Shown here: piece by piece, positions 1 to 64,000 of the stretch
Position numbering within the stretch: position 1 is the first letter of the stretch
How the letters are laid out: each line of letters opens with the position of its first letter
Assembly: GCA_021371915.1 (NCBI GenBank)
Contig: JAJFVG010000144.1
Location: forward strand, 28,328 to 92,327
Direction: 5' to 3'
Source of the DNA: Nitrospiraceae bacterium
GTDB lineage: Bacteria; Nitrospirota; Thermodesulfovibrionia; Thermodesulfovibrionales; Dissulfurispiraceae
DNA: 64,000 bases
The notes under the pieces: generated by a model
What the model saw: only the letters and a program-made list of their open reading frames with translations
What the model was told of the DNA's origin: nothing
Databases searched by the model: none
Position numbers and translations under genes: made by a program

Positions 1-1
1 C

Positions 2-166
2 GAAGGCACCGTGATCAGGATTCAGGCGTCACAAAGAAGTCATGAAAATCATACCGTAGAGATTGCGCTCAAATTCAAAGATTTGTCGCCCCAGAAGAGG
101 CATCAGCTAAAAAAATTCCTCGGACTGATGATAAAAAAGACGAGGGGCTGCCCCTACTTTTCCTGA
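2..166 (+). CDS. C-terminal fragment of a possible PilZ-like domain protein (partial, enters from the left edge)
   Basis: Open frame 2 from the window edge to TGA at 164-166. The translation EGTVIRIQ...VEIALKFKDLSPQKRHQLKKFL resembles the C-terminal beta-strand plus helix of PilZ domains. It is only 54 codons and overlaps the 3' end of the convergent gene by 13 nt. Confidence 0.3.
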   Translation, partial: EGTVIRIQASQRSHENHTVEIALKFKDLSPQKRHQLKKFLGLMIKKTRGCPYFS

Positions 167-1080
167 GAGCTTTTTTTCACAGGATTATCATCAGGCAACA
201 CTCGCTTCCATCTTTTGTGAATCCATAGCCACTCCTGCGGCCATTTTTTCACATAATCCTCAATGCTGGATGTGAAGGAGATGGTATCGTCAATCACCGC
301 CTGCTCGCCTTCAGCATCAGAGAGCCTGATCTGCGGCGAGATCATTATCACATGTCCTGTGCCTTCCCTGCGGATGAAGACCGGCAGCACTGCTGCCCCT
401 GTTTTGCGCGCAAGCAGCGCAGGCATCTTTGTTGTCCATGCGCCCCTGCCCAGAAAGTCCACAACATAGCCTTCATCCTTTGATACAGCCTGGTCCATCA
501 GTATTCCGACAGAGCCGTTGCCCCTGAGCACAGACATGATTTGTCTCAGTGCTCCTTTTTTGTATATGACTTTGTTGCCGTATCGTGTGCGCATCCTCTC
601 GACCATGGCATCTATATACACATTGTTCTGCCTTCTTGCCACAACAGAGCTGGTTTTTATCTGAAGTCCGCATGCAATAGCCATAAGCTCCCAGTTGCCG
701 CAGTGACCTGTGATTGATATTATGCCTTTATTCTGAGCAATGGCATGCAAAAAATTGTCTATACCCTCGATGCGCACATTCTCCATTATCTTTCTGCCGA
801 ACCCAGCATATATCTTCACCATCTCGGCAAAGGACTCCCCGAGGTTCTCCATATTTTCTCTGGCCAGTGATGCGGGATTTGACGATATGGCAAGCCCTCC
901 GCTTTTACAGGCGAGCTTTATATTTTCTATGGCTATTTTTCTTCTGCTGCGCCACAGAAAATGAACAGCTGCGCCGAGCAGTCTGCCGAGCCTGCGCGAA
1001 AACGCAAGCGGCAAAAACGCAAACGGAATGCTGAAAAGCACAAGGACAATGGCTGCAATGCGTTCAAGCAGGCTCTTCAT
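154..1080 (-). CDS. LpxL/HtrB-family lipid A (lysophospholipid) acyltransferase
   Basis: 308 aa with an N-terminal TM helix and the ITGHCGNWE motif (the HX4E/D acyltransferase motif of the lauroyl/myristoyl acyltransferase family). Its ATG shares one base with the TAA stop of the upstream gene (TAATG). Confidence 0.8.
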   Translation of the reverse strand: MKSLLERIAAIVLVLFSIPFAFLPLAFSRRLGRLLGAAVHFLWRSRRKIAIENIKLACKSGGLAISSNPASLARENMENLGESFAEMVKIYAGFGRKIMENVRIEGIDNFLHAIAQNKGIISITGHCGNWELMAIACGLQIKTSSVVARRQNNVYIDAMVERMRTRYGNKVIYKKGALRQIMSVLRGNGSVGILMDQAVSKDEGYVVDFLGRGAWTTKMPALLARKTGAAVLPVFIRREGTGHVIMISPQIRLSDAEGEQAVIDDTISFTSSIEDYVKKWPQEWLWIHKRWKRVLPDDNPVKKSSQEK

Positions 1081-3542
1081 TATTTTGCTGCGCCGCCCTC
1101 TTCATCATTGCTTTTAGGCTTTGCCTGCTCTTCATCAGAATTGTTCTTTTCTTCGTCTTTTTTTGGCTTTAATGCCTCTGACATCTTCAGCAGTTTTGAA
1201 GCGACAATATTGTAGAGAGTACCTTCAGGATAAGTGCCGTCCTCAGACATCCCGCCGGCATTCATTCCTGCAAGTATCTCAAGCCCCTCTTCAACACGGT
1301 CAATAGCGTGGATGACAAATTTGTTCTGCTGCACAGCCTCAACTACGTCATGCCTTAGCATAAGGTTGGCAATATTCCTGCGCGGAATAATAACACCATG
1401 AGTGCCGTCAAGACCTCTTATCCTGCATAGATCAAAAAATCCCTCTATCTTTTCATTAACCCCGCCTATCGGCTGCACCTCGCCGGACTGGTCCATGGAG
1501 CCTGTAACAGCCAGGGACTGCTTCAAAGGCACTCCGCTTATGCTGCTTATAAGCGCATAGTACTCTGCGCAGGTAGCGCTGTCGCCCTCAACCATTTCAT
1601 ACAACTGTTCAAAGGTTATGGATGCAGAGAGGCTGAGCGGTTTTCTTCTTGCAAAGCAGCGGCCGAGATAACCGGAGAGGATCATTATCGCCTTTTCGTG
1701 TATCTTGCCGCTCATCTTTGTTTCGCGTTCTATGTTAACAATGCCGGCCTTGCCGGTATAAGTGCTTGCAGTTATTCTTGAAGGCTTGCCAAAACTATAG
1801 TCTCCAAGATCGAGCACAGCCAGACCATTGACCTGCCCTGCCTTTTGCCCTGACGTATCCACTATCAACACATCCTCCAGCATCAGCTCGCGCATCTTCT
1901 CTTCAATCCTGTTGGACCTGAATATCTTCTCGTTGAGAGCGCGCGTAACATGCTCCGCGCTTATGAGGGATGCGCCTGATTTTGTGGCCCAGTAGTGCGC
2001 CTCGCGCACAAGGTCTGCTATCTCGCTGAAACGGGTGGAGAGCTTTTTTTGATGGCCCGCTAGCCTTACACCGTATTCAACCACCTTGCTTACTCCGGTA
2101 TTGTCAAATGGAAGCAGCTTCTCTTCCTTCTGGCATGCTGCGACAAAATACGCATACTTCTTTACAGACTCCTCTGTAAGATCCATCCTGCTGTCAAAGT
2201 CCGCCTTCACCTTGAACAGGTCCTTATAGTCAGGATCAAGATTATAGAGCATGTAGTAGATGTACGGATGTCCGACGAGTATTATCTTAACGTCAAGGGG
2301 TATAGCCTCTGGCTTGAGCGTGGATGAGCTCATCAGCCTGTATTGCTCCCACACATCCTCAAGTTTTATCTCCCTGTTCTTAACAGCGCGCTTAAGTCCG
2401 TCATATGCCAAGATGTTCTTCAGCAGGTCCAGCGCATTGATAACAAGATAGCCGCCGTTTGCCTTGTGCAGAGAGCCTGCCTTTATCATGGTGAAATCCG
2501 TGGTCGCAAATCCGTACTGCATCTTGTACTCTACCCTGCCGGCAAGATTCAGATAAGTCGGATTGCTCTCTATGACTATCGGAGCACCCTTGCAGCCGCT
2601 ATTGTTAACTATCGTGTTCACTGAATACCTGGAAAAAGAGACTTCCTGCTTTGGCATCTTCATAAAGGGTAAGGGCGCGGGCTGCTCCTCTGTTGTCTTG
2701 AAGTCATCAAGATGTGAGAGCATGTCCTCCTTGACCGCCTCGAAATATGCTGTTATCTTTTCATGGCCGGAATATTTTTCTTTCAGCTCCTCTATGAAGT
2801 GTCCGACAGCGCCAAGACCTATCTGCCTGTCAAGTGACAAAAGCTCTTCCTTGATGCCCTTCTCCTCAACCCTCACGACCCTGACAAGGTCATCCAGTTT
2901 TTCCTGGAGCTGTTTGCCAATAGAATCTATGCTGGCCTTTGTAGCATCATCAAAATTATTGAACTCCTCTTCAGTCAGCGGTTCTCCATCCTTTTTCACA
3001 GGAACTATAACAAGACCTGACGGAGACTTGCGGAGCGCAAAACCCTTTGACATCGCCTCCTGCTCAAGTTCGGAAAAAAACTCTCTCTGCTTCTTCTGGA
3101 AGTTCTCTATTATCTTTGACTTCTGTTTTTCGTACTCCTTTGATTCAAAGGCCTTGGGAATTTCTGTGCGCAGACTCTTTACAAGATCATCCATATCCTT
3201 CTGCAGTTCAACACCCCTGCCTGGCTCAACAGATACGGCTGACGGCTCGTCAGGCTCCTTGAAGTTATATACATAGCACCAGTCAGACGGCACTTCCTGA
3301 CTGGATGCCCGCTCGGCAAGCAGCAGTTTTATGGCCCTCATCTTGCCGGTGCCGCTTTCGCCAAGCGCGAATATGTTGAATCCGTCACTGCATAAAGAGA
3401 GACCGAAGTCCAGGGCGGTCAGGGCCTTGTCCTGCCCGATGGTTGTACCGTCATGAAATACCAGATCATCCGTGCTGTTGAACTGAAGATCCGCTGGATC
3501 GCATTTCGTGAATAGCTCATGTGGTTGCAGTATTCTGGCCAT
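1080..3542 (-). CDS. Lon-like ATP-dependent protease (AAA+ ATPase plus S16 Lon protease domain)
   Basis: Walker A GESGTGK, a long helical insert, and a C-terminal Lon proteolytic domain (GDSATCAEYYALISS...GGVNEKIEGF). I prefer the start at MARILQ (3542) because GGAGG lies 5 nt upstream. The ORF track begins at 3572. Confidence 0.85.
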   Translation of the reverse strand: MARILQPHELFTKCDPADLQFNSTDDLVFHDGTTIGQDKALTALDFGLSLCSDGFNIFALGESGTGKMRAIKLLLAERASSQEVPSDWCYVYNFKEPDEPSAVSVEPGRGVELQKDMDDLVKSLRTEIPKAFESKEYEKQKSKIIENFQKKQREFFSELEQEAMSKGFALRKSPSGLVIVPVKKDGEPLTEEEFNNFDDATKASIDSIGKQLQEKLDDLVRVVRVEEKGIKEELLSLDRQIGLGAVGHFIEELKEKYSGHEKITAYFEAVKEDMLSHLDDFKTTEEQPAPLPFMKMPKQEVSFSRYSVNTIVNNSGCKGAPIVIESNPTYLNLAGRVEYKMQYGFATTDFTMIKAGSLHKANGGYLVINALDLLKNILAYDGLKRAVKNREIKLEDVWEQYRLMSSSTLKPEAIPLDVKIILVGHPYIYYMLYNLDPDYKDLFKVKADFDSRMDLTEESVKKYAYFVAACQKEEKLLPFDNTGVSKVVEYGVRLAGHQKKLSTRFSEIADLVREAHYWATKSGASLISAEHVTRALNEKIFRSNRIEEKMRELMLEDVLIVDTSGQKAGQVNGLAVLDLGDYSFGKPSRITASTYTGKAGIVNIERETKMSGKIHEKAIMILSGYLGRCFARRKPLSLSASITFEQLYEMVEGDSATCAEYYALISSISGVPLKQSLAVTGSMDQSGEVQPIGGVNEKIEGFFDLCRIRGLDGTHGVIIPRRNIANLMLRHDVVEAVQQNKFVIHAIDRVEEGLEILAGMNAGGMSEDGTYPEGTLYNIVASKLLKMSEALKPKKDEEKNNSDEEQAKPKSNDEEGGAAK

Positions 3543-3614
3543 CTGTCCTCCATTTTCTGAAGTGTAATGCAAAATAATATATCACTATGCAGGAGAAAAA
3601 TCACGCACTGCCTG

Positions 3615-4532
3615 TTACTTGGCCCGCGGGTGGTGCTCCACATACTGTTTTTTAAGCCTGTCTCCAGACACGCGGGTATATATCTGGGTGGTGGATATGT
3701 CAGAGTGTCCAAGCATCTTCTGCACTGACCTCAGGTCAGCCCCGCCCTCGAGCAGGTGCGTGGCAAAGCTGTGCCTTATGGTGTGCGGGGTAAGCTCTAT
3801 GCCGGCAGCGCTGCCGAATTTTTTGAGCGCCTGCCAGAACCTCTGCCTTGTCATGGGCTTGCCTCTTGACGTCACAAAAAGATACGGGGACTGCCTGCCT
3901 TTAAGAAGCGATGGCCTCAGTCCGCTCATATAACGAGTTATTGACTCGATTGCCCTGCTGTTTATCGGCACGACCCTCTCTTTTGAGCCCTTGCCGATCA
4001 CTCTGAGAAACCCTGCATCAAAATTAATATCATTAATCTTTATGCCCAGCACTTCGCTCACCCTGAGTCCGGATGAGTAAAGGAGCATGAGCATGGCGGA
4101 ATCCCTTACAAAAACCGAACTGTCAAGACTCACGGAGAGCAGCTTGCGCATATCATCCACGCTCAATGCCTTGGGCAGTCTGTCCCACTTTTTTGGAATG
4201 GTCAATGTCTCGGCAGGGTCTTCCTTCAGGCCTTTTGTTGATACCAGAAACTTTGAGAACACCTTTACTGAAGAGATAAATCTGGCGATGCTCGCCCCTG
4301 AATATCCGCTGTCTAGCATGGCAGCAACATAAGCCACAGCATCAGCCTTTGTGAATGAGACCATACTGCGCCGCTTGTCCGAAATAAACGCGGCAAAGCC
4401 CTTCAGGTCCTGAATGTAGGAAGAGACAGTGTTTTTAGCCAGCCCGCGCTCAACAGAGAGGTAAGCGGCAAAATCATCAAGCAGAGCAGCAGATGAACTC
4501 GCTGATCCTTGTGGAGTCTTTGAGTTTTTCAT
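3615..4532 (-). CDS. xerD: tyrosine site-specific recombinase XerD/XerC
   Basis: N-terminal SAM-like core-binding domain (YLSVERGLAKNTVSSYIQDL) and catalytic tail HTIRHSFATHLLEGGADLRSVQKMLGHSDISTTQIYTRV with the R-H-R-Y residues. The ATG at 4532 is preferred over the TTG at 4547. The gene overlaps the upstream gene by about 56 nt. Confidence 0.9.
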   Translation of the reverse strand: MKNSKTPQGSASSSAALLDDFAAYLSVERGLAKNTVSSYIQDLKGFAAFISDKRRSMVSFTKADAVAYVAAMLDSGYSGASIARFISSVKVFSKFLVSTKGLKEDPAETLTIPKKWDRLPKALSVDDMRKLLSVSLDSSVFVRDSAMLMLLYSSGLRVSEVLGIKINDINFDAGFLRVIGKGSKERVVPINSRAIESITRYMSGLRPSLLKGRQSPYLFVTSRGKPMTRQRFWQALKKFGSAAGIELTPHTIRHSFATHLLEGGADLRSVQKMLGHSDISTTQIYTRVSGDRLKKQYVEHHPRAK

Positions 4533-5256
4533 AGAATATGTCCGCAAGTTTGAGAAGACTGAGAGTGTCTTCCTTGTTATAGAGCAGAAGCAGGTCGCGC
4601 GCCTCTGTGCTGCCGCGCCTCGCCTGCTCCCACAGTTTTACAGCAGCATAGCCGTCAATGCCCTTTACAGCCTCTTCTCTTTCAATACCGAAGACCTGCT
4701 CTATCTTCTTCAGTCCGCCTTCGATGCCGAGCTTTCTGGAAGCAAAGCAGAGATCAAAGTGCGGGATATCAAAGCGCACGGCCGGCATGGATCTTTGCAG
4801 AAACGGCACATCAAAAACAGAGCCGTAAAAAGTAATAAGGCATTTATATCCGTTCAGCTCCCGGTTTATATTCTCTGCCGTAAGGTTTTCACCCCGCATC
4901 AGATATTTCCAGTCAAAACCATTGTACAGACCGACGACAGTAGCATATCCGCCGGAGCCCGGCTGGTAGCCGTTTGTCTCTATATCAAGACAAACCGCAT
5001 TATCCCTGAAGGTTTTGAAGAGTCGCCACTGTTCTTTTCTGCGGACGGTTTTTGTGAAGTATTCAGCATTGCCCTTGCGGAGTTCATCAGAAGCCTGCGT
5101 GAGTTGTTCGTCAAACTGGCTCTTTCTGTCAGGGCTTATGCCGTCTATATAGTCTGCCTTGCAGAAATCATCCCATGTGAGGATGCCTTGCTGCCAGATC
5201 TTGAACTCGAGCTTTTCGCCGATGCCGTTCAAAAGAGAGAATGTATGCCTTATCAT
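4477..5256 (-). CDS. RNase H-like (YprB / PolB-exonuclease-like) domain protein
   Basis: 259 aa with an N-terminal HhH-like LLNGIGEKLE and an acidic exonuclease-type motif CLDIETNG. The overall pattern matches the RNase_H_2 (COG3359-type) predicted exonucleases. Confidence 0.65.
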   Translation of the reverse strand: MIRHTFSLLNGIGEKLEFKIWQQGILTWDDFCKADYIDGISPDRKSQFDEQLTQASDELRKGNAEYFTKTVRRKEQWRLFKTFRDNAVCLDIETNGYQPGSGGYATVVGLYNGFDWKYLMRGENLTAENINRELNGYKCLITFYGSVFDVPFLQRSMPAVRFDIPHFDLCFASRKLGIEGGLKKIEQVFGIEREEAVKGIDGYAAVKLWEQARRGSTEARDLLLLYNKEDTLSLLKLADIFYEKLKDSTRISEFICCSA

Positions 5257-5392
5257 TTCAGACAGCTCCTTTCAATCTGTCTATTATACTCCGCCATACC
5301 CATAAATGCATAATTTAAACACTATTGAATGCTTGCAATAACGCGATCAGTTGCTCATTGAGAAATTCTGATCTTTGTGTCATCATCTCAAC

Positions 5393-5962
5393 ATGGAAAC
5401 TGTTATCAGCATATGCCTCGGAATCGGCCTGGCTGCTGCAACGGGCTTCAGGGTATTCATACCTCTGCTCGCTCTGAGCATAGCCTCGATTGCAGGCTAT
5501 CTTCCGCTCTCTGACAACTTTCAGTGGATAGCCACATATCCAGCGCTCACCGCATTTGCGACTGCTGCTGCGATCGAGATAGGGGCATACTACATACCCT
5601 GGCTCGATCACCTTATGGACACTATCGCTGCGCCAGCCGCGCTCATAGCCGGTGCTGTTGTTATGGCATCGAATATTACAGAGGTCAATCCCCTGCTCAA
5701 ATGGACTCTCGCCATCATTGCCGGCAGCGGCACTGCTGCGATATTTCATGGAGCCACATCACTGCTGCGCGGCGCCTCAACTGCCACAACCGGCGGTGTA
5801 GGCAATCCTCTTGTTGCGACTGCTGAACTCGGCATCTCATCAATTCTGAGCCTGCTTGCCATTTTGGTGCCTGTGCTGGCTGCTGTGATTATAGCGCTGG
5901 TGACAATCATCATCATCCGAAAGATAGTTAAAAAAAGAAAAGTCCCGACCCAGCCGCAGTGA
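5393..5962 (+). CDS. DUF4126 family integral membrane protein
   Basis: GIGLAAATGFRVFIPLLALS...AAIEIGAYYIPWLDHLMDTIAAPAA is the signature stretch of DUF4126 proteins. There are several TM helices. The ATG at 5393 is preferred over the TTG at 5375. Confidence 0.75.
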   Translation: METVISICLGIGLAAATGFRVFIPLLALSIASIAGYLPLSDNFQWIATYPALTAFATAAAIEIGAYYIPWLDHLMDTIAAPAALIAGAVVMASNITEVNPLLKWTLAIIAGSGTAAIFHGATSLLRGASTATTGGVGNPLVATAELGISSILSLLAILVPVLAAVIIALVTIIIIRKIVKKRKVPTQPQ

Positions 5963-5994
5963 TCCGAAATACCGGCCCTGTGTTAAAATTTCGG

Positions 5995-6780
5995 ATGCGA
6001 AATATCGCCCTCCTGATTCAATACGACGGCACAAGCTACAGCGGATGGCAATCGCAGCCAAATGCTGTTACGCTTCAGGCGTTGATTGAGGAGAAGATCA
6101 GCAAAATAACAGGCAGGCAGGTCAATCTTGTTGCTGCGGGCCGCACTGACGCAGGCGTGCATGCGCTCGGACAGGTTGCTTCATTCAAAACAGAATCAAC
6201 TCATGATCCTTTGACGATCAGGAATGCGCTTAATGCCCTGCTGCCGCCTGACATCAGGATAATGAACGCAGCATATGCTGATGCAGAATTTCATCCCAGA
6301 TTCGATGCGCTTGAAAAATCCTATATCTACATCATTGCTACAGACAGGGTTGTATCTCCTTTTGTTCACAGGTATGCCTGGAGACTGCCTTATGATCTTG
6401 ATGTTGATGCAATGAGGGCAGCTTCGCTGAATCTTACCGGCAGGCATGATTTCTCAGCATTCAGGGGGGCCGGATGCGGAGCAAAAACAACAGTTCGCAA
6501 CATGATATCTCTCACAATCGAAGAGACAAATGCCATAGGATTCATGACAGGCAGCATCAGCGGCAGATTTATAATACTCAGGTTGAAAGCTGACGCATTT
6601 TTGCGGCACATGGTCAGAAACATTACAGGCACTCTTGTTGAGGCAGGCAGAGGAAAGTTACAGCCTGATGACATAAAAAAAATCCTGGAATCACTGGACA
6701 GAAAAAAAGCAGGCCCCACTGCACCGGCCTGCGGGCTTTTCATGGAGCAGGTTTGGTACAAAGACCCGCTCCAGTGGTGA
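5995..6780 (+). CDS. truA: tRNA pseudouridine(38-40) synthase TruA
   Basis: IQYDGTSYSGWQSQ and AAGRTDAGVHA (catalytic Asp) motifs. The start is uncertain: ATG at 5995 or GTG at 5959. Confidence 0.9.
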   Translation: MRNIALLIQYDGTSYSGWQSQPNAVTLQALIEEKISKITGRQVNLVAAGRTDAGVHALGQVASFKTESTHDPLTIRNALNALLPPDIRIMNAAYADAEFHPRFDALEKSYIYIIATDRVVSPFVHRYAWRLPYDLDVDAMRAASLNLTGRHDFSAFRGAGCGAKTTVRNMISLTIEETNAIGFMTGSISGRFIILRLKADAFLRHMVRNITGTLVEAGRGKLQPDDIKKILESLDRKKAGPTAPACGLFMEQVWYKDPLQW

Positions 6781-6784
6781 TCCG

Positions 6785-7429
6785 CTATTCTATCTCGCGC
6801 TCAAGCCGCTCCAGCATCTCTTTCTTTTCCTGGTCATCTCGGCAGTATATGGCAAAAGGCAAAACTTTCAGACGCTCTTCGCTGATCTCTTCTCCGCACT
6901 CTTCACATATTCCGTAAGTACCTTCATCAATCTTTCTCAGTGCAATATCGATCTTTGTGAGCATGTCTTTATGCGTGCTCAGCTTTTTGAGATTTATGTC
7001 TTCCGAAAGGTCAACAACAGAGAGGTCTCCGTCATCCATCACTGTCTCGACAAGCTGACGCTTTTCGCCGGATATGTATTTTCTGATCTCCGATTGAGAT
7101 TCCTTCAGGAGCTCTTCTCTTTTTGAAATGAGTATCCTGCGAAGTCGCTCATTCCTGTCCTGTTTGGAAAGGACTGCTCTGTCTGCTGAAGCCTGTTTCT
7201 TTACAGCTGTTTTTACCGGCGCTTTTTTGGCTGCGCTGCTTTTGGGAGCAGTTCTCGGGGTGCTCTTTTTGGAAGAAACCGCTGACGCAGGCTTTTTAGA
7301 ATTGTTTTTTGACGCAGAAGCCTTTTTGATTACAGCTGCCTTTGTCTTTTTAGTCGCAGACTTAGAGGCGGAAGCAGTATGTGCGGCACTGGAGCGTTTG
7401 GTCGTCTTTTTCGTCTGTTTTATGGGCAT
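6785..7429 (-). CDS. DksA/TraR-family zinc-finger protein with a long Lys/Ala/Ser-rich N-terminal tail
   Basis: The C-terminal half has the DksA coiled-coil and CEECGEEISEERLKVLPFAIYC. The first ~95 aa are KKTTKRSSA...KKAPVKTAVKK, which is histone H1-like. AGGAGG lies 6 nt upstream of the ATG. Confidence 0.75.
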   Translation of the reverse strand: MPIKQTKKTTKRSSAAHTASASKSATKKTKAAVIKKASASKNNSKKPASAVSSKKSTPRTAPKSSAAKKAPVKTAVKKQASADRAVLSKQDRNERLRRILISKREELLKESQSEIRKYISGEKRQLVETVMDDGDLSVVDLSEDINLKKLSTHKDMLTKIDIALRKIDEGTYGICEECGEEISEERLKVLPFAIYCRDDQEKKEMLERLEREIE

Positions 7430-7443
7430 TGCAGCCTCCTGAC

Positions 7444-7482
7444 AAAAAATCCCGCAGCGGATCTCCGCTATTTTTCTGCGGG
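7444..7482 (-). terminator. rho-independent terminator-like hairpin plus T-run after the small ORF, just upstream of the dksA-like RBS
   Basis: Minus strand reads CCCGCAG...AGCGGAGATCCGCTGCGGG followed by ATTTTTTGTC. The GC-rich stem arms are 7451-7457 and 7476-7482. Confidence 0.55.
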
Positions 7483-7602
7483 TGCTTCCTCTTTGAAAAC
7501 CTCTGTTATGCTGATGACTTTTATGCCGGCCTGCTCAAGCGCCTTCTGCACATCCACAGCCTTGGCATCGCTGACCTTCAGGATATAGTTGATATTGAGC
7601 AT
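7468..7602 (-). CDS. unannotated small ORF, 44 aa (MLNINYILKVSDAKAVDVQKALEQAGIKVISITEVFKEEAPAEK)
   Basis: The ATG (7600-7602) immediately follows the frr TAG stop (7603-7605). GGAGGT lies 6 nt upstream, inside the frr 3' end. The ORF ends at TAG 7468-7470, inside the terminator hairpin. It is below the 60-aa cutoff of the ORF track. Confidence 0.5.
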   Translation of the reverse strand: MLNINYILKVSDAKAVDVQKALEQAGIKVISITEVFKEEAPAEK

Positions 7603-8157
7603 CTATACCTCCATTATCTCCTGTTCTTTATGCGCAAGCACTTCGTCCACCTTCACTATGAACGAGTCTGTTGCCTTCTGCACCTCGTCATGGAAACGCT
7701 TTGCATCGTCCTCGCTCACATGGTTTTCTTTCTCTTTTTTCTTGGACTCTTCGTTTATATCCCTTCTTATGTTGCGGATGGTGATCTTCGCCTCTTCAGC
7801 GCGTTTTTTTACAACCTTCACAAGCTGTTTCCTGCGCTCCTCTGTAAGCGGAGGTATGGATATGCGTATTGTCTTGCCGTCATTGCCGGGAGTAAGTCCG
7901 AGGTCGGATTTGAGTATTGCTTTTTCAATCTCGCTGATAAGCTTCTGGTCCCACGGCTGTATGGTGAGAGTCCTGCTGTCAGGAACTCCCAGGGCAGCAA
8001 CCTGGGTCAACGGGCTGTGAGCGCCGTAGTAGTCGACATTGATGCCCTCAAGCAGGGCCAAAGAAGCGCGGCCTGTCCTGATGGATGCAAAATCTTTTTT
8101 CAGGGAATCAATCGCTCCCTGCATCTTTTCATTGGTCTTCTTCTTTAAATCGTTCAT
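7603..8157 (-). CDS. frr: ribosome recycling factor
   Basis: 184 aa; the translation is canonical Frr throughout (IRTGRASLALLEGINVDYYG...LGLTPGNDGKTIRISIPPLTEERRK). Confidence 0.95.
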   Translation of the reverse strand: MNDLKKKTNEKMQGAIDSLKKDFASIRTGRASLALLEGINVDYYGAHSPLTQVAALGVPDSRTLTIQPWDQKLISEIEKAILKSDLGLTPGNDGKTIRISIPPLTEERRKQLVKVVKKRAEEAKITIRNIRRDINEESKKKEKENHVSEDDAKRFHDEVQKATDSFIVKVDEVLAHKEQEIMEV

Positions 8158-8213
8158 CAGTATTCACCCCGAAAAATTTTGTTTAAAGAAGCTTGTTGAA
8201 GCAGTAAACCGGC

Positions 8214-9614
<1,401 letters not shown>

Positions 9615-9615
<1 letters not shown>

Positions 9616-10382
9616 TACGCATTCTCCTTTATCTGCTCATCTTCTGTCTTTTTCTCTTCAATCTGGGCTGCTTCAGCCTTATCAGCGAGTCCTTTTTCGC
9701 GCTCGCCCCTTCCCTGTATTATGGCATCAGCCATCTTTGTTGAGATCAGCTTTATCGCCCTGATAGCATCATCATTGCCGGGGATCACATAGTCAGCCTC
9801 ATCAGGATCGCAGTTTGTATCCACAATCGCGACTATCGGGATCGAGAGTCTTCTTGCCTCAGCAACAGCTATCTTCTCTTTTCTCGGGTCAATGATGAAG
9901 AGCGCTCCAGGCAGTCCGGGCATGTCTTTTATGCCGCTCAGGTTCTTTTCGAGCTTTACCCTCTCCTTTTCGAGCTCAAGAGCCTCTTTCTTTGTCAGAT
10001 GGTTTATTGTGCCATCCTCTTTCATCTGCTCAATCTTTTTGAGTCTTGTTATACTCTTTTTGACTGTGGCAAAGTTTGTAAGCATGCCGCCAAGCCATCT
10101 GTAGTTGACAAAGTAAGCTCCAGCCCTCTTTGCTTCTTCTGTTATCGAGTCCTGGGCCTGTTTTTTAGTGCCCACATACAGTATCGGTGCGCCTGTGGCT
10201 GCAATGCTTTTTACATACTTGAATGCCTCTTCAATGCCCTTGAGGGTCTTCTGCAGGTCAACTATGTGTATGCCGTTTCTCTCACCAAAGATATACTTCT
10301 TCATCTTCGGGTTCCAACGTTTTACCTGGTGTCCGAAATGGACTCCGGCCTCAAGCAGCTCTTTCATTGTTACAACACTCAT
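9615..10382 (-). CDS. rpsB: 30S ribosomal protein S2
   Basis: [22 protein letters not shown]... is canonical S2, with an acidic C-terminal tail. Confidence 0.95.
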
Positions 10383-10481
10383 AACTAAACTCCTCCTTAT
10401 GGTTTACCTCCGCCCAGTGTCTTCAACCCGCAATGCGGGACCATGCAGACACATTTTTCAGGCGTGCGTTTTTGGTCAAGG

Positions 10482-10511
10482 ATTTTATCATAGTTTATAC
10501 CGTAAATTCAA
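10482..10511 (-). promoter_or_regulatory. candidate sigma70 promoter of the rpsB-tsf-pyrH-frr operon
   Basis: Minus strand has TTGAAT (10506-10511), an 18 nt spacer, then TAAAAT (10482-10487). An ~90 nt leader follows with a CCCGCATTGCGGG hairpin. Confidence 0.35.
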
Positions 10512-10567
10512 ACATATATTACCAGCACCCATTAAAAGCCCCCTTGTAGCGCTCCTGTGAGCCAAAA

Positions 10568-10576
10568 TGCTAAAAT
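10568..10576 (+). promoter_or_regulatory. extended -10 box (TGcTAAAAT) 6 nt upstream of the mqnD ATG
   Basis: TG at 10568-10569 and TAAAAT at 10571-10576. The spacer ttccca precedes the ATG at 10583, and no purine-rich SD is present. Confidence 0.4.
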
Positions 10577-10582
10577 TTCCCA

Positions 10583-11401
10583 ATGATATCATTCGGTTTT
10601 TCACCATGCCCAAATGACACCATGATATTCGGAGCGCTTGCCTGCGGAAAGGTGAGCAGACCGGGATTCGAATTCGAATTCACCATTGATGATGTCGAGT
10701 CCCTGAACAACCTAGCTCTTGCCGGGTCCCTTCACGTGTCAAAGGTATCATGCCATGCCTACTGCCATCTGCGCGAGAGCTACACCTTTTTAAACTGCGG
10801 CGGAGCATTCGGAAGAGGCTGCGGCCCGCTGATCGTTGCAAGAGACAAAAACCTGAAGATAAACGAAAAAACAAAAATCGCAGCGCCCGGCAGATACACC
10901 ACCGCTGCGCTGCTGCTGTCCATGTATCTGGATGCAGAGTACGGCATAGAGCATCCGGATATCATTCATATGCCCTTCAACGAGATAATGAGCGCAGTAA
11001 GCGACGGAAGAGCTGATCTCGGACTGATAATTCATGAAAGCAGGTTCACCTATCAGCGCCTTGGACTGAGCATGATTGCCGACCTCGGGGCCTGGTGGGA
11101 AAAAGAGACCGGCCTGCCTATTCCACTTGGCGGTATTGCGGCAAAAAAAGAACTCGGCAGCAGCACAATTCAGGCCATTGAAGAACTTATACGAAAGAGT
11201 TTAAGATATGGACTTGAAAACAGGGCTGAGGCGATGCGCTATATCAAACTGCACGCGCAGGAACTGGATGAAGATGTGATAAACAGCCATATAAATCTTT
11301 ATGTTAACGACTATACTTTAGATATGGGTACTGATGGAGCAGCAGCGCTTTATGAACTCACAAGACGCTTCGACAACATGCGCAGGGAAACAGAACAATG
11401 A
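10583..11401 (+). CDS. mqnD: 1,4-dihydroxy-6-naphthoate synthase (futalosine pathway) MqnD
   Basis: The N-terminal FSPCPNDT motif and a periplasmic-binding-protein-like fold pattern are typical of MqnD. 272 aa. Confidence 0.8.
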   Translation: MISFGFSPCPNDTMIFGALACGKVSRPGFEFEFTIDDVESLNNLALAGSLHVSKVSCHAYCHLRESYTFLNCGGAFGRGCGPLIVARDKNLKINEKTKIAAPGRYTTAALLLSMYLDAEYGIEHPDIIHMPFNEIMSAVSDGRADLGLIIHESRFTYQRLGLSMIADLGAWWEKETGLPIPLGGIAAKKELGSSTIQAIEELIRKSLRYGLENRAEAMRYIKLHAQELDEDVINSHINLYVNDYTLDMGTDGAAALYELTRRFDNMRRETEQ

Positions 11402-13107
11402 TGACTGAACTGATAAACGAATTCACCAGCGAGCCGAAGATAGCCTACTTTTCGATGGAGATCGGGGTGCGCTCAGACATGCCAACATACAGCGGCGGTC
11501 TCGGCATACTTGCCGGCGACACAATAAAATCAGCAGCAGACCTTTCGCTGCCGATCGTGGCAGTCACCCTGCTCACCAAGAAGGGCTATTTCAAACAGGA
11601 GATCGACCTCTTCGGCAGACAGCATGAGCATCCGGAGTCATGGAACCCATCCGACTTTATGCAGATGATGCCTCAGCGCGCAATTGTGAAGATAGAGGGC
11701 AGGAGTGTTCAGGTCGCACCCTGGCTCTATGTGGTGCAGAGCGCAGCAGGCGGCAAGGTGCCTATGCTGTTTCTCGACACAGACCTGCCGGAAAACAGCG
11801 AGCAGGACAGGGGCATAACCCACCACCTCTATGGAGGCGACGACATATACAGGCTCAAACAGGAGATCGTGCTCGGCATAGGCGGGTACAACCTGCTGGA
11901 GCAGATAGGATTTGAGATCAAGAAGTACCACATGAACGAAGGGCACTCCAGCCTGCTTACACTTCAACTGCTCAACAAATTCAAAAAGAATATCGAGGAT
12001 GTGTGGGACGAAAAACACATATGGGACTACAAGAGTGTAAGAAGGCTTTGCGTCTTTACCACACATACGCCTGTTGCAGCAGGGCACGACAAGTTTTCCT
12101 ATGATGTTGTACAGCAGGTTATGGGAACCGACATAATACCGCTGAATGTCATAAAGGAGTATGGCGGAAACGAACATCTAAACCTCACAATGCTAGCTCT
12201 GAACCTGAGCAAATATGTAAACGGCGTTGCGAAGAAACACAAAGAAGTCTCAAAGGACATGTTCCCCGGCTATGAGATACATGCGGTCACAAACGGCGTG
12301 CACTCTTTCACATGGACATGCGAGCCGATGAAAAGGCTCTTCGACAAATACCTGCCGGGATGGGCAAATGAACCCGAAATATTCGTGCGTGTAGGCCGCA
12401 TACCCGATGAAGAGCTCTGGGCAGCGCATATGGAAGCAAAAAAACATCTGATAGACTACCTGAACCGCCAGACGCAGACAGGCATGAACTATGACACGTT
12501 CACAATCGGATTTGCCCGCAGGGCCACTGCTTACAAACGGGCAGATCTGCTCTTCAGCAATATAGACCGGCTGCTCCAGTCAGCTGAAGGAAGGGTGCAG
12601 ATAATTTATGCAGGCAAGGCGCATCCGCGCGATGAACACGGCAAACAGCTTATCGAAAAGATTTTCGAGATAAAGGAACGGCTCAAGGACAAGATAAAAA
12701 TTGCCTACCTCAACAACTACAACATGGAGTTGTCGCTGAAAATAGTATCAGGCGTTGATGTATGGCTCAACACCCCGCTGAGGCCCCTTGAGGCTTCAGG
12801 CACAAGCGGCATGAAGGCAGCACACAACGGAGTGCCGAACTTCAGCGTGCTGGACGGCTGGTGGATAGAAGGACATATCGAGGGCTACACAGGCTGGGCC
12901 ATAGGGCCTTCAGCAGAAACGCCAGCTGATCCGAGCCGCGATGCGGATGATCTTTACTACAAACTTGATCACATAATACTGCCGATGTTTTATGAGAACA
13001 GGCATCTCTGGGTACGGGTAATGCAGAATGCGATAGGCAAAAATGCCTACTACTTCAACTCGCACAGGATGATGCGCAGGTACGTCACTGAAGCATACAT
13101 CAGATAA
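11398..13107 (+). CDS. glgP: alpha-glucan family phosphorylase (GT35 glycogen/maltodextrin phosphorylase)
   Basis: [13 protein letters not shown] near the N-terminus and the pyridoxal-phosphate Lys motif [18 protein letters not shown] overlap with mqnD. Confidence 0.9.
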
Positions 13108-13753
13108 TCCGTCCGTCTTTCATATGCACAACCCTGTCGCAGCGCTGCGCAAGCTCATTGTTATGAGTGATCATCACAACAGCAAGCCCTTTGTGGGCAA
13201 GTGACCGCAGCAGTTCAAATATCTTTTCGCTGTTATCAGTATCAAGATTGCCTGTCGGCTCATCAGCAAGCACAACCTCCGGATTATTGACAAGCGCCCT
13301 GGCTATCGCAACGCGCTGCATCTCTCCGCCGCTCAGCTGGCTCGGCAGATGCTCCTCCCTGTGTTCAAGCCCCACAATCCTGAGCAGGCTGCGAATATGC
13401 TGAGGGTCTGGAGATGTCTTGCTGAAGATCAGAGGCAGAGCTACATTCCTGAAAACACTCAGCCCCGGTATGAGATAAAACTGCTGAAATATGAAGCCTA
13501 TCTTTTTGCGCCTCACATTCACCAGATCAGGCTCTCTCATGCGCGCAGCGTCAATGCCGTCAATCAGCACTGAACCGCCTGTCGGGGTATCAAGACATCC
13601 GAGCATATGCAGCAGCGTGGTCTTGCCTGCGCCTGATGGCCCCACTATCGCCAAAAGTTCATTGCGGGAAACATCAAGGTTCACTTCCCTAAGGGCATGC
13701 ACCTCTTCAGCGCCGCGCCTGTAAGTTTTTTTGATATCTTTAAGTTCGATCAT
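13100..13753 (-). CDS. ABC transporter ATP-binding protein (MacB/LolD-like)
   Basis: Walker [10 protein letters not shown], signature LSGGEMQR and Walker B VVLADEPT. Confidence 0.9.
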
Positions 13754-14913
13754 CCCTTTATGGCCTCAACAGGATTTATTTTCGATGCCTTCCATGCAGG
13801 ATACAGAGATGAGGCTATGCCTATGAAAAAGGCGAACATGATGCTTCCGGCTGCGAGGCCGGGTTCGAGCGCAAGTATCTCTCCGCTCGGCACATAAGGC
13901 ATCACCTTTCTGACAAAGGACTCAATAAGTCTGCTGCCTGCAAGCGAGATGATAATGCCGAGCACCCCGCCCGAAAATGTGAGCATGGTCGTCTCAATCA
14001 CCACCATCCTGAATATATCAGCGCGGGAAGCCCCTACTGCCCGCATCATCCCGATCTCGTTTGTGCGCTCAAATACCGTCATCAGTATCGAGTTCATCAC
14101 ACCGACAGCGCTTATGAATATGGCGATAAATGCTATCGAAAGACTGAGCGCCTTTGCTGATGCAGCCAGGTTAAGTATCGAGTTCATCACCTGATTCATG
14201 GTGACTATCTGTATGCCGGGAACCTTCTCTGTAAGCGTTTCCGTAATCCTGCCCACAAGCTCAGGGTCTTTCACCTTCACTCCTACTGCCGTAGCGCCGC
14301 CGGGTTTATCAAGAAGCTGCTGCGCAGCAGAAAGCGGCAGGTATGTGAACGCATCATCCTGGCTGTCTGTCTTTTCGAGCACTCCGGCCACACGGAATCC
14401 GGTCTTAACATTTGGATAGCTGACCATGTCTCCTGGCTTCAGGTTGTAGTGGGCTGCAACCTCTGAACCCACTATTATCTCGCTATCCTTTTCAGGAACA
14501 GAGCCCTTCACCCTCCAGGCTGGTTTGACAATCCTGAGATGCTTCATCTCCATTCCGTAGATGAGATCAACCCTGTTCTTTTGCGTATTGGGCAGCTGCG
14601 CCACAAGCAGGGGAGATATTATCTCTATCCCATCAAGGCCTGATATCCTGGCAACAACCTCCAGATCGAGATACTTCGGGATTATCGCGCCATGCAGCAC
14701 CAATGAAGCGACCTCATGAGCGCAGCCCGAAGGCACCACCATAAAATGTATGCCTGTCTTCTGAAACTCGCGTACAAGACCTCTTTCGAATCCCCTGTTG
14801 TAAGACAGAATCGAAAAGAGTACGGCAACAGATGCAGCAATGCCGACGATCGTGAGAAGGCTTCTTGTGCGGTGACGCTTCAGATTAGTGAGCGCAAGCC
14901 GTAAAAATCCCAT
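13750..14913 (-). CDS. ABC transporter permease (FtsX/MacB-type)
   Basis: 387 aa. One N-terminal TM helix, a large periplasmic domain, then the C-terminal FtsX-like 3-TM bundle. Overlaps the ATPase gene by 4 nt. Confidence 0.85.
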
Positions 14914-15278
14914 TACCCGACCTCAACGCCGCTCGCTATAATCTGCATGCCGTTTGGTGAAGATGCGATCTTGCCCGTAACCCTCACCTGCTTGCCCTGA
15001 TTCGGAGGAAGAGTAAAGTTGTTTGGAGCGAGATTCACAAATATCTGGCCTGTGGTATCCACAAGAATGAACCAGCATCCGTTTGATGTGCATTGTGTTG
15101 CTATTTTCCCTTCGATTGTTACTGTCTTCCCCTCCAGAGCAGGCGTCAGATAAACATCCTTGATGCTCACTTTTGCGGCAGCAGGATCGATTCCTGTCCC
15201 AAACTTGTTCGTGCCGCACCCAGCCAGCGTAAAAGCTGTAAAGATGCAGAGCAGTGTTATCAGAAATATTTTTTTCAT
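14913..15278 (-). CDS. small lipoprotein, DUF4920-like
   Basis: Start at MKKIFLITLLCIFTAFTLAGC (lipobox LAGC) with GGGAG upstream. The motif GKIATQCTSNGCWFILVD resembles DUF4920. The 5' part of the track ORF (to 15392) has no RBS and is unlikely to be coding. Confidence 0.65.
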   Translation of the reverse strand: MKKIFLITLLCIFTAFTLAGCGTNKFGTGIDPAAAKVSIKDVYLTPALEGKTVTIEGKIATQCTSNGCWFILVDTTGQIFVNLAPNNFTLPPNQGKQVRVTGKIASSPNGMQIIASGVEVG

Positions 15279-15372
15279 ATCATCTCCCGCATGTTTTCTG
15301 GTATTAGAATATACATGCCGTATGAATAAGCTGTGAACCAAAAGTCTGATAACAAGAAACTCTAAATATTTG

Positions 15373-15399
15373 ATTATAATGATTGTGAACACCGGTCAA
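15373..15399 (-). promoter_or_regulatory. candidate sigma70 promoter of the lipoprotein/ABC operon
   Basis: Minus strand has TTGACC (15394-15399), a 15 nt spacer, then TATAAT (15373-15378). Confidence 0.4.
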
Positions 15400-15495
15400 G
15401 ATTTATAAAATCAGCGAACTGGAGAAAATAGCAGATGGATTGCTGATATGATAGCGCGCTGACCGGATTTTCAGCTTTGATGCTGCTTTGCTGAT

Positions 15496-15525
15496 TTGTA
15501 AATTATTCAGCCACGCGTTTATAAT
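15496..15525 (+). promoter_or_regulatory. candidate sigma70 promoter placed for a leaderless PBP1A transcript
   Basis: TTGTAA (15496-15501), an 18 nt spacer, then TATAAT (15520-15525). Only 6 nt (ttacag) separate it from the ATG at 15532, with no SD. Confidence 0.45.
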
Positions 15526-15531
15526 TTACAG

Positions 15532-17796
15532 ATGCGTCTTAAAGCAATCATCTTCATCTCAATAGTTTTAATCGGAATACTCACTGGCGGCTACATAGCT
15601 ATCGCCACCGGCGTGCCTTCTGTCTCGGAGCTTAAGCAGTACCGCACTTTGCCCGGAACCAAAGTATATGCTGATGACGATACGCTCATAGGCGAATTCA
15701 AGATCGAAAAAGGCGTTTATGTGCCTCTTAACCAGATGCCGAACAATCTTAAAAATGCGGTGATTGCTGTTGAAGACTCCCGCTTCATGAAGCATAAAGG
15801 AATAGACTACATCGGCATAGGCCGTGCGCTGGTTACGGATATCCTTCATGCAAGCATCAAGGAGGGCGGCAGTACAATAACCCAGCAGCTCGCAAAGGTG
15901 CTCTTCCTCTCTCCTGAAAAAACCATAAAGCGCAAACTGAGAGAAGTACAGCTCGCAGTAAAACTCGAAAACGAACTTACAAAGAACGAGATACTCGAAC
16001 TCTATTTGAACAAAGTATATTTCGGTCACGGCGCGCACGGCGTTGAGATGGCTTCAAGGGTCTACTTCGGCAAATCAGTGAGAGATCTTAATCTTGCTGA
16101 AGCAGCGCTTATAGCAGGCCTTGTCAAAGCGCCGAACACATACTCGCCCTACAACAACCTTGTCAGAGCAAAAGAGAGGCAGGAGACTGTCCTTATGCGA
16201 ATGAAGGATGAGGGATACATAACAGCAGCGCAGCAGACAGCAGCAGCCAGACATCAGATAACTTTGTCTTCACTCAGATCGCAGACAGACTCTTATGGAT
16301 ATTTTCTTGAGTATGTGCGGCAGCAGGTTGAGCTGAAGTACGGCACAGAGCTTGTCTACAAAGGCGGGCTCAAGATATACACAACCCTTGACCGGAGAGC
16401 TCAGGCGCAGGCTCAAAGAGCGCTTCAGGACGGACTGAGGGATGTTGACAAGAGACGCGGCTGGCGCGGGCCTGCCGGCAAAAAAGAAAAGACCCCTGAT
16501 GACAAGGAGCCAAAAGTTGCGTTCTCCGCATCAACCGGAGACATATCCACTGGAGTGGTGCAGTCTGTAAAACAGAAAGAAGCTACTGTAGTTGCAAGGG
16601 GAATAAAGGCGAAACTCAACATCAAGGATGCAATGTGGGCATCAAACATACTGGATAAGAAAACCGGCAGGGCAACAGTCAAAAAGAATTTCAGACTCAC
16701 AGACATACTGAATCCGGGTGACATCATATGGGTAAAATTTCTGACAGCAGGCAAAGAGGCAATAGTCAGCCTTGAACAGGAACCAGAGGTTGAAGGGTCT
16801 CTTGTATCGCTCGATCCTGAAACAGGTTACGTAAGGGCTGTAACAGGCGGATTCAGCTTCACAAAGAGCGAATACAACAGGGCTCTGCTCGCAAAGCGGC
16901 AGCCTGGTTCATCCTTCAAGCCTGTCATTTTCGCCGCAGCTCTAGAACATGGATTTTCTCCTGCAAGCGTTATCAACGATGAGCCTGTATCCTACAGGGG
17001 CGCAAATGGAGAAAGCTGGAAGCCGGAAAACTACGACAAAAAATTTATGGGCCCCACAAGACTCAGAGAAGCGCTTGCGTATTCAAGAAACATTGTTACC
17101 GTAAAGCTGATAGAAGCGCTCGGCATAGACAAGGTACTCAACCTCGCAAAAGAGATCGGCATTGAAACAGACTTGCCAAGGGACTTTACCATAGCCCTCG
17201 GCTCCACTGGCGTAACACCGCTCGAACTGACAGCCGCATATTCCGCATTCGCAAACGGAGGCATGAAGGTGAAGCCTGTCTGGATAAAATACATAACCGA
17301 CAGCCGCGACAGCGTGCTGGAAGACAACGAGCCAGAGACCGTGGCTGCCATGTCGCCGCAGGCATCATTCCTGCTCACATCAATGCTGCAGGATGTCATC
17401 AAATACGGAACAGGCACAAGGGCAAACATAGGCAGACCCGCAGCAGGCAAGACAGGCACATCAAATGACTTCAAGGATGCATGGTTCATCGGCTACACAC
17501 CTGAGCTTATCACATGCGTATGGGTTGGGTATGATGACATGAGACGCACACTCGGTCATGGAGAGACAGGCGGCAGGGCTGCTGCCCCTATATGGGCAAG
17601 ATACATGAGCTCTGTGCTTTCAGATACGCCGGCAACGGATTTTACCGTGCCTGAAGGAATAGAACAGGTGGTTATAGGCAGGGTCGGAGGGCTGTTTTCA
17701 GCTCCTGTTTACGAATACTTCAAAGAAGGCACTGTGCCTGAACTTATAGCCCCTGCCAAATCACTCCGTGGGGTGGTCGAGGCTGATCACGACTGA
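15532..17796 (+). CDS. mrcA: class A penicillin-binding protein (PBP1A; glycosyltransferase plus transpeptidase)
   Basis: GT51 motifs EDSRFMKHKGID and GGSTITQQL. Transpeptidase motifs SSFKP, SRN and KTGT. N-terminal TM anchor. Confidence 0.95.
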   Translation: MRLKAIIFISIVLIGILTGGYIAIATGVPSVSELKQYRTLPGTKVYADDDTLIGEFKIEKGVYVPLNQMPNNLKNAVIAVEDSRFMKHKGIDYIGIGRALVTDILHASIKEGGSTITQQLAKVLFLSPEKTIKRKLREVQLAVKLENELTKNEILELYLNKVYFGHGAHGVEMASRVYFGKSVRDLNLAEAALIAGLVKAPNTYSPYNNLVRAKERQETVLMRMKDEGYITAAQQTAAARHQITLSSLRSQTDSYGYFLEYVRQQVELKYGTELVYKGGLKIYTTLDRRAQAQAQRALQDGLRDVDKRRGWRGPAGKKEKTPDDKEPKVAFSASTGDISTGVVQSVKQKEATVVARGIKAKLNIKDAMWASNILDKKTGRATVKKNFRLTDILNPGDIIWVKFLTAGKEAIVSLEQEPEVEGSLVSLDPETGYVRAVTGGFSFTKSEYNRALLAKRQPGSSFKPVIFAAALEHGFSPASVINDEPVSYRGANGESWKPENYDKKFMGPTRLREALAYSRNIVTVKLIEALGIDKVLNLAKEIGIETDLPRDFTIALGSTGVTPLELTAAYSAFANGGMKVKPVWIKYITDSRDSVLEDNEPETVAAMSPQASFLLTSMLQDVIKYGTGTRANIGRPAAGKTGTSNDFKDAWFIGYTPELITCVWVGYDDMRRTLGHGETGGRAAAPIWARYMSSVLSDTPATDFTVPEGIEQVVIGRVGGLFSAPVYEYFKEGTVPELIAPAKSLRGVVEADHD

Positions 17797-18246
17797 TCAG
17801 TTTTTAGCCCGGTTGTAGGAAAGATACACAACACATTCTTGGCATCCATCCGCTGAACAGCTCTTGTTGCAAATAGTCTTGCTCAGTTCCCAGCATGGTT
17901 TTGCCTTGTTGCGGAACGCAGTGCATTTCACGCGCTTCTCCTCAGGACAATCCGTTATCTCCCAGCACGGAGCATAGTCGAGCAGTTTTTTTATTCCCTG
18001 GATGCTGATCTTTTTGTTGTGTATAAGGTCTCTTATGCAGATGAGCCATTTGACATCATTATCGGAAAAGAAACGGTTCCTGTTTCTGCGTGCAGGTTTT
18101 ATAAGACCGTGTTTTTCATAAAGCCTTAGTGTCTGATCGGTTATTCCTATAAGCTCTGCAACCACGCCTATCGTATAAAGCGGCAAATCTTTTTTTGAGA
18201 TTTCATTTTTTACTGTCTCTTTTTTTATTGCCTCGTTTTTATTCAT
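17797..18246 (-). CDS. MerR-family transcriptional regulator with a C-terminal 8-Cys domain
   Basis: MerR HTH (YTIGVVAELIGITDQTLRLYEKHGLIKPAR) followed by APCWEITDCPEEKRVKCTAFRNKAKPCWELSKTICNKSCSADGCQECVVY. Confidence 0.8.
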   Translation of the reverse strand: MNKNEAIKKETVKNEISKKDLPLYTIGVVAELIGITDQTLRLYEKHGLIKPARRNRNRFFSDNDVKWLICIRDLIHNKKISIQGIKKLLDYAPCWEITDCPEEKRVKCTAFRNKAKPCWELSKTICNKSCSADGCQECVVYLSYNRAKN

Positions 18247-18340
18247 ACCCTGTCCGCCCCGTTATTGTTTTTGTCGCCTGATGATCCGGCCTTTTTTATA
18301 ATGTAAATGCTGTAATGGGATAAAAGCAAGGAAGGCAATC

Positions 18341-20973
18341 TCAGAAATTGCGGCAGCGCTGTCCACCTGCCTGTGCTGCAGCAGATTTTGCAAAGTTGAT
18401 CTCATCATCTTTTGTTGCGAGGCGTCCCAGCAGTTTCTCCTCTGTGATCCTGCTGAATATCTCTGAATATAAAGGCCCGGGCTGAATGCCCAGCTTCTTC
18501 AGATCATCACCCTTTAAGATCGGTTTTATGTGTCTGGACTCCAGCAGATAATGTGTAGCGGATTTACTGAAATCCTTTTGGGCTGAAAGCGCCATCGCAA
18601 AGATGATCGCTTCCACAGGGCGTTCTGAAAAGAGCCTGAAGTTTTTAATTATGTTGCCGGCACTATAAAACCTTACAGCCTCTTTGGCAAGACTTATCAG
18701 CTTGAGTATTTCCAGGCCTGCCTTTTGCTGTATGGAGAGCCGCTTTATCAACGACTCCCTTTCGCCTCTTTCGAGTCTAAGCGCCAAAGCCATGATATAA
18801 AGCTCAGTCCTGTTTATCCGCTCCTCCGGGAATGAGAGTTCGAACCATGCTATTGCATCATGCAGCCCGCGCAGGAGCGCGCCAAGCTCCCGGTTGTAGT
18901 ACAGCTTGGGATGGACAGTCCTGAGCAGGTTGAAATCAGACAGACGCTTTATCACCTTTACTGGTTCAGCCTCATGGAATATCAGATCAAGTTCATCAAT
19001 TATCCTCTGGCCAGAGAGCTTTTCGAATATGTTCATTTTTACCGCAAGCTTTATAAGATTTTCAGTATGTTTTGATATCCTGAAGTCAAAGCGCTCGGCA
19101 AACCTTACTGCCCTGAATGCGCGGGTCGGATCCTCCACAAAACTGAGGTTGTGCAGCACCCTTATCATCCTGTCCTTTATGTCGCGCTGGCCTCCGAAAA
19201 AATCGATCAGATGACCAAAATCTTTTTTGTTCAGTTTTACTGCCAGCGTGTTGATCGTAAAATCCCTGCGGTAGAGGTCTTTTTTTATCGAAGATGTTTC
19301 CACCCTGGGAAGCGCTGCAGGATGTTCATAATACTCGGTTCTTGAAGTGGCCACATCAAGGCTCATGCCTTCTTTTGCCAGATGAGCGGTCCTGAAACGC
19401 TGGTGCACAGCAACCTTTGCCTTGACGGCGTCAGCGAGTTTTCTGGCAAATGCTATCCCATCGCCCTCAACAACTATATCTATATCGAGGTTTTCCTCTC
19501 CGCGCAGCATGTCCCTTACGCTGCCGCCCACAAGGTACGCGTTCATGTCTGTATTGTCAGCTGTCTGACCAGCTATAAGCAGCAGCTCATAAAAATCCCT
19601 GGGGAGCTTCTCTTTCAGAATGCGGTTTATATTCCTGCTGAAGTCATACTGGCCTGCTGAGGTATCCCTGTCAGCCATCCTGCTTTTGCGCATGAAAGAT
19701 TCATACATGCTCCTGAGAAGGTCTGTCCTGGTTATTGCGCCTGCAATAGCGCTGCCTTCAAGTACAGCGACAAACCTCTGGTTGTTTCTGACCATCTGCT
19801 CCTCAACCTCTGAAACAGGCGTATCCGGCGATGCTGTTACAGCATCAATAGTGGCAAAGTCTGCGCACCTGCTGCTGCCTAGATTATGGAAAAGGGCCTT
19901 CTCAACCACTTCTCTGGTTATGATACCCATATACTCGCTTCTCTTCACAACAGGCAGCACGTTAACACCGTAGCGCGTCATCAGCGCCTCTGCATCGCTT
20001 ATCCTGCTGCTGTGCTGCACAGTTACTACCGGAGATGTCATTATGTCGCGGGCTGTTCTTATATTCCTGACGATCTTCCTGAGCTGCTCTGAGATCTGCT
20101 CCTCTATCACCTCAAAAGGCACTTCCTTGACAGTTGCTGAAGATGCATAGGCATGGCCGCCTCCGCCGAATACAGAAAGCAGTCTGGATGTATCAAGTTC
20201 AGACACCCTGCTTCTGGCAACAAGCGCTATCTTGTCTTCAGAAGCCACCATCAGCACAAGCGCGTCAATGTCCTCCATATCCATAATCCTGGAGGCAAGA
20301 TGAGCTGCGTCACCGAACTCTTCAGTCCTGCCGCGCGCCAGACCTATCCTCACTCCATGTATCACAATCTCTTTCATAGATTGTGCTATCTGGTTGAGCA
20401 GTGCAAGTTCTTCAGTGCTCATGGTTGTTTTGAGAAAGCTCGCAACAATATTGAGGTCTGCTCCCCGCCTCATCAGAAATGCTGCTGCCATAAGATCTCT
20501 TGGAGTTGTTGATTTAAAGATAAGCGAACCTGTCTCTTCATATATGCCGAGGCAGAGCGCTGTTGCCTCTATGGGCGTAATCGCTATCTTCCTTTCCTGA
20601 ATAATTTCTGCAAGTATTGTGGATGCAGCTCCAACCTCTTCATAAACCTCCACCTCGCCCCTTATGTCATTGCCTGATGCAGGATGGTGGTCGTATATAT
20701 GCACTGCGATGCCGGGCTTTGTCAGCAGTTCTTTGAGCTGTCCGATTCTGTCGGGGTGTTTTACATCAACCACTATCAGCCGGGTAACATCTTCAGGCTT
20801 TATGTCCTTAAGCTTCTTTATGTCGATCGGATGGAATGCATCCAGAAAATCCCTCACCTTTTTTTCGAGTGAGCCGGGAAAGACCACGGATGCATCTGGG
20901 TAGAGACGCTTTGCTGCCATAACCGAGGCAAGAGCGTCAAAGTCAGCATTGAGGTGTGAAGTGATCAGGTCCA

Positions 20974-20974
<1 letters not shown>
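18341..20974 (-). CDS. DHH/DHHA1 phosphoesterase - tandem CBS - class II nucleotidyltransferase (CCA-adding / poly(A) polymerase family) fusion protein
   Basis: 877 aa. The N-terminus has DHH-family motifs (HLNADFDALAS, DHHP, GGGGH). A CBS pair sits in the middle. The C-terminal half has YLVGGSVRDMLRG...DIDIVV, RRDFTINTLA and an HD-less tRNA-NT tail. Confidence 0.85.
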
Positions 20975-21327
<353 letters not shown>

Positions 21328-22311
21328 TCATTGCTTTTTAAAGGGGCTCAGGCTTGAAAATTCAAATAGAGTGGACATGGCCTTGCTGTCTGTGGATATG
21401 CCGGACTCCTCAAGCATTGCCACAGGGTTGAGCCCTCCGACTATCACCACGCCCACCTTGTCCGTACTGACAGGAACCTCAAAGACAGGCCTGTTGGGTT
21501 CTCCGATATGCAGAACTCCGTTGATGCCTTTTTCTTTCATCTTTTTTGCCAAATCTTTTGCCTGCTTTAGACATACTATCGGAATCTCCCTGTAGCTTGC
21601 GAGCACCCTGCCGTTGCCATCCTTTACAGCGCCGGCAACATCCGTCATCTTGCTCCTTATGAATACTTCAAGCGGATCGAGCGACGAACCTTCATAACTT
21701 ATAAGCGAAAGGAATCTTCTGGGCGCGCCGTTTTGTATTTCGAGAACTCCTCCGAACCTAGAAGCAACCGGAATGCCGGCCTTCAGGAATATGCCGTTTA
21801 TGGTCACGCTGCATACCGTGCCGATGGCTGCCTTACCCTCAGGTACAATAAAGTCTCCAACAGTCTCTCCGCTGCGCGCGATTATCATTCTGTTGCTCAT
21901 CACATACGGGGTTGAAAAGACCTTTTCCATCAGCTTTATGCATTGAGACAACTTGTCTTCAGGCAGACAGGATATATTGAGTATAACCTTGCCTTTCATT
22001 TCATCCAGATCAATGGTGGTCTGGTATGAATATGCCTCTATCTTGCTTATTACAAAACCGACCTTCTCTGAGACATGCGAATGTTTAAGCTCGTTGCGGC
22101 CTTTTTCAGTGATCTTTCTTCCTTCTTTGCCGAAAACCTCGGTAAGGCCCTTCTCATCGAGAAACTTCATATGGTATCTGACAGTTCTCTCGGTAAGGTC
22201 TATCCCGTGCATCTTGAGCTCCTTGGATATCTCTCCTGAGCCGATAATATCCGTGTGCTTGTCAAGCACCTTGAGGATGGCCAGCATTGTTTTGTTCATT
22301 TTTGTTTTCAT
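21328..22311 (-). CDS. nrpR: NrpR-type (DUF128) nitrogen regulatory repressor: winged HTH plus one NrpR domain
   Basis: LAILKVLDKHTDIIGSGEISKELKMHGIDLTERTVRYHMKFLDEKGLTE... is the characteristic NrpR N-terminus, followed by a single NrpR regulatory domain. I prefer the start at MKTKMNK (22311) over 22338, which lies inside a palindrome. Confidence 0.8.
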   Translation of the reverse strand: MKTKMNKTMLAILKVLDKHTDIIGSGEISKELKMHGIDLTERTVRYHMKFLDEKGLTEVFGKEGRKITEKGRNELKHSHVSEKVGFVISKIEAYSYQTTIDLDEMKGKVILNISCLPEDKLSQCIKLMEKVFSTPYVMSNRMIIARSGETVGDFIVPEGKAAIGTVCSVTINGIFLKAGIPVASRFGGVLEIQNGAPRRFLSLISYEGSSLDPLEVFIRSKMTDVAGAVKDGNGRVLASYREIPIVCLKQAKDLAKKMKEKGINGVLHIGEPNRPVFEVPVSTDKVGVVIVGGLNPVAMLEESGISTDSKAMSTLFEFSSLSPFKKQ

Positions 22312-22330
22312 ACCCCATTCAGTACCGTGC

Positions 22331-22352
22331 GGGGGCATGTTAACATGCCCCC
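22331..22352. promoter_or_regulatory. perfect 22-nt palindrome GGGGGCATGTTAACATGCCCCC between gdhA and nrpR
   Basis: Read directly from the sequence: 9-bp arms with a TTAA centre. It sits 20 nt upstream of the preferred nrpR start and 100 nt downstream of the gdhA stop. No T-run follows it on the minus strand. Confidence 0.4.
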
Positions 22353-22452
22353 GTAGCGCATACCATTATTGAAGTGTAACAGAATTCTTTCTGCTTCTTC
22401 TACAACGCAGTTAATACCATGCCGCCTCTTTATAGGGGGCGGACCGTTGTTA

Positions 22453-23802
22453 CTATATAATGCCCTGACTGATCATTGCCTCAGCCACCTTTACAAAGCC
22501 GCCCACATTGGCGCCGTTAACATAGCTCACGCTGCCATCAGGCCGTTTGCCGTATTTAAGGCATGTGTTGTGAATGCCCTTCATTATCTTGAGCAGCTGT
22601 GCGTCTACCTCTTCTCTTGTCCATGAAAGACGCATAGCATTTTGGCTCATCTCCAGGCCTGAGGTTGCCACTCCACCGGCATTGCTTGCCTTGCCAGGTG
22701 CATAAAGCACCTTCTTCTGCTCAAACACTTTTACAGCACCCTCTGTTGAAGGCATGTTGGCCCCTTCGCTAATGCAGAAGACACCGTTTTTGACGAGCAT
22801 GGCTGCGTCATTTTCATCAAGCTCGTTCTGTGTAGCGCATGGCAACGCAACATCAACCGGCACGTTCCATGGCTTTACGCCTGGCAGGAACTTTGCCTTC
22901 ACTTTTTCCGCATATTCGTTGACTCTGCCGTAGTGGACATTCTTCACATCCATAAGAACAGCGAGTTTTTCAGGAGTAAAACCATCCTCATCCACAACAG
23001 TTCCGCTGGAGTCAGAAACCGTGACAACCTTGGCACCCAGTGACATAGCCTTTTCAACAGCATACTGAGCAACATTTCCCGATCCTGATACGGAAACCCT
23101 GAGCCCGTCAAATGAGCGGCCAGCTGTCTTGAGCATCTCGTCAGCAAAATATACAACACCGTAGCCGGTAGCCTCAGGCCTTATCAGTGAACCGCCGAAC
23201 GCAAGGCCTTTACCTGTGAACACGCAGTCTGCCTTGTTTGAGAGTTTTTTCATCATTCCAGCCATAAAGCCAACCTCTCTGCCGCCTACTCCGATATCGC
23301 CTGCTGGAACGTCAGTGTCAGAACCGACATGTCTGAACAGTTCACTTACGAATGCCTGGCAAAAACGCATCACCTCTCCGGGGCTGCAACCCTTTGGATC
23401 AAAATCAGAACCTCCCTTGCCGCCGCCCATTGGAAGTGTTGTCAGAGAATTCTTCAATGTCTGTTCAAATGCGAGAAACTTGAGAATAGAAAGGTTGACC
23501 GTGGGGTGAAAGCGGATACCGCCCTTGTAAGGGCCTATTGCTGAGCTGTGCTGTATCCTGTATCCCTTGTTAACCCTGACTGTTCCATGATCATCAACCC
23601 ATGACACGCGAAACATTATAACGCGCTCAGGCTCAACCAAACGTTCAAGCAGGCCATGCTCTGCATAACGCGGATTATCTGATATGAAAGACCAGAGGCT
23701 CTCCATTACCTCATTAACAGCCTGCAAAAACTCAGACTGTCCTGGATTTCGTTTTGCAACATACTCCATAAATTCACAAAGATTCTTGTGTTTCATTGTC
23801 AT
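22453..23802 (-). CDS. gdhA: NADP-specific glutamate dehydrogenase
   Basis: 449 aa. The catalytic-Lys region LPMGGGKGGSDFDPKG and the nucleotide-binding region VSGSGNVAQYA are present. GGGAG RBS. Confidence 0.95.
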   Translation of the reverse strand: MTMKHKNLCEFMEYVAKRNPGQSEFLQAVNEVMESLWSFISDNPRYAEHGLLERLVEPERVIMFRVSWVDDHGTVRVNKGYRIQHSSAIGPYKGGIRFHPTVNLSILKFLAFEQTLKNSLTTLPMGGGKGGSDFDPKGCSPGEVMRFCQAFVSELFRHVGSDTDVPAGDIGVGGREVGFMAGMMKKLSNKADCVFTGKGLAFGGSLIRPEATGYGVVYFADEMLKTAGRSFDGLRVSVSGSGNVAQYAVEKAMSLGAKVVTVSDSSGTVVDEDGFTPEKLAVLMDVKNVHYGRVNEYAEKVKAKFLPGVKPWNVPVDVALPCATQNELDENDAAMLVKNGVFCISEGANMPSTEGAVKVFEQKKVLYAPGKASNAGGVATSGLEMSQNAMRLSWTREEVDAQLLKIMKGIHNTCLKYGKRPDGSVSYVNGANVGGFVKVAEAMISQGII

Positions 23803-24093
23803 CTCCCTTTTGTTTTTTTGTTGCTTACAAATAATGAATTCATATCATTATTAATTAATAGACAGTGTGGCCACCTCCTTGCATTTCAGTATTCTTAATC
23901 TCAAGATCAGTATTGTTTAAGCGTAAAGCAAAAAAAATCTTTGCTTTACAAGCTATTCGCTGCACTTTTAATATTAGGCATGGATTCAACGGCAAAGCAT
24001 AGCCATCGATAAAAGACAGCATAGCATAGCATATTTATTAAAAATTCAATAGGAAAATTATAAATACTGAATTCCGGCTGGAATTCAAACAAA

Positions 24094-24123
24094 CATGGCG
24101 GCGGGCCTAGGCCCGCCGCCATG
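24094..24123 (-). terminator. GC-rich hairpin terminator downstream of the GltS-FMN paralogue
   Basis: CATGGCGGCGGGCC-TA-GGCCCGCCGCCATG. On the minus strand it is followed by TTTGTTTG. Confidence 0.6.
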
Positions 24124-24148
24124 TAGTGACTTGCAAAAAATCAGATAC

Positions 24149-25744
24149 CTATTTTGCGTTGAGAACCTTTATGGCCTCTTTTCTGTACGAATCCATCAGA
24201 TATGGTATGCCGGTCACTTTTGCGCACTCCTCCGTGAGAGACATGATCTCATTTCTTGTTATGGATTCAATGTTAAAGCACCTTGCACCAGCCATGAGCT
24301 GCTGGAGGCCAACCTTTATCTTCTGCGAATAGCTGTATATGCCTATCGCGCCCAAAGGAATGTTTTTGATCTCCTTGTTGCCGACTATATTTTTTACATC
24401 TTCATAGTTGACGAATATCTCCTCAACCGTTGAGCCGAACTCGCTCACGGTCTTTGGAAGGTCGTTCTCCTTCATCCACTTGTCAATGTTCTTACCGACC
24501 ATGCCGGGTATCATCAATGCGCGGCCCATGCATACAGCCTTTGTGAAAGGAGCGCCGAGGGAAAGGGCCTTGAATACACCGTCTTCACTGCTGAATCCGC
24601 CTGCAAAGGCTATGTCAGGAACACGCTGTTTCTTCTTTGCAAGTATGGCGCAGAACTCTGCTGCTGCTGCATGCAGATAGAGAGAAGGCATGCCCCACTC
24701 TTCCATCATTCTCCATGGGCTCATGCCTGTTCCGCCGGGTGCGCCATCGATTGTAAGAAGGTCGATCTTTGCCTTTGAGCTCCACTTTATCGCCATTGCA
24801 AGCTCTCTGAGTCCGTATGCGCCGGTCTTAAGCGTTACTCTCTTGAAGCCGAGCTTTCTTAGTCTGTTGACCTCTGCGTAAAAACCCTGCTCATCCACAA
24901 AGCCGAGCCTGCTGTGGCGCTCAAACTCCTTTATCGCTCCATCCTTGAACGCTGCCTGCACAACAGGATCAGAAGGATCGGGTGTTACTATGTATCCGCG
25001 CCTCTGAAGCTCAAGCGCGCGTTCGAGAGAATTTACCTTTATCTCTCCGCCAATGCACTTTGCGCCCTGTCCCCATTTGAGCTCTATGGTGTCTATTTTG
25101 TGTTTGTCGATAATGTACTCTGCAACACCGAGTCTTGTGTCCTCAACATTCATCTGCACGAGTATCTCGCCATAGCCCTGGTGATAGCGGCGGTACTCCT
25201 CTATTCTCCTGTCCATGTCAGGGGCCTTGACGATCTTGTTCTTGCTGTTGAGTTCGAGCTTCGGGTCTATGCCACATACATTCTCACCGCATACTATTGT
25301 TACGCCTGATATGGCTGCACCCACTGCAAAGTGCTCCCAGTTTTTTCTTGCGATCTCTGTTGAGCCGAGTGCGCCTGTGAATATCGGGGCCTTCATCTTC
25401 ACTTTCTTGGTCCAGCCGTATTCAGTCTCTGTGTTCACATTCGGAAATGTAGCTGTGTCAGGCGATGCCTTTGTGCCCTTTGGAAGTCCCTTTGCGCCCA
25501 TTGCATAGCCATGAATGTTGAGATGAGAATAATCAACCGGATAGTCCTTGTCTCCGCCTGCGGTTATCTCTCCGAACGGACCCGGATAGATAACCTCTCT
25601 GCCCCTGAAAGTTGCCTTGAAGACTTCGCAGTTTCCACGGCATCCGTCAATACAGCGTGTGCAGAGTCCGCTCATCGGCGCCACGTTTCTTGAGCGGTTG
25701 CTTGTCTTTGTTGCATCGTTTGCGTTTGGTCTTTGCAGATTCAT
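24149..25744 (-). CDS. glutamate synthase-related FMN-binding domain protein (stand-alone GltB domain-2 paralogue)
   Basis: 531 aa. N-terminal Cys cluster CTRCIDGCRGNC, then a TIM-barrel GltS FMN domain (ELKWGQGAKCIGGEIK, IDGAPGGTGMSP, FAGGFSSEDGVFKALSLGA). Confidence 0.85.
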   Translation of the reverse strand: MNLQRPNANDATKTSNRSRNVAPMSGLCTRCIDGCRGNCEVFKATFRGREVIYPGPFGEITAGGDKDYPVDYSHLNIHGYAMGAKGLPKGTKASPDTATFPNVNTETEYGWTKKVKMKAPIFTGALGSTEIARKNWEHFAVGAAISGVTIVCGENVCGIDPKLELNSKNKIVKAPDMDRRIEEYRRYHQGYGEILVQMNVEDTRLGVAEYIIDKHKIDTIELKWGQGAKCIGGEIKVNSLERALELQRRGYIVTPDPSDPVVQAAFKDGAIKEFERHSRLGFVDEQGFYAEVNRLRKLGFKRVTLKTGAYGLRELAMAIKWSSKAKIDLLTIDGAPGGTGMSPWRMMEEWGMPSLYLHAAAAEFCAILAKKKQRVPDIAFAGGFSSEDGVFKALSLGAPFTKAVCMGRALMIPGMVGKNIDKWMKENDLPKTVSEFGSTVEEIFVNYEDVKNIVGNKEIKNIPLGAIGIYSYSQKIKVGLQQLMAGARCFNIESITRNEIMSLTEECAKVTGIPYLMDSYRKEAIKVLNAK

Positions 25745-25837
25745 AAATCCTCCCTGAAATTTTTAATTAAAACTTGCAATACACCTCGTCATCTCTTGAA
25801 ATCCTCTATACCCGCACCTCCCCAGGATCAGCATTAG

Positions 25838-25851
25838 CAACAATATTGTTG
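25838..25851. promoter_or_regulatory. perfect 14-bp palindrome CAACAATATTGTTG, a candidate operator
   Basis: Seen directly. It is 26 nt downstream of the regulator gene stop and about 95-105 nt upstream of the GltS-FMN paralogue ATG. Confidence 0.3.
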
Positions 25852-25876
25852 TGAAAAACTGGTCGTTTGATTGCTT

Positions 25877-27142
25877 TTAGGTCCCGCTCCACGCAACAAG
25901 AAGCCGTGCCTCGACACCACCGGTCTCCCAGCGCGATGGGAAGATCGACCTGAAATTCAATGCATCGCCGCTTTTGAGTTTTTCAAGCCTGCCGTCTGCT
26001 GTAACCGATATCTCGCCGTCAAGGATATATATAGCCTCTTCTGCCTTGTTGTTGAAGAAATGTTTTGTGATACTGGTGTTTGGAGATATCACAACCACTC
26101 TTAAAGAGAGCTTTGGGCTGTTCACAACCGAATATATTTTCAGCCCCTGCTGCTCCACTACAGGCTGCTCAAAAATAGTCTCGCGCATCAAAAGCCAATC
26201 CTGCGCAGCACTCAGATGGTCGTTATCAAATAACTGGCCCGGCTTCAACCCAAGCGCGCTGCATATCTGAATGAGAGAATTTAATGACGGGCTTATCTGG
26301 TTGTTCTCGATCTGCGAAATAAAGCTAGGCGTAAATCCAACCTTGTCAGCCAGCTCTTTCTGGCTTATTCCGAGCCTCGTTCTTGCGGCCTTGAGCCTGT
26401 GGCCTATATCAGTGGCAGCCTCTTTTCTGAGCTGAGAAAAGAGCACGTTATTGCCTTCGATTTCGTACACATGCGGCCTGAAGGCCTCGCGGTCAGGCCT
26501 CCTTGCAAGCTTCAGAGCCTTGATGTAAAAACATTCCTTGCGCCTGTAAAGATCAAAAACAACCTGTGTTATATGACGAAGATTTGCCTTGAACTTCTGG
26601 CTGTGCGCGTCCTTTTCCAGTATCCAGTAGGCCACGGTATTTAAATCAAAAAGCCGGGGACACATATATGTGAAAAACTGGTATGTATCATTCTCATTGC
26701 CCCAAAGATTCTGCATACCTGTAAGGCTATCAAAAACATACCTGGCCCCTGGCAGCAGACTGTCCTCAATTTCATTAAGCGCTTTGGTGAACTGCTCGAT
26801 GTCTGCAGGGTTTTCTATCAGAATGCGCTTGTAATCAGCAGGCTGGTTGTAGAACTTGAGGAACTCCGGATCGTTTCTGCCTTTTCCCGATGTGAAGCAG
26901 TCTATGAATATAAAGTGCTCAGGATCGAGAAAAGCGTTTAACTCATTAACAATGCTCTGGGGGGATCTGTTAAAGCTTACATATATAACCTTTTGGGCGT
27001 CATCGATTGATTTCTTGATAAAACTTCTTATAAACAGCTCATGAGAAGTGCCGGCATCAACCTCCCATACCACATTGTCTCCAATGTAGAGGAAATCTAT
27101 CAGACTATCGAGTCCGTTTATGCCTGAGGATATCTTTTGCAT
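25877..27142 (-). CDS. three-domain regulator: degenerate KaiC/RecA-like domain, XRE HTH and cupin
   Basis: The N-terminus follows the KaiC-like pattern (SSGINGLDSLI...VIYVSF...RYVFDSLTGM...ALKLARRP), but Walker A is replaced by VDAGTSHE with no Lys. The middle is an XRE HTH (LGISQKELADKVGFTPSFISQIENNQISPSLNSLIQICSALG). The C-terminus is a cupin beta-barrel. Confidence 0.75.
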   Translation of the reverse strand: MQKISSGINGLDSLIDFLYIGDNVVWEVDAGTSHELFIRSFIKKSIDDAQKVIYVSFNRSPQSIVNELNAFLDPEHFIFIDCFTSGKGRNDPEFLKFYNQPADYKRILIENPADIEQFTKALNEIEDSLLPGARYVFDSLTGMQNLWGNENDTYQFFTYMCPRLFDLNTVAYWILEKDAHSQKFKANLRHITQVVFDLYRRKECFYIKALKLARRPDREAFRPHVYEIEGNNVLFSQLRKEAATDIGHRLKAARTRLGISQKELADKVGFTPSFISQIENNQISPSLNSLIQICSALGLKPGQLFDNDHLSAAQDWLLMRETIFEQPVVEQQGLKIYSVVNSPKLSLRVVVISPNTSITKHFFNNKAEEAIYILDGEISVTADGRLEKLKSGDALNFRSIFPSRWETGGVEARLLVAWSGT

Positions 27143-27186
27143 GGCAATCGGTTACCTTATGTATAAGAACTTTAGCTAACCAGCAG

Positions 27187-27202
27187 TTTCTTTGTCAAGA
27201 AA
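27187..27202 (-). promoter_or_regulatory. inverted repeat TTTCTT-N4-AAGAAA centred on a TTGACA -35 box of the regulator gene promoter
   Basis: Minus strand reads TTTCTTGACAAAGAAA. TTGACA is at 27193-27198, with TAAAGT 18 nt downstream and the ATG at 27142. Confidence 0.35.
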
Positions 27203-27322
27203 GATCAGACAGGACGAATGCAAGACACAAACAAACGGGAATATTACTTTTATTTCAATGCGTTAATGCTTGCCATTTTTTTATTAGTAAATATAATTCA
27301 GGAATGCTAAACAGAAATTCTA

Positions 27323-27352
27323 TTGACAATTTAGCGGGTCAAACCTTATATT
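27323..27352 (+). promoter_or_regulatory. candidate sigma70 promoter of the split glutamate synthase operon
   Basis: TTGACA (27323-27328), a 17/18 nt spacer, then TATATT (27347-27352). An ~120 nt leader follows, starting with the hairpin GACGGCAA-ACGG-TTGCCGTC (27359-27378). Confidence 0.5.
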
Positions 27353-27478
27353 TAAATTGACGGCAAACGGTTGCCGTCGAAAGTCTGGGTTGCAGGACAA
27401 GGACAGGCAAAACCACTTCTGTAACAGGAAGACGCTCAGCATAAATGAGCAATAATAATCATGTGAGGTATTGATTTT

Positions 27479-28588
27479 ATGTGCAGACTGGCGGCAATAA
27501 CATCAAACAAGTACTTCTCTCCGATGGAGAACATACTTGCGCTCGAGACAATGAAAGAGGGGCACGACGGCTCCGGCCTCGGACTTGTGCTGAAAGACCT
27601 AGGCGGAGAGTTCGAGGAGCTGAAACAGTACCCCATCCTCTCCGGCATCTGCACAGGCAACGGCGTTAGCATGCTTGATCAATTCATGGAAGCACAGGGC
27701 TTCAAGCTAATGCATGTATGGACGCCGGCCACAAAACCGGTTGCAGGCATAACACCGCGCGGCCACTACTTCGCAAAGGTGTATGACTACCCTGTGCACT
27801 TCAGGCGTAGGAACCAGGCCGAGAAAGATACTCTGCTGCTAAACACACGCCTTGCGCTCAGGGAGCTAGGTGAAAAGGACGGTTCGATATTCGTCTTTTC
27901 ATTCTATCCTGATGTAATTTCACTCAAAGAGGTCGGCGACCCTCTGCAGGTGGGAGAGTTCTTCAGCCTGGACAAGGATATTGTAAAGGCAAAAATAGTG
28001 CTGGCGCAGGGCAGGCAGAACACGAACTATGCAATATACCTGTACGCGTGTCATCCGTTCTTTCTGCAGGGCTACTGCACAATGACAAATGGGGAGAACA
28101 CGGCATTCGTGCCCATTCGTGAATTTCTCCTGAGCAGGAACTTCCCCGGCTATACAGGATACAACAGCGACAGTGAGGTCTTTGCGCATATTCTTCACTA
28201 TACAACAAGACAGCTCGGCTATCCGCTCACATACTACAAGGATGTGATAACTCCTTTGAAAAATGCCGAGATGGATAACAGGCCCGACAAAGAGGCGCTG
28301 CTGCTTATAAAGCAGTCTCTCAGACCGCTCTGCATAGACGGCCCGAACTGTGTAATAGGATTCACTCCTGAAGGCTCATGCTTCATGCTTCAGGACTCGA
28401 AAAAGCTCAGGCCCGGGGTAGTGGGCGGGGTAAAAGGCAAATACGCGCTCATGTCAGAAGAGTGCGGGGTGAACAGGGTAATACCGGACAGGGACAGATC
28501 CACTGACATATTCCCGATGAAATACGACATGGTTATTGTCAAGCCGCAGGCAGAGGAGGTGCAGGTATGGAACCAGCTTCAGGGATAA
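27479..28588 (+). CDS. glutamate synthase, class II glutamine amidotransferase domain subunit (archaeal-type GltB domain 1)
   Basis: MCRLAAI: an Ntn-type catalytic Cys directly after the Met. GATase-2 fold pattern. GAGG RBS. Confidence 0.85.
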   Translation: MCRLAAITSNKYFSPMENILALETMKEGHDGSGLGLVLKDLGGEFEELKQYPILSGICTGNGVSMLDQFMEAQGFKLMHVWTPATKPVAGITPRGHYFAKVYDYPVHFRRRNQAEKDTLLLNTRLALRELGEKDGSIFVFSFYPDVISLKEVGDPLQVGEFFSLDKDIVKAKIVLAQGRQNTNYAIYLYACHPFFLQGYCTMTNGENTAFVPIREFLLSRNFPGYTGYNSDSEVFAHILHYTTRQLGYPLTYYKDVITPLKNAEMDNRPDKEALLLIKQSLRPLCIDGPNCVIGFTPEGSCFMLQDSKKLRPGVVGGVKGKYALMSEECGVNRVIPDRDRSTDIFPMKYDMVIVKPQAEEVQVWNQLQG

Positions 28589-30231
28589 GGCTAGACCATA
28601 ATCATCAGCTTACATTAAAGGAATTTCCATATATAATCCGCTGGAGCGACGACAGGTGCAAAAGGTGCGGCAGATGCACTTCAGTATGCCCTGTAAAAGC
28701 GATCGTGCCAACAGTAAGGGTGCAGAGATCTGTTGTGTCTGAAGGCCCGCTGCCAGGCCCATCCTCCACGCGCAAAGTCGTGCAGGTTGTTGAGCAGGTG
28801 ACAGACATGGAGCGCTACTGCACAGGCTGTGCAATGTGCAGCCTTGTATGCCCCAATGAAGCAATAACTCCGGAATTCAATCCGAACAATAAATTTCTTC
28901 ACTACAAGAACAAGGGCGGAGACGGATACAAGCGTGGCGGCAGAAGAAACGACCCTTCGATATCCACACTCGACAAGCTCAAATTCACCAGGATATCCAT
29001 GCTCACAGACCCAGCACTCGATGCAGCGCGCCATGAGTTCAGGATACGCACACTGCTGGGCAGAATAATGCCGCCTGAAAAACTTCCCATGAAGCTGGTT
29101 GACGGCAGGCTCGTTGTTGACAAGACAGCAGTATTCATACCTCCTGTTCGCGAGATATACCCGATAATGATCGGCAGCATGTCTGTAGGCGCGCTCTCGC
29201 CCCCCATGTGGGAAGGCCTCGCAATGGGAGTCGCTTACCTTAATGAGGTTGAGGGCATGCCGGTTGTAATGTGCTCTGGCGAAGGAGGAATGCCTCCTGC
29301 ATTGCTCAGGTCAAAATACCTCAAATATTTTATCATCCAGATAGCGTCCGGCTACTTCGGTTGGGATGAGATCATACACGCTCTTCCGCACATGGTCGAA
29401 GACCCTGCTGCGATAGAGATCAAATACGGACAGGGAGCAAAACCCGGAGACGGCGGACTGCTCATGGCGCAGAAGGTGCTAAAGCTCATCGCAAAGATTC
29501 GCGGTGTGCCGCAGTTTGTTGACCTGTCATCACCTCCAACGCACCAGACAAAGTATTCGATAGAAGAGGCTGTTGCAAAGATGATCCAGTCCATGTCAAT
29601 GGCATGGGGATTCAGGGTGCCAGTGTATCCGAAGATATCCGGCACAAAGACAGCCCGCGCTGTGCTGAACAATCTTGCGAGGAATCCGTACGCAGCAGCG
29701 CTCTCGATAGATGGAGAGGATGGCGGCACAGGCGCTGCTTACAATGTCTCAATGGACAAGATGGGACACCCTATCGCATCCAACCTGCGCGAGTGTTATC
29801 TCGACCTGGTCAAGCAGGGTAAACAGAATGAACTGCCTCTGATCGCAGCGGGCGGTGTAGGCAAAAAAGGAAACCTCGCTGCAAATGCAGCAGCGCTCAT
29901 TATGCTGGGCGCATCAGCCGTATCGATAGGCAAATACATAATGCAGGCAGCAGCAGACTGCCTCGGTGATGAGAACAACCGCTGCAACATATGCAACACA
30001 GGCAAATGTCCGCGCGGCATAACAACGCAGGACCCCAAGCTCTACAGGAGACTCGACTCGGACAAGGTTGCCGAGAGAGTCGTGGATGTATTCAAGGCAG
30101 CTGATGTTGAACTCAAAAAGATATTCGCTCCTATGGGCAGAAGCACAGAACTGCCGATCGGTATGTCAGACGGATTGAGTGTAGATGACAAGTCAATTTC
30201 TGAAAGGCTGGGTATAAGCTATGTGTGCTAA
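28567..30231 (+). CDS. glutamate synthase FMN-binding domain subunit with an N-terminal 2x[4Fe-4S] ferredoxin module
   Basis: CKRCGRCTSVCP and CTGCAMCSLVCP, followed by the GltS FMN domain (IEIKYGQGAKPGDGG, IDGEDGGTGAA, IAAGGVGKKGN). Confidence 0.9.
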   Translation: MEPASGIRLDHNHQLTLKEFPYIIRWSDDRCKRCGRCTSVCPVKAIVPTVRVQRSVVSEGPLPGPSSTRKVVQVVEQVTDMERYCTGCAMCSLVCPNEAITPEFNPNNKFLHYKNKGGDGYKRGGRRNDPSISTLDKLKFTRISMLTDPALDAARHEFRIRTLLGRIMPPEKLPMKLVDGRLVVDKTAVFIPPVREIYPIMIGSMSVGALSPPMWEGLAMGVAYLNEVEGMPVVMCSGEGGMPPALLRSKYLKYFIIQIASGYFGWDEIIHALPHMVEDPAAIEIKYGQGAKPGDGGLLMAQKVLKLIAKIRGVPQFVDLSSPPTHQTKYSIEEAVAKMIQSMSMAWGFRVPVYPKISGTKTARAVLNNLARNPYAAALSIDGEDGGTGAAYNVSMDKMGHPIASNLRECYLDLVKQGKQNELPLIAAGGVGKKGNLAANAAALIMLGASAVSIGKYIMQAAADCLGDENNRCNICNTGKCPRGITTQDPKLYRRLDSDKVAERVVDVFKAADVELKKIFAPMGRSTELPIGMSDGLSVDDKSISERLGISYVC

Positions 30232-32599
30232 AAGACCGGAAAACAGAAGTAATAACACAGATAACAGTATGGAACAGGTACTGACCATACTTGGCACTGT
30301 GAACAATGAGCGCGTGCCTTCGCGCGTGCTCGAAGAGCAGATACAGCAGGCAGTATCAGAAGGCGCAAGAAAGCTGAAGATAGTTGCTGACGGACAGCAC
30401 GGCATAGGCGGCAGGATATGGCCAAAAGGCGAGACCATCTCTATTGAGGTCGAAGGCGCAGCAGGCCAGAGGCTCGGCAGCATGGGAATGCCAGGCACAG
30501 AGATCGTTGTAAACGGCAACGCATCTGATGATGTTGGCTGGCTCAACTGCGGAGCGAATATCACTGTGCTTGGAGACGTGACAAACGGCGCTTTTAATGC
30601 AGCAGCGCAGGGCATCCTTTATGTGCAGGGAAGCGGAGGCGCGCGCTGCGACACAATGACAAAACAGAATCCGCGCTTTGATCCTCCACAGTCATGGTAT
30701 CTGCGTGATGTTGGCGACTCATTTGCTGAGTTCAAGGCCGGAGGCATAGCGGTTGTATGCGGAGTCAATCCACGCAATCCTGAAAACATACTCGGTTACA
30801 GGCCGTGCGTAGGCATGGTTGGCGGCACTATATATTTCAGGGGCCCGATACAGAATTACAGCCAGAGAGATGTTCAACTGCTCGACATAAGTGAGCAGGA
30901 CTGGGAATGGCTCAAGAACGGACTCGAAAAGTTCCTTACCGCTGTAAACAAAAAAGAACATTATACTGAACTTATAAAATCAGCATCAGACTGGAAAAAG
31001 CTGGTTGCATACACGCCAAAAGAAAAAGCAGCCAGAAGAAAGACGCATATGCCGCTTTCTGAATTCAGAAAGACAGTATGGGAAAAAGAGGTTGGCAATG
31101 GCGGCATATTCGCGGAATACCTTGATCATGATCTCACCCTGCTGCCGTATGTAACAACAGGCACGGACAGAAGAAATGCCCCTGTATGGGCAAATGAAAA
31201 GTTCGCGCCTCCGTGCGCGTACGCCTGCCCCACCCTGATACCTTCTCACAAGAGGGCATCGCTCATAAGACAGGGCAGGCTCACAGAAGCGCTGGAGCTT
31301 GTTCTTCAGTACAGCCCTCTGCCTGCAACAGTGTGCGGAGAGATATGCCCGAATCTCTGCATGCAGAGCTGCACAAGAAGACACATCGACACACCGCTCG
31401 CCATTGACAGACTCGGCAGCCTCGCGCTCGAATTGCCTGCTCCAAAAAAAGCTCCGGCAACTAACCACAGGGTTGCTGTTATCGGTGGCGGACCAGCAGG
31501 CATGTCAGCAGCATGGCAGCTCGCGCTCAAGGGACACATTGTTGATCTCTATGAAGAGACGGACAGGCTTGGCGGCAAGATTGAGCTCTGCATACCAAGG
31601 GAGCGGCTGCCGCATGAGATACTCGAAAAGGAAGTATCCAGGTTCAGCGAACTCGGCGTGAATCTGCATCTGAACACAAAAGTGGATAAGCAGAAGTTCG
31701 AAGACATATACAAAAACCACGAGGTTGTTATCGTGGCTTGCGGAGCGCACAAGCCACGGAATATACCATTTGCAGGATCAGAACATACAATATCAGCATA
31801 TGATTTTTTAAGATCAGTAAATGCAGGCAAACATCCTGACCTGAAGGGCAAAAAGGTGGTTGTTATCGGAGCAGGAAATGTGGGCATGGATGTATGCTCA
31901 GAGGCCTATAACTACGGAGCTGAATCAGTAACAGCAATAGACATACAGAAGCCTGCTGCATTCGGCGCTGAAATGGAGATCGCAAAGGCCAAGGGCACGC
32001 AGGTCGTATGGCCTAAATTTACTGACCATTACGACTCTGAAAAAAGAAAGCTCGTTTTTAAAGACAATACTGAAATGGATGCTGATGCTGTGATAATGTC
32101 GATCGGCGACACACCGCAGCTCGACTTCCTGCTACCGTCAGTCCATACGGAAAGGGGCTGGATAAAAGTTGATCCGAACACATTCCAGACATCAGACGTC
32201 AAGGTCTATGCAGTGGGTGATGCCACAAGCCTCGGCCTTATAACTCATGCGATCGGACAGGCTAGACTCGCTGCTGAAGAGGTGCACTATCTTATGAGCC
32301 ATGCACCGAGGCAGCCCGAGACAAAAATGCAGATACCGTACGAACGGATCAAGTCTGAATACTACGAGATATGCAAGCAGGACTTCTCGCCCGAGGTAGA
32401 GGGCAACAAATGCATGTCATGCGGCACATGCCGTGACTGCCACATGTGCGAAGCGACCTGCTACTGGGGCGCGATCAGCAGAATCGAGCACAAGGACGGG
32501 TCATATGAATATGTAGTTGATGACGACAAATGCATTGGCTGCGGCTTCTGCGCAGGCATATGTCCATGCGGCGTATGGGAGATGCAAGAGAATATTTAA
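30221..32599 (+). CDS. fusion of GltB C-terminal GXGXG domain with a GltD-like NAD(P)H oxidoreductase and a C-terminal 2x[4Fe-4S] ferredoxin
   Basis: The GXGXG beta-helix region ([38 protein letters not shown]) comes first. Then the GltD Fe-S region (CPTLIPSH...[13 protein letters not shown]) and FAD/NAD folds ([26 protein letters not shown]). The end has [10 protein letters not shown] and [12 protein letters not shown]. The start could also be MEQV at 30269. Confidence 0.85.
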
Positions 32600-32620
32600 A
32601 ACAAATCAAAATTTGATATC

Positions 32621-32654
32621 AAAGGGGAGGAGGGCGTATGCCCTCCTCCCCTTT
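32621..32654 (+). terminator. rho-independent-type hairpin after the glutamate synthase operon
   Basis: AAAGGGGAGGAGGGC-GTAT-GCCCTCCTCCCCTTT, a 15-bp perfect stem with a weak T tail (TTTGTG). Confidence 0.65.
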
Positions 32655-32680
32655 GTGAGATTATGCTATTATATACACTT

Positions 32681-32757
<77 letters not shown>

Positions 32758-32796
32758 TTAAAATAGAAAACACCAAATCAAGCGGCAGGAGTCCTT

Positions 32797-33333
32797 ATGC
32801 TCAAAAAGATTGAAAACGCTATCGAGTTTATTTTGTGGGAAACCAGACTGGTAATATTCTTTGCAGTTATCGCTAGTATCTTTTCATCAATAATGCTCGT
32901 TGCCATAGGCTGCTATGATGTTTATCTGGTTGCTGAAGAGGCCTTTCACGCATTCCAGAGCAAAGAAGCATATGAACTGTTTCACAAGGAATCCATCACC
33001 CACATCATAAGCGCCATAGACTCTTACCTTATCGCAACAGTGCTGCTCATCTTCGGCATCGGGCTTTACGAGCTTTTCATCAGCAAGATCGAGCGGGCTG
33101 AAAGAGACACCAGGTCATCAAAGATACTTGTCATCCACACACTCGACCAGCTGAAAGAGAAACTGGCCAAGGTTATAATCATGGTGCTGATCGTCACCTT
33201 TTTCAAATACGCGGTCAACTTCAAATACGACTCCGCACTCACACTGCTGTATCTTGGCATAGGCATACTGCTTGTAACACTCTCGGTATACTTCATGGGC
33301 AAGGGACACGACTCCAAAGAAAAGGATCACTGA
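32797..33333 (+). CDS. yqhA: YqhA (UPF0114) family membrane protein
   Basis: KKIENAIEFILWETRLVIFFAVIASIF and ~3-4 TM helices are typical of the UPF0114 family. AGGAG RBS. Confidence 0.75.
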   Translation: MLKKIENAIEFILWETRLVIFFAVIASIFSSIMLVAIGCYDVYLVAEEAFHAFQSKEAYELFHKESITHIISAIDSYLIATVLLIFGIGLYELFISKIERAERDTRSSKILVIHTLDQLKEKLAKVIIMVLIVTFFKYAVNFKYDSALTLLYLGIGILLVTLSVYFMGKGHDSKEKDH

Positions 33334-33396
33334 CAAGCTTTCAAAGGCATGATCATTTTTATTCATTTGTGCTAAAATATTTGACGTTTTTTCATA

Positions 33397-33473
33397 GCCC
33401 CCTTAGCTCAGTCGGATAGAGCACAGGTTTCCTAAACCTGGGGCCAGAGGTTCGAATCCTCTAGGGGGCACCA
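33397..33473 (+). tRNA. tRNA-Arg (anticodon CCT)
   Basis: Acceptor GCCCCCT/AGGGGGC, D arm GCTC/GAGC, anticodon stem CAGGT/ACCTG with loop TTCCTAA, T arm AGAGG/CCTCT with TTCGAAT. Discriminator A and an encoded CCA. Confidence 0.9.
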
Positions 33474-33606
33474 TTTACCTCATTGCTTTCAATCTTTCAA
33501 TAACAAACAACCACACAATGCAGTCCATTCCTTCTCGCTCGATTTGACAAGCCATTATTGATCCGATATGCTGAGTTATAAACTACCCGCCTTAGAGGAG
33601 GTTGCC

Positions 33607-34527
33607 ATGAAAACCTTTCTTAGCTTGATGATTCTCATATTTTTAACCTTTAGCCCATGTCTTGTTTCAGCAGACATGTGCAGCGGCAGGGGTGTTGAGC
33701 TTCAGGTACTGGGCTCCGGCGGGCCTGAAGTGCAGGACAAACGTGCTTCAACAAGCTACCTGATCTGGATTGACGGCAAGGCACGCGTCTTAATTGACAG
33801 CGGTGGTGGAAGCGAGCTGAGGTTTGGCGAAGCAGGCGCGTGGATGAAGGATCTTTATCTGGTATTATTCACGCATATACATGTTGACCACACAGCCGGA
33901 TTTGCGGCTTTGGTTAAATCTTCTTTTTTTGAAAACCGTACTGAACCATTGCCTGTGCTTGGACCAACAGGAAATAAAATATTCCCGCCTACAACCGGCT
34001 TTATCCTGGGGCTTTTCAGCAAGGAGAAGGGCATTTACAGATACCTTAGCGAATACCTTACCGGAGGAAAATATTCATACGCGATCAAGCCGCGCAATAT
34101 AGACATAGGCAATAGGAGTATTACAGAAGTGTTCTCCGGCAACGGGATCAAAGTATTTGCACTGCCAGTAATTCATGGCGTTGTACCCAACATTGCATAC
34201 AAAGTGATGGCAGGAGGCTATACGATCGCCTTCACATCCGACACAAACGGCGAAAACAGACATCTTCCAACCCTGGCACAAAACTCGGATATACTCGTAG
34301 CGCATAACGCGGTGCCTGAAGATGCGGAAGGAGATGAAAGAAGTCTGCATATGCCTCCCTCGGTTATCGGCAAAATAGCGGAAGCCTCAAAGACAAAAAA
34401 ACTTATATTGTCGCACAGAATGCTTCGCACGCTCGGTAAGGAAGAGCAGACCATGAAATTCATCTCTGACTTCTACAAGGGCGACAAGGTATTTGCGAAT
34501 GATCTGGATTGCTACAGCCTGAAATAG
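33607..34527 (+). CDS. secreted MBL-fold metallo-hydrolase
   Basis: Signal peptide MKTFLSLMILIFLTFSPCLVSA and the HxHxDH motif THIHVDHTAG. GGAGG lies 6 nt before the ATG at 33607. Confidence 0.8.
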   Translation: MKTFLSLMILIFLTFSPCLVSADMCSGRGVELQVLGSGGPEVQDKRASTSYLIWIDGKARVLIDSGGGSELRFGEAGAWMKDLYLVLFTHIHVDHTAGFAALVKSSFFENRTEPLPVLGPTGNKIFPPTTGFILGLFSKEKGIYRYLSEYLTGGKYSYAIKPRNIDIGNRSITEVFSGNGIKVFALPVIHGVVPNIAYKVMAGGYTIAFTSDTNGENRHLPTLAQNSDILVAHNAVPEDAEGDERSLHMPPSVIGKIAEASKTKKLILSHRMLRTLGKEEQTMKFISDFYKGDKVFANDLDCYSLK

Positions 34528-34568
34528 GGTTCTTTATTCTTACAAAACATACTGACCGGGAGGTTTAT

Positions 34569-34922
34569 ATGGAAACACCAAGGACAGAGATTGAAGAACT
34601 CAAAAGAATGCTGGGAAAAAACGAAAAGGTCCTTGTAGTGGATGTGCGCCAGCCTGCTTCTTATGCTGAGAGCGATAAAATGATAGCCGGAGCCATCTAC
34701 ATCGATCCTGGCAACGATGAAGCTCTCAACGAATTTGCAAAGCAGCACAATACTGATGAACGCATAGTCTTTTACTGATCCTGACGCGACGAGCACACAA
34801 GCGCCCGTGCGGCTGCTAAACTTATCGAAAAAGGCTTCACAAATGTCTCTGCGCTAAAGGGTGGATGGGGAGCATGGCGCATAGCAGGATATCCGACAAA
34901 GAGCAAGCAGCAGAACAATTAA
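34569..34922 (+). CDS. single-domain rhodanese sulfurtransferase with two in-frame TGA codons (candidate Sec-x-Sec selenoprotein)
   Basis: GGGAGG RBS. One continuous frame reads ...VLVVDVRQPASY...DERIVFY-TGA-S-TGA-RDEHTSARAAAKLIEKGFTNVSALKGGWGAWRIAGYP...TAA. The segment after the TGAs stays in the same frame and completes the rhodanese fold. The TGAs are at 34776-34778 and 34782-34784. Confidence 0.65.
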
Positions 34923-34949
34923 TGCCCGTGGTTGATTCTGTACGGCAGT

Positions 34950-37814
34950 TCAGCTGTCTAGGGTACTGCGCACTGCACGCAACAGTTCATCAGGCTTTAC
35001 AGGCTTGGGTATGAACACAGCAGACTTGTCAGGCATACCGTCATGAGTGAAAATGTCTTCTGCATAACCGCTGATGAATACTGCTTTTATGTCAGGACGG
35101 AGTTTCCGTATCTCCTCAAATGCTTCCTTGCCGTTCTTTTTTGGCATTATGCCGTCCAGTATGACCAGATTTATCTCGTCCTTCTTTTTTTCAAATTTCC
35201 TCACTGCATCCTCGCCATCAACAGCAGATATGACCCTGTAACCGTACTGCTCTAAAATTGTGTTTGTCAATGCCCTTATCGCCAGATCATCCTCTGCAAC
35301 CAGTATGGTTTCCGTGCCGCCTGAAACCTTTTCGCTGGGCGCTGATCCGCTTTCAGCAGGTTTCTGCTCTGTAATGGGCAGATAGATCCTGAATACCGTG
35401 CCTTTGCCGAGTTCGCTATACACATTTATATACCCGTTATGCTGCTTGACAATGCCGTGCACTACAGCAAGGCCAAGTCCTGTTCCCTTGCCCACCTCTT
35501 TTGTGGTAAAGAACGGGTCAAATATCTTTAACCTGACATCCTCAGTCATGCCGCATCCTGTGTCTGCCACAGAAAGCAGCGCGTATGTGCCTGGGTTATC
35601 AAATCCGTGCATGTCAACATATCTCTCATCCATCTCGAACAGTTCGGTAGAAACAAGCAGGGTTCCGCCGTCCGGCATTGCGTCACTCGCATTTGCCGCA
35701 AGGTTCATAAGCACCTGCATTATCTGCCCCGGATCTGCCATTATCATAATACTGGCATTATGCAGATTGTACTGTATTGTTATATCCTCCCGGACAAGTC
35801 TGCTGAGCATGTGTTCAAAATCCCTGACCACTTCATTCATGTCAACGGATTTTATATCGAGCAGCTGTTTGCGGCTGAGCGCGAGTATCTGGCGAGTGAG
35901 CGATGCGCCGCGCATGACAGCTGCGATTATCTGATCAACATAATGCCGCATCGGATCAGACTCCGGCATGTGCATCTGAATCAGGCTCGCATATCCAAGC
36001 ACAGCATTGAGCAGATTGTTGAAGTCGTGAGCAATGCCTCCTGCAAGCTGGCCTATGCCCTCCATCTTCTGTGCATGGCGAAGCTGATCCTCAAGCTTTA
36101 GGTGTTCTGTAACATCCCTCGCCACCTCAATCACACTGACAACATTGCGCTCCTCATCAAACAGGGGAACAGTGCGCAGATTCCATATTCTTCCATCAGG
36201 AGTGGCGCTCTGAACTTCAGTGGGTCTTGCTGTAGAAAAACTGTGGAGCACAGGACACTTACTGCAGGGAGAATCTGTATTGTGCCAAATAGCATAACAG
36301 TACCGGCCGATCAGGTCTTCAGATTTTTTATTCAAGCCATCTGCTGCTGCCCTGTTTGCCCAAAGCACTTTGAGGTTTCTATCCTTGAGAGTTATATGGT
36401 CCGGTATTGCATCGAGGAGGCCCTGAAACTCATTCGAGAGTCTGCGAAGTTCAGCCTCGCTCTGCATAAGTCTTTCTTCAGCATGCTTGCGTTCGGTAAT
36501 GTCATGAATTATGGAGTGAAGAATATCCTTGCCCTTAACGACAATTCTGCTGCTGAAGACCTCAACATCCCTTATCGAGCCGTCAGCCAGCCTGTGCTTG
36601 AACTCAAAGTGGATGCGCTCCTTATTCCTGGCCTTTATTATCTCTCTGTCGATCTCATCAGGGGGCAGCGTGTTTATCTCTTTTATATTCATACGCCTGA
36701 GCTGTTCCCTGGACCAACCATAAAAATTGGCAGCAGCATTGTTGGCATCAAGTATGTTGCCGGTTTCAGTATCGAGTGTGATCTTGACTGCAGCATGACT
36801 TTCAAAAAGATTTCTGTATAACTCTTCACTTTGCCTAAGCTCTTTCTCGATTTTTTTCCGCTTCTCACTCTCTGTTACTATGACCCAGGCCTTTGCTCCG
36901 AGAGCTGATAACACTATTCCGCAGACAAAGATAATGGCCACAACAACCGCCAGCTTGTTTCTGAAGGATACAAGCCCTGAAAGCACCTCTTCTTCAGAGG
37001 ATACGACAACTATTGACCAGAAGGTATTATAAAGCTTGATCGGCGTATATACCGCATATTTTCTGTCAAGGCTGCGCCTGCCTGACATGCTCAATGAGTA
37101 TGCGGTTGTGCCTTTTTCCCCCTTCAGCATATTGTCAATCATAAGCAGGGCAGATGGAGATGACCTATAGCTCTGTGATGCCGGGATACCAGTAAAACCC
37201 GGCACAGGGCTGTAGAGCTGTGTACCGTCGCGGCTTACCACCCAGGCATATCCTGTTACACCTATTTTTATAACATCGAGATAGCGCTTTGCCAGATTTT
37301 CAAAATTCACTACAGCAGCGAGCGTGCCTTTGAATTCCTTGCCGCTGAAGACCGGCACATGCAATGCAACAGCATCAAATCCCTGGGCAGTCCTGAATAC
37401 ATCACTTATAACAGGCTTGTGATTTCTGAGTATTTCTCTTATGTGCTTCTGTCCGGAAATATCGGTGCCAACGGAACTGACCACAGGATATGTACAGATA
37501 ATAATGCCTTTTTCATTAACCCGGGTTATTGATCTTATCTGATCCTGATGAGCCTCAAAGAGAAACTTCATATGGTTCTTTCCAAATTCATCAGGTCTGA
37601 TAATCTCATCCATTTTCGCAAAGGATGCAAGGATGCTGGCCCATGTGGAAAAATATTCTTCAATTCCATGAGCAGCCTGCTTGGCATGAATGGACTGCTC
37701 GTCATATAACTTGCTGATAGCGGTTTTCTTGGCTTCGATATAAAACGCATTGAAAAAAAGGACGCACAGGGCAGTGAATATCAGCATGAAAAAAACAAGA
37801 ACTTTTATCTTCAC
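34950..37814 (-). CDS. hybrid sensor histidine kinase (Cache-like periplasmic domain, PAS domains, HisKA, HATPase_c, receiver)
   Basis: Two TM helices flank a large extracytoplasmic domain. There are two PAS/PAC regions, the H-box GGIAHDFNNLL, N/G boxes (NLAANASDAM, DTGCGM, GTGLGL) and a C-terminal receiver (ILVAEDD...VILDGIMP...K). Confidence 0.9.
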   Translation of the reverse strand: MKIKVLVFFMLIFTALCVLFFNAFYIEAKKTAISKLYDEQSIHAKQAAHGIEEYFSTWASILASFAKMDEIIRPDEFGKNHMKFLFEAHQDQIRSITRVNEKGIIICTYPVVSSVGTDISGQKHIREILRNHKPVISDVFRTAQGFDAVALHVPVFSGKEFKGTLAAVVNFENLAKRYLDVIKIGVTGYAWVVSRDGTQLYSPVPGFTGIPASQSYRSSPSALLMIDNMLKGEKGTTAYSLSMSGRRSLDRKYAVYTPIKLYNTFWSIVVVSSEEEVLSGLVSFRNKLAVVVAIIFVCGIVLSALGAKAWVIVTESEKRKKIEKELRQSEELYRNLFESHAAVKITLDTETGNILDANNAAANFYGWSREQLRRMNIKEINTLPPDEIDREIIKARNKERIHFEFKHRLADGSIRDVEVFSSRIVVKGKDILHSIIHDITERKHAEERLMQSEAELRRLSNEFQGLLDAIPDHITLKDRNLKVLWANRAAADGLNKKSEDLIGRYCYAIWHNTDSPCSKCPVLHSFSTARPTEVQSATPDGRIWNLRTVPLFDEERNVVSVIEVARDVTEHLKLEDQLRHAQKMEGIGQLAGGIAHDFNNLLNAVLGYASLIQMHMPESDPMRHYVDQIIAAVMRGASLTRQILALSRKQLLDIKSVDMNEVVRDFEHMLSRLVREDITIQYNLHNASIMIMADPGQIMQVLMNLAANASDAMPDGGTLLVSTELFEMDERYVDMHGFDNPGTYALLSVADTGCGMTEDVRLKIFDPFFTTKEVGKGTGLGLAVVHGIVKQHNGYINVYSELGKGTVFRIYLPITEQKPAESGSAPSEKVSGGTETILVAEDDLAIRALTNTILEQYGYRVISAVDGEDAVRKFEKKKDEINLVILDGIMPKKNGKEAFEEIRKLRPDIKAVFISGYAEDIFTHDGMPDKSAVFIPKPVKPDELLRAVRSTLDS

Positions 37815-37995
37815 TTATAACCCCTCTTCTCCCTGCTCCTTTGAAAAGCCTGTCAATGGAGCTGAAAACAAACAGGTATATGCTGCCACATAATAGCAAC
37901 AAAACAATTACATAGCAAATTTATATTATTAATCGTCAAATGTGATGTGAACTTGAAATACAAGGCAGATAATTAATGAAGCAGATGATAAATAT

Positions 37996-38030
37996 GGCAA
38001 GGGATTCCGCATTATGCGGAATCCCTTGCC
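37996..38030 (-). terminator. hairpin terminator downstream of the rubredoxin gene
   Basis: GGCAAGGGATTCCGCA-TTA-TGCGGAATCCCTTGCC, a 16-bp perfect stem. An A/T-rich tail follows on the minus strand. Confidence 0.6.
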
Positions 38031-38042
38031 TGCAAAGCAGTT

Positions 38043-38222
38043 TCAATCTATTTTTTTGAACAGATGTTTGCCTGCACCACAGACAGGGCATTTCCAGTCA
38101 TCAGGCAAATCTTCAAACTTCGTACCCGGAGCTATCTTTCCTTTTCTGTCTCCTTTAGCAGGATTGTAGATATACCCGCAGTTGACCTGCTGGCACTGCC
38201 ACATCTCGTACTCTTCAGGCAT
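38043..38222 (-). CDS. rubredoxin (first Cys pair spaced C-x4-C)
   Basis: [18 protein letters not shown]...[18 protein letters not shown] lies 6 nt before the ATG at 38222, and the track start at 38237 contains that RBS. Confidence 0.85.
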
Positions 38223-38275
38223 AAAAACCTCCCACAATGCATCTTGGTATTATTATTGAGGCTTTATTTTTTAGT

Positions 38276-39043
38276 TTAACCTTTGTCCTTTGCCTCGTTC
38301 CAGAGGCTGTCCATCTCTTGCAGGCTCATCTCAGAGAGCTTTTTGCCCATGTCAGCAGCCCTCATCTCTATATGGCGGAAGCGGTGTATGAACTTGCTGA
38401 TAGTCCTTCGCAGGGCTTCTTCAGGATTCACGCCTATGAATCTTGCTATGTTCACGAGCGAAAAAAACACATCACCAAGTTCATCCTGCATGGCTGCCTG
38501 ATCTTCAGAGCCAAGCGCCTCTTTAAACTCGGCTATCTCTTCATCGAGCTTTTCTATCACATCCTCTTTTTTGTCCCAGTCAAATCCAACGCGGGCAGCC
38601 CTGGACTGTATCCTGTGCGCTCTCAGCAGAGAAGGCATCTGGTTTGGTATGCCCTCAAGTATGGAGTCGCGCTGCTTGCCTTCCTCTTTTTTTCTCTCTT
38701 CCCACTGCTTAAGCACTTCTTCAGATGTCTCGAACTTTTCATTGCCGAACACATGCGGATGCCGGGATATCATCTTCCTGCTTATCCTGTCTATTACATC
38801 GTTGATGTCGAACTCAGCGCTCTCTTTGGCTACCTGGCAGTGGAAGATTATCTGGAAGAGCAGATCACCAAGCTCCTCCTTTATCTGCTCAGGGCTGTTT
38901 CGCTCGATAGCATCGAGCACTTCGTATGTCTCTTCAACAAGAAATGGGGTGAGCGACTGCCTGGTCTGCTCTTTGTCCCAGGGGCATCCGTTTTCACTGC
39001 GGAGCGCAGCCATTATATCTACAAGTTTTTTGAAGTTTTCCAT
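38276..39043 (-). CDS. mazG: nucleoside triphosphate pyrophosphohydrolase MazG
   Basis: Tandem MazG domains (EETYEVLDAIE, ELGDLLFQI, ELGDVFFSL). The start at MENFKK (39043) is chosen because the track N-terminus runs through the purC terminator hairpin. Confidence 0.9.
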   Translation of the reverse strand: MENFKKLVDIMAALRSENGCPWDKEQTRQSLTPFLVEETYEVLDAIERNSPEQIKEELGDLLFQIIFHCQVAKESAEFDINDVIDRISRKMISRHPHVFGNEKFETSEEVLKQWEERKKEEGKQRDSILEGIPNQMPSLLRAHRIQSRAARVGFDWDKKEDVIEKLDEEIAEFKEALGSEDQAAMQDELGDVFFSLVNIARFIGVNPEEALRRTISKFIHRFRHIEMRAADMGKKLSEMSLQEMDSLWNEAKDKG

Positions 39044-39062
39044 CTCTGCTCCGGAATATTTT

Positions 39063-39099
39063 AAAAAAACAGCAGCGGCCCGCAATAGCGGGCCGCTGC
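39063..39099 (-). terminator. rho-independent terminator of purC
   Basis: GCAGCGGCCCGC-AATA-GCGGGCCGCTGC, followed on the minus strand by GTTTTTTTAA. Confidence 0.75.
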
Positions 39100-39113
39100 A
39101 TCAAATGTCGAAT

Positions 39114-39992
39114 CTATTTTGTGAGTATGTCCAGAATCGCGTTATATCTTGCTGCTGTCTTGTCAACAATCTCCTGCGGCAGCTCAGGGCCGGGATATGT
39201 CTTGTCCCAATCAAGGGTAAGCAGGTAGTCGCGGACTATCTGCTTGTCAAAACTGTCCTGGGGCCTTCCGGGGGCATAATCCTGTGCTGACCAGAATCTT
39301 GATGAGTCAGGAGTAAGCAGTTCGTCAATTATGATAAGCTTGTTGTCGAAGATGCCGAACTCCATCTTTGTATCAGCTATGATAATGCCCTTTTTCTCTG
39401 CCATCTCGCGGGCATTTGTATATACTTTAAGCGCTATGTTGCTTGCCTGCTCTGCTGTTTCTTTTCCGACAATCCTTGCCATCTCCTCAAACCCGATGTT
39501 TATGTCGTGCCCTTCTTCAGCTTTTGTGCTTGGAGTAAAGACAGGTTCATCAAGCCTCGATGAATCAACAAGTCCTGCAGGCAGCTTTATGCCGCAGACA
39601 GTGCCGCTGGACTTATACTCTTTCCAGCCTGAACCGGAAAGATATCCGCGCACAATGCACTCAACAGGCAGAGGTTCGGCCTTTTTGACCAGCATGCTTC
39701 TGCCCTCAAGAACAGCCTTGTGTTTTCTTGCGGCTTCAGGATACTGGTCAGGGTCTGTTGCTATGATATGGTTTTCCACTATGTCTTTCATCTGGCTGAA
39801 CCAGTATTCGGAAATCATGTTAAGCACCCTGCCCTTGCCGGGGATGCCGTTTGGCAGCACTACATCGAATGCAGAAACCCTGTCTGTAACAACGATAAGC
39901 AGATTGTCCTCTATGTCATATACATCGCGTACCTTGCCTCTTCTGATCAGCTTCATGTTGTCAAAATCCGTCCGCATCACCATCTGCTCCAT
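39114..39992 (-). CDS. purC: phosphoribosylaminoimidazole-succinocarboxamide (SAICAR) synthase
   Basis: [21 protein letters not shown] and ADTKMEFG motifs. 292 aa. Confidence 0.95.
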
Positions 39993-40071
39993 CTGAATCC
40001 TCCTGATACAGTATTACCGCCCAATTGCAAAGAATAACATAAATAAGGGCATAGCTGACAGGGCCGAGCTG

Positions 40072-42090
40072 TTAAACTTTTTCTATTACAAAGAGCAGCT
40101 GGCCTTCCTGAACCGTGTCATTCAGCTTTATACAGACCTCAACAATCTGTCCGTCGAATGGAGCTGCTATAGCATTCTCCATCTTCATTGCCTCAAGGTT
40201 TGCGATCTCTTCGCCTTTGTGAACAATGTCGCCTGCCTTCAGAGCGCCGCGCTCAGGGTTGCCGATCCTCCATACACTTCCGTTTATCGGAGCGCCTATG
40301 TCGGATGCTGTCTTGGCCATCCTTATCTCTACCTTTCTCGCCCTCGGAGTCTCGACAGTGTACACCCTGGTCTTGTTGTTCACCTTCATAACAACATGGA
40401 TAAGGCCTTCATGCTCAGAGCCGGTGGATACAAGCTCTATGCAGTAGGGCTTGCCCCACAGCTCGAACTCAACCCTGTCCCCAGGCTTTTTAAGACCTTC
40501 GCGCCACACGTCTGTGGGCAGATGAATAGGCGCTTCACCATACTTTTCCCTGAATGATATGAACTCCACAGCGTCCTTTGGATGCATGAGATACAGAATA
40601 AACTCCTCTTCAGAAAATGCCCTGCCGATTGCATCAGCAAATTCCGCGCGCAGCCTTGCAAGATCATCCTGCGGAACTGAATCAAGTGGAGAGATATCCT
40701 TTCTCTCTTTTATCTTCTCTTTCCATACATCCCCAAACGCGCTTTCATACACCCAGTCATCAGGCCAGCCCATCGGCAGTCTGCCATAGCCGCCAAGCAG
40801 CAGGTTCTTGAAATCTCCAGGAGCGTTTCTGAAGAGCATCAGCAGTTCATCCTGCTCGTGTCTGTCCATGCTGCTGAAGTTCTGATTCTGCTCTTCAACA
40901 AATTTTTCGAGCAATTTTATTATGTGCTTCACTCCTGCGTTGCCGCGCTCCTTGTCATATCTGTTTACAATGCCGCTGCATGTTACCCAGGTGATCTGCG
41001 AGCCAGGAGTTACATCGAAATATTTTATTATCCTGTTGTAGAGCGACATTACCGCAAGTATTGCAGGCATCAGATGCAGAAAACCGCCCTGCTCTGCCTG
41101 CTCAAACGAACTGGGGAATGCGCCGCCAGGCATCCTGTGCTTTGTAACATTATGATCGTAGCCCTTGAATGGAGACTCTGCCCACTCGTACTGGCTTATC
41201 CATTCCCTCACCTGCTGCACAGAGGCCTCGACAGACGCTCTGTCTATATTCACCGGGATGCCTGACTCTTCAAGATACGCTATCAGTCCGAGTATCGGAG
41301 CCTGTCCGTAAAAACGGGTGAACGTATCCTCCTGCGCATCGAGTATCTTTGCGCCGGCCTTTGCAGCAGCAAGCAGCGCGGGCATTGCGAGTCCGTCCGT
41401 AGAGTGCCTGTGGTACTGCACAACAAGGTCAGGATACTTCTGTTTGATCGCATCAACAAGGCTGCTGATCCTGGCCGGGCTGCCGACGCCTGCCATGTCT
41501 TTTATGCAGAGTATCATGCTGTCCGTACCGCTGCAGAGTTCAACCATCTGCTGCGCAACTCCGAGGTAATAGTCATTGGTTGTCCAGTCAGCCTGGGTGA
41601 ATGATATGGCAGGCTCAAAAAGCCTGTTCCTCTTCATTACAGCCTCTGCCACTGTACGCATGTTGCGCACATCATTCAGAAACGAGAAGCAGCGCCACAC
41701 ATCAATATCAACTGTAGAGACAACTTTCTCTATAACATTTTTGGGATACGGCCTGTAGCCAAACAGGTTCGTTTCTCTCACAAGCGTCTGAAGGAGCACA
41801 TTAGGCATAAGCTGCCTGAGCATCTCGATCTCCTCAAACGGATCCTCTTTTCTGTTCATCACACCCACATGCCAGCGCGCGCCGCCGTGGCACTCTGCGC
41901 TGAAGAGCCCCATGTCATTGTAGAAAGGAGCCAGTGTAACAAGATCGTGTATCCTGGGTCTGTTCTTGAAGTCAGACTGTCCGGCATCTCTCATTCCGGT
42001 TGATGTGATGAACACGCCTTCTGATGATCTCAATTTTGAGACTATCTCTTTTGCCGGCGTATTTGGTTTTATGAATTTTGTATTTTTCAT
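40072..42090 (-). CDS. biotin-dependent carboxylase, carboxyltransferase plus biotinyl-carrier subunit (PycB / OadA / 2-oxoglutarate carboxylase large-subunit type)
   Basis: TIM-barrel carboxyltransferase region (ECHGGARW, KDMAGV, HRHSTDG) and a C-terminal biotinyl domain with EAMKMEN. The start at MKNTKF (42090) is 4 nt after the upstream stop. Confidence 0.85.
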   Translation of the reverse strand: MKNTKFIKPNTPAKEIVSKLRSSEGVFITSTGMRDAGQSDFKNRPRIHDLVTLAPFYNDMGLFSAECHGGARWHVGVMNRKEDPFEEIEMLRQLMPNVLLQTLVRETNLFGYRPYPKNVIEKVVSTVDIDVWRCFSFLNDVRNMRTVAEAVMKRNRLFEPAISFTQADWTTNDYYLGVAQQMVELCSGTDSMILCIKDMAGVGSPARISSLVDAIKQKYPDLVVQYHRHSTDGLAMPALLAAAKAGAKILDAQEDTFTRFYGQAPILGLIAYLEESGIPVNIDRASVEASVQQVREWISQYEWAESPFKGYDHNVTKHRMPGGAFPSSFEQAEQGGFLHLMPAILAVMSLYNRIIKYFDVTPGSQITWVTCSGIVNRYDKERGNAGVKHIIKLLEKFVEEQNQNFSSMDRHEQDELLMLFRNAPGDFKNLLLGGYGRLPMGWPDDWVYESAFGDVWKEKIKERKDISPLDSVPQDDLARLRAEFADAIGRAFSEEEFILYLMHPKDAVEFISFREKYGEAPIHLPTDVWREGLKKPGDRVEFELWGKPYCIELVSTGSEHEGLIHVVMKVNNKTRVYTVETPRARKVEIRMAKTASDIGAPINGSVWRIGNPERGALKAGDIVHKGEEIANLEAMKMENAIAAPFDGQIVEVCIKLNDTVQEGQLLFVIEKV

Positions 42091-42094
42091 AGCA

Positions 42095-43552
42095 TCACAT
42101 CCATTTCTGAGGGCCGAGCGCTGATATCTCTGCAACATATCCGGCAATCTTGAGCGCCTCGTCCTCGCTGTTTTTTTCCTTGAACATGGAGATAAGCTCA
42201 TCCATGTGCTCTTCTATAAACCTTGTAGAGAATTCACCGGCTATAAAGGACGGATGCCTTATTATGCTCAGAAGCAGCGGCGCAAGCGTCTTTACGCCCT
42301 CGACTCTCAGATTTCTGCTGAGCGCCCTGTCCATTGTCCTTATTGCATCGCTCCTGTCAGCTCCGGCTGTCATAAGAAGCATAAAAAGAGAATCATAGTA
42401 AGGCGGTATGTCCGCGCCTTCATATACTCCGTTTGCTATTCTTACGCCAGGGCCGTCAGGCGTCTTTAGCCTTGTTATGGAACCGAAAGACGGACTGAAT
42501 GTCTTTGGGTCCTCTGCATTGAGCCGCACTTCAAGGGCCCATCTGTTGGGGAAGATATGCTCCTGCTCAAAAGGCAGCTTTCTGCCCCTTGCAACATCAA
42601 TCATTATGCTAACTATATCTAGACCTGTTATCAGCTCGGTTATGCCGTGCTCAACCTGTAGTCTTGTGTTCACTTCAAGGAAATAGAACCTGCGAGTGTT
42701 GATGTCAAAGATGAACTCAACAGTACCGGCAGTGGAGTAGCCTATCTCACGCATCAGACGAACTGCGGTGAAGCATATCTCCTGACGCAATCCGCTGTCG
42801 AGCGTTGGTGAAGGAGCTTCCTCTATTATCTTCTGGTTCCTGCGCTGGAGCGTGCATTCCCTTTCGAAAAGATGCACAACATTGCCGTATGAGTCAGCTA
42901 CTATCTGCACCTCTATATGCCTGCCGCGCTCTATGTATTTTTCAGCAAGTATGGTGCTGTCGCCGAATGACTTTCGCGCCTCTGACTGCGCCTGCGCAAA
43001 TGCCTGTGCAAGCTGCTCCTGCCTTTCGACCTTCACCATGCCCTTGCCTCCGCCGCCTGCAGCAGCCTTGAGCATCACGGGAAAAGCAACATCATCCTTT
43101 TTCATCCATTTGACAATGTCATCAGCGCTCTTCACATCGCTTATGCCGGGGATAGTGGGTATATGCGCCTTTTCAGCAATCTGCTTTGCCCTTATCTTGT
43201 CGCCCATCAGGTCTATGACCTTTGGGGACGGGCCTATCCATACAAGCCCTGCATCAATAACCTTCTGCGCGAATGTGCTGTTTTCAGCCAGGAAGCCCCA
43301 ACCCGGATGCACTGCATCAGAGCCGGTGCTGAGGGCAGCATTGATCATCTTGTCCATATTGAGATAGGATTCAACAGGCGGAGCCTCACCTATATGCACG
43401 GCTGTGTCAGCCATGAGCACATGCTGCGCCAGTCTGTCCGGTGTGCTGTATACAGCCGTGGTGGGTATCATCAGGTCTCTGCATGTATGCATTATCCTGA
43501 CAGCAGGCACACCCCTGTTTGCGATAAGTATCTTTTTGATCTGTTGTTCCAT
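42095..43552 (-). CDS. biotin carboxylase subunit (PycA/AccC type, ATP-grasp)
   Basis: KILIANRGVPAVRIMHTC, MLKAAAGGGGKGM and EVNTRLQVEH motifs. 485 aa. Confidence 0.9.
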   Translation of the reverse strand: MEQQIKKILIANRGVPAVRIMHTCRDLMIPTTAVYSTPDRLAQHVLMADTAVHIGEAPPVESYLNMDKMINAALSTGSDAVHPGWGFLAENSTFAQKVIDAGLVWIGPSPKVIDLMGDKIRAKQIAEKAHIPTIPGISDVKSADDIVKWMKKDDVAFPVMLKAAAGGGGKGMVKVERQEQLAQAFAQAQSEARKSFGDSTILAEKYIERGRHIEVQIVADSYGNVVHLFERECTLQRRNQKIIEEAPSPTLDSGLRQEICFTAVRLMREIGYSTAGTVEFIFDINTRRFYFLEVNTRLQVEHGITELITGLDIVSIMIDVARGRKLPFEQEHIFPNRWALEVRLNAEDPKTFSPSFGSITRLKTPDGPGVRIANGVYEGADIPPYYDSLFMLLMTAGADRSDAIRTMDRALSRNLRVEGVKTLAPLLLSIIRHPSFIAGEFSTRFIEEHMDELISMFKEKNSEDEALKIAGYVAEISALGPQKWM

Positions 43553-43595
43553 TGCCTCGTTCCCTCTGTTCGTTTATTTTATTTATTGTTTGCGG

Positions 43596-44237
43596 TCATC
43601 TTACGGTTATATTCAAGTTTATGTCTTCAAACCGGTCTTCAGCAGGGTTGTATCTGTATACAGCGCCGGTGCCTATCTCATAGTACCAGCCATGCAGAAA
43701 GAGCCTGCCTGCCTCCAGCATCTCCTTCACAAAAGGATATGTCTGTATGTTGTTGAGCTGAAGGAGTATGTTCTCCTTTTCCGCTATGCACTGCCTCTGG
43801 TTTCCAGATGCTTGGGGATAGTATTTCGCAGCTATGACTGAAGCAGGCCTGGCCAGTGCGAGCCACTCGGCAAGATGCGGAGCGCCTTCAAAATATTCAT
43901 CATCCTCATACAGCGCCTTTACCGCGCCGCAGTTGGAATGCCCGCAGATGATGATGTCTGACACCTTCAGCTTCATAACAGCAAATTCTATTGCAGCTGC
44001 AACGCTGTTTTTGTCCTTCAGCGCATCATACGGAGGAACAACATTCCCGATATTTCTGAGAATAAAAATCTCCCCAGGCCTGCTCTGCGTAACCAGGTTC
44101 GGATCAACTCTCGAATCAGCGCAGGTTATGAACAGAACCTCAGGCGACTGCGAATGCGAAAGCCCCCTGAAGAACTCTTCCTCCTCTTTGAAAAAGGCCT
44201 TTCTGAACTTATGTATGCCTTTATACAGCTTCTCCAT
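43596..44237 (-). CDS. beta-class carbonic anhydrase
   Basis: Zinc ligand motifs CADSRV and GHSNCGA. 213 aa. Confidence 0.9.
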   Translation of the reverse strand: MEKLYKGIHKFRKAFFKEEEEFFRGLSHSQSPEVLFITCADSRVDPNLVTQSRPGEIFILRNIGNVVPPYDALKDKNSVAAAIEFAVMKLKVSDIIICGHSNCGAVKALYEDDEYFEGAPHLAEWLALARPASVIAAKYYPQASGNQRQCIAEKENILLQLNNIQTYPFVKEMLEAGRLFLHGWYYEIGTGAVYRYNPAEDRFEDINLNITVR

Positions 44238-44310
44238 ACAAATCTCCCGTCATGGTTTAAACTCTTGGAATTTTATTAGACTGCCGGAAGATCAGCAGAC
44301 AGCTGCTGTC

Positions 44311-44811
44311 CTACTTCTTTGTGTCCTGTTTCACTTCCTCTGATTTTGCTAACAGTTCCTGACGGGTCTTTTCCCTGAACTGGTCCAATTTGCCGGATAT
44401 CTCAGGATACTTTATTGAAAGAATTGAACACGCAAGATACGCAGCGTTTTTTGCTCCGTCAACTGCAACAGTCGCAACAGGGACGCCGGGCGGCATCTGT
44501 ACTGTTGAATAAAGCGCATCAACACCCGCGAGCGCCCCGGACTTGAGCGGCACGCCTATAACAGGAAGGGTGGTGTGGGATGCAACCACTCCGGCAAGGT
44601 GTGCTGCCATACCGGCTCCTGCTATCAGAACCTCTATGCCCCTCTGCCTTGCTGAACGTGAATACTCGGCAGTAATATCAGGCAGGCGGTGCGCTGAGCA
44701 TATCTGCATCTCATGCTCCACACCCATCTCTTTGAGCACATCAGCTGCTGCCTGCATGACAGGAAGATCGCTGGTGCTACCCATGAGTATGCCGACAAGT
44801 GGTTTCTTCAT
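44311..44811 (-). CDS. purE: N5-carboxyaminoimidazole ribonucleotide mutase (class I PurE)
   Basis: VGILMGSTSDL, SAHRLP and AGMAAHLAGVVA motifs. Confidence 0.95.
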   Translation of the reverse strand: MKKPLVGILMGSTSDLPVMQAAADVLKEMGVEHEMQICSAHRLPDITAEYSRSARQRGIEVLIAGAGMAAHLAGVVASHTTLPVIGVPLKSGALAGVDALYSTVQMPPGVPVATVAVDGAKNAAYLACSILSIKYPEISGKLDQFREKTRQELLAKSEEVKQDTKK

Positions 44812-44911
44812 TTTTTCTCCATTGATAACGCTTCTATAGTATCACAGAAATCCGGATTTAATAAAGACAAAAATAGCAGGAATTCAAGGCAGTTGAAGGG
44901 TTTGACCGGGA

Positions 44912-46033
44912 TCAGTCCTTTATCCTGATCCTAGTTGAATCGCCTTCGCTGGACATGTTGCCCACAGACTCCAGAAGCCCTTTGTGGACTATCTTGCCGC
45001 CGTAGGTATTGAGAGCTGACTTTACAGCACTGCTCGTTTTTATGGCTTCATCAATGCCGAGGTCAGCTATTTCTTTTATGAATGGAATGGTGGCATTGGT
45101 CAGGGTTATGGATGAGGTGACAGGATAGGCGCTCGGCATATTCGGTACAGCATAGTGAGTTATGTTGTCCACCTCGTACACCGGATTGCTGTGCGTGGTG
45201 GGCAGGGTTGTCTCAAAACAGCCACCCTGGTCAACAGCAACATCCACTATTACAGAGCCTTTTTTAAGGGTTCTGAGCATTATCCTTTTTACAAGAGTCT
45301 CTGCTTTTTTGCCTGTGTTGTGCACTGCGCCGACAATTATGTCCGCTGTCCTGATTTCGTTATAAAGGTCCCTGTCGGAAATAACGATAGTGCGCACCCT
45401 GCCTGCAAACATCTTGTCTATCTCGACAAGCTTCTGCACGGAATGGTTCATAACAACCGTATCCATGCCAAGGCTGCTGCCGATGACGGCCGCATTTATG
45501 CCGACCGTGCCTGCGCCGAGTATCAGCATCTTTGCAGGACGCGCTCCTGCAACACCGGTTGGGAGCACTCCTGTGCCGCCGAAGTTTTTCTGCAAGTAAA
45601 ACGCGCCTATAAGCGGAGCCATCTTGCCGGCTATCTCGCTCATGGGCCTTAATATGGGTAGTGAACCATCCTTTTCAAGTGTCTCATAAGCAAACGCTGT
45701 AACCTTGTTTTCGAGCAGACGCTTGAGAAGATCCGCATTTGCAGCAAGATGTAGAAATGCAAATACAGCCTGACCGGGCATAAGCATATCGATCTCTTCA
45801 GCAGTGGGCTCCTTAACCTTGACGATAAGGTCAGCCTCATCGAAAATCCTCTTTTTATCGAAGAGCTCCACACCTACAAGATCGTACTCCGAGTCCTCAT
45901 ACCCGCAAAAGTCGCCGGCCCCATGTTCGAGCCAGACACTATGCCCTGCCTTTATCAGCAGTTGAGCAGCATCAGGCGTGAGCGCCACCCTGTATTCATC
46001 TTTTTTTGTCTCTCTCGGAACGCCTATAATCAT
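44912..46033 (-). CDS. ald: alanine dehydrogenase
   Basis: MIIGVPRETKKDEYRVALTP and the NAD-binding LILGAGTVGINAA. 373 aa. Confidence 0.9.
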   Translation of the reverse strand: MIIGVPRETKKDEYRVALTPDAAQLLIKAGHSVWLEHGAGDFCGYEDSEYDLVGVELFDKKRIFDEADLIVKVKEPTAEEIDMLMPGQAVFAFLHLAANADLLKRLLENKVTAFAYETLEKDGSLPILRPMSEIAGKMAPLIGAFYLQKNFGGTGVLPTGVAGARPAKMLILGAGTVGINAAVIGSSLGMDTVVMNHSVQKLVEIDKMFAGRVRTIVISDRDLYNEIRTADIIVGAVHNTGKKAETLVKRIMLRTLKKGSVIVDVAVDQGGCFETTLPTTHSNPVYEVDNITHYAVPNMPSAYPVTSSITLTNATIPFIKEIADLGIDEAIKTSSAVKSALNTYGGKIVHKGLLESVGNMSSEGDSTRIRIKD

Positions 46034-46079
46034 CTTTCAGTCTCCAACCCAATTATATACCAAACCGGTCCTGGAATCG

Positions 46080-47381
46080 TCAGTTTTTACCCCATGAAGA
46101 AATAAAGTCGGAATATGTTATGCCGAATGAGCTGCTGAATGCCTGTTCAATGTCGCTGTTTTTTGCGTAGCTCCTTAGCATATCCATCATCCTCGCATGC
46201 CCGTATTTGTCAACCATGTCAGAGACAGCAGACCAGCTCTGCACATAGGCAAGGCCGACGAATTGGCCTGAAAGCCATGAAAACGAGTGTTCAAGATTTT
46301 TGAGAGGGATAATCTGCCTCACCTTTTTGGGATGACTTCTCGAAAAATATTCCGCAAGCCCTTCATTGATCCATAACGGACAGCGTCTTGTTATCGACCA
46401 TATCACTGCATGGACATATTCATGAAACAGCACTGTCCTCAAAAGCGTATCATTATGTTCAGCGCCTTTTACAGGTATTTTTATCCTGCCGTCAAAGAGC
46501 CCGCCTGACCACTCCGGCGCCTGGGTTACATCAAAGAAATCCTTGCCGGTGTAAAGAATAACCTCAACAGTCTGCTCAGGGAAGTAGCCGGTCTCGCTGC
46601 CCACCTTTCTGTAGGCATCATCGAGGTGATTAAGAACAACCCTGCTTATTTTGCCGTGTTCATAACCGTCGAATATCACTTTGAAGCGCGATGCGCTCTC
46701 ATCAATATATCTCTTGTGGGTTGCTGTCTCCTTATGCAGCCTGTTCAAAAATGCTCTCAGCTCAGGATCATTTTTTACAGCAAGACCTTTTTCAGCGCTG
46801 CTGATGCTCTTTGGGATATTGTTAACTCGGTAGTAGGCATACGAGAGAAATTTATTCCTCATGAATCCTCCGTCAACATCAGGAGCTGATTCGAGATATT
46901 CGATCGCTTTTTCATAATCCCTCAGCATAAAACTCGAAATGCCTGCGCCCAAAAGCGCAGACCTGTTTTTACGGGATGCCTCAAGAAATAGCTTGAGACT
47001 GCTGTCAAATCTTCCCCTGTTTAACTCCTCCTGCGCCTTTGCTATCAACTCAAGGCTGTTGTCAGGTTCAGCAGCAGGAGACTTTCTTTTGACTGGATCT
47101 GAAGCAGGTGCGTTATCCGGCAGGGATGGAATTGATACAGGGACTGTCGGCTGCAACGCGGAGTTTGCCGCTTCCGCAGGGATAGAAGGTTCAACAGGCA
47201 GAACATCAGCAGATTGCTTCACATCAGCAGCAGTGGTATCTGCAGTTTTTTTTGTACCGAACAGATAGAGCGGAAGCACAGCGAGAAAACAAAGAAGTAT
47301 AAGAACATAAATAATGCGGTTTCTTATGTATGCCTCCTCAGCCCAGGTAACATACTGCCTCGTCAAGGTGCTCTTTCTCAC
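46080..47381 (-). CDS. membrane-anchored TPR plus HExxH (peptidase MA-like) protein
   Basis: N-terminal TM helix, a Pro/Ala-rich linker, TPR-like helices and FHEYVHAV (HExxH). The start is uncertain (GTG 47381 or TTG 47366) and overlaps the upstream gene's 3' end. Confidence 0.65.
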   Translation of the reverse strand: MRKSTLTRQYVTWAEEAYIRNRIIYVLILLCFLAVLPLYLFGTKKTADTTAADVKQSADVLPVEPSIPAEAANSALQPTVPVSIPSLPDNAPASDPVKRKSPAAEPDNSLELIAKAQEELNRGRFDSSLKLFLEASRKNRSALLGAGISSFMLRDYEKAIEYLESAPDVDGGFMRNKFLSYAYYRVNNIPKSISSAEKGLAVKNDPELRAFLNRLHKETATHKRYIDESASRFKVIFDGYEHGKISRVVLNHLDDAYRKVGSETGYFPEQTVEVILYTGKDFFDVTQAPEWSGGLFDGRIKIPVKGAEHNDTLLRTVLFHEYVHAVIWSITRRCPLWINEGLAEYFSRSHPKKVRQIIPLKNLEHSFSWLSGQFVGLAYVQSWSAVSDMVDKYGHARMMDMLRSYAKNSDIEQAFSSSFGITYSDFISSWGKN

Positions 47382-49311
47382 CCATAAGGAGCATTATGTC
47401 CTGAGGTTTTATTACTGTATCAGGCTCGGGGTTGTTTATTATCTCAGAACCGCGCTGTATCGAGAGTATGGTAGCGCCTGTTGCCGAGCGCAGGGCCAGC
47501 TGCTTTATGCTCTTGCCCGCAGCAAATGATTCATTTGACACATAGTATGTGGATGTCTGAATGCTCTTTAGGAACTTGCGGTGGTCAAACGTGTCGGATG
47601 AAGGAGCTTCAACTGCGCGGAACATGCCGTAGCTGTTCATCCTTATATTGGCAGCATGTTTTGATATCAGATTCACAGGCACATGGTATCTGTTGAGCAC
47701 AATCGAGAATATCTCTATTGATGTTTCAAACTCCTCTGGTATCACCTCATCAGCGCCGAGCGAGAGCAGGTCTTCAACTTCAGCCATATATTTTGTCCTG
47801 ACAACCGCATACAGGTTGGGGTTTTCGTGTTTTGCAATCTGAAGAGTTCTTCTTGTTGCCGCAGCATCCGATATCGCTATAACGAGCACCTTTGCAGAGT
47901 GAATTCCCATCTTGTGAAGTATCTCAACGCTGGTGCCGTCGCCGTAATATATGGGCTCGCCCTTTTCCCTGAACTTCCTTACTGTGGTTGGATTCATTTC
48001 GAGTATCACATAGGAGATATCTGAATTTTTGAGCACCTTTGCAAGGTTGCTGCCGTTTATCCCAAAACCGACTATGATCACATGATCGCTCTTTGAAGGT
48101 GGAAATTCCACATTGAGTGTTGATGTCTTTATGCTCTCAAGCCTTTTTAAGAGCGGCCTTGAAATCATCCAGCCAGAGAAGGCAGGAGCGGCCTTCACTA
48201 TAAATGGAGTCAGCAGCATGGTAAGAACAGAAGCGGATATGAACACCTGGTAGACAGGCTCTGACATAAGACCCGCGCTCTTGCCTGCAAGCGCGAGCAC
48301 GAATGAAAACTCTCCTATCTGGTTAAGATAAAGACCGCTCATTACTGAAACCCTCGGAGGTCTGCCTGCTGCCAATGATGCTGCAAATACGGTAAGGGTC
48401 TTTACGAACATTATAAGTACAACAACCAACAGTATCATTAAAAGATTCTCAGCAAAAAACCCCAGATCCATCAGCATGCCGATAGACACAAAGAATATGC
48501 CTGTAAAGCTTTCCTTGAACGGCAGTATGTCTGATATTGCCTGCAAAGAGTATTCTGACTCTGATATGATCACGCCTGCCAGGAACGCGCCGAGCGCAAG
48601 AGAAAGTCCGAGCTTTGAGGTGAGAAACGCCGTGCCGATGCAGAGCAGTATTATTGTTATTACAAAAAGCTCCCTGCTCCTTGAGCTGACAACGCTGTGC
48701 AGCATATGAGGCACAGCCCACATTGAAGCTATGAACACAGCGCCCAAAACAGCCAGGGCCTTTGCCATTGTCAGGACAATTTCCTGTGCGCTGCCTCCGT
48801 GGTCTGCAAGTATTGGCACAAGAAGCACAAACGGCACAACGCAGAGGTCCTGAAAGAGCAGTATGCCCACTGATATCCTGCCGTGCGGGGCATTGATCTC
48901 TGCCCTGTCCATAAGCATCTTCATTATTATTGCCGTGCTGCTGAGAGAGACCAGAAACCCGTTGAATATTGCCTGGTTCATGTTATAAGACATGAATGTT
49001 TTGCTGAAGAAGGCCACAACAAAGGTGGTGAGAATTATCTGGACAGAGCCGCCGCGGAAGACCGCCTTTTTCAGGGAGAGAAGTTTTTTTATGGAAAACT
49101 CCAGTCCTATTGTAAACATCAGCAGCACAACGCCTATCTCGGCAAGCAGCTCAACATTCTGGATATCGCTGATAAGCCTAAGCCCGTAAGGACCGACTAT
49201 TATGCCTGCTATCAGAAAGCCGACTATCGAAGGTATCCTGAACCTGCCGAGCAGAAAGACAACAAATGCCGATGCAGCCAAAAGCACGACAAGCGATTCG
49301 AGAAAGTGCAT
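47338..49311 (-). CDS. CPA2-family monovalent cation:proton antiporter with RCK (TrkA-N and TrkA-C) domains (KefB/KefC-like)
   Basis: About 12 TM helices with the Na_H_Exchanger pattern, then HVIIVGFGINGSNLA (Rossmann TrkA-N) and a C-terminal TrkA-C region. Confidence 0.85.
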   Translation of the reverse strand: MHFLESLVVLLAASAFVVFLLGRFRIPSIVGFLIAGIIVGPYGLRLISDIQNVELLAEIGVVLLMFTIGLEFSIKKLLSLKKAVFRGGSVQIILTTFVVAFFSKTFMSYNMNQAIFNGFLVSLSSTAIIMKMLMDRAEINAPHGRISVGILLFQDLCVVPFVLLVPILADHGGSAQEIVLTMAKALAVLGAVFIASMWAVPHMLHSVVSSRSRELFVITIILLCIGTAFLTSKLGLSLALGAFLAGVIISESEYSLQAISDILPFKESFTGIFFVSIGMLMDLGFFAENLLMILLVVVLIMFVKTLTVFAASLAAGRPPRVSVMSGLYLNQIGEFSFVLALAGKSAGLMSEPVYQVFISASVLTMLLTPFIVKAAPAFSGWMISRPLLKRLESIKTSTLNVEFPPSKSDHVIIVGFGINGSNLAKVLKNSDISYVILEMNPTTVRKFREKGEPIYYGDGTSVEILHKMGIHSAKVLVIAISDAAATRRTLQIAKHENPNLYAVVRTKYMAEVEDLLSLGADEVIPEEFETSIEIFSIVLNRYHVPVNLISKHAANIRMNSYGMFRAVEAPSSDTFDHRKFLKSIQTSTYYVSNESFAAGKSIKQLALRSATGATILSIQRGSEIINNPEPDTVIKPQDIMLLMGEKEHLDEAVCYLG

Positions 49312-49347
49312 CAGCCCTCCTGTTATATCTTCTGGAGCAGCAAGAAC

Positions 49348-50013
49348 CTAAGACGTTTTTTTATTGTTCTTGATATGCTCAATCGCAGTTTTTGCTGATT
49401 GCGCGATTAGCGGATCATTCGATGAAGCAAGATTCTCAAGCGGCATGAGCGCAGCAGGATCGCCGATCTGGCCGAGAGCCCTTATAACACTCACTCTGAT
49501 TGTGAAATTCCTGTCGTTCAACCTTGGTATAAGCACAGCCACAGCCTTTTTGTTTCCAATACTGCCCAGGGCGTCAATAATGGCTTCCCTAACCTGCATG
49601 TTGTCGTAGTTGATCTCCTGTATCAGTATATCCACCACCCTCTGCTCTTTCTTGAAATGCCCGAGGGCCCTTGCTGCTGATGAAAGAAGAGACGGACAGT
49701 CGAAATTTTGCAAAGGAGATGTCAGCATCTCCATAAGGGAGTCAATTGCCTTTGGATTGCCTATTGCGCCGAGATTGGACATGGCCCTCGTCTTGAAAGT
49801 CCAATGGTGGTCTCTGCTGTAAACTATCTCTATCAGTTTGTCCACTGCCCTGTCATTGCCGATCCTGCCTAGTTCGTCTATAGCAGCAATTTTTGCGGAT
49901 TCATCGCTGCTGTCCAGCGCTTTTTCAATGCTGCGCATATCCGCGCTGAAGGCCGGCAATGCAAGCAGCAGTACAACTGCTGCCGTTAAAAATATTCTTA
50001 ATACATGACGCAT
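49348..50013 (-). CDS. secreted HEAT-repeat (PBS-lyase-like) protein
   Basis: Signal peptide followed by repeated A..ALG.IG...AV..L units. Confidence 0.7.
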   Translation of the reverse strand: MRHVLRIFLTAAVVLLLALPAFSADMRSIEKALDSSDESAKIAAIDELGRIGNDRAVDKLIEIVYSRDHHWTFKTRAMSNLGAIGNPKAIDSLMEMLTSPLQNFDCPSLLSSAARALGHFKKEQRVVDILIQEINYDNMQVREAIIDALGSIGNKKAVAVLIPRLNDRNFTIRVSVIRALGQIGDPAALMPLENLASSNDPLIAQSAKTAIEHIKNNKKTS

Positions 50014-50058
50014 CTTTCAAAAACCTCCTGGCTTGTTTACTGTTATTCTAGTCCTTGA

Positions 50059-51285
50059 TTAAAATCTTGCACGCGGCCTCGAGATGCCTGCCTTCGGGAT
50101 GACCCTTATGCCGCTTACATCAATATGACATCTAAACTTGTCTTTTGTATCGTCATAGCCTATCTGTTCGTCAGCATCTATTACATTGAGTTTGTCCACT
50201 ATCACCCGGTTAAGCTTTGCGCCTTTTTTTATCACAACATCATCGAATATGATGCAGTCCTTAAGCACCACATTATCCTCTATCACAACGCCGCTTCTTA
50301 TCACACAGTTTTCTATTTTCGCCCTGCCTATCACGCACCCATTGGCTATGAGGCTGTTCTTGATATGCCCGTTCAGGATACGCGCAGGAGGCCCCTCTGA
50401 GCCTGAATGGCTCAAGGGCCAGACCCGGTTGTCGATATTGAACACGGGTTTCGGCCCGAGCATATCCATATGTGCGTCAAAGAATGCGGATATTGTACCC
50501 ACATCCCTCCAGTAGCTCTTCTCTTCATGATCATCAGCGCCCTGAATAATGTTGTTGCTGAAGTCATACGCAAAGACCTTGCCTGTCTTTACAAGGTCTG
50601 GTATTACATGGGAGCCGAAATCATGCTGCTTCTTCTTCTGCGCCTTTGCAAGGGCGTTTATCAGTGTTTCCTTGTTGAAAAGGTAGTTGCCCATTGAACA
50701 GTATGCTCTTGTGGGGTCTCCTGGAATATTGTCCGGATTCTTCGGCTTTTCCTGAAAGCCTGTTATCCTGCCCTGGCTGTCAGCAGATATAATGCCGAAT
50801 GAAGAGGCCTGCTCAATGGGCACAGGCCTTGCCGCAACAGTCACAAGTGCATCGTTCTCTACATGAAAATCTATCATCTGCTGTATATCCATCCGGTATA
50901 TGTGATCAGACCCGAAGATCAGCACAATATCAGGATTAAGCTCCTGGATTATGTTCACATTCTGGAATACTGCATCAGCAGTGCCCTGAAACCACTCAGG
51001 CCCCATCCTCATCTGAGGAGGAACAACAGCAACAAAATGATCTTTCAGCACTGATGAAAAGGACCAGTTCTGCCTGACATGCTCGATAAGTGATTGAGAC
51101 TTGTACTGCACAAGGAGATAAATGGAATATATGCCGGAATTAATAAGACTGCTGAGAACAAAATCCACTATGCGATACCTGCCGCCAAACGGCACTGAAG
51201 GCTTTGATCTGAACACAGTAAGCGGAAAGAGCCGTTCGCCTTTGCCGCCGGCAAGCACAAAAGCCACTACTTTTGGATGAGCCAT
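50059..51285 (-). CDS. glgC: glucose-1-phosphate adenylyltransferase
   Basis: AFVLAGGKGERLFPLT, FQGTADAV and a C-terminal left-handed beta-helix. GGAGG RBS. Confidence 0.95.
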   Translation of the reverse strand: MAHPKVVAFVLAGGKGERLFPLTVFRSKPSVPFGGRYRIVDFVLSSLINSGIYSIYLLVQYKSQSLIEHVRQNWSFSSVLKDHFVAVVPPQMRMGPEWFQGTADAVFQNVNIIQELNPDIVLIFGSDHIYRMDIQQMIDFHVENDALVTVAARPVPIEQASSFGIISADSQGRITGFQEKPKNPDNIPGDPTRAYCSMGNYLFNKETLINALAKAQKKKQHDFGSHVIPDLVKTGKVFAYDFSNNIIQGADDHEEKSYWRDVGTISAFFDAHMDMLGPKPVFNIDNRVWPLSHSGSEGPPARILNGHIKNSLIANGCVIGRAKIENCVIRSGVVIEDNVVLKDCIIFDDVVIKKGAKLNRVIVDKLNVIDADEQIGYDDTKDKFRCHIDVSGIRVIPKAGISRPRARF

Positions 51286-51429
51286 TGATCCTCCAAAGCT
51301 TCTAAAATAGCAGGCGTTTACACTACATTTTAATGCATATCAGCATATTTTTTCAGCTGTTGCAGCAGGATTAAATATAAAATACTTATCGTCAAACAGT
51401 CGTTATTTCTGCACCGGTTATCCTGTCAT

Positions 51430-51458
51430 TTCACATCACTGTTGTTTTCAGATATAAT
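51430..51458 (+). promoter_or_regulatory. candidate sigma70 promoter placed for a leaderless slp transcript
   Basis: TTCACA (51430-51435), a 17 nt spacer, then TATAAT (51453-51458). Only 6 nt (ttagat) separate it from the ATG at 51465, with no SD. Confidence 0.45.
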
Positions 51459-51464
51459 TTAGAT

Positions 51465-51953
51465 ATGAAAAAAGCGATTATATGCATAATCATACTGCTC
51501 GTTGCAGGGTGCGCTCATGTTATATCAAAAGAAGTGCTCACATCAGCAGGGCCGCAGCCCCCGTCAGAAAAACTCTTCGCAAACCCTGATATATTCAAAG
51601 GCAAAACAGTAATTGTCGGCGGCGTGATCGCTTCCAGCAAAAACACTGCTGACGGCACCTATATAGAAGTTGTCAGCAAACCGCTCTCATCAACTGGCAG
51701 ACCGCAGAAGACCGACACTTCATACGGCAGGTTCATCATCCGTTACACCGGATTCCTTGAAACATCTGTTTATGCAAAGGACAGGGAGATAACTGTCGCC
51801 GGCATTGTGAATGGAACAAAAACAGAAAAACTCGGAGAGATTGATTACAGGTACCTCTTAATTACAGCCCGGGAGATATACCTTTTTGAAAAGGATTCAG
51901 GCAGCTACTATCCGCCTGTGCAGTTTGGAATAGGCATATTCAAAGGATTCTAA
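51465..51953 (+). CDS. slp: Slp-family outer membrane lipoprotein
   Basis: Lipobox LVAGC. The core matches Slp family proteins (GKTVIVGGVIASSKN...GRFIIRYTGFLE...YAKDREITVAG). Confidence 0.8.
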   Translation: MKKAIICIIILLVAGCAHVISKEVLTSAGPQPPSEKLFANPDIFKGKTVIVGGVIASSKNTADGTYIEVVSKPLSSTGRPQKTDTSYGRFIIRYTGFLETSVYAKDREITVAGIVNGTKTEKLGEIDYRYLLITAREIYLFEKDSGSYYPPVQFGIGIFKGF

Positions 51954-51963
51954 AACAAAACCA

Positions 51964-52004
51964 GGAAGGAGGCGGCCCGCTGAAGCGGGCCGCCTCCTTC
52001 TTTT
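51964..52004. terminator. bidirectional rho-independent terminator between slp and the DUF4197 gene
   Basis: GGAAGGAGGCGGCCCGC-TGAA-GCGGGCCGCCTCCTTCC-type 17-bp stem, followed by TTTT on the plus strand and lying between convergent genes. Confidence 0.8.
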
Positions 52005-52022
52005 ATCGCAAAACCTTCCTGT

Positions 52023-52754
52023 TTATTTGTTGCCGAATACTTTTTTGAGCAGATCAGTCGCGCGCGCAGCAGGGTCTGTCCTTATCTTCTTCTCTTCCTG
52101 CGCGATCATGTAGAACAACCCGTCAAGGGACTTGTTCGTAACATAATGGTCGAGGTCCATGGACTCCTTGCTCATAAATGGAATGGACTCGTATTTTGAC
52201 ATCATCTCTTTGTAAGCCCTCGTAGTGCCGACCTTGTTCATGCTGTCTGAAACCGCTGGTTTGAATGCGGTGTAGAGCTTGTCGTGGGTCTTTTCCTTAA
52301 AGAAGCTGGTAGCTGCATTATCTCCGCCGTTGAGTATCTTACGCGCATCCTCTATGCTCATCTGCTTGATCGCATCCACAAATATGGACTTTGCAGCAGG
52401 CGCGGCATTTTCAGCAGCCCTGTTCATGCTGAGCACAAATTCATCCACCTGCTTCTGGTATCCTACCTTTCTCATCACATCAGCAATCTTCTGTATCTTG
52501 TCAGGCATCAATATCTTTATGGCCTGATTGCCGAAATATCCGTCCGTTACCGAGACACTGGAGACTGCCTTCTGCGTTCCTACTGACAGGGCCTCTTTAA
52601 GGCCTGATGCTATTGTGCTTTCATCCTGCTGAGTGCCTGAGGACTGGCCTATGCCTGTGCCCTTGAGCAGGTTGTCAAGAAATGCAGCCTCAGCAGCCAC
52701 TGATACACAGATCGCAATGGAGACAATAAGAACAACCACCGTCCTGATCGTCAT
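52023..52754 (-). CDS. secreted DUF4197 family protein
   Basis: Signal peptide, then [17 protein letters not shown]...[32 protein letters not shown]...[16 protein letters not shown], which matches the DUF4197 pattern. Confidence 0.75.
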
Positions 52755-52766
52755 GACACCCTCCTG

Positions 52767-53219
52767 TTACTTCTGGAGATCAGAAGTGCAGTGTCCGCAT
52801 TTGGCAGCTGCTATCGGGATAACAGAAAGACAAAACGGGCACTCTTTTGTTGTGGGAACAGCCGGTGCAGCCGGCTCCTGTTTCTTTAATCTGTTGACAT
52901 TTTTAATGAGTATGAATATCGCAAAAGCGACTATGACGAAGTTTATTACCGCGTTAATGAATATGCCGACATTGAGGCTCACCGCGCCAGCTGCCTTTGC
53001 GGCAACGAGGGTTTCATACGGGCCCGGCACCTTGCCGTCTTTGAGCACGATGAATATATTCGAGAAATCCACATTGCCAAGCAGCAAGCCTATAGGCGGC
53101 ATCAGCACATCAGCCACTGCCGAGTTGACGATTGTTGAGAATGCAGCGCCGATGATAATACCGACAGCCATATCGAGCACATTGCCCTTCATCGCAAATT
53201 CCTTGAACTCTTTAAGCAT
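52767..53219 (-). CDS. mscL: large-conductance mechanosensitive channel MscL with a C-terminal CxxC...CxxC zinc-ribbon tail
   Basis: [27 protein letters not shown] is the canonical MscL N-terminus. The tail is [19 protein letters not shown]. The track start at 53267 is probably too far upstream. Confidence 0.9.
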
Positions 53220-53287
53220 CCCATCCCTCCTGACACAAGCCTCCGGTTTTGATGTGCGATACTGCAAAGCAGTACCCTGAAATCATA

Positions 53288-54541
53288 TTAATGCGCTCTG
53301 CTGACAATGGCGCCGATTTTTTTGAGCTTGTCCTCCATCTTTTCATAGCCCCTGTCAAGATGATATATCCTGTGCAGCACGCTCTCGCCCTCTGCGCATA
53401 GCGCGGCCACAACCAGAGATGCCGAGGCCCTCAGGTCAGTTGCCATTACAGGAGCTCCCTTCAGCGTCTTTGCTCCGCGCACAGTCGCCATGCCACCTTC
53501 TATGCTTATGTTTGCTCCCATCCTGCGAAGCTCTGCCACATGCATAAACCTGTTTTCAAAAACAGTCTCGGATATAACACTTGTGCCATCAGCCCTGGCC
53601 ATCAGCGCCATGAACTGGGCCTGCATATCAGTAGGAAAGCCTGGATACGGCATTGTCTTTATGTCGCAGGCCTTCAGCTTCTCAGGGCCCTTCACCCTCA
53701 TGCCTGCTTCCTCTTTTTCAAAGATGATGCCGGCGTCCATGAACTTCATTATCACTGCATCGAGGTGCTTTGCTGAAAAGTTTTTTATCAGCAGGTCTCC
53801 TCCTGTTGCACCTGCTATTGCCATGAAGGTGCCGGCCTCTATCCTGTCTGCGATCACCGAGTGCTCCACAATGGGGTTCAGCTCAGCCACTCCTTCAATC
53901 TCTATTATGCTGCTGCCTGCGCCGTTTATCCTTGCGCCCATTTTTACGAGACATTCGGCCAGATCGACAACCTCCGGTTCGCGCGCTGCATTTTCAAGCA
54001 CTGTCGTTCCTTTCGCGAGTGCTGCTGCCATCATCAGGTTTTCAGTGCCGGTAACCGTAGGGATATCGAAATAAATGGATGCGCCTTTCAGCATGTCAGC
54101 CTCTGCAAGCACATATCCTGACTGAAGCTCTATCCTTGCTCCCATCTTTTCAAGTCCGCTAAGATGCATGTTTATCGGTCTTGCGCCTATTGCACATCCT
54201 CCTGGCAAAGAGACCTTTGCGCGGCCGTATCTGGCAACCAGCGGTCCGAGCACAAGCACTGAAGCGCGCATTGTCTTGACCAGATCGTAAGGCGCTTCAA
54301 AATTATTCATCACTGAAGTGTCGATAACAGCTGATCCGTTTTCAGACGAGGCTGCTGCGCCCATATTGCATAGCAGCTTCATCATTGTGGAGATGTCTTT
54401 CAGCTCAGGCACTCTGCGCACAATGCTTTTGCCTGATGCCAGAATCGCGGCTGTTATGATCGGCAAAGACGCATTTTTTGCTCCGCTTATCTCGACTTCG
54501 CCCCTCAGAGGCCCGTTTCCGGTAATTATCAGCTTGTCCAT
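53288..54541 (-). CDS. murA: UDP-N-acetylglucosamine 1-carboxyvinyltransferase
   Basis: [15 protein letters not shown] and the catalytic Cys loop [12 protein letters not shown]. 417 aa. Confidence 0.95.
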
Positions 54542-54571
54542 GGATCATATCTTAACACATATCAGAAAATG

Positions 54572-54577
54572 TATAAT
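54572..54577 (+). promoter_or_regulatory. TATAAT -10 box 9 nt upstream of the relA/spoT ATG
   Basis: tgTATAATtaggcatatATG. No SD is present. The expected TSS falls 0-3 nt before the ATG. Confidence 0.35.
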
Positions 54578-54586
54578 TAGGCATAT

Positions 54587-56701
54587 ATGGTTACGCTGAA
54601 CAAACTTTTGGCGAAGATCAAATCCAATACACCCAATGCAGACCTTGATGTTATAAGAAGGGCCTACGTCTTATCGCGCGACGCTCATTGCAGCCAGAAA
54701 AGGGCTGAGGGGTCAGCATATTTTCTCCATCCAATAGCTGTTGCCGACACCCTTGCCGACTTGAAGCTCGATCCCGCAGCCATTGCAGCCGGACTGCTGC
54801 ATGACACAATCGAGGACACGGGCATCTCGATAGAAGACGTCAAGACCATGTTCGGCAAAGAGGTAGCCTTTTTGGTGGACGCTGTCACTAAACTCAGCAA
54901 GGTGGAGTTCAAGACAAGGGAAGATGCTCAGGCAGAAAACTTCAGGAAAATGCTTCTTGCAATGTCAAAGGATGTGCGTGTCATCCTGATAAAGTTCGCT
55001 GACAGACTGCATAACATGCGCACCATATCCCACCTGCCGCCGCAGAAACAGCGGAGGATCGCAAACGAGACACTCGAGATATACGCACCGCTTGCAAACA
55101 GACTGGGAATAGGATTTCTCCGCACTGAATTCGAAGACCTCTGCTTCAAGACCCTCATGCCGGATCTTTATGAAGACCTGAAAAACAAGGTCGCGTTGCA
55201 CACAAAGGAACAGACCAGGTACATTAAAGAGATAGAAGGCATCATGACCTCAAAGCTCGAGTTGGCCGGCATCCCTGGAAAGATCAAGGGCAGGGTCAAA
55301 CATATCTACGGCATCTATCAAAAGATGATAAAGCAGAAGATTCCCTTTGAGCAGGTGCATGATGTAATCGGCTTCAGAATAATAACCGACACGGTCGGAC
55401 ACTGCTACGACATACTCGGCATACTGCATTCGCTCTGGCCCCTTGTGCCCGGCAGGTTCAAGGACTTCATCAGCCTGCCCAAGTCAAACCTCTACCAGTC
55501 GCTTCACACCACAGTTGCAGGTCCCGGCGGCAGCCGCATCGAGTTTCAGATAAGAACTGAAGACATGGATGAAATAGCTGAAGAGGGCATTGCTGCGCAC
55601 TGGAGATACAAGGACAAGAGCGCTGGAGCCGGAAAGAACGAGCGTTTTGTCACTTGGCTGAGGGACCTGGTAAAGGAAATTTCAGATGCCAAGGAATTTC
55701 TCGAAGCTGTCAAGGGTGAGGTCATACCCGATACTGTTTATGTCTTCACACCAAAAGGCGATATACAGGAACTGCCGATGGATTCCACGCCAGTTGATTT
55801 TGCATACAGCATACACACACAGGTAGGTCACAAGTGCGTAGGCGCAAAAGTTAACGGCAGAATTGTGCCGCTGAGATACAAGCTTGTGAGCGGAGATTCG
55901 GTTGAGATAATAACCTCTCCTTCGCACAACCCGAGCAAGGACTGGCTCAAGTTTGTTGTGACCCAGCGCGCCAAGAGCAGGATCAAGCAATGGATAAAGA
56001 CCGAGGAACGCGCAAAGAGCATAGAGCTCGGCCAGAAACTTACTGAAGATGAAGTCAGACGCAACAGCCTTAGCCTCTCGGTACTGAAGTCCGAAAAGAT
56101 GAATGAAGTGCTCAAGGCGTTCAGCCATCCGACGCTTGAAGATTTATATGTGTCTGTCGGCTACGGCAAGATATCCCCGCGCCAGATCATAAACAAACTC
56201 GCACCGGAAAAAGCAGAGGAGCGTCCAGAGACGCCGAAGAGACCGTCGGAACGCAAAGACAAACAGAGCGTCATAACGATAAAAGGCATCGACAACATCC
56301 TTTACCATGTGGCCAAATGCTGCTTCCCTGTGCCCGGCGACAACATCATAGGCTTCATCACAAAAGGCAAAGGAGTGACGATACACAGGAAGGACTGCTC
56401 CAATCTCGAACGGCTGGCAATAGACAACGCAAGACTGATCGAAGTGAACTGGAACCAGAGCGCAGACCTCGCATCAGCAGCAAAACTCTATGTGGAAGCG
56501 CACGACAAGCCCGGCATTATCGCTAACCTAAGCGCGCTCATATCCACAGCGGATGTGAATATAACTTTTCTGAAAGCGCATTCAACGCATGACAAGCGCG
56601 CTCTCCTCGAACTGACTCTCGAGATAAAAAACAGGACTCAGCTGAACAACCTCGTGAACAAAATTTCGCAGATGGACGGCGTGTTGAATGTGAGAAGATA
56701 A
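54587..56701 (+). CDS. relA: bifunctional (p)ppGpp synthetase/hydrolase (RSH; RelA/SpoT)
   Basis: HD hydrolase motifs (HPIAVA, LHDTIEDT), synthetase domain (YQSLHTTV, EFQIRTEDMD), and TGS and ACT domains. 704 aa. Confidence 0.95.
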   Translation: MVTLNKLLAKIKSNTPNADLDVIRRAYVLSRDAHCSQKRAEGSAYFLHPIAVADTLADLKLDPAAIAAGLLHDTIEDTGISIEDVKTMFGKEVAFLVDAVTKLSKVEFKTREDAQAENFRKMLLAMSKDVRVILIKFADRLHNMRTISHLPPQKQRRIANETLEIYAPLANRLGIGFLRTEFEDLCFKTLMPDLYEDLKNKVALHTKEQTRYIKEIEGIMTSKLELAGIPGKIKGRVKHIYGIYQKMIKQKIPFEQVHDVIGFRIITDTVGHCYDILGILHSLWPLVPGRFKDFISLPKSNLYQSLHTTVAGPGGSRIEFQIRTEDMDEIAEEGIAAHWRYKDKSAGAGKNERFVTWLRDLVKEISDAKEFLEAVKGEVIPDTVYVFTPKGDIQELPMDSTPVDFAYSIHTQVGHKCVGAKVNGRIVPLRYKLVSGDSVEIITSPSHNPSKDWLKFVVTQRAKSRIKQWIKTEERAKSIELGQKLTEDEVRRNSLSLSVLKSEKMNEVLKAFSHPTLEDLYVSVGYGKISPRQIINKLAPEKAEERPETPKRPSERKDKQSVITIKGIDNILYHVAKCCFPVPGDNIIGFITKGKGVTIHRKDCSNLERLAIDNARLIEVNWNQSADLASAAKLYVEAHDKPGIIANLSALISTADVNITFLKAHSTHDKRALLELTLEIKNRTQLNNLVNKISQMDGVLNVRR

Positions 56702-56791
56702 ATTCGCAAATCATTTTTTTGTTGCAGTTTAATTTATTTCAATGTATTATTTTAATTAATTGTATTGCAATTCAAAACACGGAGGGTGAAT

Positions 56792-57073
56792 ATGGCAACA
56801 GCAGCAAAGAAACCCGCAGCAAAGAAAACAGCAGCAAAGAAAACAGTGAAGAAGGCTGCTCCGAAGAAAGCCGCTGCAAAGAAACCTGCCGCAAAGAAAG
56901 CAGTAAAGAAGGCTGCCCCGAAGAAAGCCGCTGCAAAGAAACCTGCCGCAAAGAAAACAGTAAAGAAGGCTGCTCCGAAGAAAGCCGCTGCAAAGAAAGT
57001 AGTAAAAAAGGCTGCTCCGAAGAAAGCCGCTGCAAAGAAGCCGGCTGCAAAGAAAACAGCAGCAAAGAAATAA
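56792..57073 (+). CDS. histone H1-like Lys/Ala-repeat nucleoid protein
   Basis: GGAGGG lies 6 nt before the ATG. The 93-aa product is entirely AKK/PKK repeats (VKKAAPKKAAAKKPAAKK units). A terminator follows. Confidence 0.75.
   Translation: MATAAKKPAAKKTAAKKTVKKAAPKKAAAKKPAAKKAVKKAAPKKAAAKKPAAKKTVKKAAPKKAAAKKVVKKAAPKKAAAKKPAAKKTAAKK
56846..57058 (+). repeat. 57-nt tandem DNA repeat (about 3.7 copies) inside the H1-like gene
   Basis: Units start at 56846, 56903, 56960 (truncated) and 57002. They are nearly identical at the nucleotide level (gt[ga]aagaaggctgc[tc]ccgaagaaagccgctgcaaagaaacctgccgcaaagaaa...). Confidence 0.8.
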
Positions 57074-57096
57074 ACATTTAGTCGTAGTATCGTGCC

Positions 57097-57133
57097 AGGC
57101 CCTGTAGCCCCAAACGCAACAGGGCCTTTTTAT
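57097..57133 (+). terminator. rho-independent terminator of the H1-like gene
   Basis: AGGCCCTGT-N13-ACAGGGCCT followed by TTTTTATT. Confidence 0.75.
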
Positions 57134-57209
57134 TGTTCCGATGATCGCCGCCCTTCTCAAACCCAGTCCTGTACTTGCGTACAGCATAGACAGAGTGGTA
57201 TTCTAGACA

Positions 57210-59687
57210 GTGAATTTTTCCAGATTCCAAAAGCCCAGCCGTTATTTCAATTCAGAATTTAACAGCATACACAAAAACGGATCAGCTGCTGATTCAGTGA
57301 GGTTCTGTCTTGCGTTCCCTGATGTGTACGAGGTCGGCATGTCGCACCTCGGCATGCGCATACTTTACGACATCGCAAATTCACTGCCCTTCACGTTGTG
57401 CGAAAGGGTTTTTTCTCCATGGACCGACCTCGAAGATCATTTGAGGAAAACAGGGGAACTACTACGAACTCTTGAAAGCGGCACTCAGCTGCGAGACCTG
57501 GACATGATCGGCTTCAGCCTGCAATACGAGCTCTCGTACACAACAGTGCTCAACATGATACACCTGGGCGGCATGCCGGTTTCCAGTGCCGAACGAATCA
57601 ACAGCAGCGCCGAATACCCGATCGTCATCGCTGGCGGTCCGTGCGCATCCAACCCTGCTCCAATGTCAGACTTCATTGACGCATTCATGATAGGCGACGC
57701 TGAGGAGGCGATTGTCGAGATACTGGATGTGATGAGACAGTCCAAGGCTTCTTCAGCATCAACTGAAGAGACGCTCAGGCAGCTCGCAAAAATCAAAGGC
57801 ATGTACGTCCCTCACATCCACGGAAGAGACGCAACCATACAACGACGTTTCATAGAGTCGCTTGAAGATTCTCCATATCCGGTCTGCCCTGTTGTTCCAT
57901 TCGCCCCGATCGTGCATGACAGGGTGACGATTGAGATATCAAGGGGCTGTTCAATGGGGTGCAGGTTCTGCCAGGCAGGAATAATCTACAGACCTGTGCG
58001 CGAGAGGAGTCCGCAAAGGATAATCGAGATAGCAAAAGAATCTCTCAAGAACACAGGATATGACGAGGTATCGCTCTCTTCACTCAGCGCAGGGGACTAC
58101 TCAAGCATGCTGCCGCTCATACAGGACATGAACAGGCAGTTCAGAAAATACAAGACAGCCATATCCCTTCCTTCATTGAGAGTCGGCTCGATCGATCGAA
58201 GGATACTAAAGGAAATAAAGACCACCCGCAAAACAGGCTTCACCATAGCGCCTGAAGCAGCAACGCAGAGACTGCGTTCAGTGATAAACAAGGATTTCAC
58301 TGACGAACAGTACGAAGAGGCGCTGAAGATGCTGTTTGAGGAGGGTTGGATCAACCTTAAGCTCTACTATATGATAGGCCTGCCAACAGAGACAGAAGCT
58401 GACATAGAAGCCATAGGCAGCATGGCCATGCAGGCGCTAAAAACTGCAAAGAAGAATACAGGCAGATTCGTCAACATAAGCATCACGGTCTCTCCATTTG
58501 TGCCAAAGCCGCACACGCCGTTTCAGTGGTATGGACAGATCAGTCTTGATGAGATGAGGCGCAAGTTAAGGTATCTGCGGGAAACTCTCAGCAGCAAAAA
58601 GTTCAAGTACAAGGGCCACAATGAGGAGATGAGTTTTCTTGAAGCAGTATTCTCAAGAGGAGATCATAATCTTTCTCCTCTCATAAAAGCAGCGTGGGAA
58701 GAAGGATGCAGGCTCGACGGATGGACAGAGCATTTTGACTATGGCAAATGGCAAACAGCCATGGAGCGCACAGGGATCGACGGCAGCAGCTATTCTGAAA
58801 AGAGATATCAGCCTGACAGCATCCTGCCGTGGGACATTGTTGATACGGGAGTAAAAAAAGAATTTCTGCTGAGAGAATACGGGAAAGCGGTTGATGAAGA
58901 TATGACCATTGACTGCAGAAAGAGATGCACTGCCTGCGGACTTAAATGCAGCTCTTCTGAACAGACAAAACAATATGAGGCAGGACAGATCGCCGATGCG
59001 CCTGCTGAAGAGTCCGGATCAGACTCAGGCAGACTCATCATACGTTCGCGCTTTTCAAAGACAGGCAGGCTCAAATATCTTTCCCATCTAGAACTTATAA
59101 CAGCAATGCAGAGGGCGCTCAGAAGAGCAGGCGTTCCGGTTGAGTACTCAAAAGGCTTTCATCCAGGCCCCAGAATATCTTTCGGACCGCCCTTGAATGT
59201 AGGAGTTGCAGGATTGAGAGAGTTCTTTGATATGGAGGTTTCAGCCCCATTTGATATAGAATTCTATAAAGAGCGCATCAACTCCACTCTGCCTGAAGGA
59301 CTCAGGATAGATGCGATGAAGGAGATATCGCGCGAGCCGTCGCTCACCAGCTTTGTGAACAGGTACAGGTTCATCGTGCCGATAGAAGATATAAGCACTG
59401 CTGTTGCTGATGAGATCAAAAACGGTTTTTGCGCAGCTGATCAGAATGAACGCTTCACAGCTGAGAGGGATGGCAGGAAGGTCGACCTGTCAGGCTGCGT
59501 GGAATCCATAGACATCATCAGGGAAGCTGAAGGCATGATGGTGCAGTTGATGCTGGTTGATACCGAGAATGTTAAAGTGAGAATTGGCGAGATCATAAGG
59601 GCGCTCTTCAGCGCTGATCCCGCGGAAATAAATATAACCCGAGCCGCGATGTACGGCCGGAAGGACGGATGGGCCGAACCCCTATGA
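57210..59687 (+). CDS. radical SAM protein (TIGR03960-like, B12-binding-like N-domain) fused to a DUF2344 (TIGR03936-like) C-terminal domain
   Basis: KPSRYFNSEFN near the N-terminus and the radical SAM cluster motif CSMGCRFCQAG. The C-terminal ~230 aa (RFSKTGRLKYLSHLELITAMQRALRRAGVPVEYSKGFHPGPRISFGPPL) fit the DUF2344 pattern. The GTG start comes directly after an in-frame stop. Confidence 0.8.
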   Translation: MNFSRFQKPSRYFNSEFNSIHKNGSAADSVRFCLAFPDVYEVGMSHLGMRILYDIANSLPFTLCERVFSPWTDLEDHLRKTGELLRTLESGTQLRDLDMIGFSLQYELSYTTVLNMIHLGGMPVSSAERINSSAEYPIVIAGGPCASNPAPMSDFIDAFMIGDAEEAIVEILDVMRQSKASSASTEETLRQLAKIKGMYVPHIHGRDATIQRRFIESLEDSPYPVCPVVPFAPIVHDRVTIEISRGCSMGCRFCQAGIIYRPVRERSPQRIIEIAKESLKNTGYDEVSLSSLSAGDYSSMLPLIQDMNRQFRKYKTAISLPSLRVGSIDRRILKEIKTTRKTGFTIAPEAATQRLRSVINKDFTDEQYEEALKMLFEEGWINLKLYYMIGLPTETEADIEAIGSMAMQALKTAKKNTGRFVNISITVSPFVPKPHTPFQWYGQISLDEMRRKLRYLRETLSSKKFKYKGHNEEMSFLEAVFSRGDHNLSPLIKAAWEEGCRLDGWTEHFDYGKWQTAMERTGIDGSSYSEKRYQPDSILPWDIVDTGVKKEFLLREYGKAVDEDMTIDCRKRCTACGLKCSSSEQTKQYEAGQIADAPAEESGSDSGRLIIRSRFSKTGRLKYLSHLELITAMQRALRRAGVPVEYSKGFHPGPRISFGPPLNVGVAGLREFFDMEVSAPFDIEFYKERINSTLPEGLRIDAMKEISREPSLTSFVNRYRFIVPIEDISTAVADEIKNGFCAADQNERFTAERDGRKVDLSGCVESIDIIREAEGMMVQLMLVDTENVKVRIGEIIRALFSADPAEINITRAAMYGRKDGWAEPL

Positions 59688-61192
59688 CCGGAGAACTTGT
59701 AATCAATGTTACAAATGAAGAGAGACGGGTAGCCCTGCTGGAAGGCGGGCAGGTGGTTGAGCTTTACATCGAAAGAAAGCGGGACGCATCTCTTGTAGGC
59801 AACATATATAAAGGGAAAATACTCAAGATCCTCCCTGGCATGCAGTCCGCCTTTGTTGACATAGGACTCGAAAAGGCATCCTTTCTCTATGTGGCTGACA
59901 TAAAAACAGAGACTGCCGAGTATTATCCCGCATTCATAGATAACGGCTCCGACATGGTGGACATGGATAGCAATCTTCAGCGGGAAAAGCCCTCTGTCTC
60001 TATTGAGGAGCTTATACAGGAAGGTCAGGAAATACTCGTGCAGGTGGCAAAAGACCCTATCGGCACAAAAGGCGCAAGGGTTACTTCCTATGTGACAATG
60101 CCTGGCAGATATGTGGTGCTGATGCCCAATGTCGAACATATAGGCATATCCAGAAGGCTCGAAAACGAAGAGGTCCGCAATAAGCTCAAAGCGATAGCAG
60201 AGGAGCTGCGGCCAAAAGGATTCGGACTCATCATGAGAACAGCCTGCGAAGACGCAACTTCTGAAGAGATAAAAAAAGACCTCGAATTCCTGCAGCTTCT
60301 GTGGGACAACATACAAAAGAAGAAAGACCGCATAACAGCGCCCAATATACTTTACAATGATTTCGACCTCATCTTCAGGAGCGTGCGCGACATAATGAGC
60401 CATGATGTCAGCAGGCTCATAATTGATTCAAAGGAAGAGTACGAAAAGGTGAAGGAGTTTGTTAAAACATACTTCCCGCGCCTCTCTGACAGGATCGAGC
60501 ACTACAGCGACCGCGAGCCGATCTTCGACGCATTCGGCATAGAGCTGGACATATCACGCGCTCTCGGCAGAAGGGTATGGCTAAAGTCGGGCGGATATAT
60601 TGTTATAGACCAGACAGAGGCCATGACTGTAATAGATGTGAACACAGGCAAGTTTGTGGGCAAAGAAGATCTGGAAGATACGATTCTCAAAACAAACCTC
60701 GAAGCTGTAAAAGAGATCGCTTACCAGATCAGACTCAGAAACCTTGGCGGAATAATAATAATAGACTTCATTGACATGGAGCGGCTCGAAAACAGGGACA
60801 GGGTATTTCATTCATTTGTCGAAGCTATGAAGCGCGACCGTGCAAAAAACACCATATACAACATTTCAGAACTCGGAATAATACAGATGACCAGAAAGCG
60901 CGTGCGCGAGAGTCTAGGCAGGGTACTCTGTGAGCAGTGCCCTTATTGCGAAGGCAAGGGCTTTGTAAAATCACCGCGAACTGTGGTGTACGAGATATTC
61001 AGAAAGCTCAAAAGGATGAACCCGCCGCAGGAATCAGCGGTAATCATAAAAGCACACTCATCCGTGGCTGACCTGCTTTCTGACGAAGAGAGATCAGGCG
61101 CTGAAGAGATAGAGGCAATGCTCGGGATAAAACTGATAGTAAAAGAACACCCCGGCCTGCATCAGGAAAATTTCGAGATATCTATCCTTTAA
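59669..61192 (+). CDS. rng: ribonuclease G / RNase E-G family endoribonuclease
   Basis: S1 domain (VGNIYKGKILKILPGMQSAFVDIG), the catalytic region (VIDQTEAMTVIDVNTGKF, GGIIIIDFIDM) and a Zn-link CPYCEGKG. 507 aa. Confidence 0.9.
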   Translation: MGRTPMTGELVINVTNEERRVALLEGGQVVELYIERKRDASLVGNIYKGKILKILPGMQSAFVDIGLEKASFLYVADIKTETAEYYPAFIDNGSDMVDMDSNLQREKPSVSIEELIQEGQEILVQVAKDPIGTKGARVTSYVTMPGRYVVLMPNVEHIGISRRLENEEVRNKLKAIAEELRPKGFGLIMRTACEDATSEEIKKDLEFLQLLWDNIQKKKDRITAPNILYNDFDLIFRSVRDIMSHDVSRLIIDSKEEYEKVKEFVKTYFPRLSDRIEHYSDREPIFDAFGIELDISRALGRRVWLKSGGYIVIDQTEAMTVIDVNTGKFVGKEDLEDTILKTNLEAVKEIAYQIRLRNLGGIIIIDFIDMERLENRDRVFHSFVEAMKRDRAKNTIYNISELGIIQMTRKRVRESLGRVLCEQCPYCEGKGFVKSPRTVVYEIFRKLKRMNPPQESAVIIKAHSSVADLLSDEERSGAEEIEAMLGIKLIVKEHPGLHQENFEISIL

Positions 61193-61223
61193 TACAGGCT
61201 GCTGCTGAAACAGAACATATCTG

Positions 61224-62021
61224 ATGGAAGACAAATACACAAAACTTCTCAGCATACTCCGCAATTCAGGGTCCGCTGTGATAGCCTTCTCCGGAGGCGT
61301 GGACAGCACCCTGCTGGTAAAGGCTGCTGCTGACTCGGGCATACGGTTTATTGCTGTCACGTCATGCTCGGAGACCACCCCGACACAGGACATCAAAACC
61401 GCTTTTGATACGGCAGCGCTGCTCGGCATGCCGCACAGATTTATAAAAACTGATGAACTCTCAAATCCCATGTTCACAAGCAATCCTGCTGACAGGTGCT
61501 TTCACTGCAAAAATGAGTTGTTCAGCATGCTCAGGAATATTGCTGAATCAGAAAACTACGAGCATGTGTACGATGGATCAAACATTGATGACCTTGATGA
61601 CTGGAGGCCGGGCATGAGGGCAGGCAAAGACAACAGGGTGAGAAGTCCTCTTGTGGAAGCAGGCATGACAAAAGACGAGATACGAAAGATATCAGCAAAG
61701 CTCGGGCTGCAAGGATGGCAGAGGCCGGCATCACCATGTCTTGCGTCAAGGTTCCCTTATGGCGAGCTCATCACACCAGAGGCGCTCAAGGTGGTGCAGC
61801 AGGCTGAAGAGTATCTGCGTGAGCTCGGATTTTCCGAGTTCAGGGTCAGGAGCGTATCCGGATGCGCAAGGATAGAGCTGAAAGAGGATGAAATGCAGCA
61901 GCTCTTTTCTGACAGCACCAGACAGAAGATTGTGGATAAATTAAGGTCTATAGGATTTGATTTTGTATCGCTGGACCTCGAAGGATTCAAAAGTGGAAAA
62001 CTCAACAGAAAAAGAGCTTGA
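61224..62021 (+). CDS. larE: PP-loop ATP-utilising sulfur transferase, LarE family (TIGR00268-like)
   Basis: PP-loop AFSGGVDSTLL, then CFHCKNELF and ASPCLASRFPYGELIT...ARIEL. Confidence 0.8.
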   Translation: MEDKYTKLLSILRNSGSAVIAFSGGVDSTLLVKAAADSGIRFIAVTSCSETTPTQDIKTAFDTAALLGMPHRFIKTDELSNPMFTSNPADRCFHCKNELFSMLRNIAESENYEHVYDGSNIDDLDDWRPGMRAGKDNRVRSPLVEAGMTKDEIRKISAKLGLQGWQRPASPCLASRFPYGELITPEALKVVQQAEEYLRELGFSEFRVRSVSGCARIELKEDEMQQLFSDSTRQKIVDKLRSIGFDFVSLDLEGFKSGKLNRKRA

Positions 62022-63165
62022 GTGCGTAAGGTGCGGAACCTGCAAGGCGCTCTGCCCGACATACAGCGAATCAGGCAATGAGAGCATGAGTCCCCGCGGC
62101 AGGCTCATGCTTATGAATATGCTCCAGCAGGAGGACGACGCAACCCCTGCTGCGATAGACAGGATATTCAGCTGCATGCTCTGCGGGTCCTGCGACAGCA
62201 CATGCCCGCTCGGCGTTGATGTCACATCACGCATATACCAGGCAAGGAGCGAGCTGGCATGCTCAGACAAAAAGCTGCGCGCACTCGGACTTTTTGCAAA
62301 GTACGCTCTCAGATATACATCCCTGGCTTTTCCAATCATGAGATTGATGCAAAAGACAGGAGCGCTGCGCCTTCTCAGCAGAACTGGCCTGACTGGAATA
62401 ATTGATGAGATGGGAATTGAGTTCGCATCCAAAACCCTGCGGGAAGACGGCACGCTTTACAAGACAGGCAGACAAAAAGGCAGAATTGCACTGTTTGCAG
62501 GATGCACGATCAACTACATATACCCACAGATAGGCAGGCAGCTTATAAAAACCCTGACAGCCCTCGGATATGATGTGGTGATACCGAGCGCGGAGGTCTG
62601 CTGCGGCGCGCCTCTACTGTCGCTCGGCATGAAAAAAGAGGCTGCACTGAAAGCTGAACAGAACATAAGGGCATTCGGTAGGCTGAGGGTCGAGGCTGTA
62701 ATAAGCCTCTGCCCGACATGCACGGACTTTCTCAAAAACACATACATGGAACTCATCGGGGAGTGCATACAAAATGCGATGGATTTTTCCGAATTTGTAT
62801 CAGCAAACTCCCTGGCCGGCTCGCTCACCTCATCATCAGCCTACAAGAACAAAAAGATCATGTTCCACGATCCATGCCATTCGCTTTATAAACTGAAGAT
62901 TAAAAAAGAGCCGCGAGAGATACTTGCCGGCACTGGCATCAAGCTTACGGAACCGCGCCAGAGCGGATGCTGCGGCCTTGCAGGCGCATTTAGGGTATTA
63001 TATAAAGACATGTCAGAAAGCATGCTCAACCAGAGAAAACTGGATTATGATGATGCTGATACCATCATCACATCATGCCCGAACTGCATAATACAGCTAA
63101 GGACAAAGCTCAAGGACAAAGAGATAAGGCATATCGCAGAGATGCTCTTGCCCAACAATACATAA
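61993..63165 (+). CDS. (Fe-S)-binding protein with 2x[4Fe-4S] and two CCG domains (GlcF/GlpC/HdrD/LutA-like)
   Basis: CVRCGTCKALCP and CMLCGSCDSTCP, followed by two CCG-type motifs (EVCCGAPL, SGCCGLAG). The start is uncertain: GTG at 61993 with GAAGGA upstream, or the track start at 61957. Either overlaps larE. Confidence 0.8.
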   Translation: MENSTEKELECVRCGTCKALCPTYSESGNESMSPRGRLMLMNMLQQEDDATPAAIDRIFSCMLCGSCDSTCPLGVDVTSRIYQARSELACSDKKLRALGLFAKYALRYTSLAFPIMRLMQKTGALRLLSRTGLTGIIDEMGIEFASKTLREDGTLYKTGRQKGRIALFAGCTINYIYPQIGRQLIKTLTALGYDVVIPSAEVCCGAPLLSLGMKKEAALKAEQNIRAFGRLRVEAVISLCPTCTDFLKNTYMELIGECIQNAMDFSEFVSANSLAGSLTSSSAYKNKKIMFHDPCHSLYKLKIKKEPREILAGTGIKLTEPRQSGCCGLAGAFRVLYKDMSESMLNQRKLDYDDADTIITSCPNCIIQLRTKLKDKEIRHIAEMLLPNNT

Positions 63166-63181
63166 AGGAGACCATAAAGCA

Positions 63182-63886
63182 GTGGACAACAAAACGAGGC
63201 TTAAAAAAATCATATCCGGCAGCAAGCAGGCTGAAGCCTGCACCAGATGCGGAGGCTGCTGCAAAGGCGGCGCGCCATCACTCCTGAAAGAAGACGCGGC
63301 ACTGTTCAACTCAGGCATTCTCAACCAGTCGCATGTCTTCACCATACGCGACAGCGAACTGGTGAAATCACACGATGACAACACCCTGTACGAATCAATC
63401 GAACTCATAAAGGTAAAAGACAAGCCAGGAACAAGTGAATGCATATTTTTTGGTGAAGGCAACATCTGCTCCATATATGAAAACAGACCTGCCCAGTGCA
63501 GGCAGTTCGAGTGCTGGAACCCTGCTGAGGTGCTCAACGGGCTTGAGGCCAACAGGCTCACAAGAGAAGAACTTTTTGCTGAAAGCGATGCCATAATGGA
63601 GATCATCAGGCATCACGAACAGAAGTGCTCTTACATAAGACTCAAAGATGCACTCGACATGATGGCTGCCGGAGAAGAGCTGGCTGTTGACGAACTGATC
63701 GATATGCTCCAGTACGACACTTATGCAAGGCCTTTCATACAGGAGAATTTTTCTATAAGCCCTGACATGTTCGATCTGATACTCGGCAGGCCCATGACCC
63801 AGACCCTTGAGTCCTTCGGATTCAGGGTGATGAATGACGGAGACAACTACATGATATCAACCATACAGGAGGAGACAAAAGAATGA
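63182..63886 (+). CDS. YkgJ-family (UPF0153) cysteine-cluster protein
   Basis: [11 protein letters not shown] (CxxCxxCC) and [29 protein letters not shown] start. Confidence 0.75.
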
Positions 63887-64000
63887 AATTTTTTATCGAC
63901 ACGGCAAATGTTGATGAGATCAGAAAGGCCTTTGAGCTTGGGGTGATCGACGGAGTCACAACAAATCCGTCTCTCATCGCAAAGGAAAAGAGATCGCCTG
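63883..64000 (+). CDS. tal: transaldolase / fructose-6-phosphate aldolase (short type 3B), N-terminal fragment running off the window
   Basis: [36 protein letters not shown] is the canonical N-terminus. ATGA overlap with the ykgJ-like stop. Confidence 0.85.

Follow-up and report, generated by a model that had tools for sequence, protein, structure and literature searches.

The window, which is the whole 64-kb stretch of DNA that was analysed, is likely to encode a cytoplasmic rhodanese of the LYCAU family in which both in-frame UGA codons are inserted as selenocysteine (Sec) via one downstream hairpin. The gene is a real but mis-annotated rhodanese gene and a newly recognised member of a catalogued family, and its GenBank entry is a 69-aa hypothetical protein (P0001, LLF86_08910, from a Nitrospiraceae bacterium MAG). 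In public databases, at least 120 clusters of related proteins end at exactly the first of the two UGA codons. Because such entries are cut at the same codon, standard pipelines miss a whole group of proteins with two selenocysteines.

The rhodanese gene and its two UGA codons

The rhodanese frame comprises 117 codons on the forward strand of the window, from the ATG at 34569 to the TAA at 34920-34922. Its only in-frame interruptions are two TGA codons, at 34776-34778 (codon 70, hereafter UGA1) and at 34782-34784 (codon 72, UGA2). The loop around them reads FY-U-S-U-RDEHTSA, and the conceptual translation is ...DERIVFY(stop)S(stop)RDEHTSARAAAKLIEKGFTNVSALKGGWGAWRIAGYPTKSKQQNN(stop). The preliminary description had reported that the gene is cut at 34778 in the ORF track, and that the same frame runs on to the TAA without a frameshift and with the TGAs as sole interruptions; the ORF list indeed stops there, and our reading of the frame agrees. 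The ATG at 34569 was preferred over an upstream TTG at 34509, because orthologues begin at the same residue (MDVPR.../METPR...). The following features were assigned, with the type of evidence given in parentheses.

34558-34563, + strand: Shine-Dalgarno-like GGGAGG, 5 nt 5' of the ATG (direct sequence reading)
34569-34922, + strand: CDS of a single-domain rhodanese of the NF041203 'rhodanese_LYCAU' family, 117 residues, without a signal peptide (frame, profiles, dN/dS)
34776-34778, + strand: UGA1, codon 70, where selenocysteine is predicted in place of the canonical catalytic Cys of rhodaneses (alignment, TGA in orthologues)
34782-34784, + strand: UGA2, codon 72, predicted family-wide selenocysteine of the C-x-U / LYCAU motif (TGA in 61/61)
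34800-34817, + strand: SECIS-like hairpin within the CDS, encoding S-A-R-A-A-A (MFE fold, covariation, absence from most Cys/Ser-type homologues)
34806-34810, + strand: apical loop CGUGC, with G34807 and U34808 as the presumed SelB contact (loop conservation)

With Cys placeholders at both UGAs, the protein matched the Pfam Rhodanese profile PF00581 (E=3.5e-17, 63.1 bits, cutoff 22.2) over residues 9-104 and profile positions 3-100 of 102, in keeping with its earlier identification as a single-domain rhodanese of about 117 aa. The same placeholders gave 117.9 bits (E=2.1e-34, cutoff 115) against the NCBIfam family NF041203, "rhodanese_LYCAU (seleno)protein", under which the rhodanese-related selenoproteins referred to in the preliminary description as an already known family are indeed catalogued. 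Among the relatives, L002 scored 118.1, L001 and L005 fell slightly under the cutoff of 115 (114.7 and 113.2), and a rhodanese-cytochrome fusion from Desulfobacterota scored 143.3. Reviews list NF041203 as a C-x-U selenoprotein family with one Sec. The LYCAU motif has Cys at its first position and Sec or Cys at its second, and the window protein reads F-Y-U-S-U, in which the second position fits. Since the first motif position is a UGA instead of a Cys codon, the protein is an in-family variant by score and atypical by motif.

Both TGAs align with Cys residues of Cys-type homologues (YCACPNExTSA), the first of these residues being nearly invariant, and thus with the two Cys-x-Cys positions on which they had been placed from the window alone. 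Further homologues were sought by a metagenome scan run from a four-sequence alignment. UGA2 is TGA in all 61 Sec-type homologues examined, which come from Nitrospirota, Acidobacteriota, Chloroflexota and metagenomes, and its column holds Cys, Ser or Asp in the non-Sec homologues. One family member (P0019, YCAWP) has Trp at the second position. UGA1 is TGA in the Nitrospirota clade formed by the window gene, L001, L003, L094, L095/L096 and L097, and its column is TGY (Cys) in every other family member examined. These UGA1-carrying sequences represent six distinct Nitrospirota-type genes with 50–65% mutual identity, L095 (NCBI) and L096 (Logan) being two assemblies of one gene. Since the same codons recur in independent assemblies together with conserved downstream sequence, the TGA-NNN-TGA pattern is far beyond chance. 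The orthologues have no stops or frameshifts at random positions and retain the TGAs at both positions. The L095 locus is syntenic with the window, with genes for a UPF0114 protein, the rhodanese and a PAS histidine kinase, followed farther on by SAICAR synthase and a biotin carboxylase subunit; the L001 locus is likewise syntenic.

The six U-x-U genes fall in one clade of the neighbour-joining tree, and in the subclade closest to L003 the first position is Cys. Because this C-x-U subclade is nested within the clade, U-x-U is probably ancestral in the Nitrospirota clade, with one reversion. Taken over the whole family, the alignments indicate that the second position is the family-wide Sec, and that the first TGA is a clade-specific addition at the canonical catalytic Cys.

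The region 3' of 34784, which had been predicted to be conserved, is under strong purifying selection, with a dN/dS downstream of both UGAs of 0.06 between the window gene and L001 (dS about 1.0). The corresponding values are 0.12 for the window gene versus L003, 0.05 for L003 versus L002, and 0.05–0.22 across diverged orthologues. Because purifying selection acts downstream of both UGAs, translation must get past both codons.

The hairpin downstream of the UGA codons

The SECIS-like hairpin starts 15 nt from UGA2 and 21 nt from UGA1. Its stem is formed by G34803-C34805 with G34811-C34813 and by A34800-C34802 with G34815-U34817, the two parts being separated on the 3' side by the bulged U34814; the minimum free energy is -6.7 kcal/mol. 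A hairpin had been predicted at this place and is present there; its register was corrected, from AGCGC/CCGU/GC(G)GCU to AGC-GCC / CGUGC / GGC-(U)-GCU, on the basis of comparative data. The hairpin occupies identical columns in all sequences, and the distance from UGA2 to the stem is 15–16 nt.

In the family alignment (A4), 80% of the cells of the helix columns 26-30/36-40 are paired, and double changes occur in six of seven pairs. The covariation score is 0.255 versus 0.129 in shuffles, with none of 500 shuffles reaching it and slid controls scoring 0.01–0.13. For example, the pair 27-39 is C:G in 28 sequences and U:A in 24 in A4, and the synonymous-site comparison has C:G 28 and U:A 26. In the 53 sequences that use AGY for Ser and GCN for Ala, the third codon positions gave 26 U:A pairs, 20 C:G pairs, one U:G wobble and six mismatches. 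Loop column 32 is G in 61/61 sequences, although the amino acid specified there may be R, S, G, W or C, and loop column 33 is U in 51 of them and G in ten. Averaged over 58 Sec-type sequences, the hairpin energy is -9.7 kcal/mol; the average for six Cys/Ser-type homologues is -2.0. A SECIS at this site, for which covariation had been proposed as a check, is thus favoured both by covariation at synonymous sites and by the Cys/Ser-type controls, five of which (out of six) lack the hairpin.

The window hairpin itself lies at the weak end of the family range, and in the family register it has a C27-U39 mismatch that is rescued only by the bulge. The 50–71 nt around the UGAs did not fold more stably than shuffled sequences (z = -0.27 and +0.21). 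The support for a SECIS comes from the comparative data; single-sequence thermodynamics alone would have given none. An Rfam scan of the window at gathering thresholds returned two tRNAs only and no SECIS family, a result that is uninformative on SECIS.

Two other structures were considered. A hairpin starting from UGA2 (CGCGAYGAGC...GCCCGUGCG), which RNAalifold predicted as the consensus when given the six U-x-U sequences, had an unfavourable covariation term (+1.58); it also excludes the family hairpin and lacks a G-U loop, and was rejected. A long-range pairing of UGA-NCC-UGA with a downstream GGNUUCA (G-F-T codons) appeared in single MFE folds only; as neither RNAalifold run recovered it, it was likewise rejected.

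Decoding of the UGA codons and alternative explanations

In the proposed mechanism, a single small hairpin rich in G and C (34800-34817, with the loop CGUGC) would recruit SelB together with its Sec-tRNA(Sec). With either UGA in the A site, the hairpin should stay outside the ribosomal mRNA entrance (at 15 or 21 nt) and might for this reason be usable twice within two codons. As the nucleophile, residue 70 would hold the sulfane sulfur or selenium during its transfer, and residue 72 would be the adjoining resolving or relay chalcogen, roles suggested by the rhodanese fold and by the C-x-C / C-x-U / U-x-U series. A selenylsulfide would be expected in the C-x-U forms and a diselenide in the U-x-U form of the window. 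In this sense, what we infer is that each UGA specifies Sec and no other amino acid, that both codons share a single hairpin, and that the two residues have these catalytic roles.

Within the 64-kb window there are no selA, selB, selC, selD or tRNA-Sec genes, no tRNA-Sec was found in 60 related loci, and the conserved genes of the window include no second TGA-interrupted gene. Complete selA, selB, selC and selD sets are carried by Nitrospirae/Thermodesulfovibrio genomes (PMC5389517, PMC13188914). As no Sec machinery lies in the window, the Sec competence of this particular genome is something that we infer. TGA is the ordinary stop codon of 22 of the 57 window ORFs, including full-length P-II, NrpR, AlaDH and histidine kinase genes, and several of the TGA-ended ORFs have end-to-end Pfam coverage.

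Two explanations would remove the need for any recoding by Sec. That the gene is a pseudogene, a former C-x-C rhodanese killed by two nonsense mutations, would agree with the GenBank annotation, which covers the 69-aa N-terminal fragment only, and with the lack of Sec machinery within the window; it is nevertheless highly improbable, given that both TGAs occur in at least six diverged orthologues with an intact frame and a downstream dN/dS of 0.05–0.22, that UGA2 is TGA in 61/61 sequences, and that the hairpin covaries at synonymous sites. The source is a metagenome-assembled genome, so that a sequencing or assembly error might be suspected, but the identical codon pattern in independent assemblies from different samples (L095/L096, L001, L003, L094 and L097) makes such an artefact hardly credible. 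The same holds for an altered code with UGA as a sense codon for Trp or Gly: TGA terminates 22 of the 57 window ORFs, several of them covered end to end by Pfam domains, other conserved genes of the window have no in-frame TGA, and the two TGAs align with Cys rather than with Trp or Gly. Recoding, which the preliminary description had preferred to two chance nonsense mutations, is upheld by the position of the TGAs on Cys columns, their conservation in orthologues, the purifying selection and the covarying hairpin.

Other explanations accept readthrough and differ in what happens at UGA1. Under mixed decoding, UGA2 would specify Sec, and at UGA1 the ribosome would accept either a near-cognate tRNA(Trp) or, with insertion of Cys, for example a tRNA(Sec)-like tRNA(Cys) that has a UCA anticodon and is brought in by SelB or SelB*. 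The finished protein would be C-x-U, or a Cys/Sec mixture whose composition follows the selenium supply. Such tRNA(Cys) species, encoded by selC* and in some cases opal (UCA), occur beside full Sec systems in Thermodesulfovibrio/Nitrospirae and in Deltaproteobacteria (PMC5389517). In addition, UGA1 is 6 nt farther from the hairpin than the family-wide optimum, the Cys at the first position in the subclade nearest to L003 implies that Cys works there, and P0019 (YCAWP) has Trp at the second position. Against these points, no selC* gene was found in the window or in the related loci searched, and lineages separated by a dS above 1 have kept UGA1 where a single step would turn it into UGY, as the fusion clade of Desulfobacterota has done independently. 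Retention at such divergence and in two clades argues that UGA gives something that a Cys codon does not, and we regard mixed decoding as rather unlikely. A related proposal, that UGA1 is a conditional codon specifying Sec via the shared hairpin when selenium is available and Cys under selenium limitation or with a tRNA(Sec)-like tRNA(Cys)(UCA), appears quite unlikely. If it were true, one gene would give a C-x-U or a U-x-U enzyme depending on selenium supply, and a minimal bacterial SECIS of 5–6 bp would be shown to work even when its separation from the UGA varies by 6 nt or more. UGA1 might also serve mainly in selenium-dependent termination or attenuation, with scarce Sec-tRNA leading to a stop at codon 70 and a 69-residue fragment, and with the second Sec as a by-product. 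Judging from the spacing requirement in E. coli, a second SelB-dependent step only two codons after the first is expected to lower the efficiency, and the hairpin is weak in the window clade. However, this scenario does not account for two independent clades having the extra UGA precisely at the column of the catalytic Cys, and a truncated rhodanese without the loop and the C-terminal half has no expected function. It is very unlikely as the main role of UGA1, and as an accompanying effect it would be compatible with the insertion of Sec at both codons rather than exclusive of it.

This arrangement, two UGAs 6 nt apart facing one small hairpin and long retained in two independent clades, is a natural experiment that bears on the strictness with which SelB/SECIS geometry in bacteria sets the distance between UGA and hairpin. 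The C-x-C, C-x-U and U-x-U proteins likewise form a matched natural series in which the contribution of a vicinal selenylsulfide or diselenide to sulfur or selenium transfer can be compared.

Comparison with known systems

Like the SECIS of E. coli fdhF, the predicted element is a stem-loop within the coding region just 3' of the UGA with a G-U determinant in its apical loop (G23/U24 in fdhF). It is much smaller, with 5–6 bp compared to the 40-nt fdhF element, and lacks the 5' bulged U (U17 in fdhF). The fdhF element has an 11-nt spacing and its loop G and U at +23 and +24 (PMC8659212), whereas the spacing in the window is 15 nt from UGA2 and 21 nt from UGA1, and the loop G and U lie at +26/+27 and +32/+33, respectively. 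Given the latter distance, at least UGA1 would be decoded at a non-canonical distance. One window element also faces two UGAs. By these sequence comparisons, the predicted element would act like a SECIS without having the fdhF geometry.

The window protein shares its fold, as judged by sequence, with canonical single-domain rhodaneses (GlpE 1gmx, PspE and 6mxv), the nearest solved structure being 6mxv (E=1.2e-17). In the alignment, residue 70 falls on the catalytic Cys at the opening of the active-site loop (FYCGG--GFRSA in PDB 6mxv versus FYcscrdehtSA), with a UGA here in place of the Cys codon. The loop U-S-U-R-D-E-H-T is two residues longer than C-G-G-G-F-R-S, has an invariant Glu in place of the usual basic residues, and contains a second chalcogen. 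Because the loop differs in these three respects, thiosulfate:cyanide sulfurtransferase activity is not to be assumed. With the NF041203 family the protein has in common the domain, the loop Y-[C/U]-x-U-x-x-E-x-x-S-A, the Sec at the second position and an in-CDS hairpin at equal distance. The family is catalogued with one Sec (C-x-U), whereas the window gene also has a UGA at the canonical catalytic Cys. Most members examined have a signal peptide, which is absent from the window clade, and the hairpin stem is shorter in the window, with a C-U or C-A mismatch at pair 27-39.

Neither the family nor the U-x-U form of the rhodanese-related sulfurtransferase is new, both being already published. 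A U-x-U rhodanese-related sulfurtransferase was described from delta-proteobacterial symbionts of Olavius algarvensis (Zhang & Gladyshev 2007, NAR 35:4952; PMC1976440). It has the same motif and the same gain of Sec from Cys beside an existing Sec ('a second Sec evolved ... resulting in a UxU motif'). The accessible text contains no SECIS covariation, selection or phylogeny of the U-x-U form (PMC1976440). The Olavius case is deltaproteobacterial; the window clade is cytoplasmic and belongs to Nitrospirota. Among Desulfobacterota, at least 120 protein clusters have a U-x-U rhodanese fused to a multihaem cytochrome; this fusion, which would be a single protein of roughly 539 aa, forms an independent U-x-U clade with the hairpin at identical distance. 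The Olavius protein probably matches this fusion clade and not the cytoplasmic Nitrospirota clade. MccSep, a multihaem selenoenzyme reported in 2026, was considered as the fusion protein and rejected, being of a different five-haem family without a rhodanese domain.

Two Sec residues 6 nt apart had been called unusual; in view of the Desulfobacterota fusion and of the U-x-U protein published in 2007 (PMC1976440), they are less unprecedented than the preliminary description held. Two nearby Sec insertions are not unique, because such pairs are also present in the TsoB rhodanese/DsbD fusion (UxxxxU) and in FmdB-family (UxxU) and Prx-like (UxxU) proteins, all of which have two UGAs a few codons apart in one redox motif (PMC13188914, PMC9312934). 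The window protein matches TsoB weakly, via the common rhodanese domain (33 bits versus a cutoff of 805), and its UGA spacing is the tightest of these, 6 nt versus 9–15 nt.

Reading frame and active-site loop

As the preliminary description had proposed, the rhodanese frame from 34569 to 34922 is broken only by two TGAs, at codons 70 and 72. The start, the stop and the purine-rich stretch before the start were read from the sequence.

34558-34563, +, GGGAGG before the ATG
34569, +, ATG start codon
34776-34778, +, UGA1, in-frame TGA, codon 70
34782-34784, +, UGA2, in-frame TGA, codon 72
34920-34922, +, TAA stop codon

The translation, ...DERIVFY-U-S-U-RDEHTSARAAAKLIEKGFTNVSALKGGWGAWRIAGYPTKSKQQNN, matches Pfam PF00581 as a full-length rhodanese domain (E=3.5e-17, with Cys placeholders at the UGAs). 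The corresponding GenBank entry from the Nitrospiraceae MAG (P0001, LLF86_08910) contains only the 69-residue N-terminal fragment, annotated as a hypothetical protein. Two antisense ORFs of 94 codons (34512-34796, -) and 48 codons (34772-34918, -) overlap the gene and are most likely not genes themselves but a result of its truncated annotation.

A word-indexed protein search identified relatives of the Cys type, whose loop is YCACPNExTSA; alignment to them places both TGAs on their two Cys columns, in agreement with the earlier assignment to the catalytic Cys positions. The window protein scores 117.9 bits (cutoff 115) with NCBIfam NF041203, "rhodanese_LYCAU, rhodanese-related (seleno)protein", which two reviews describe as a predicted selenoprotein family carrying a single Sec in a C-x-U motif (PMC13188914, PMC9312934). 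In the closest solved structure, 6mxv, codon 70 falls on the Cys opening the canonical catalytic loop, which in the window protein is longer by two residues. The loop alignment and the family motif thus identify UGA2 with the known Sec of the family and UGA1 with a probable replacement of the canonical catalytic Cys. Residue 70 would be the nucleophile and residue 72 its vicinal partner, the two probably joined as a selenylsulfide where the motif is C-x-U and as a diselenide where it is U-x-U. With its invariant Glu and extra length, the loop gives reason not to take thiosulfate sulfurtransferase activity for granted.

Two further variations were observed in the family. In a 139-aa protein (P0019), Trp stands in place of Sec (YCAWPYEKTS), a possible Sec-to-Trp replacement because UGG is one base away from UGA. 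Adjoining tandem pairs of paralogous C-x-U rhodanese genes, of the types YCAU[GRT]DEATS and YCDUPNEQTS, occur in seven loci (L037, with motifs at 1213 and 1679; L044, at 2697 and 3190; L041, L050, L052, L055 and L056), and every paralogue has its own signal peptide and SECIS hairpin.

Conservation of the two UGA codons

Homologues were collected by scanning species-representative genomes and metagenomes. The second-position TGA is the sole in-frame stop in homologues from Nitrospirota, Acidobacteriota (L005), Chloroflexota (L006, L007) and many metagenomes, and is present in all 61 distinct Sec-type sequences assembled. In-frame stops in the homologues are confined to the TGA positions; stops at random positions had been named beforehand as a sign against recoding. 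The first-position TGA is shared by L001 (65% identical, syntenic) and L003, and a search for ORFs cut at "...FY" yielded further U-x-U genes (L094, L095/L096 and L097). On a neighbor-joining tree, one clade holds all full-length U-x-U genes; nested inside it is a C-x-U subclade (L002, L028, L030, L033, L034), for which a single U-x-U gain followed by a single reversion would be the simplest history.

Downstream of both UGAs, dN/dS is 0.06 between the window gene and L001 at dS ~1, confirming the conservation past 34784 on which the preliminary description had made its reading depend; it is 0.12 between the window gene and L003, and 0.05 between L003 and L002. Such low values imply that ribosomes must have passed both codons over a long time. 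At the level of sequence comparison, both UGAs are shown to be recoded.

The same selection data rule out a pseudogene, and a sequencing or assembly error is excluded by the occurrence of the pattern in independent assemblies. An altered genetic code is likewise excluded, since 22 of the 57 window ORFs use TGA as their ordinary stop, several of them with end-to-end domain coverage; no other TGA-split gene was found in the 64-kb window. Insertion of Cys at one of the two UGAs is a live, minor alternative, as tRNA(Cys) species resembling tRNA(Sec), some of which have a UCA anticodon, have been described in these phyla (PMC5389517). A search for Sec machinery in the 64-kb window found none; that the host can decode Sec is inferred from the comparisons across the family, from the complete sel gene sets reported for Nitrospirae/Thermodesulfovibrio (PMC5389517; PMC13188914) and from the occurrence of Sec-type MccSep in Nitrospirota.

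In the Nitrospirota clade, the neighbouring genes give no clue to the substrate. The region 32681-34527, with tRNA-Pro(CGG), a UPF0114 membrane protein gene and tRNA-Arg(CCT), is syntenic with L001. In L095 (GCA_034002665.1), synteny with the window includes the UPF0114 gene upstream of the rhodanese and a convergent PAS histidine kinase gene, with SAICAR synthase and a biotin carboxylase subunit farther away. The MBL-fold gene upstream of the rhodanese occurs in the window alone, with no counterpart in L001 or L095, and is thus an insertion, not a conserved partner. A nitrogen-metabolism cluster occupies 20974-32599; its NrpR-type repressor belongs to a family known mainly from methanogenic archaea.

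20974-21315, P-II, directly after the NrpR-type repressor
21328-22338, NrpR-type repressor
22453-23802, glutamate dehydrogenase
24149-25744 and 28567-32599, several glutamate-synthase-like subunits
33568-34527, MBL-fold hydrolase with signal peptide, between tRNA-Arg and the rhodanese

The probable SECIS hairpin

An ungapped alignment of 58 distinct Sec-type sequences (A4), spanning 75 nt from the first-position codon, has a hairpin at identical columns in 58/58 (core helix, columns 26-30 with 36-40; loop, columns 31-35). The preliminary description had proposed a covariation analysis with orthologues. For the helix of columns 24-30 with 36-42, 80% of cells are paired, double changes occur in six of seven pairs, and the covariation score is 0.255 versus 0.129 for shuffles (0/500 as high) and 0.01-0.13 for slid-helix controls. 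Three added U-x-U sequences bring the pair and loop counts to 61. Pair 27-39 (C:G in 28, U:A in 26) joins the third base of a Ser AGY codon to that of an Ala GCN codon, and the covariation therefore falls on synonymous sites; the 53 sequences with these codons have U:A in 26, C:G in 20 and a U:G wobble in one, with mismatches in the other six. At the second loop base G occurs in 61/61, although its codon varies (Arg, Ser, Gly, Trp, Cys); at the third, 51 sequences have U and 10 have G. The hairpin is missing from five of six Cys/Ser-type homologues, whose mean energy is -2.0 kcal/mol versus -9.7 for Sec-type sequences. These comparisons show a conserved hairpin tied to Sec-type genes.

34800-34817, window hairpin: GCC/GGC, bulged U34814, AGC/GCU
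G34807, U34808, within the hairpin loop CGUGC

The SECIS candidate of the preliminary description was correctly placed and has covariation support, but its pairing register differs slightly: the hairpin spans 34800-34817, against a stem-loop at 34800-34814 with a possible lower stem at 34792-34817 in that description. It starts 15 nt past UGA2 and 21 nt past UGA1, and its -6.7 kcal/mol lies at the weak end of the family range, as in other Nitrospirota U-x-U genes. Hairpins of this clade are systematically shorter and bulged (-5 to -8 kcal/mol against the family mean), and all six mismatches at pair 27-39, C-A or C-U, belong to it (window, 34802/34814; L001, L002, L028, L030, L095). Alternative folds around the UGAs were rejected as lacking covariation support, and among them no second structure specific to UGA1 was found. 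A C directly precedes UGA2 in 57 of 61 family members (window 34781; A4 column 6), whether the residue at x is Ala, Thr, Ser or Asp; Sec insertion may depend on this codon context.

At both UGAs the ribosome probably inserts Sec, supplied by SelB on the single hairpin. Given the size of the ribosome footprint, the stem should stay folded outside the mRNA entrance with either UGA in the A site, which would make two recruitments possible within two codons. In the E. coli fdhF SECIS the spacing is 11 nt, with G23/U24 (PMC8659212), whereas the loop G/U of the window lies at +26/+27 from UGA2 and +32/+33 from UGA1.

Rhodanese-cytochrome fusions and known selenoproteins

With a more distant ORF cut at "...YVLY" (P0023) as the query, 200 protein clusters were retrieved, and at least 120 of them (90% identity) end at the same Tyr (120/120 among the matches listed). 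The DNA of eight loci reads TGA-GCC-TGA, after which the frame runs on through the rhodanese C-terminus into a cytochrome.

L099, 8001-9617, U-x-U fusion
L100, 3044-4660, U-x-U fusion
L103, 8001-9620, U-x-U fusion
L098, L101, L102, L104, L105, other U-x-U fusion loci

The product is one Desulfobacterota-type secreted protein of ~539 residues, in which a signal peptide and a U-x-U rhodanese (YVLY-U-A-U-P; 143 bits with NF041203) are followed in frame by an HAO-like cytochrome of ~400 residues with eight CxxCH motifs (nearest PDB entries, 6h5l and 4n4j). Gene callers divide the protein in two, a 'rhodanese' of 96 aa and a cytochrome of 379 aa. Genes for MliC and an MsrA-MsrB fusion lie downstream. 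Identification of the fusion as MccSep was rejected, and a literature search found no published description of it. Its strong SECIS hairpin, GCCGCCC-GGG-GGGCGGU (-15.8 kcal/mol), occupies the family position. The same geometry in an independent clade suggests that evolution can arrive repeatedly at a single hairpin for two UGAs spaced 6 nt apart. L071 (3001-4521) and L076 encode the same rhodanese-multihaem cytochrome fusion with C-x-U (YCAUPSEETSAR), indicating Cys/Sec exchange at the first position inside this clade too. Judging from these sequences, U-x-U is common among Desulfobacterota, with an origin separate from that in the Nitrospirota clade.

The comparative evidence supports reading the window gene as a genuine selenoprotein gene with two UGAs and a single covarying SECIS. 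The gene is of value for annotation, as a natural test of how far SECIS spacing can vary, and for the C-x-C / C-x-U / U-x-U series. The rhodanese C-x-U family is already catalogued, and for a rhodanese-related sulfurtransferase of delta-proteobacterial symbionts of Olavius algarvensis a UxU motif was described in 2007 (PMC1976440); a 2026 review enters it with one Sec, does not contain the term UxU, and describes other bacterial proteins with two nearby Sec, UxxU and UxxxxU. The window gene is a mis-annotated addition to this known family, within a cytoplasmic Nitrospirota clade, and not a new system.
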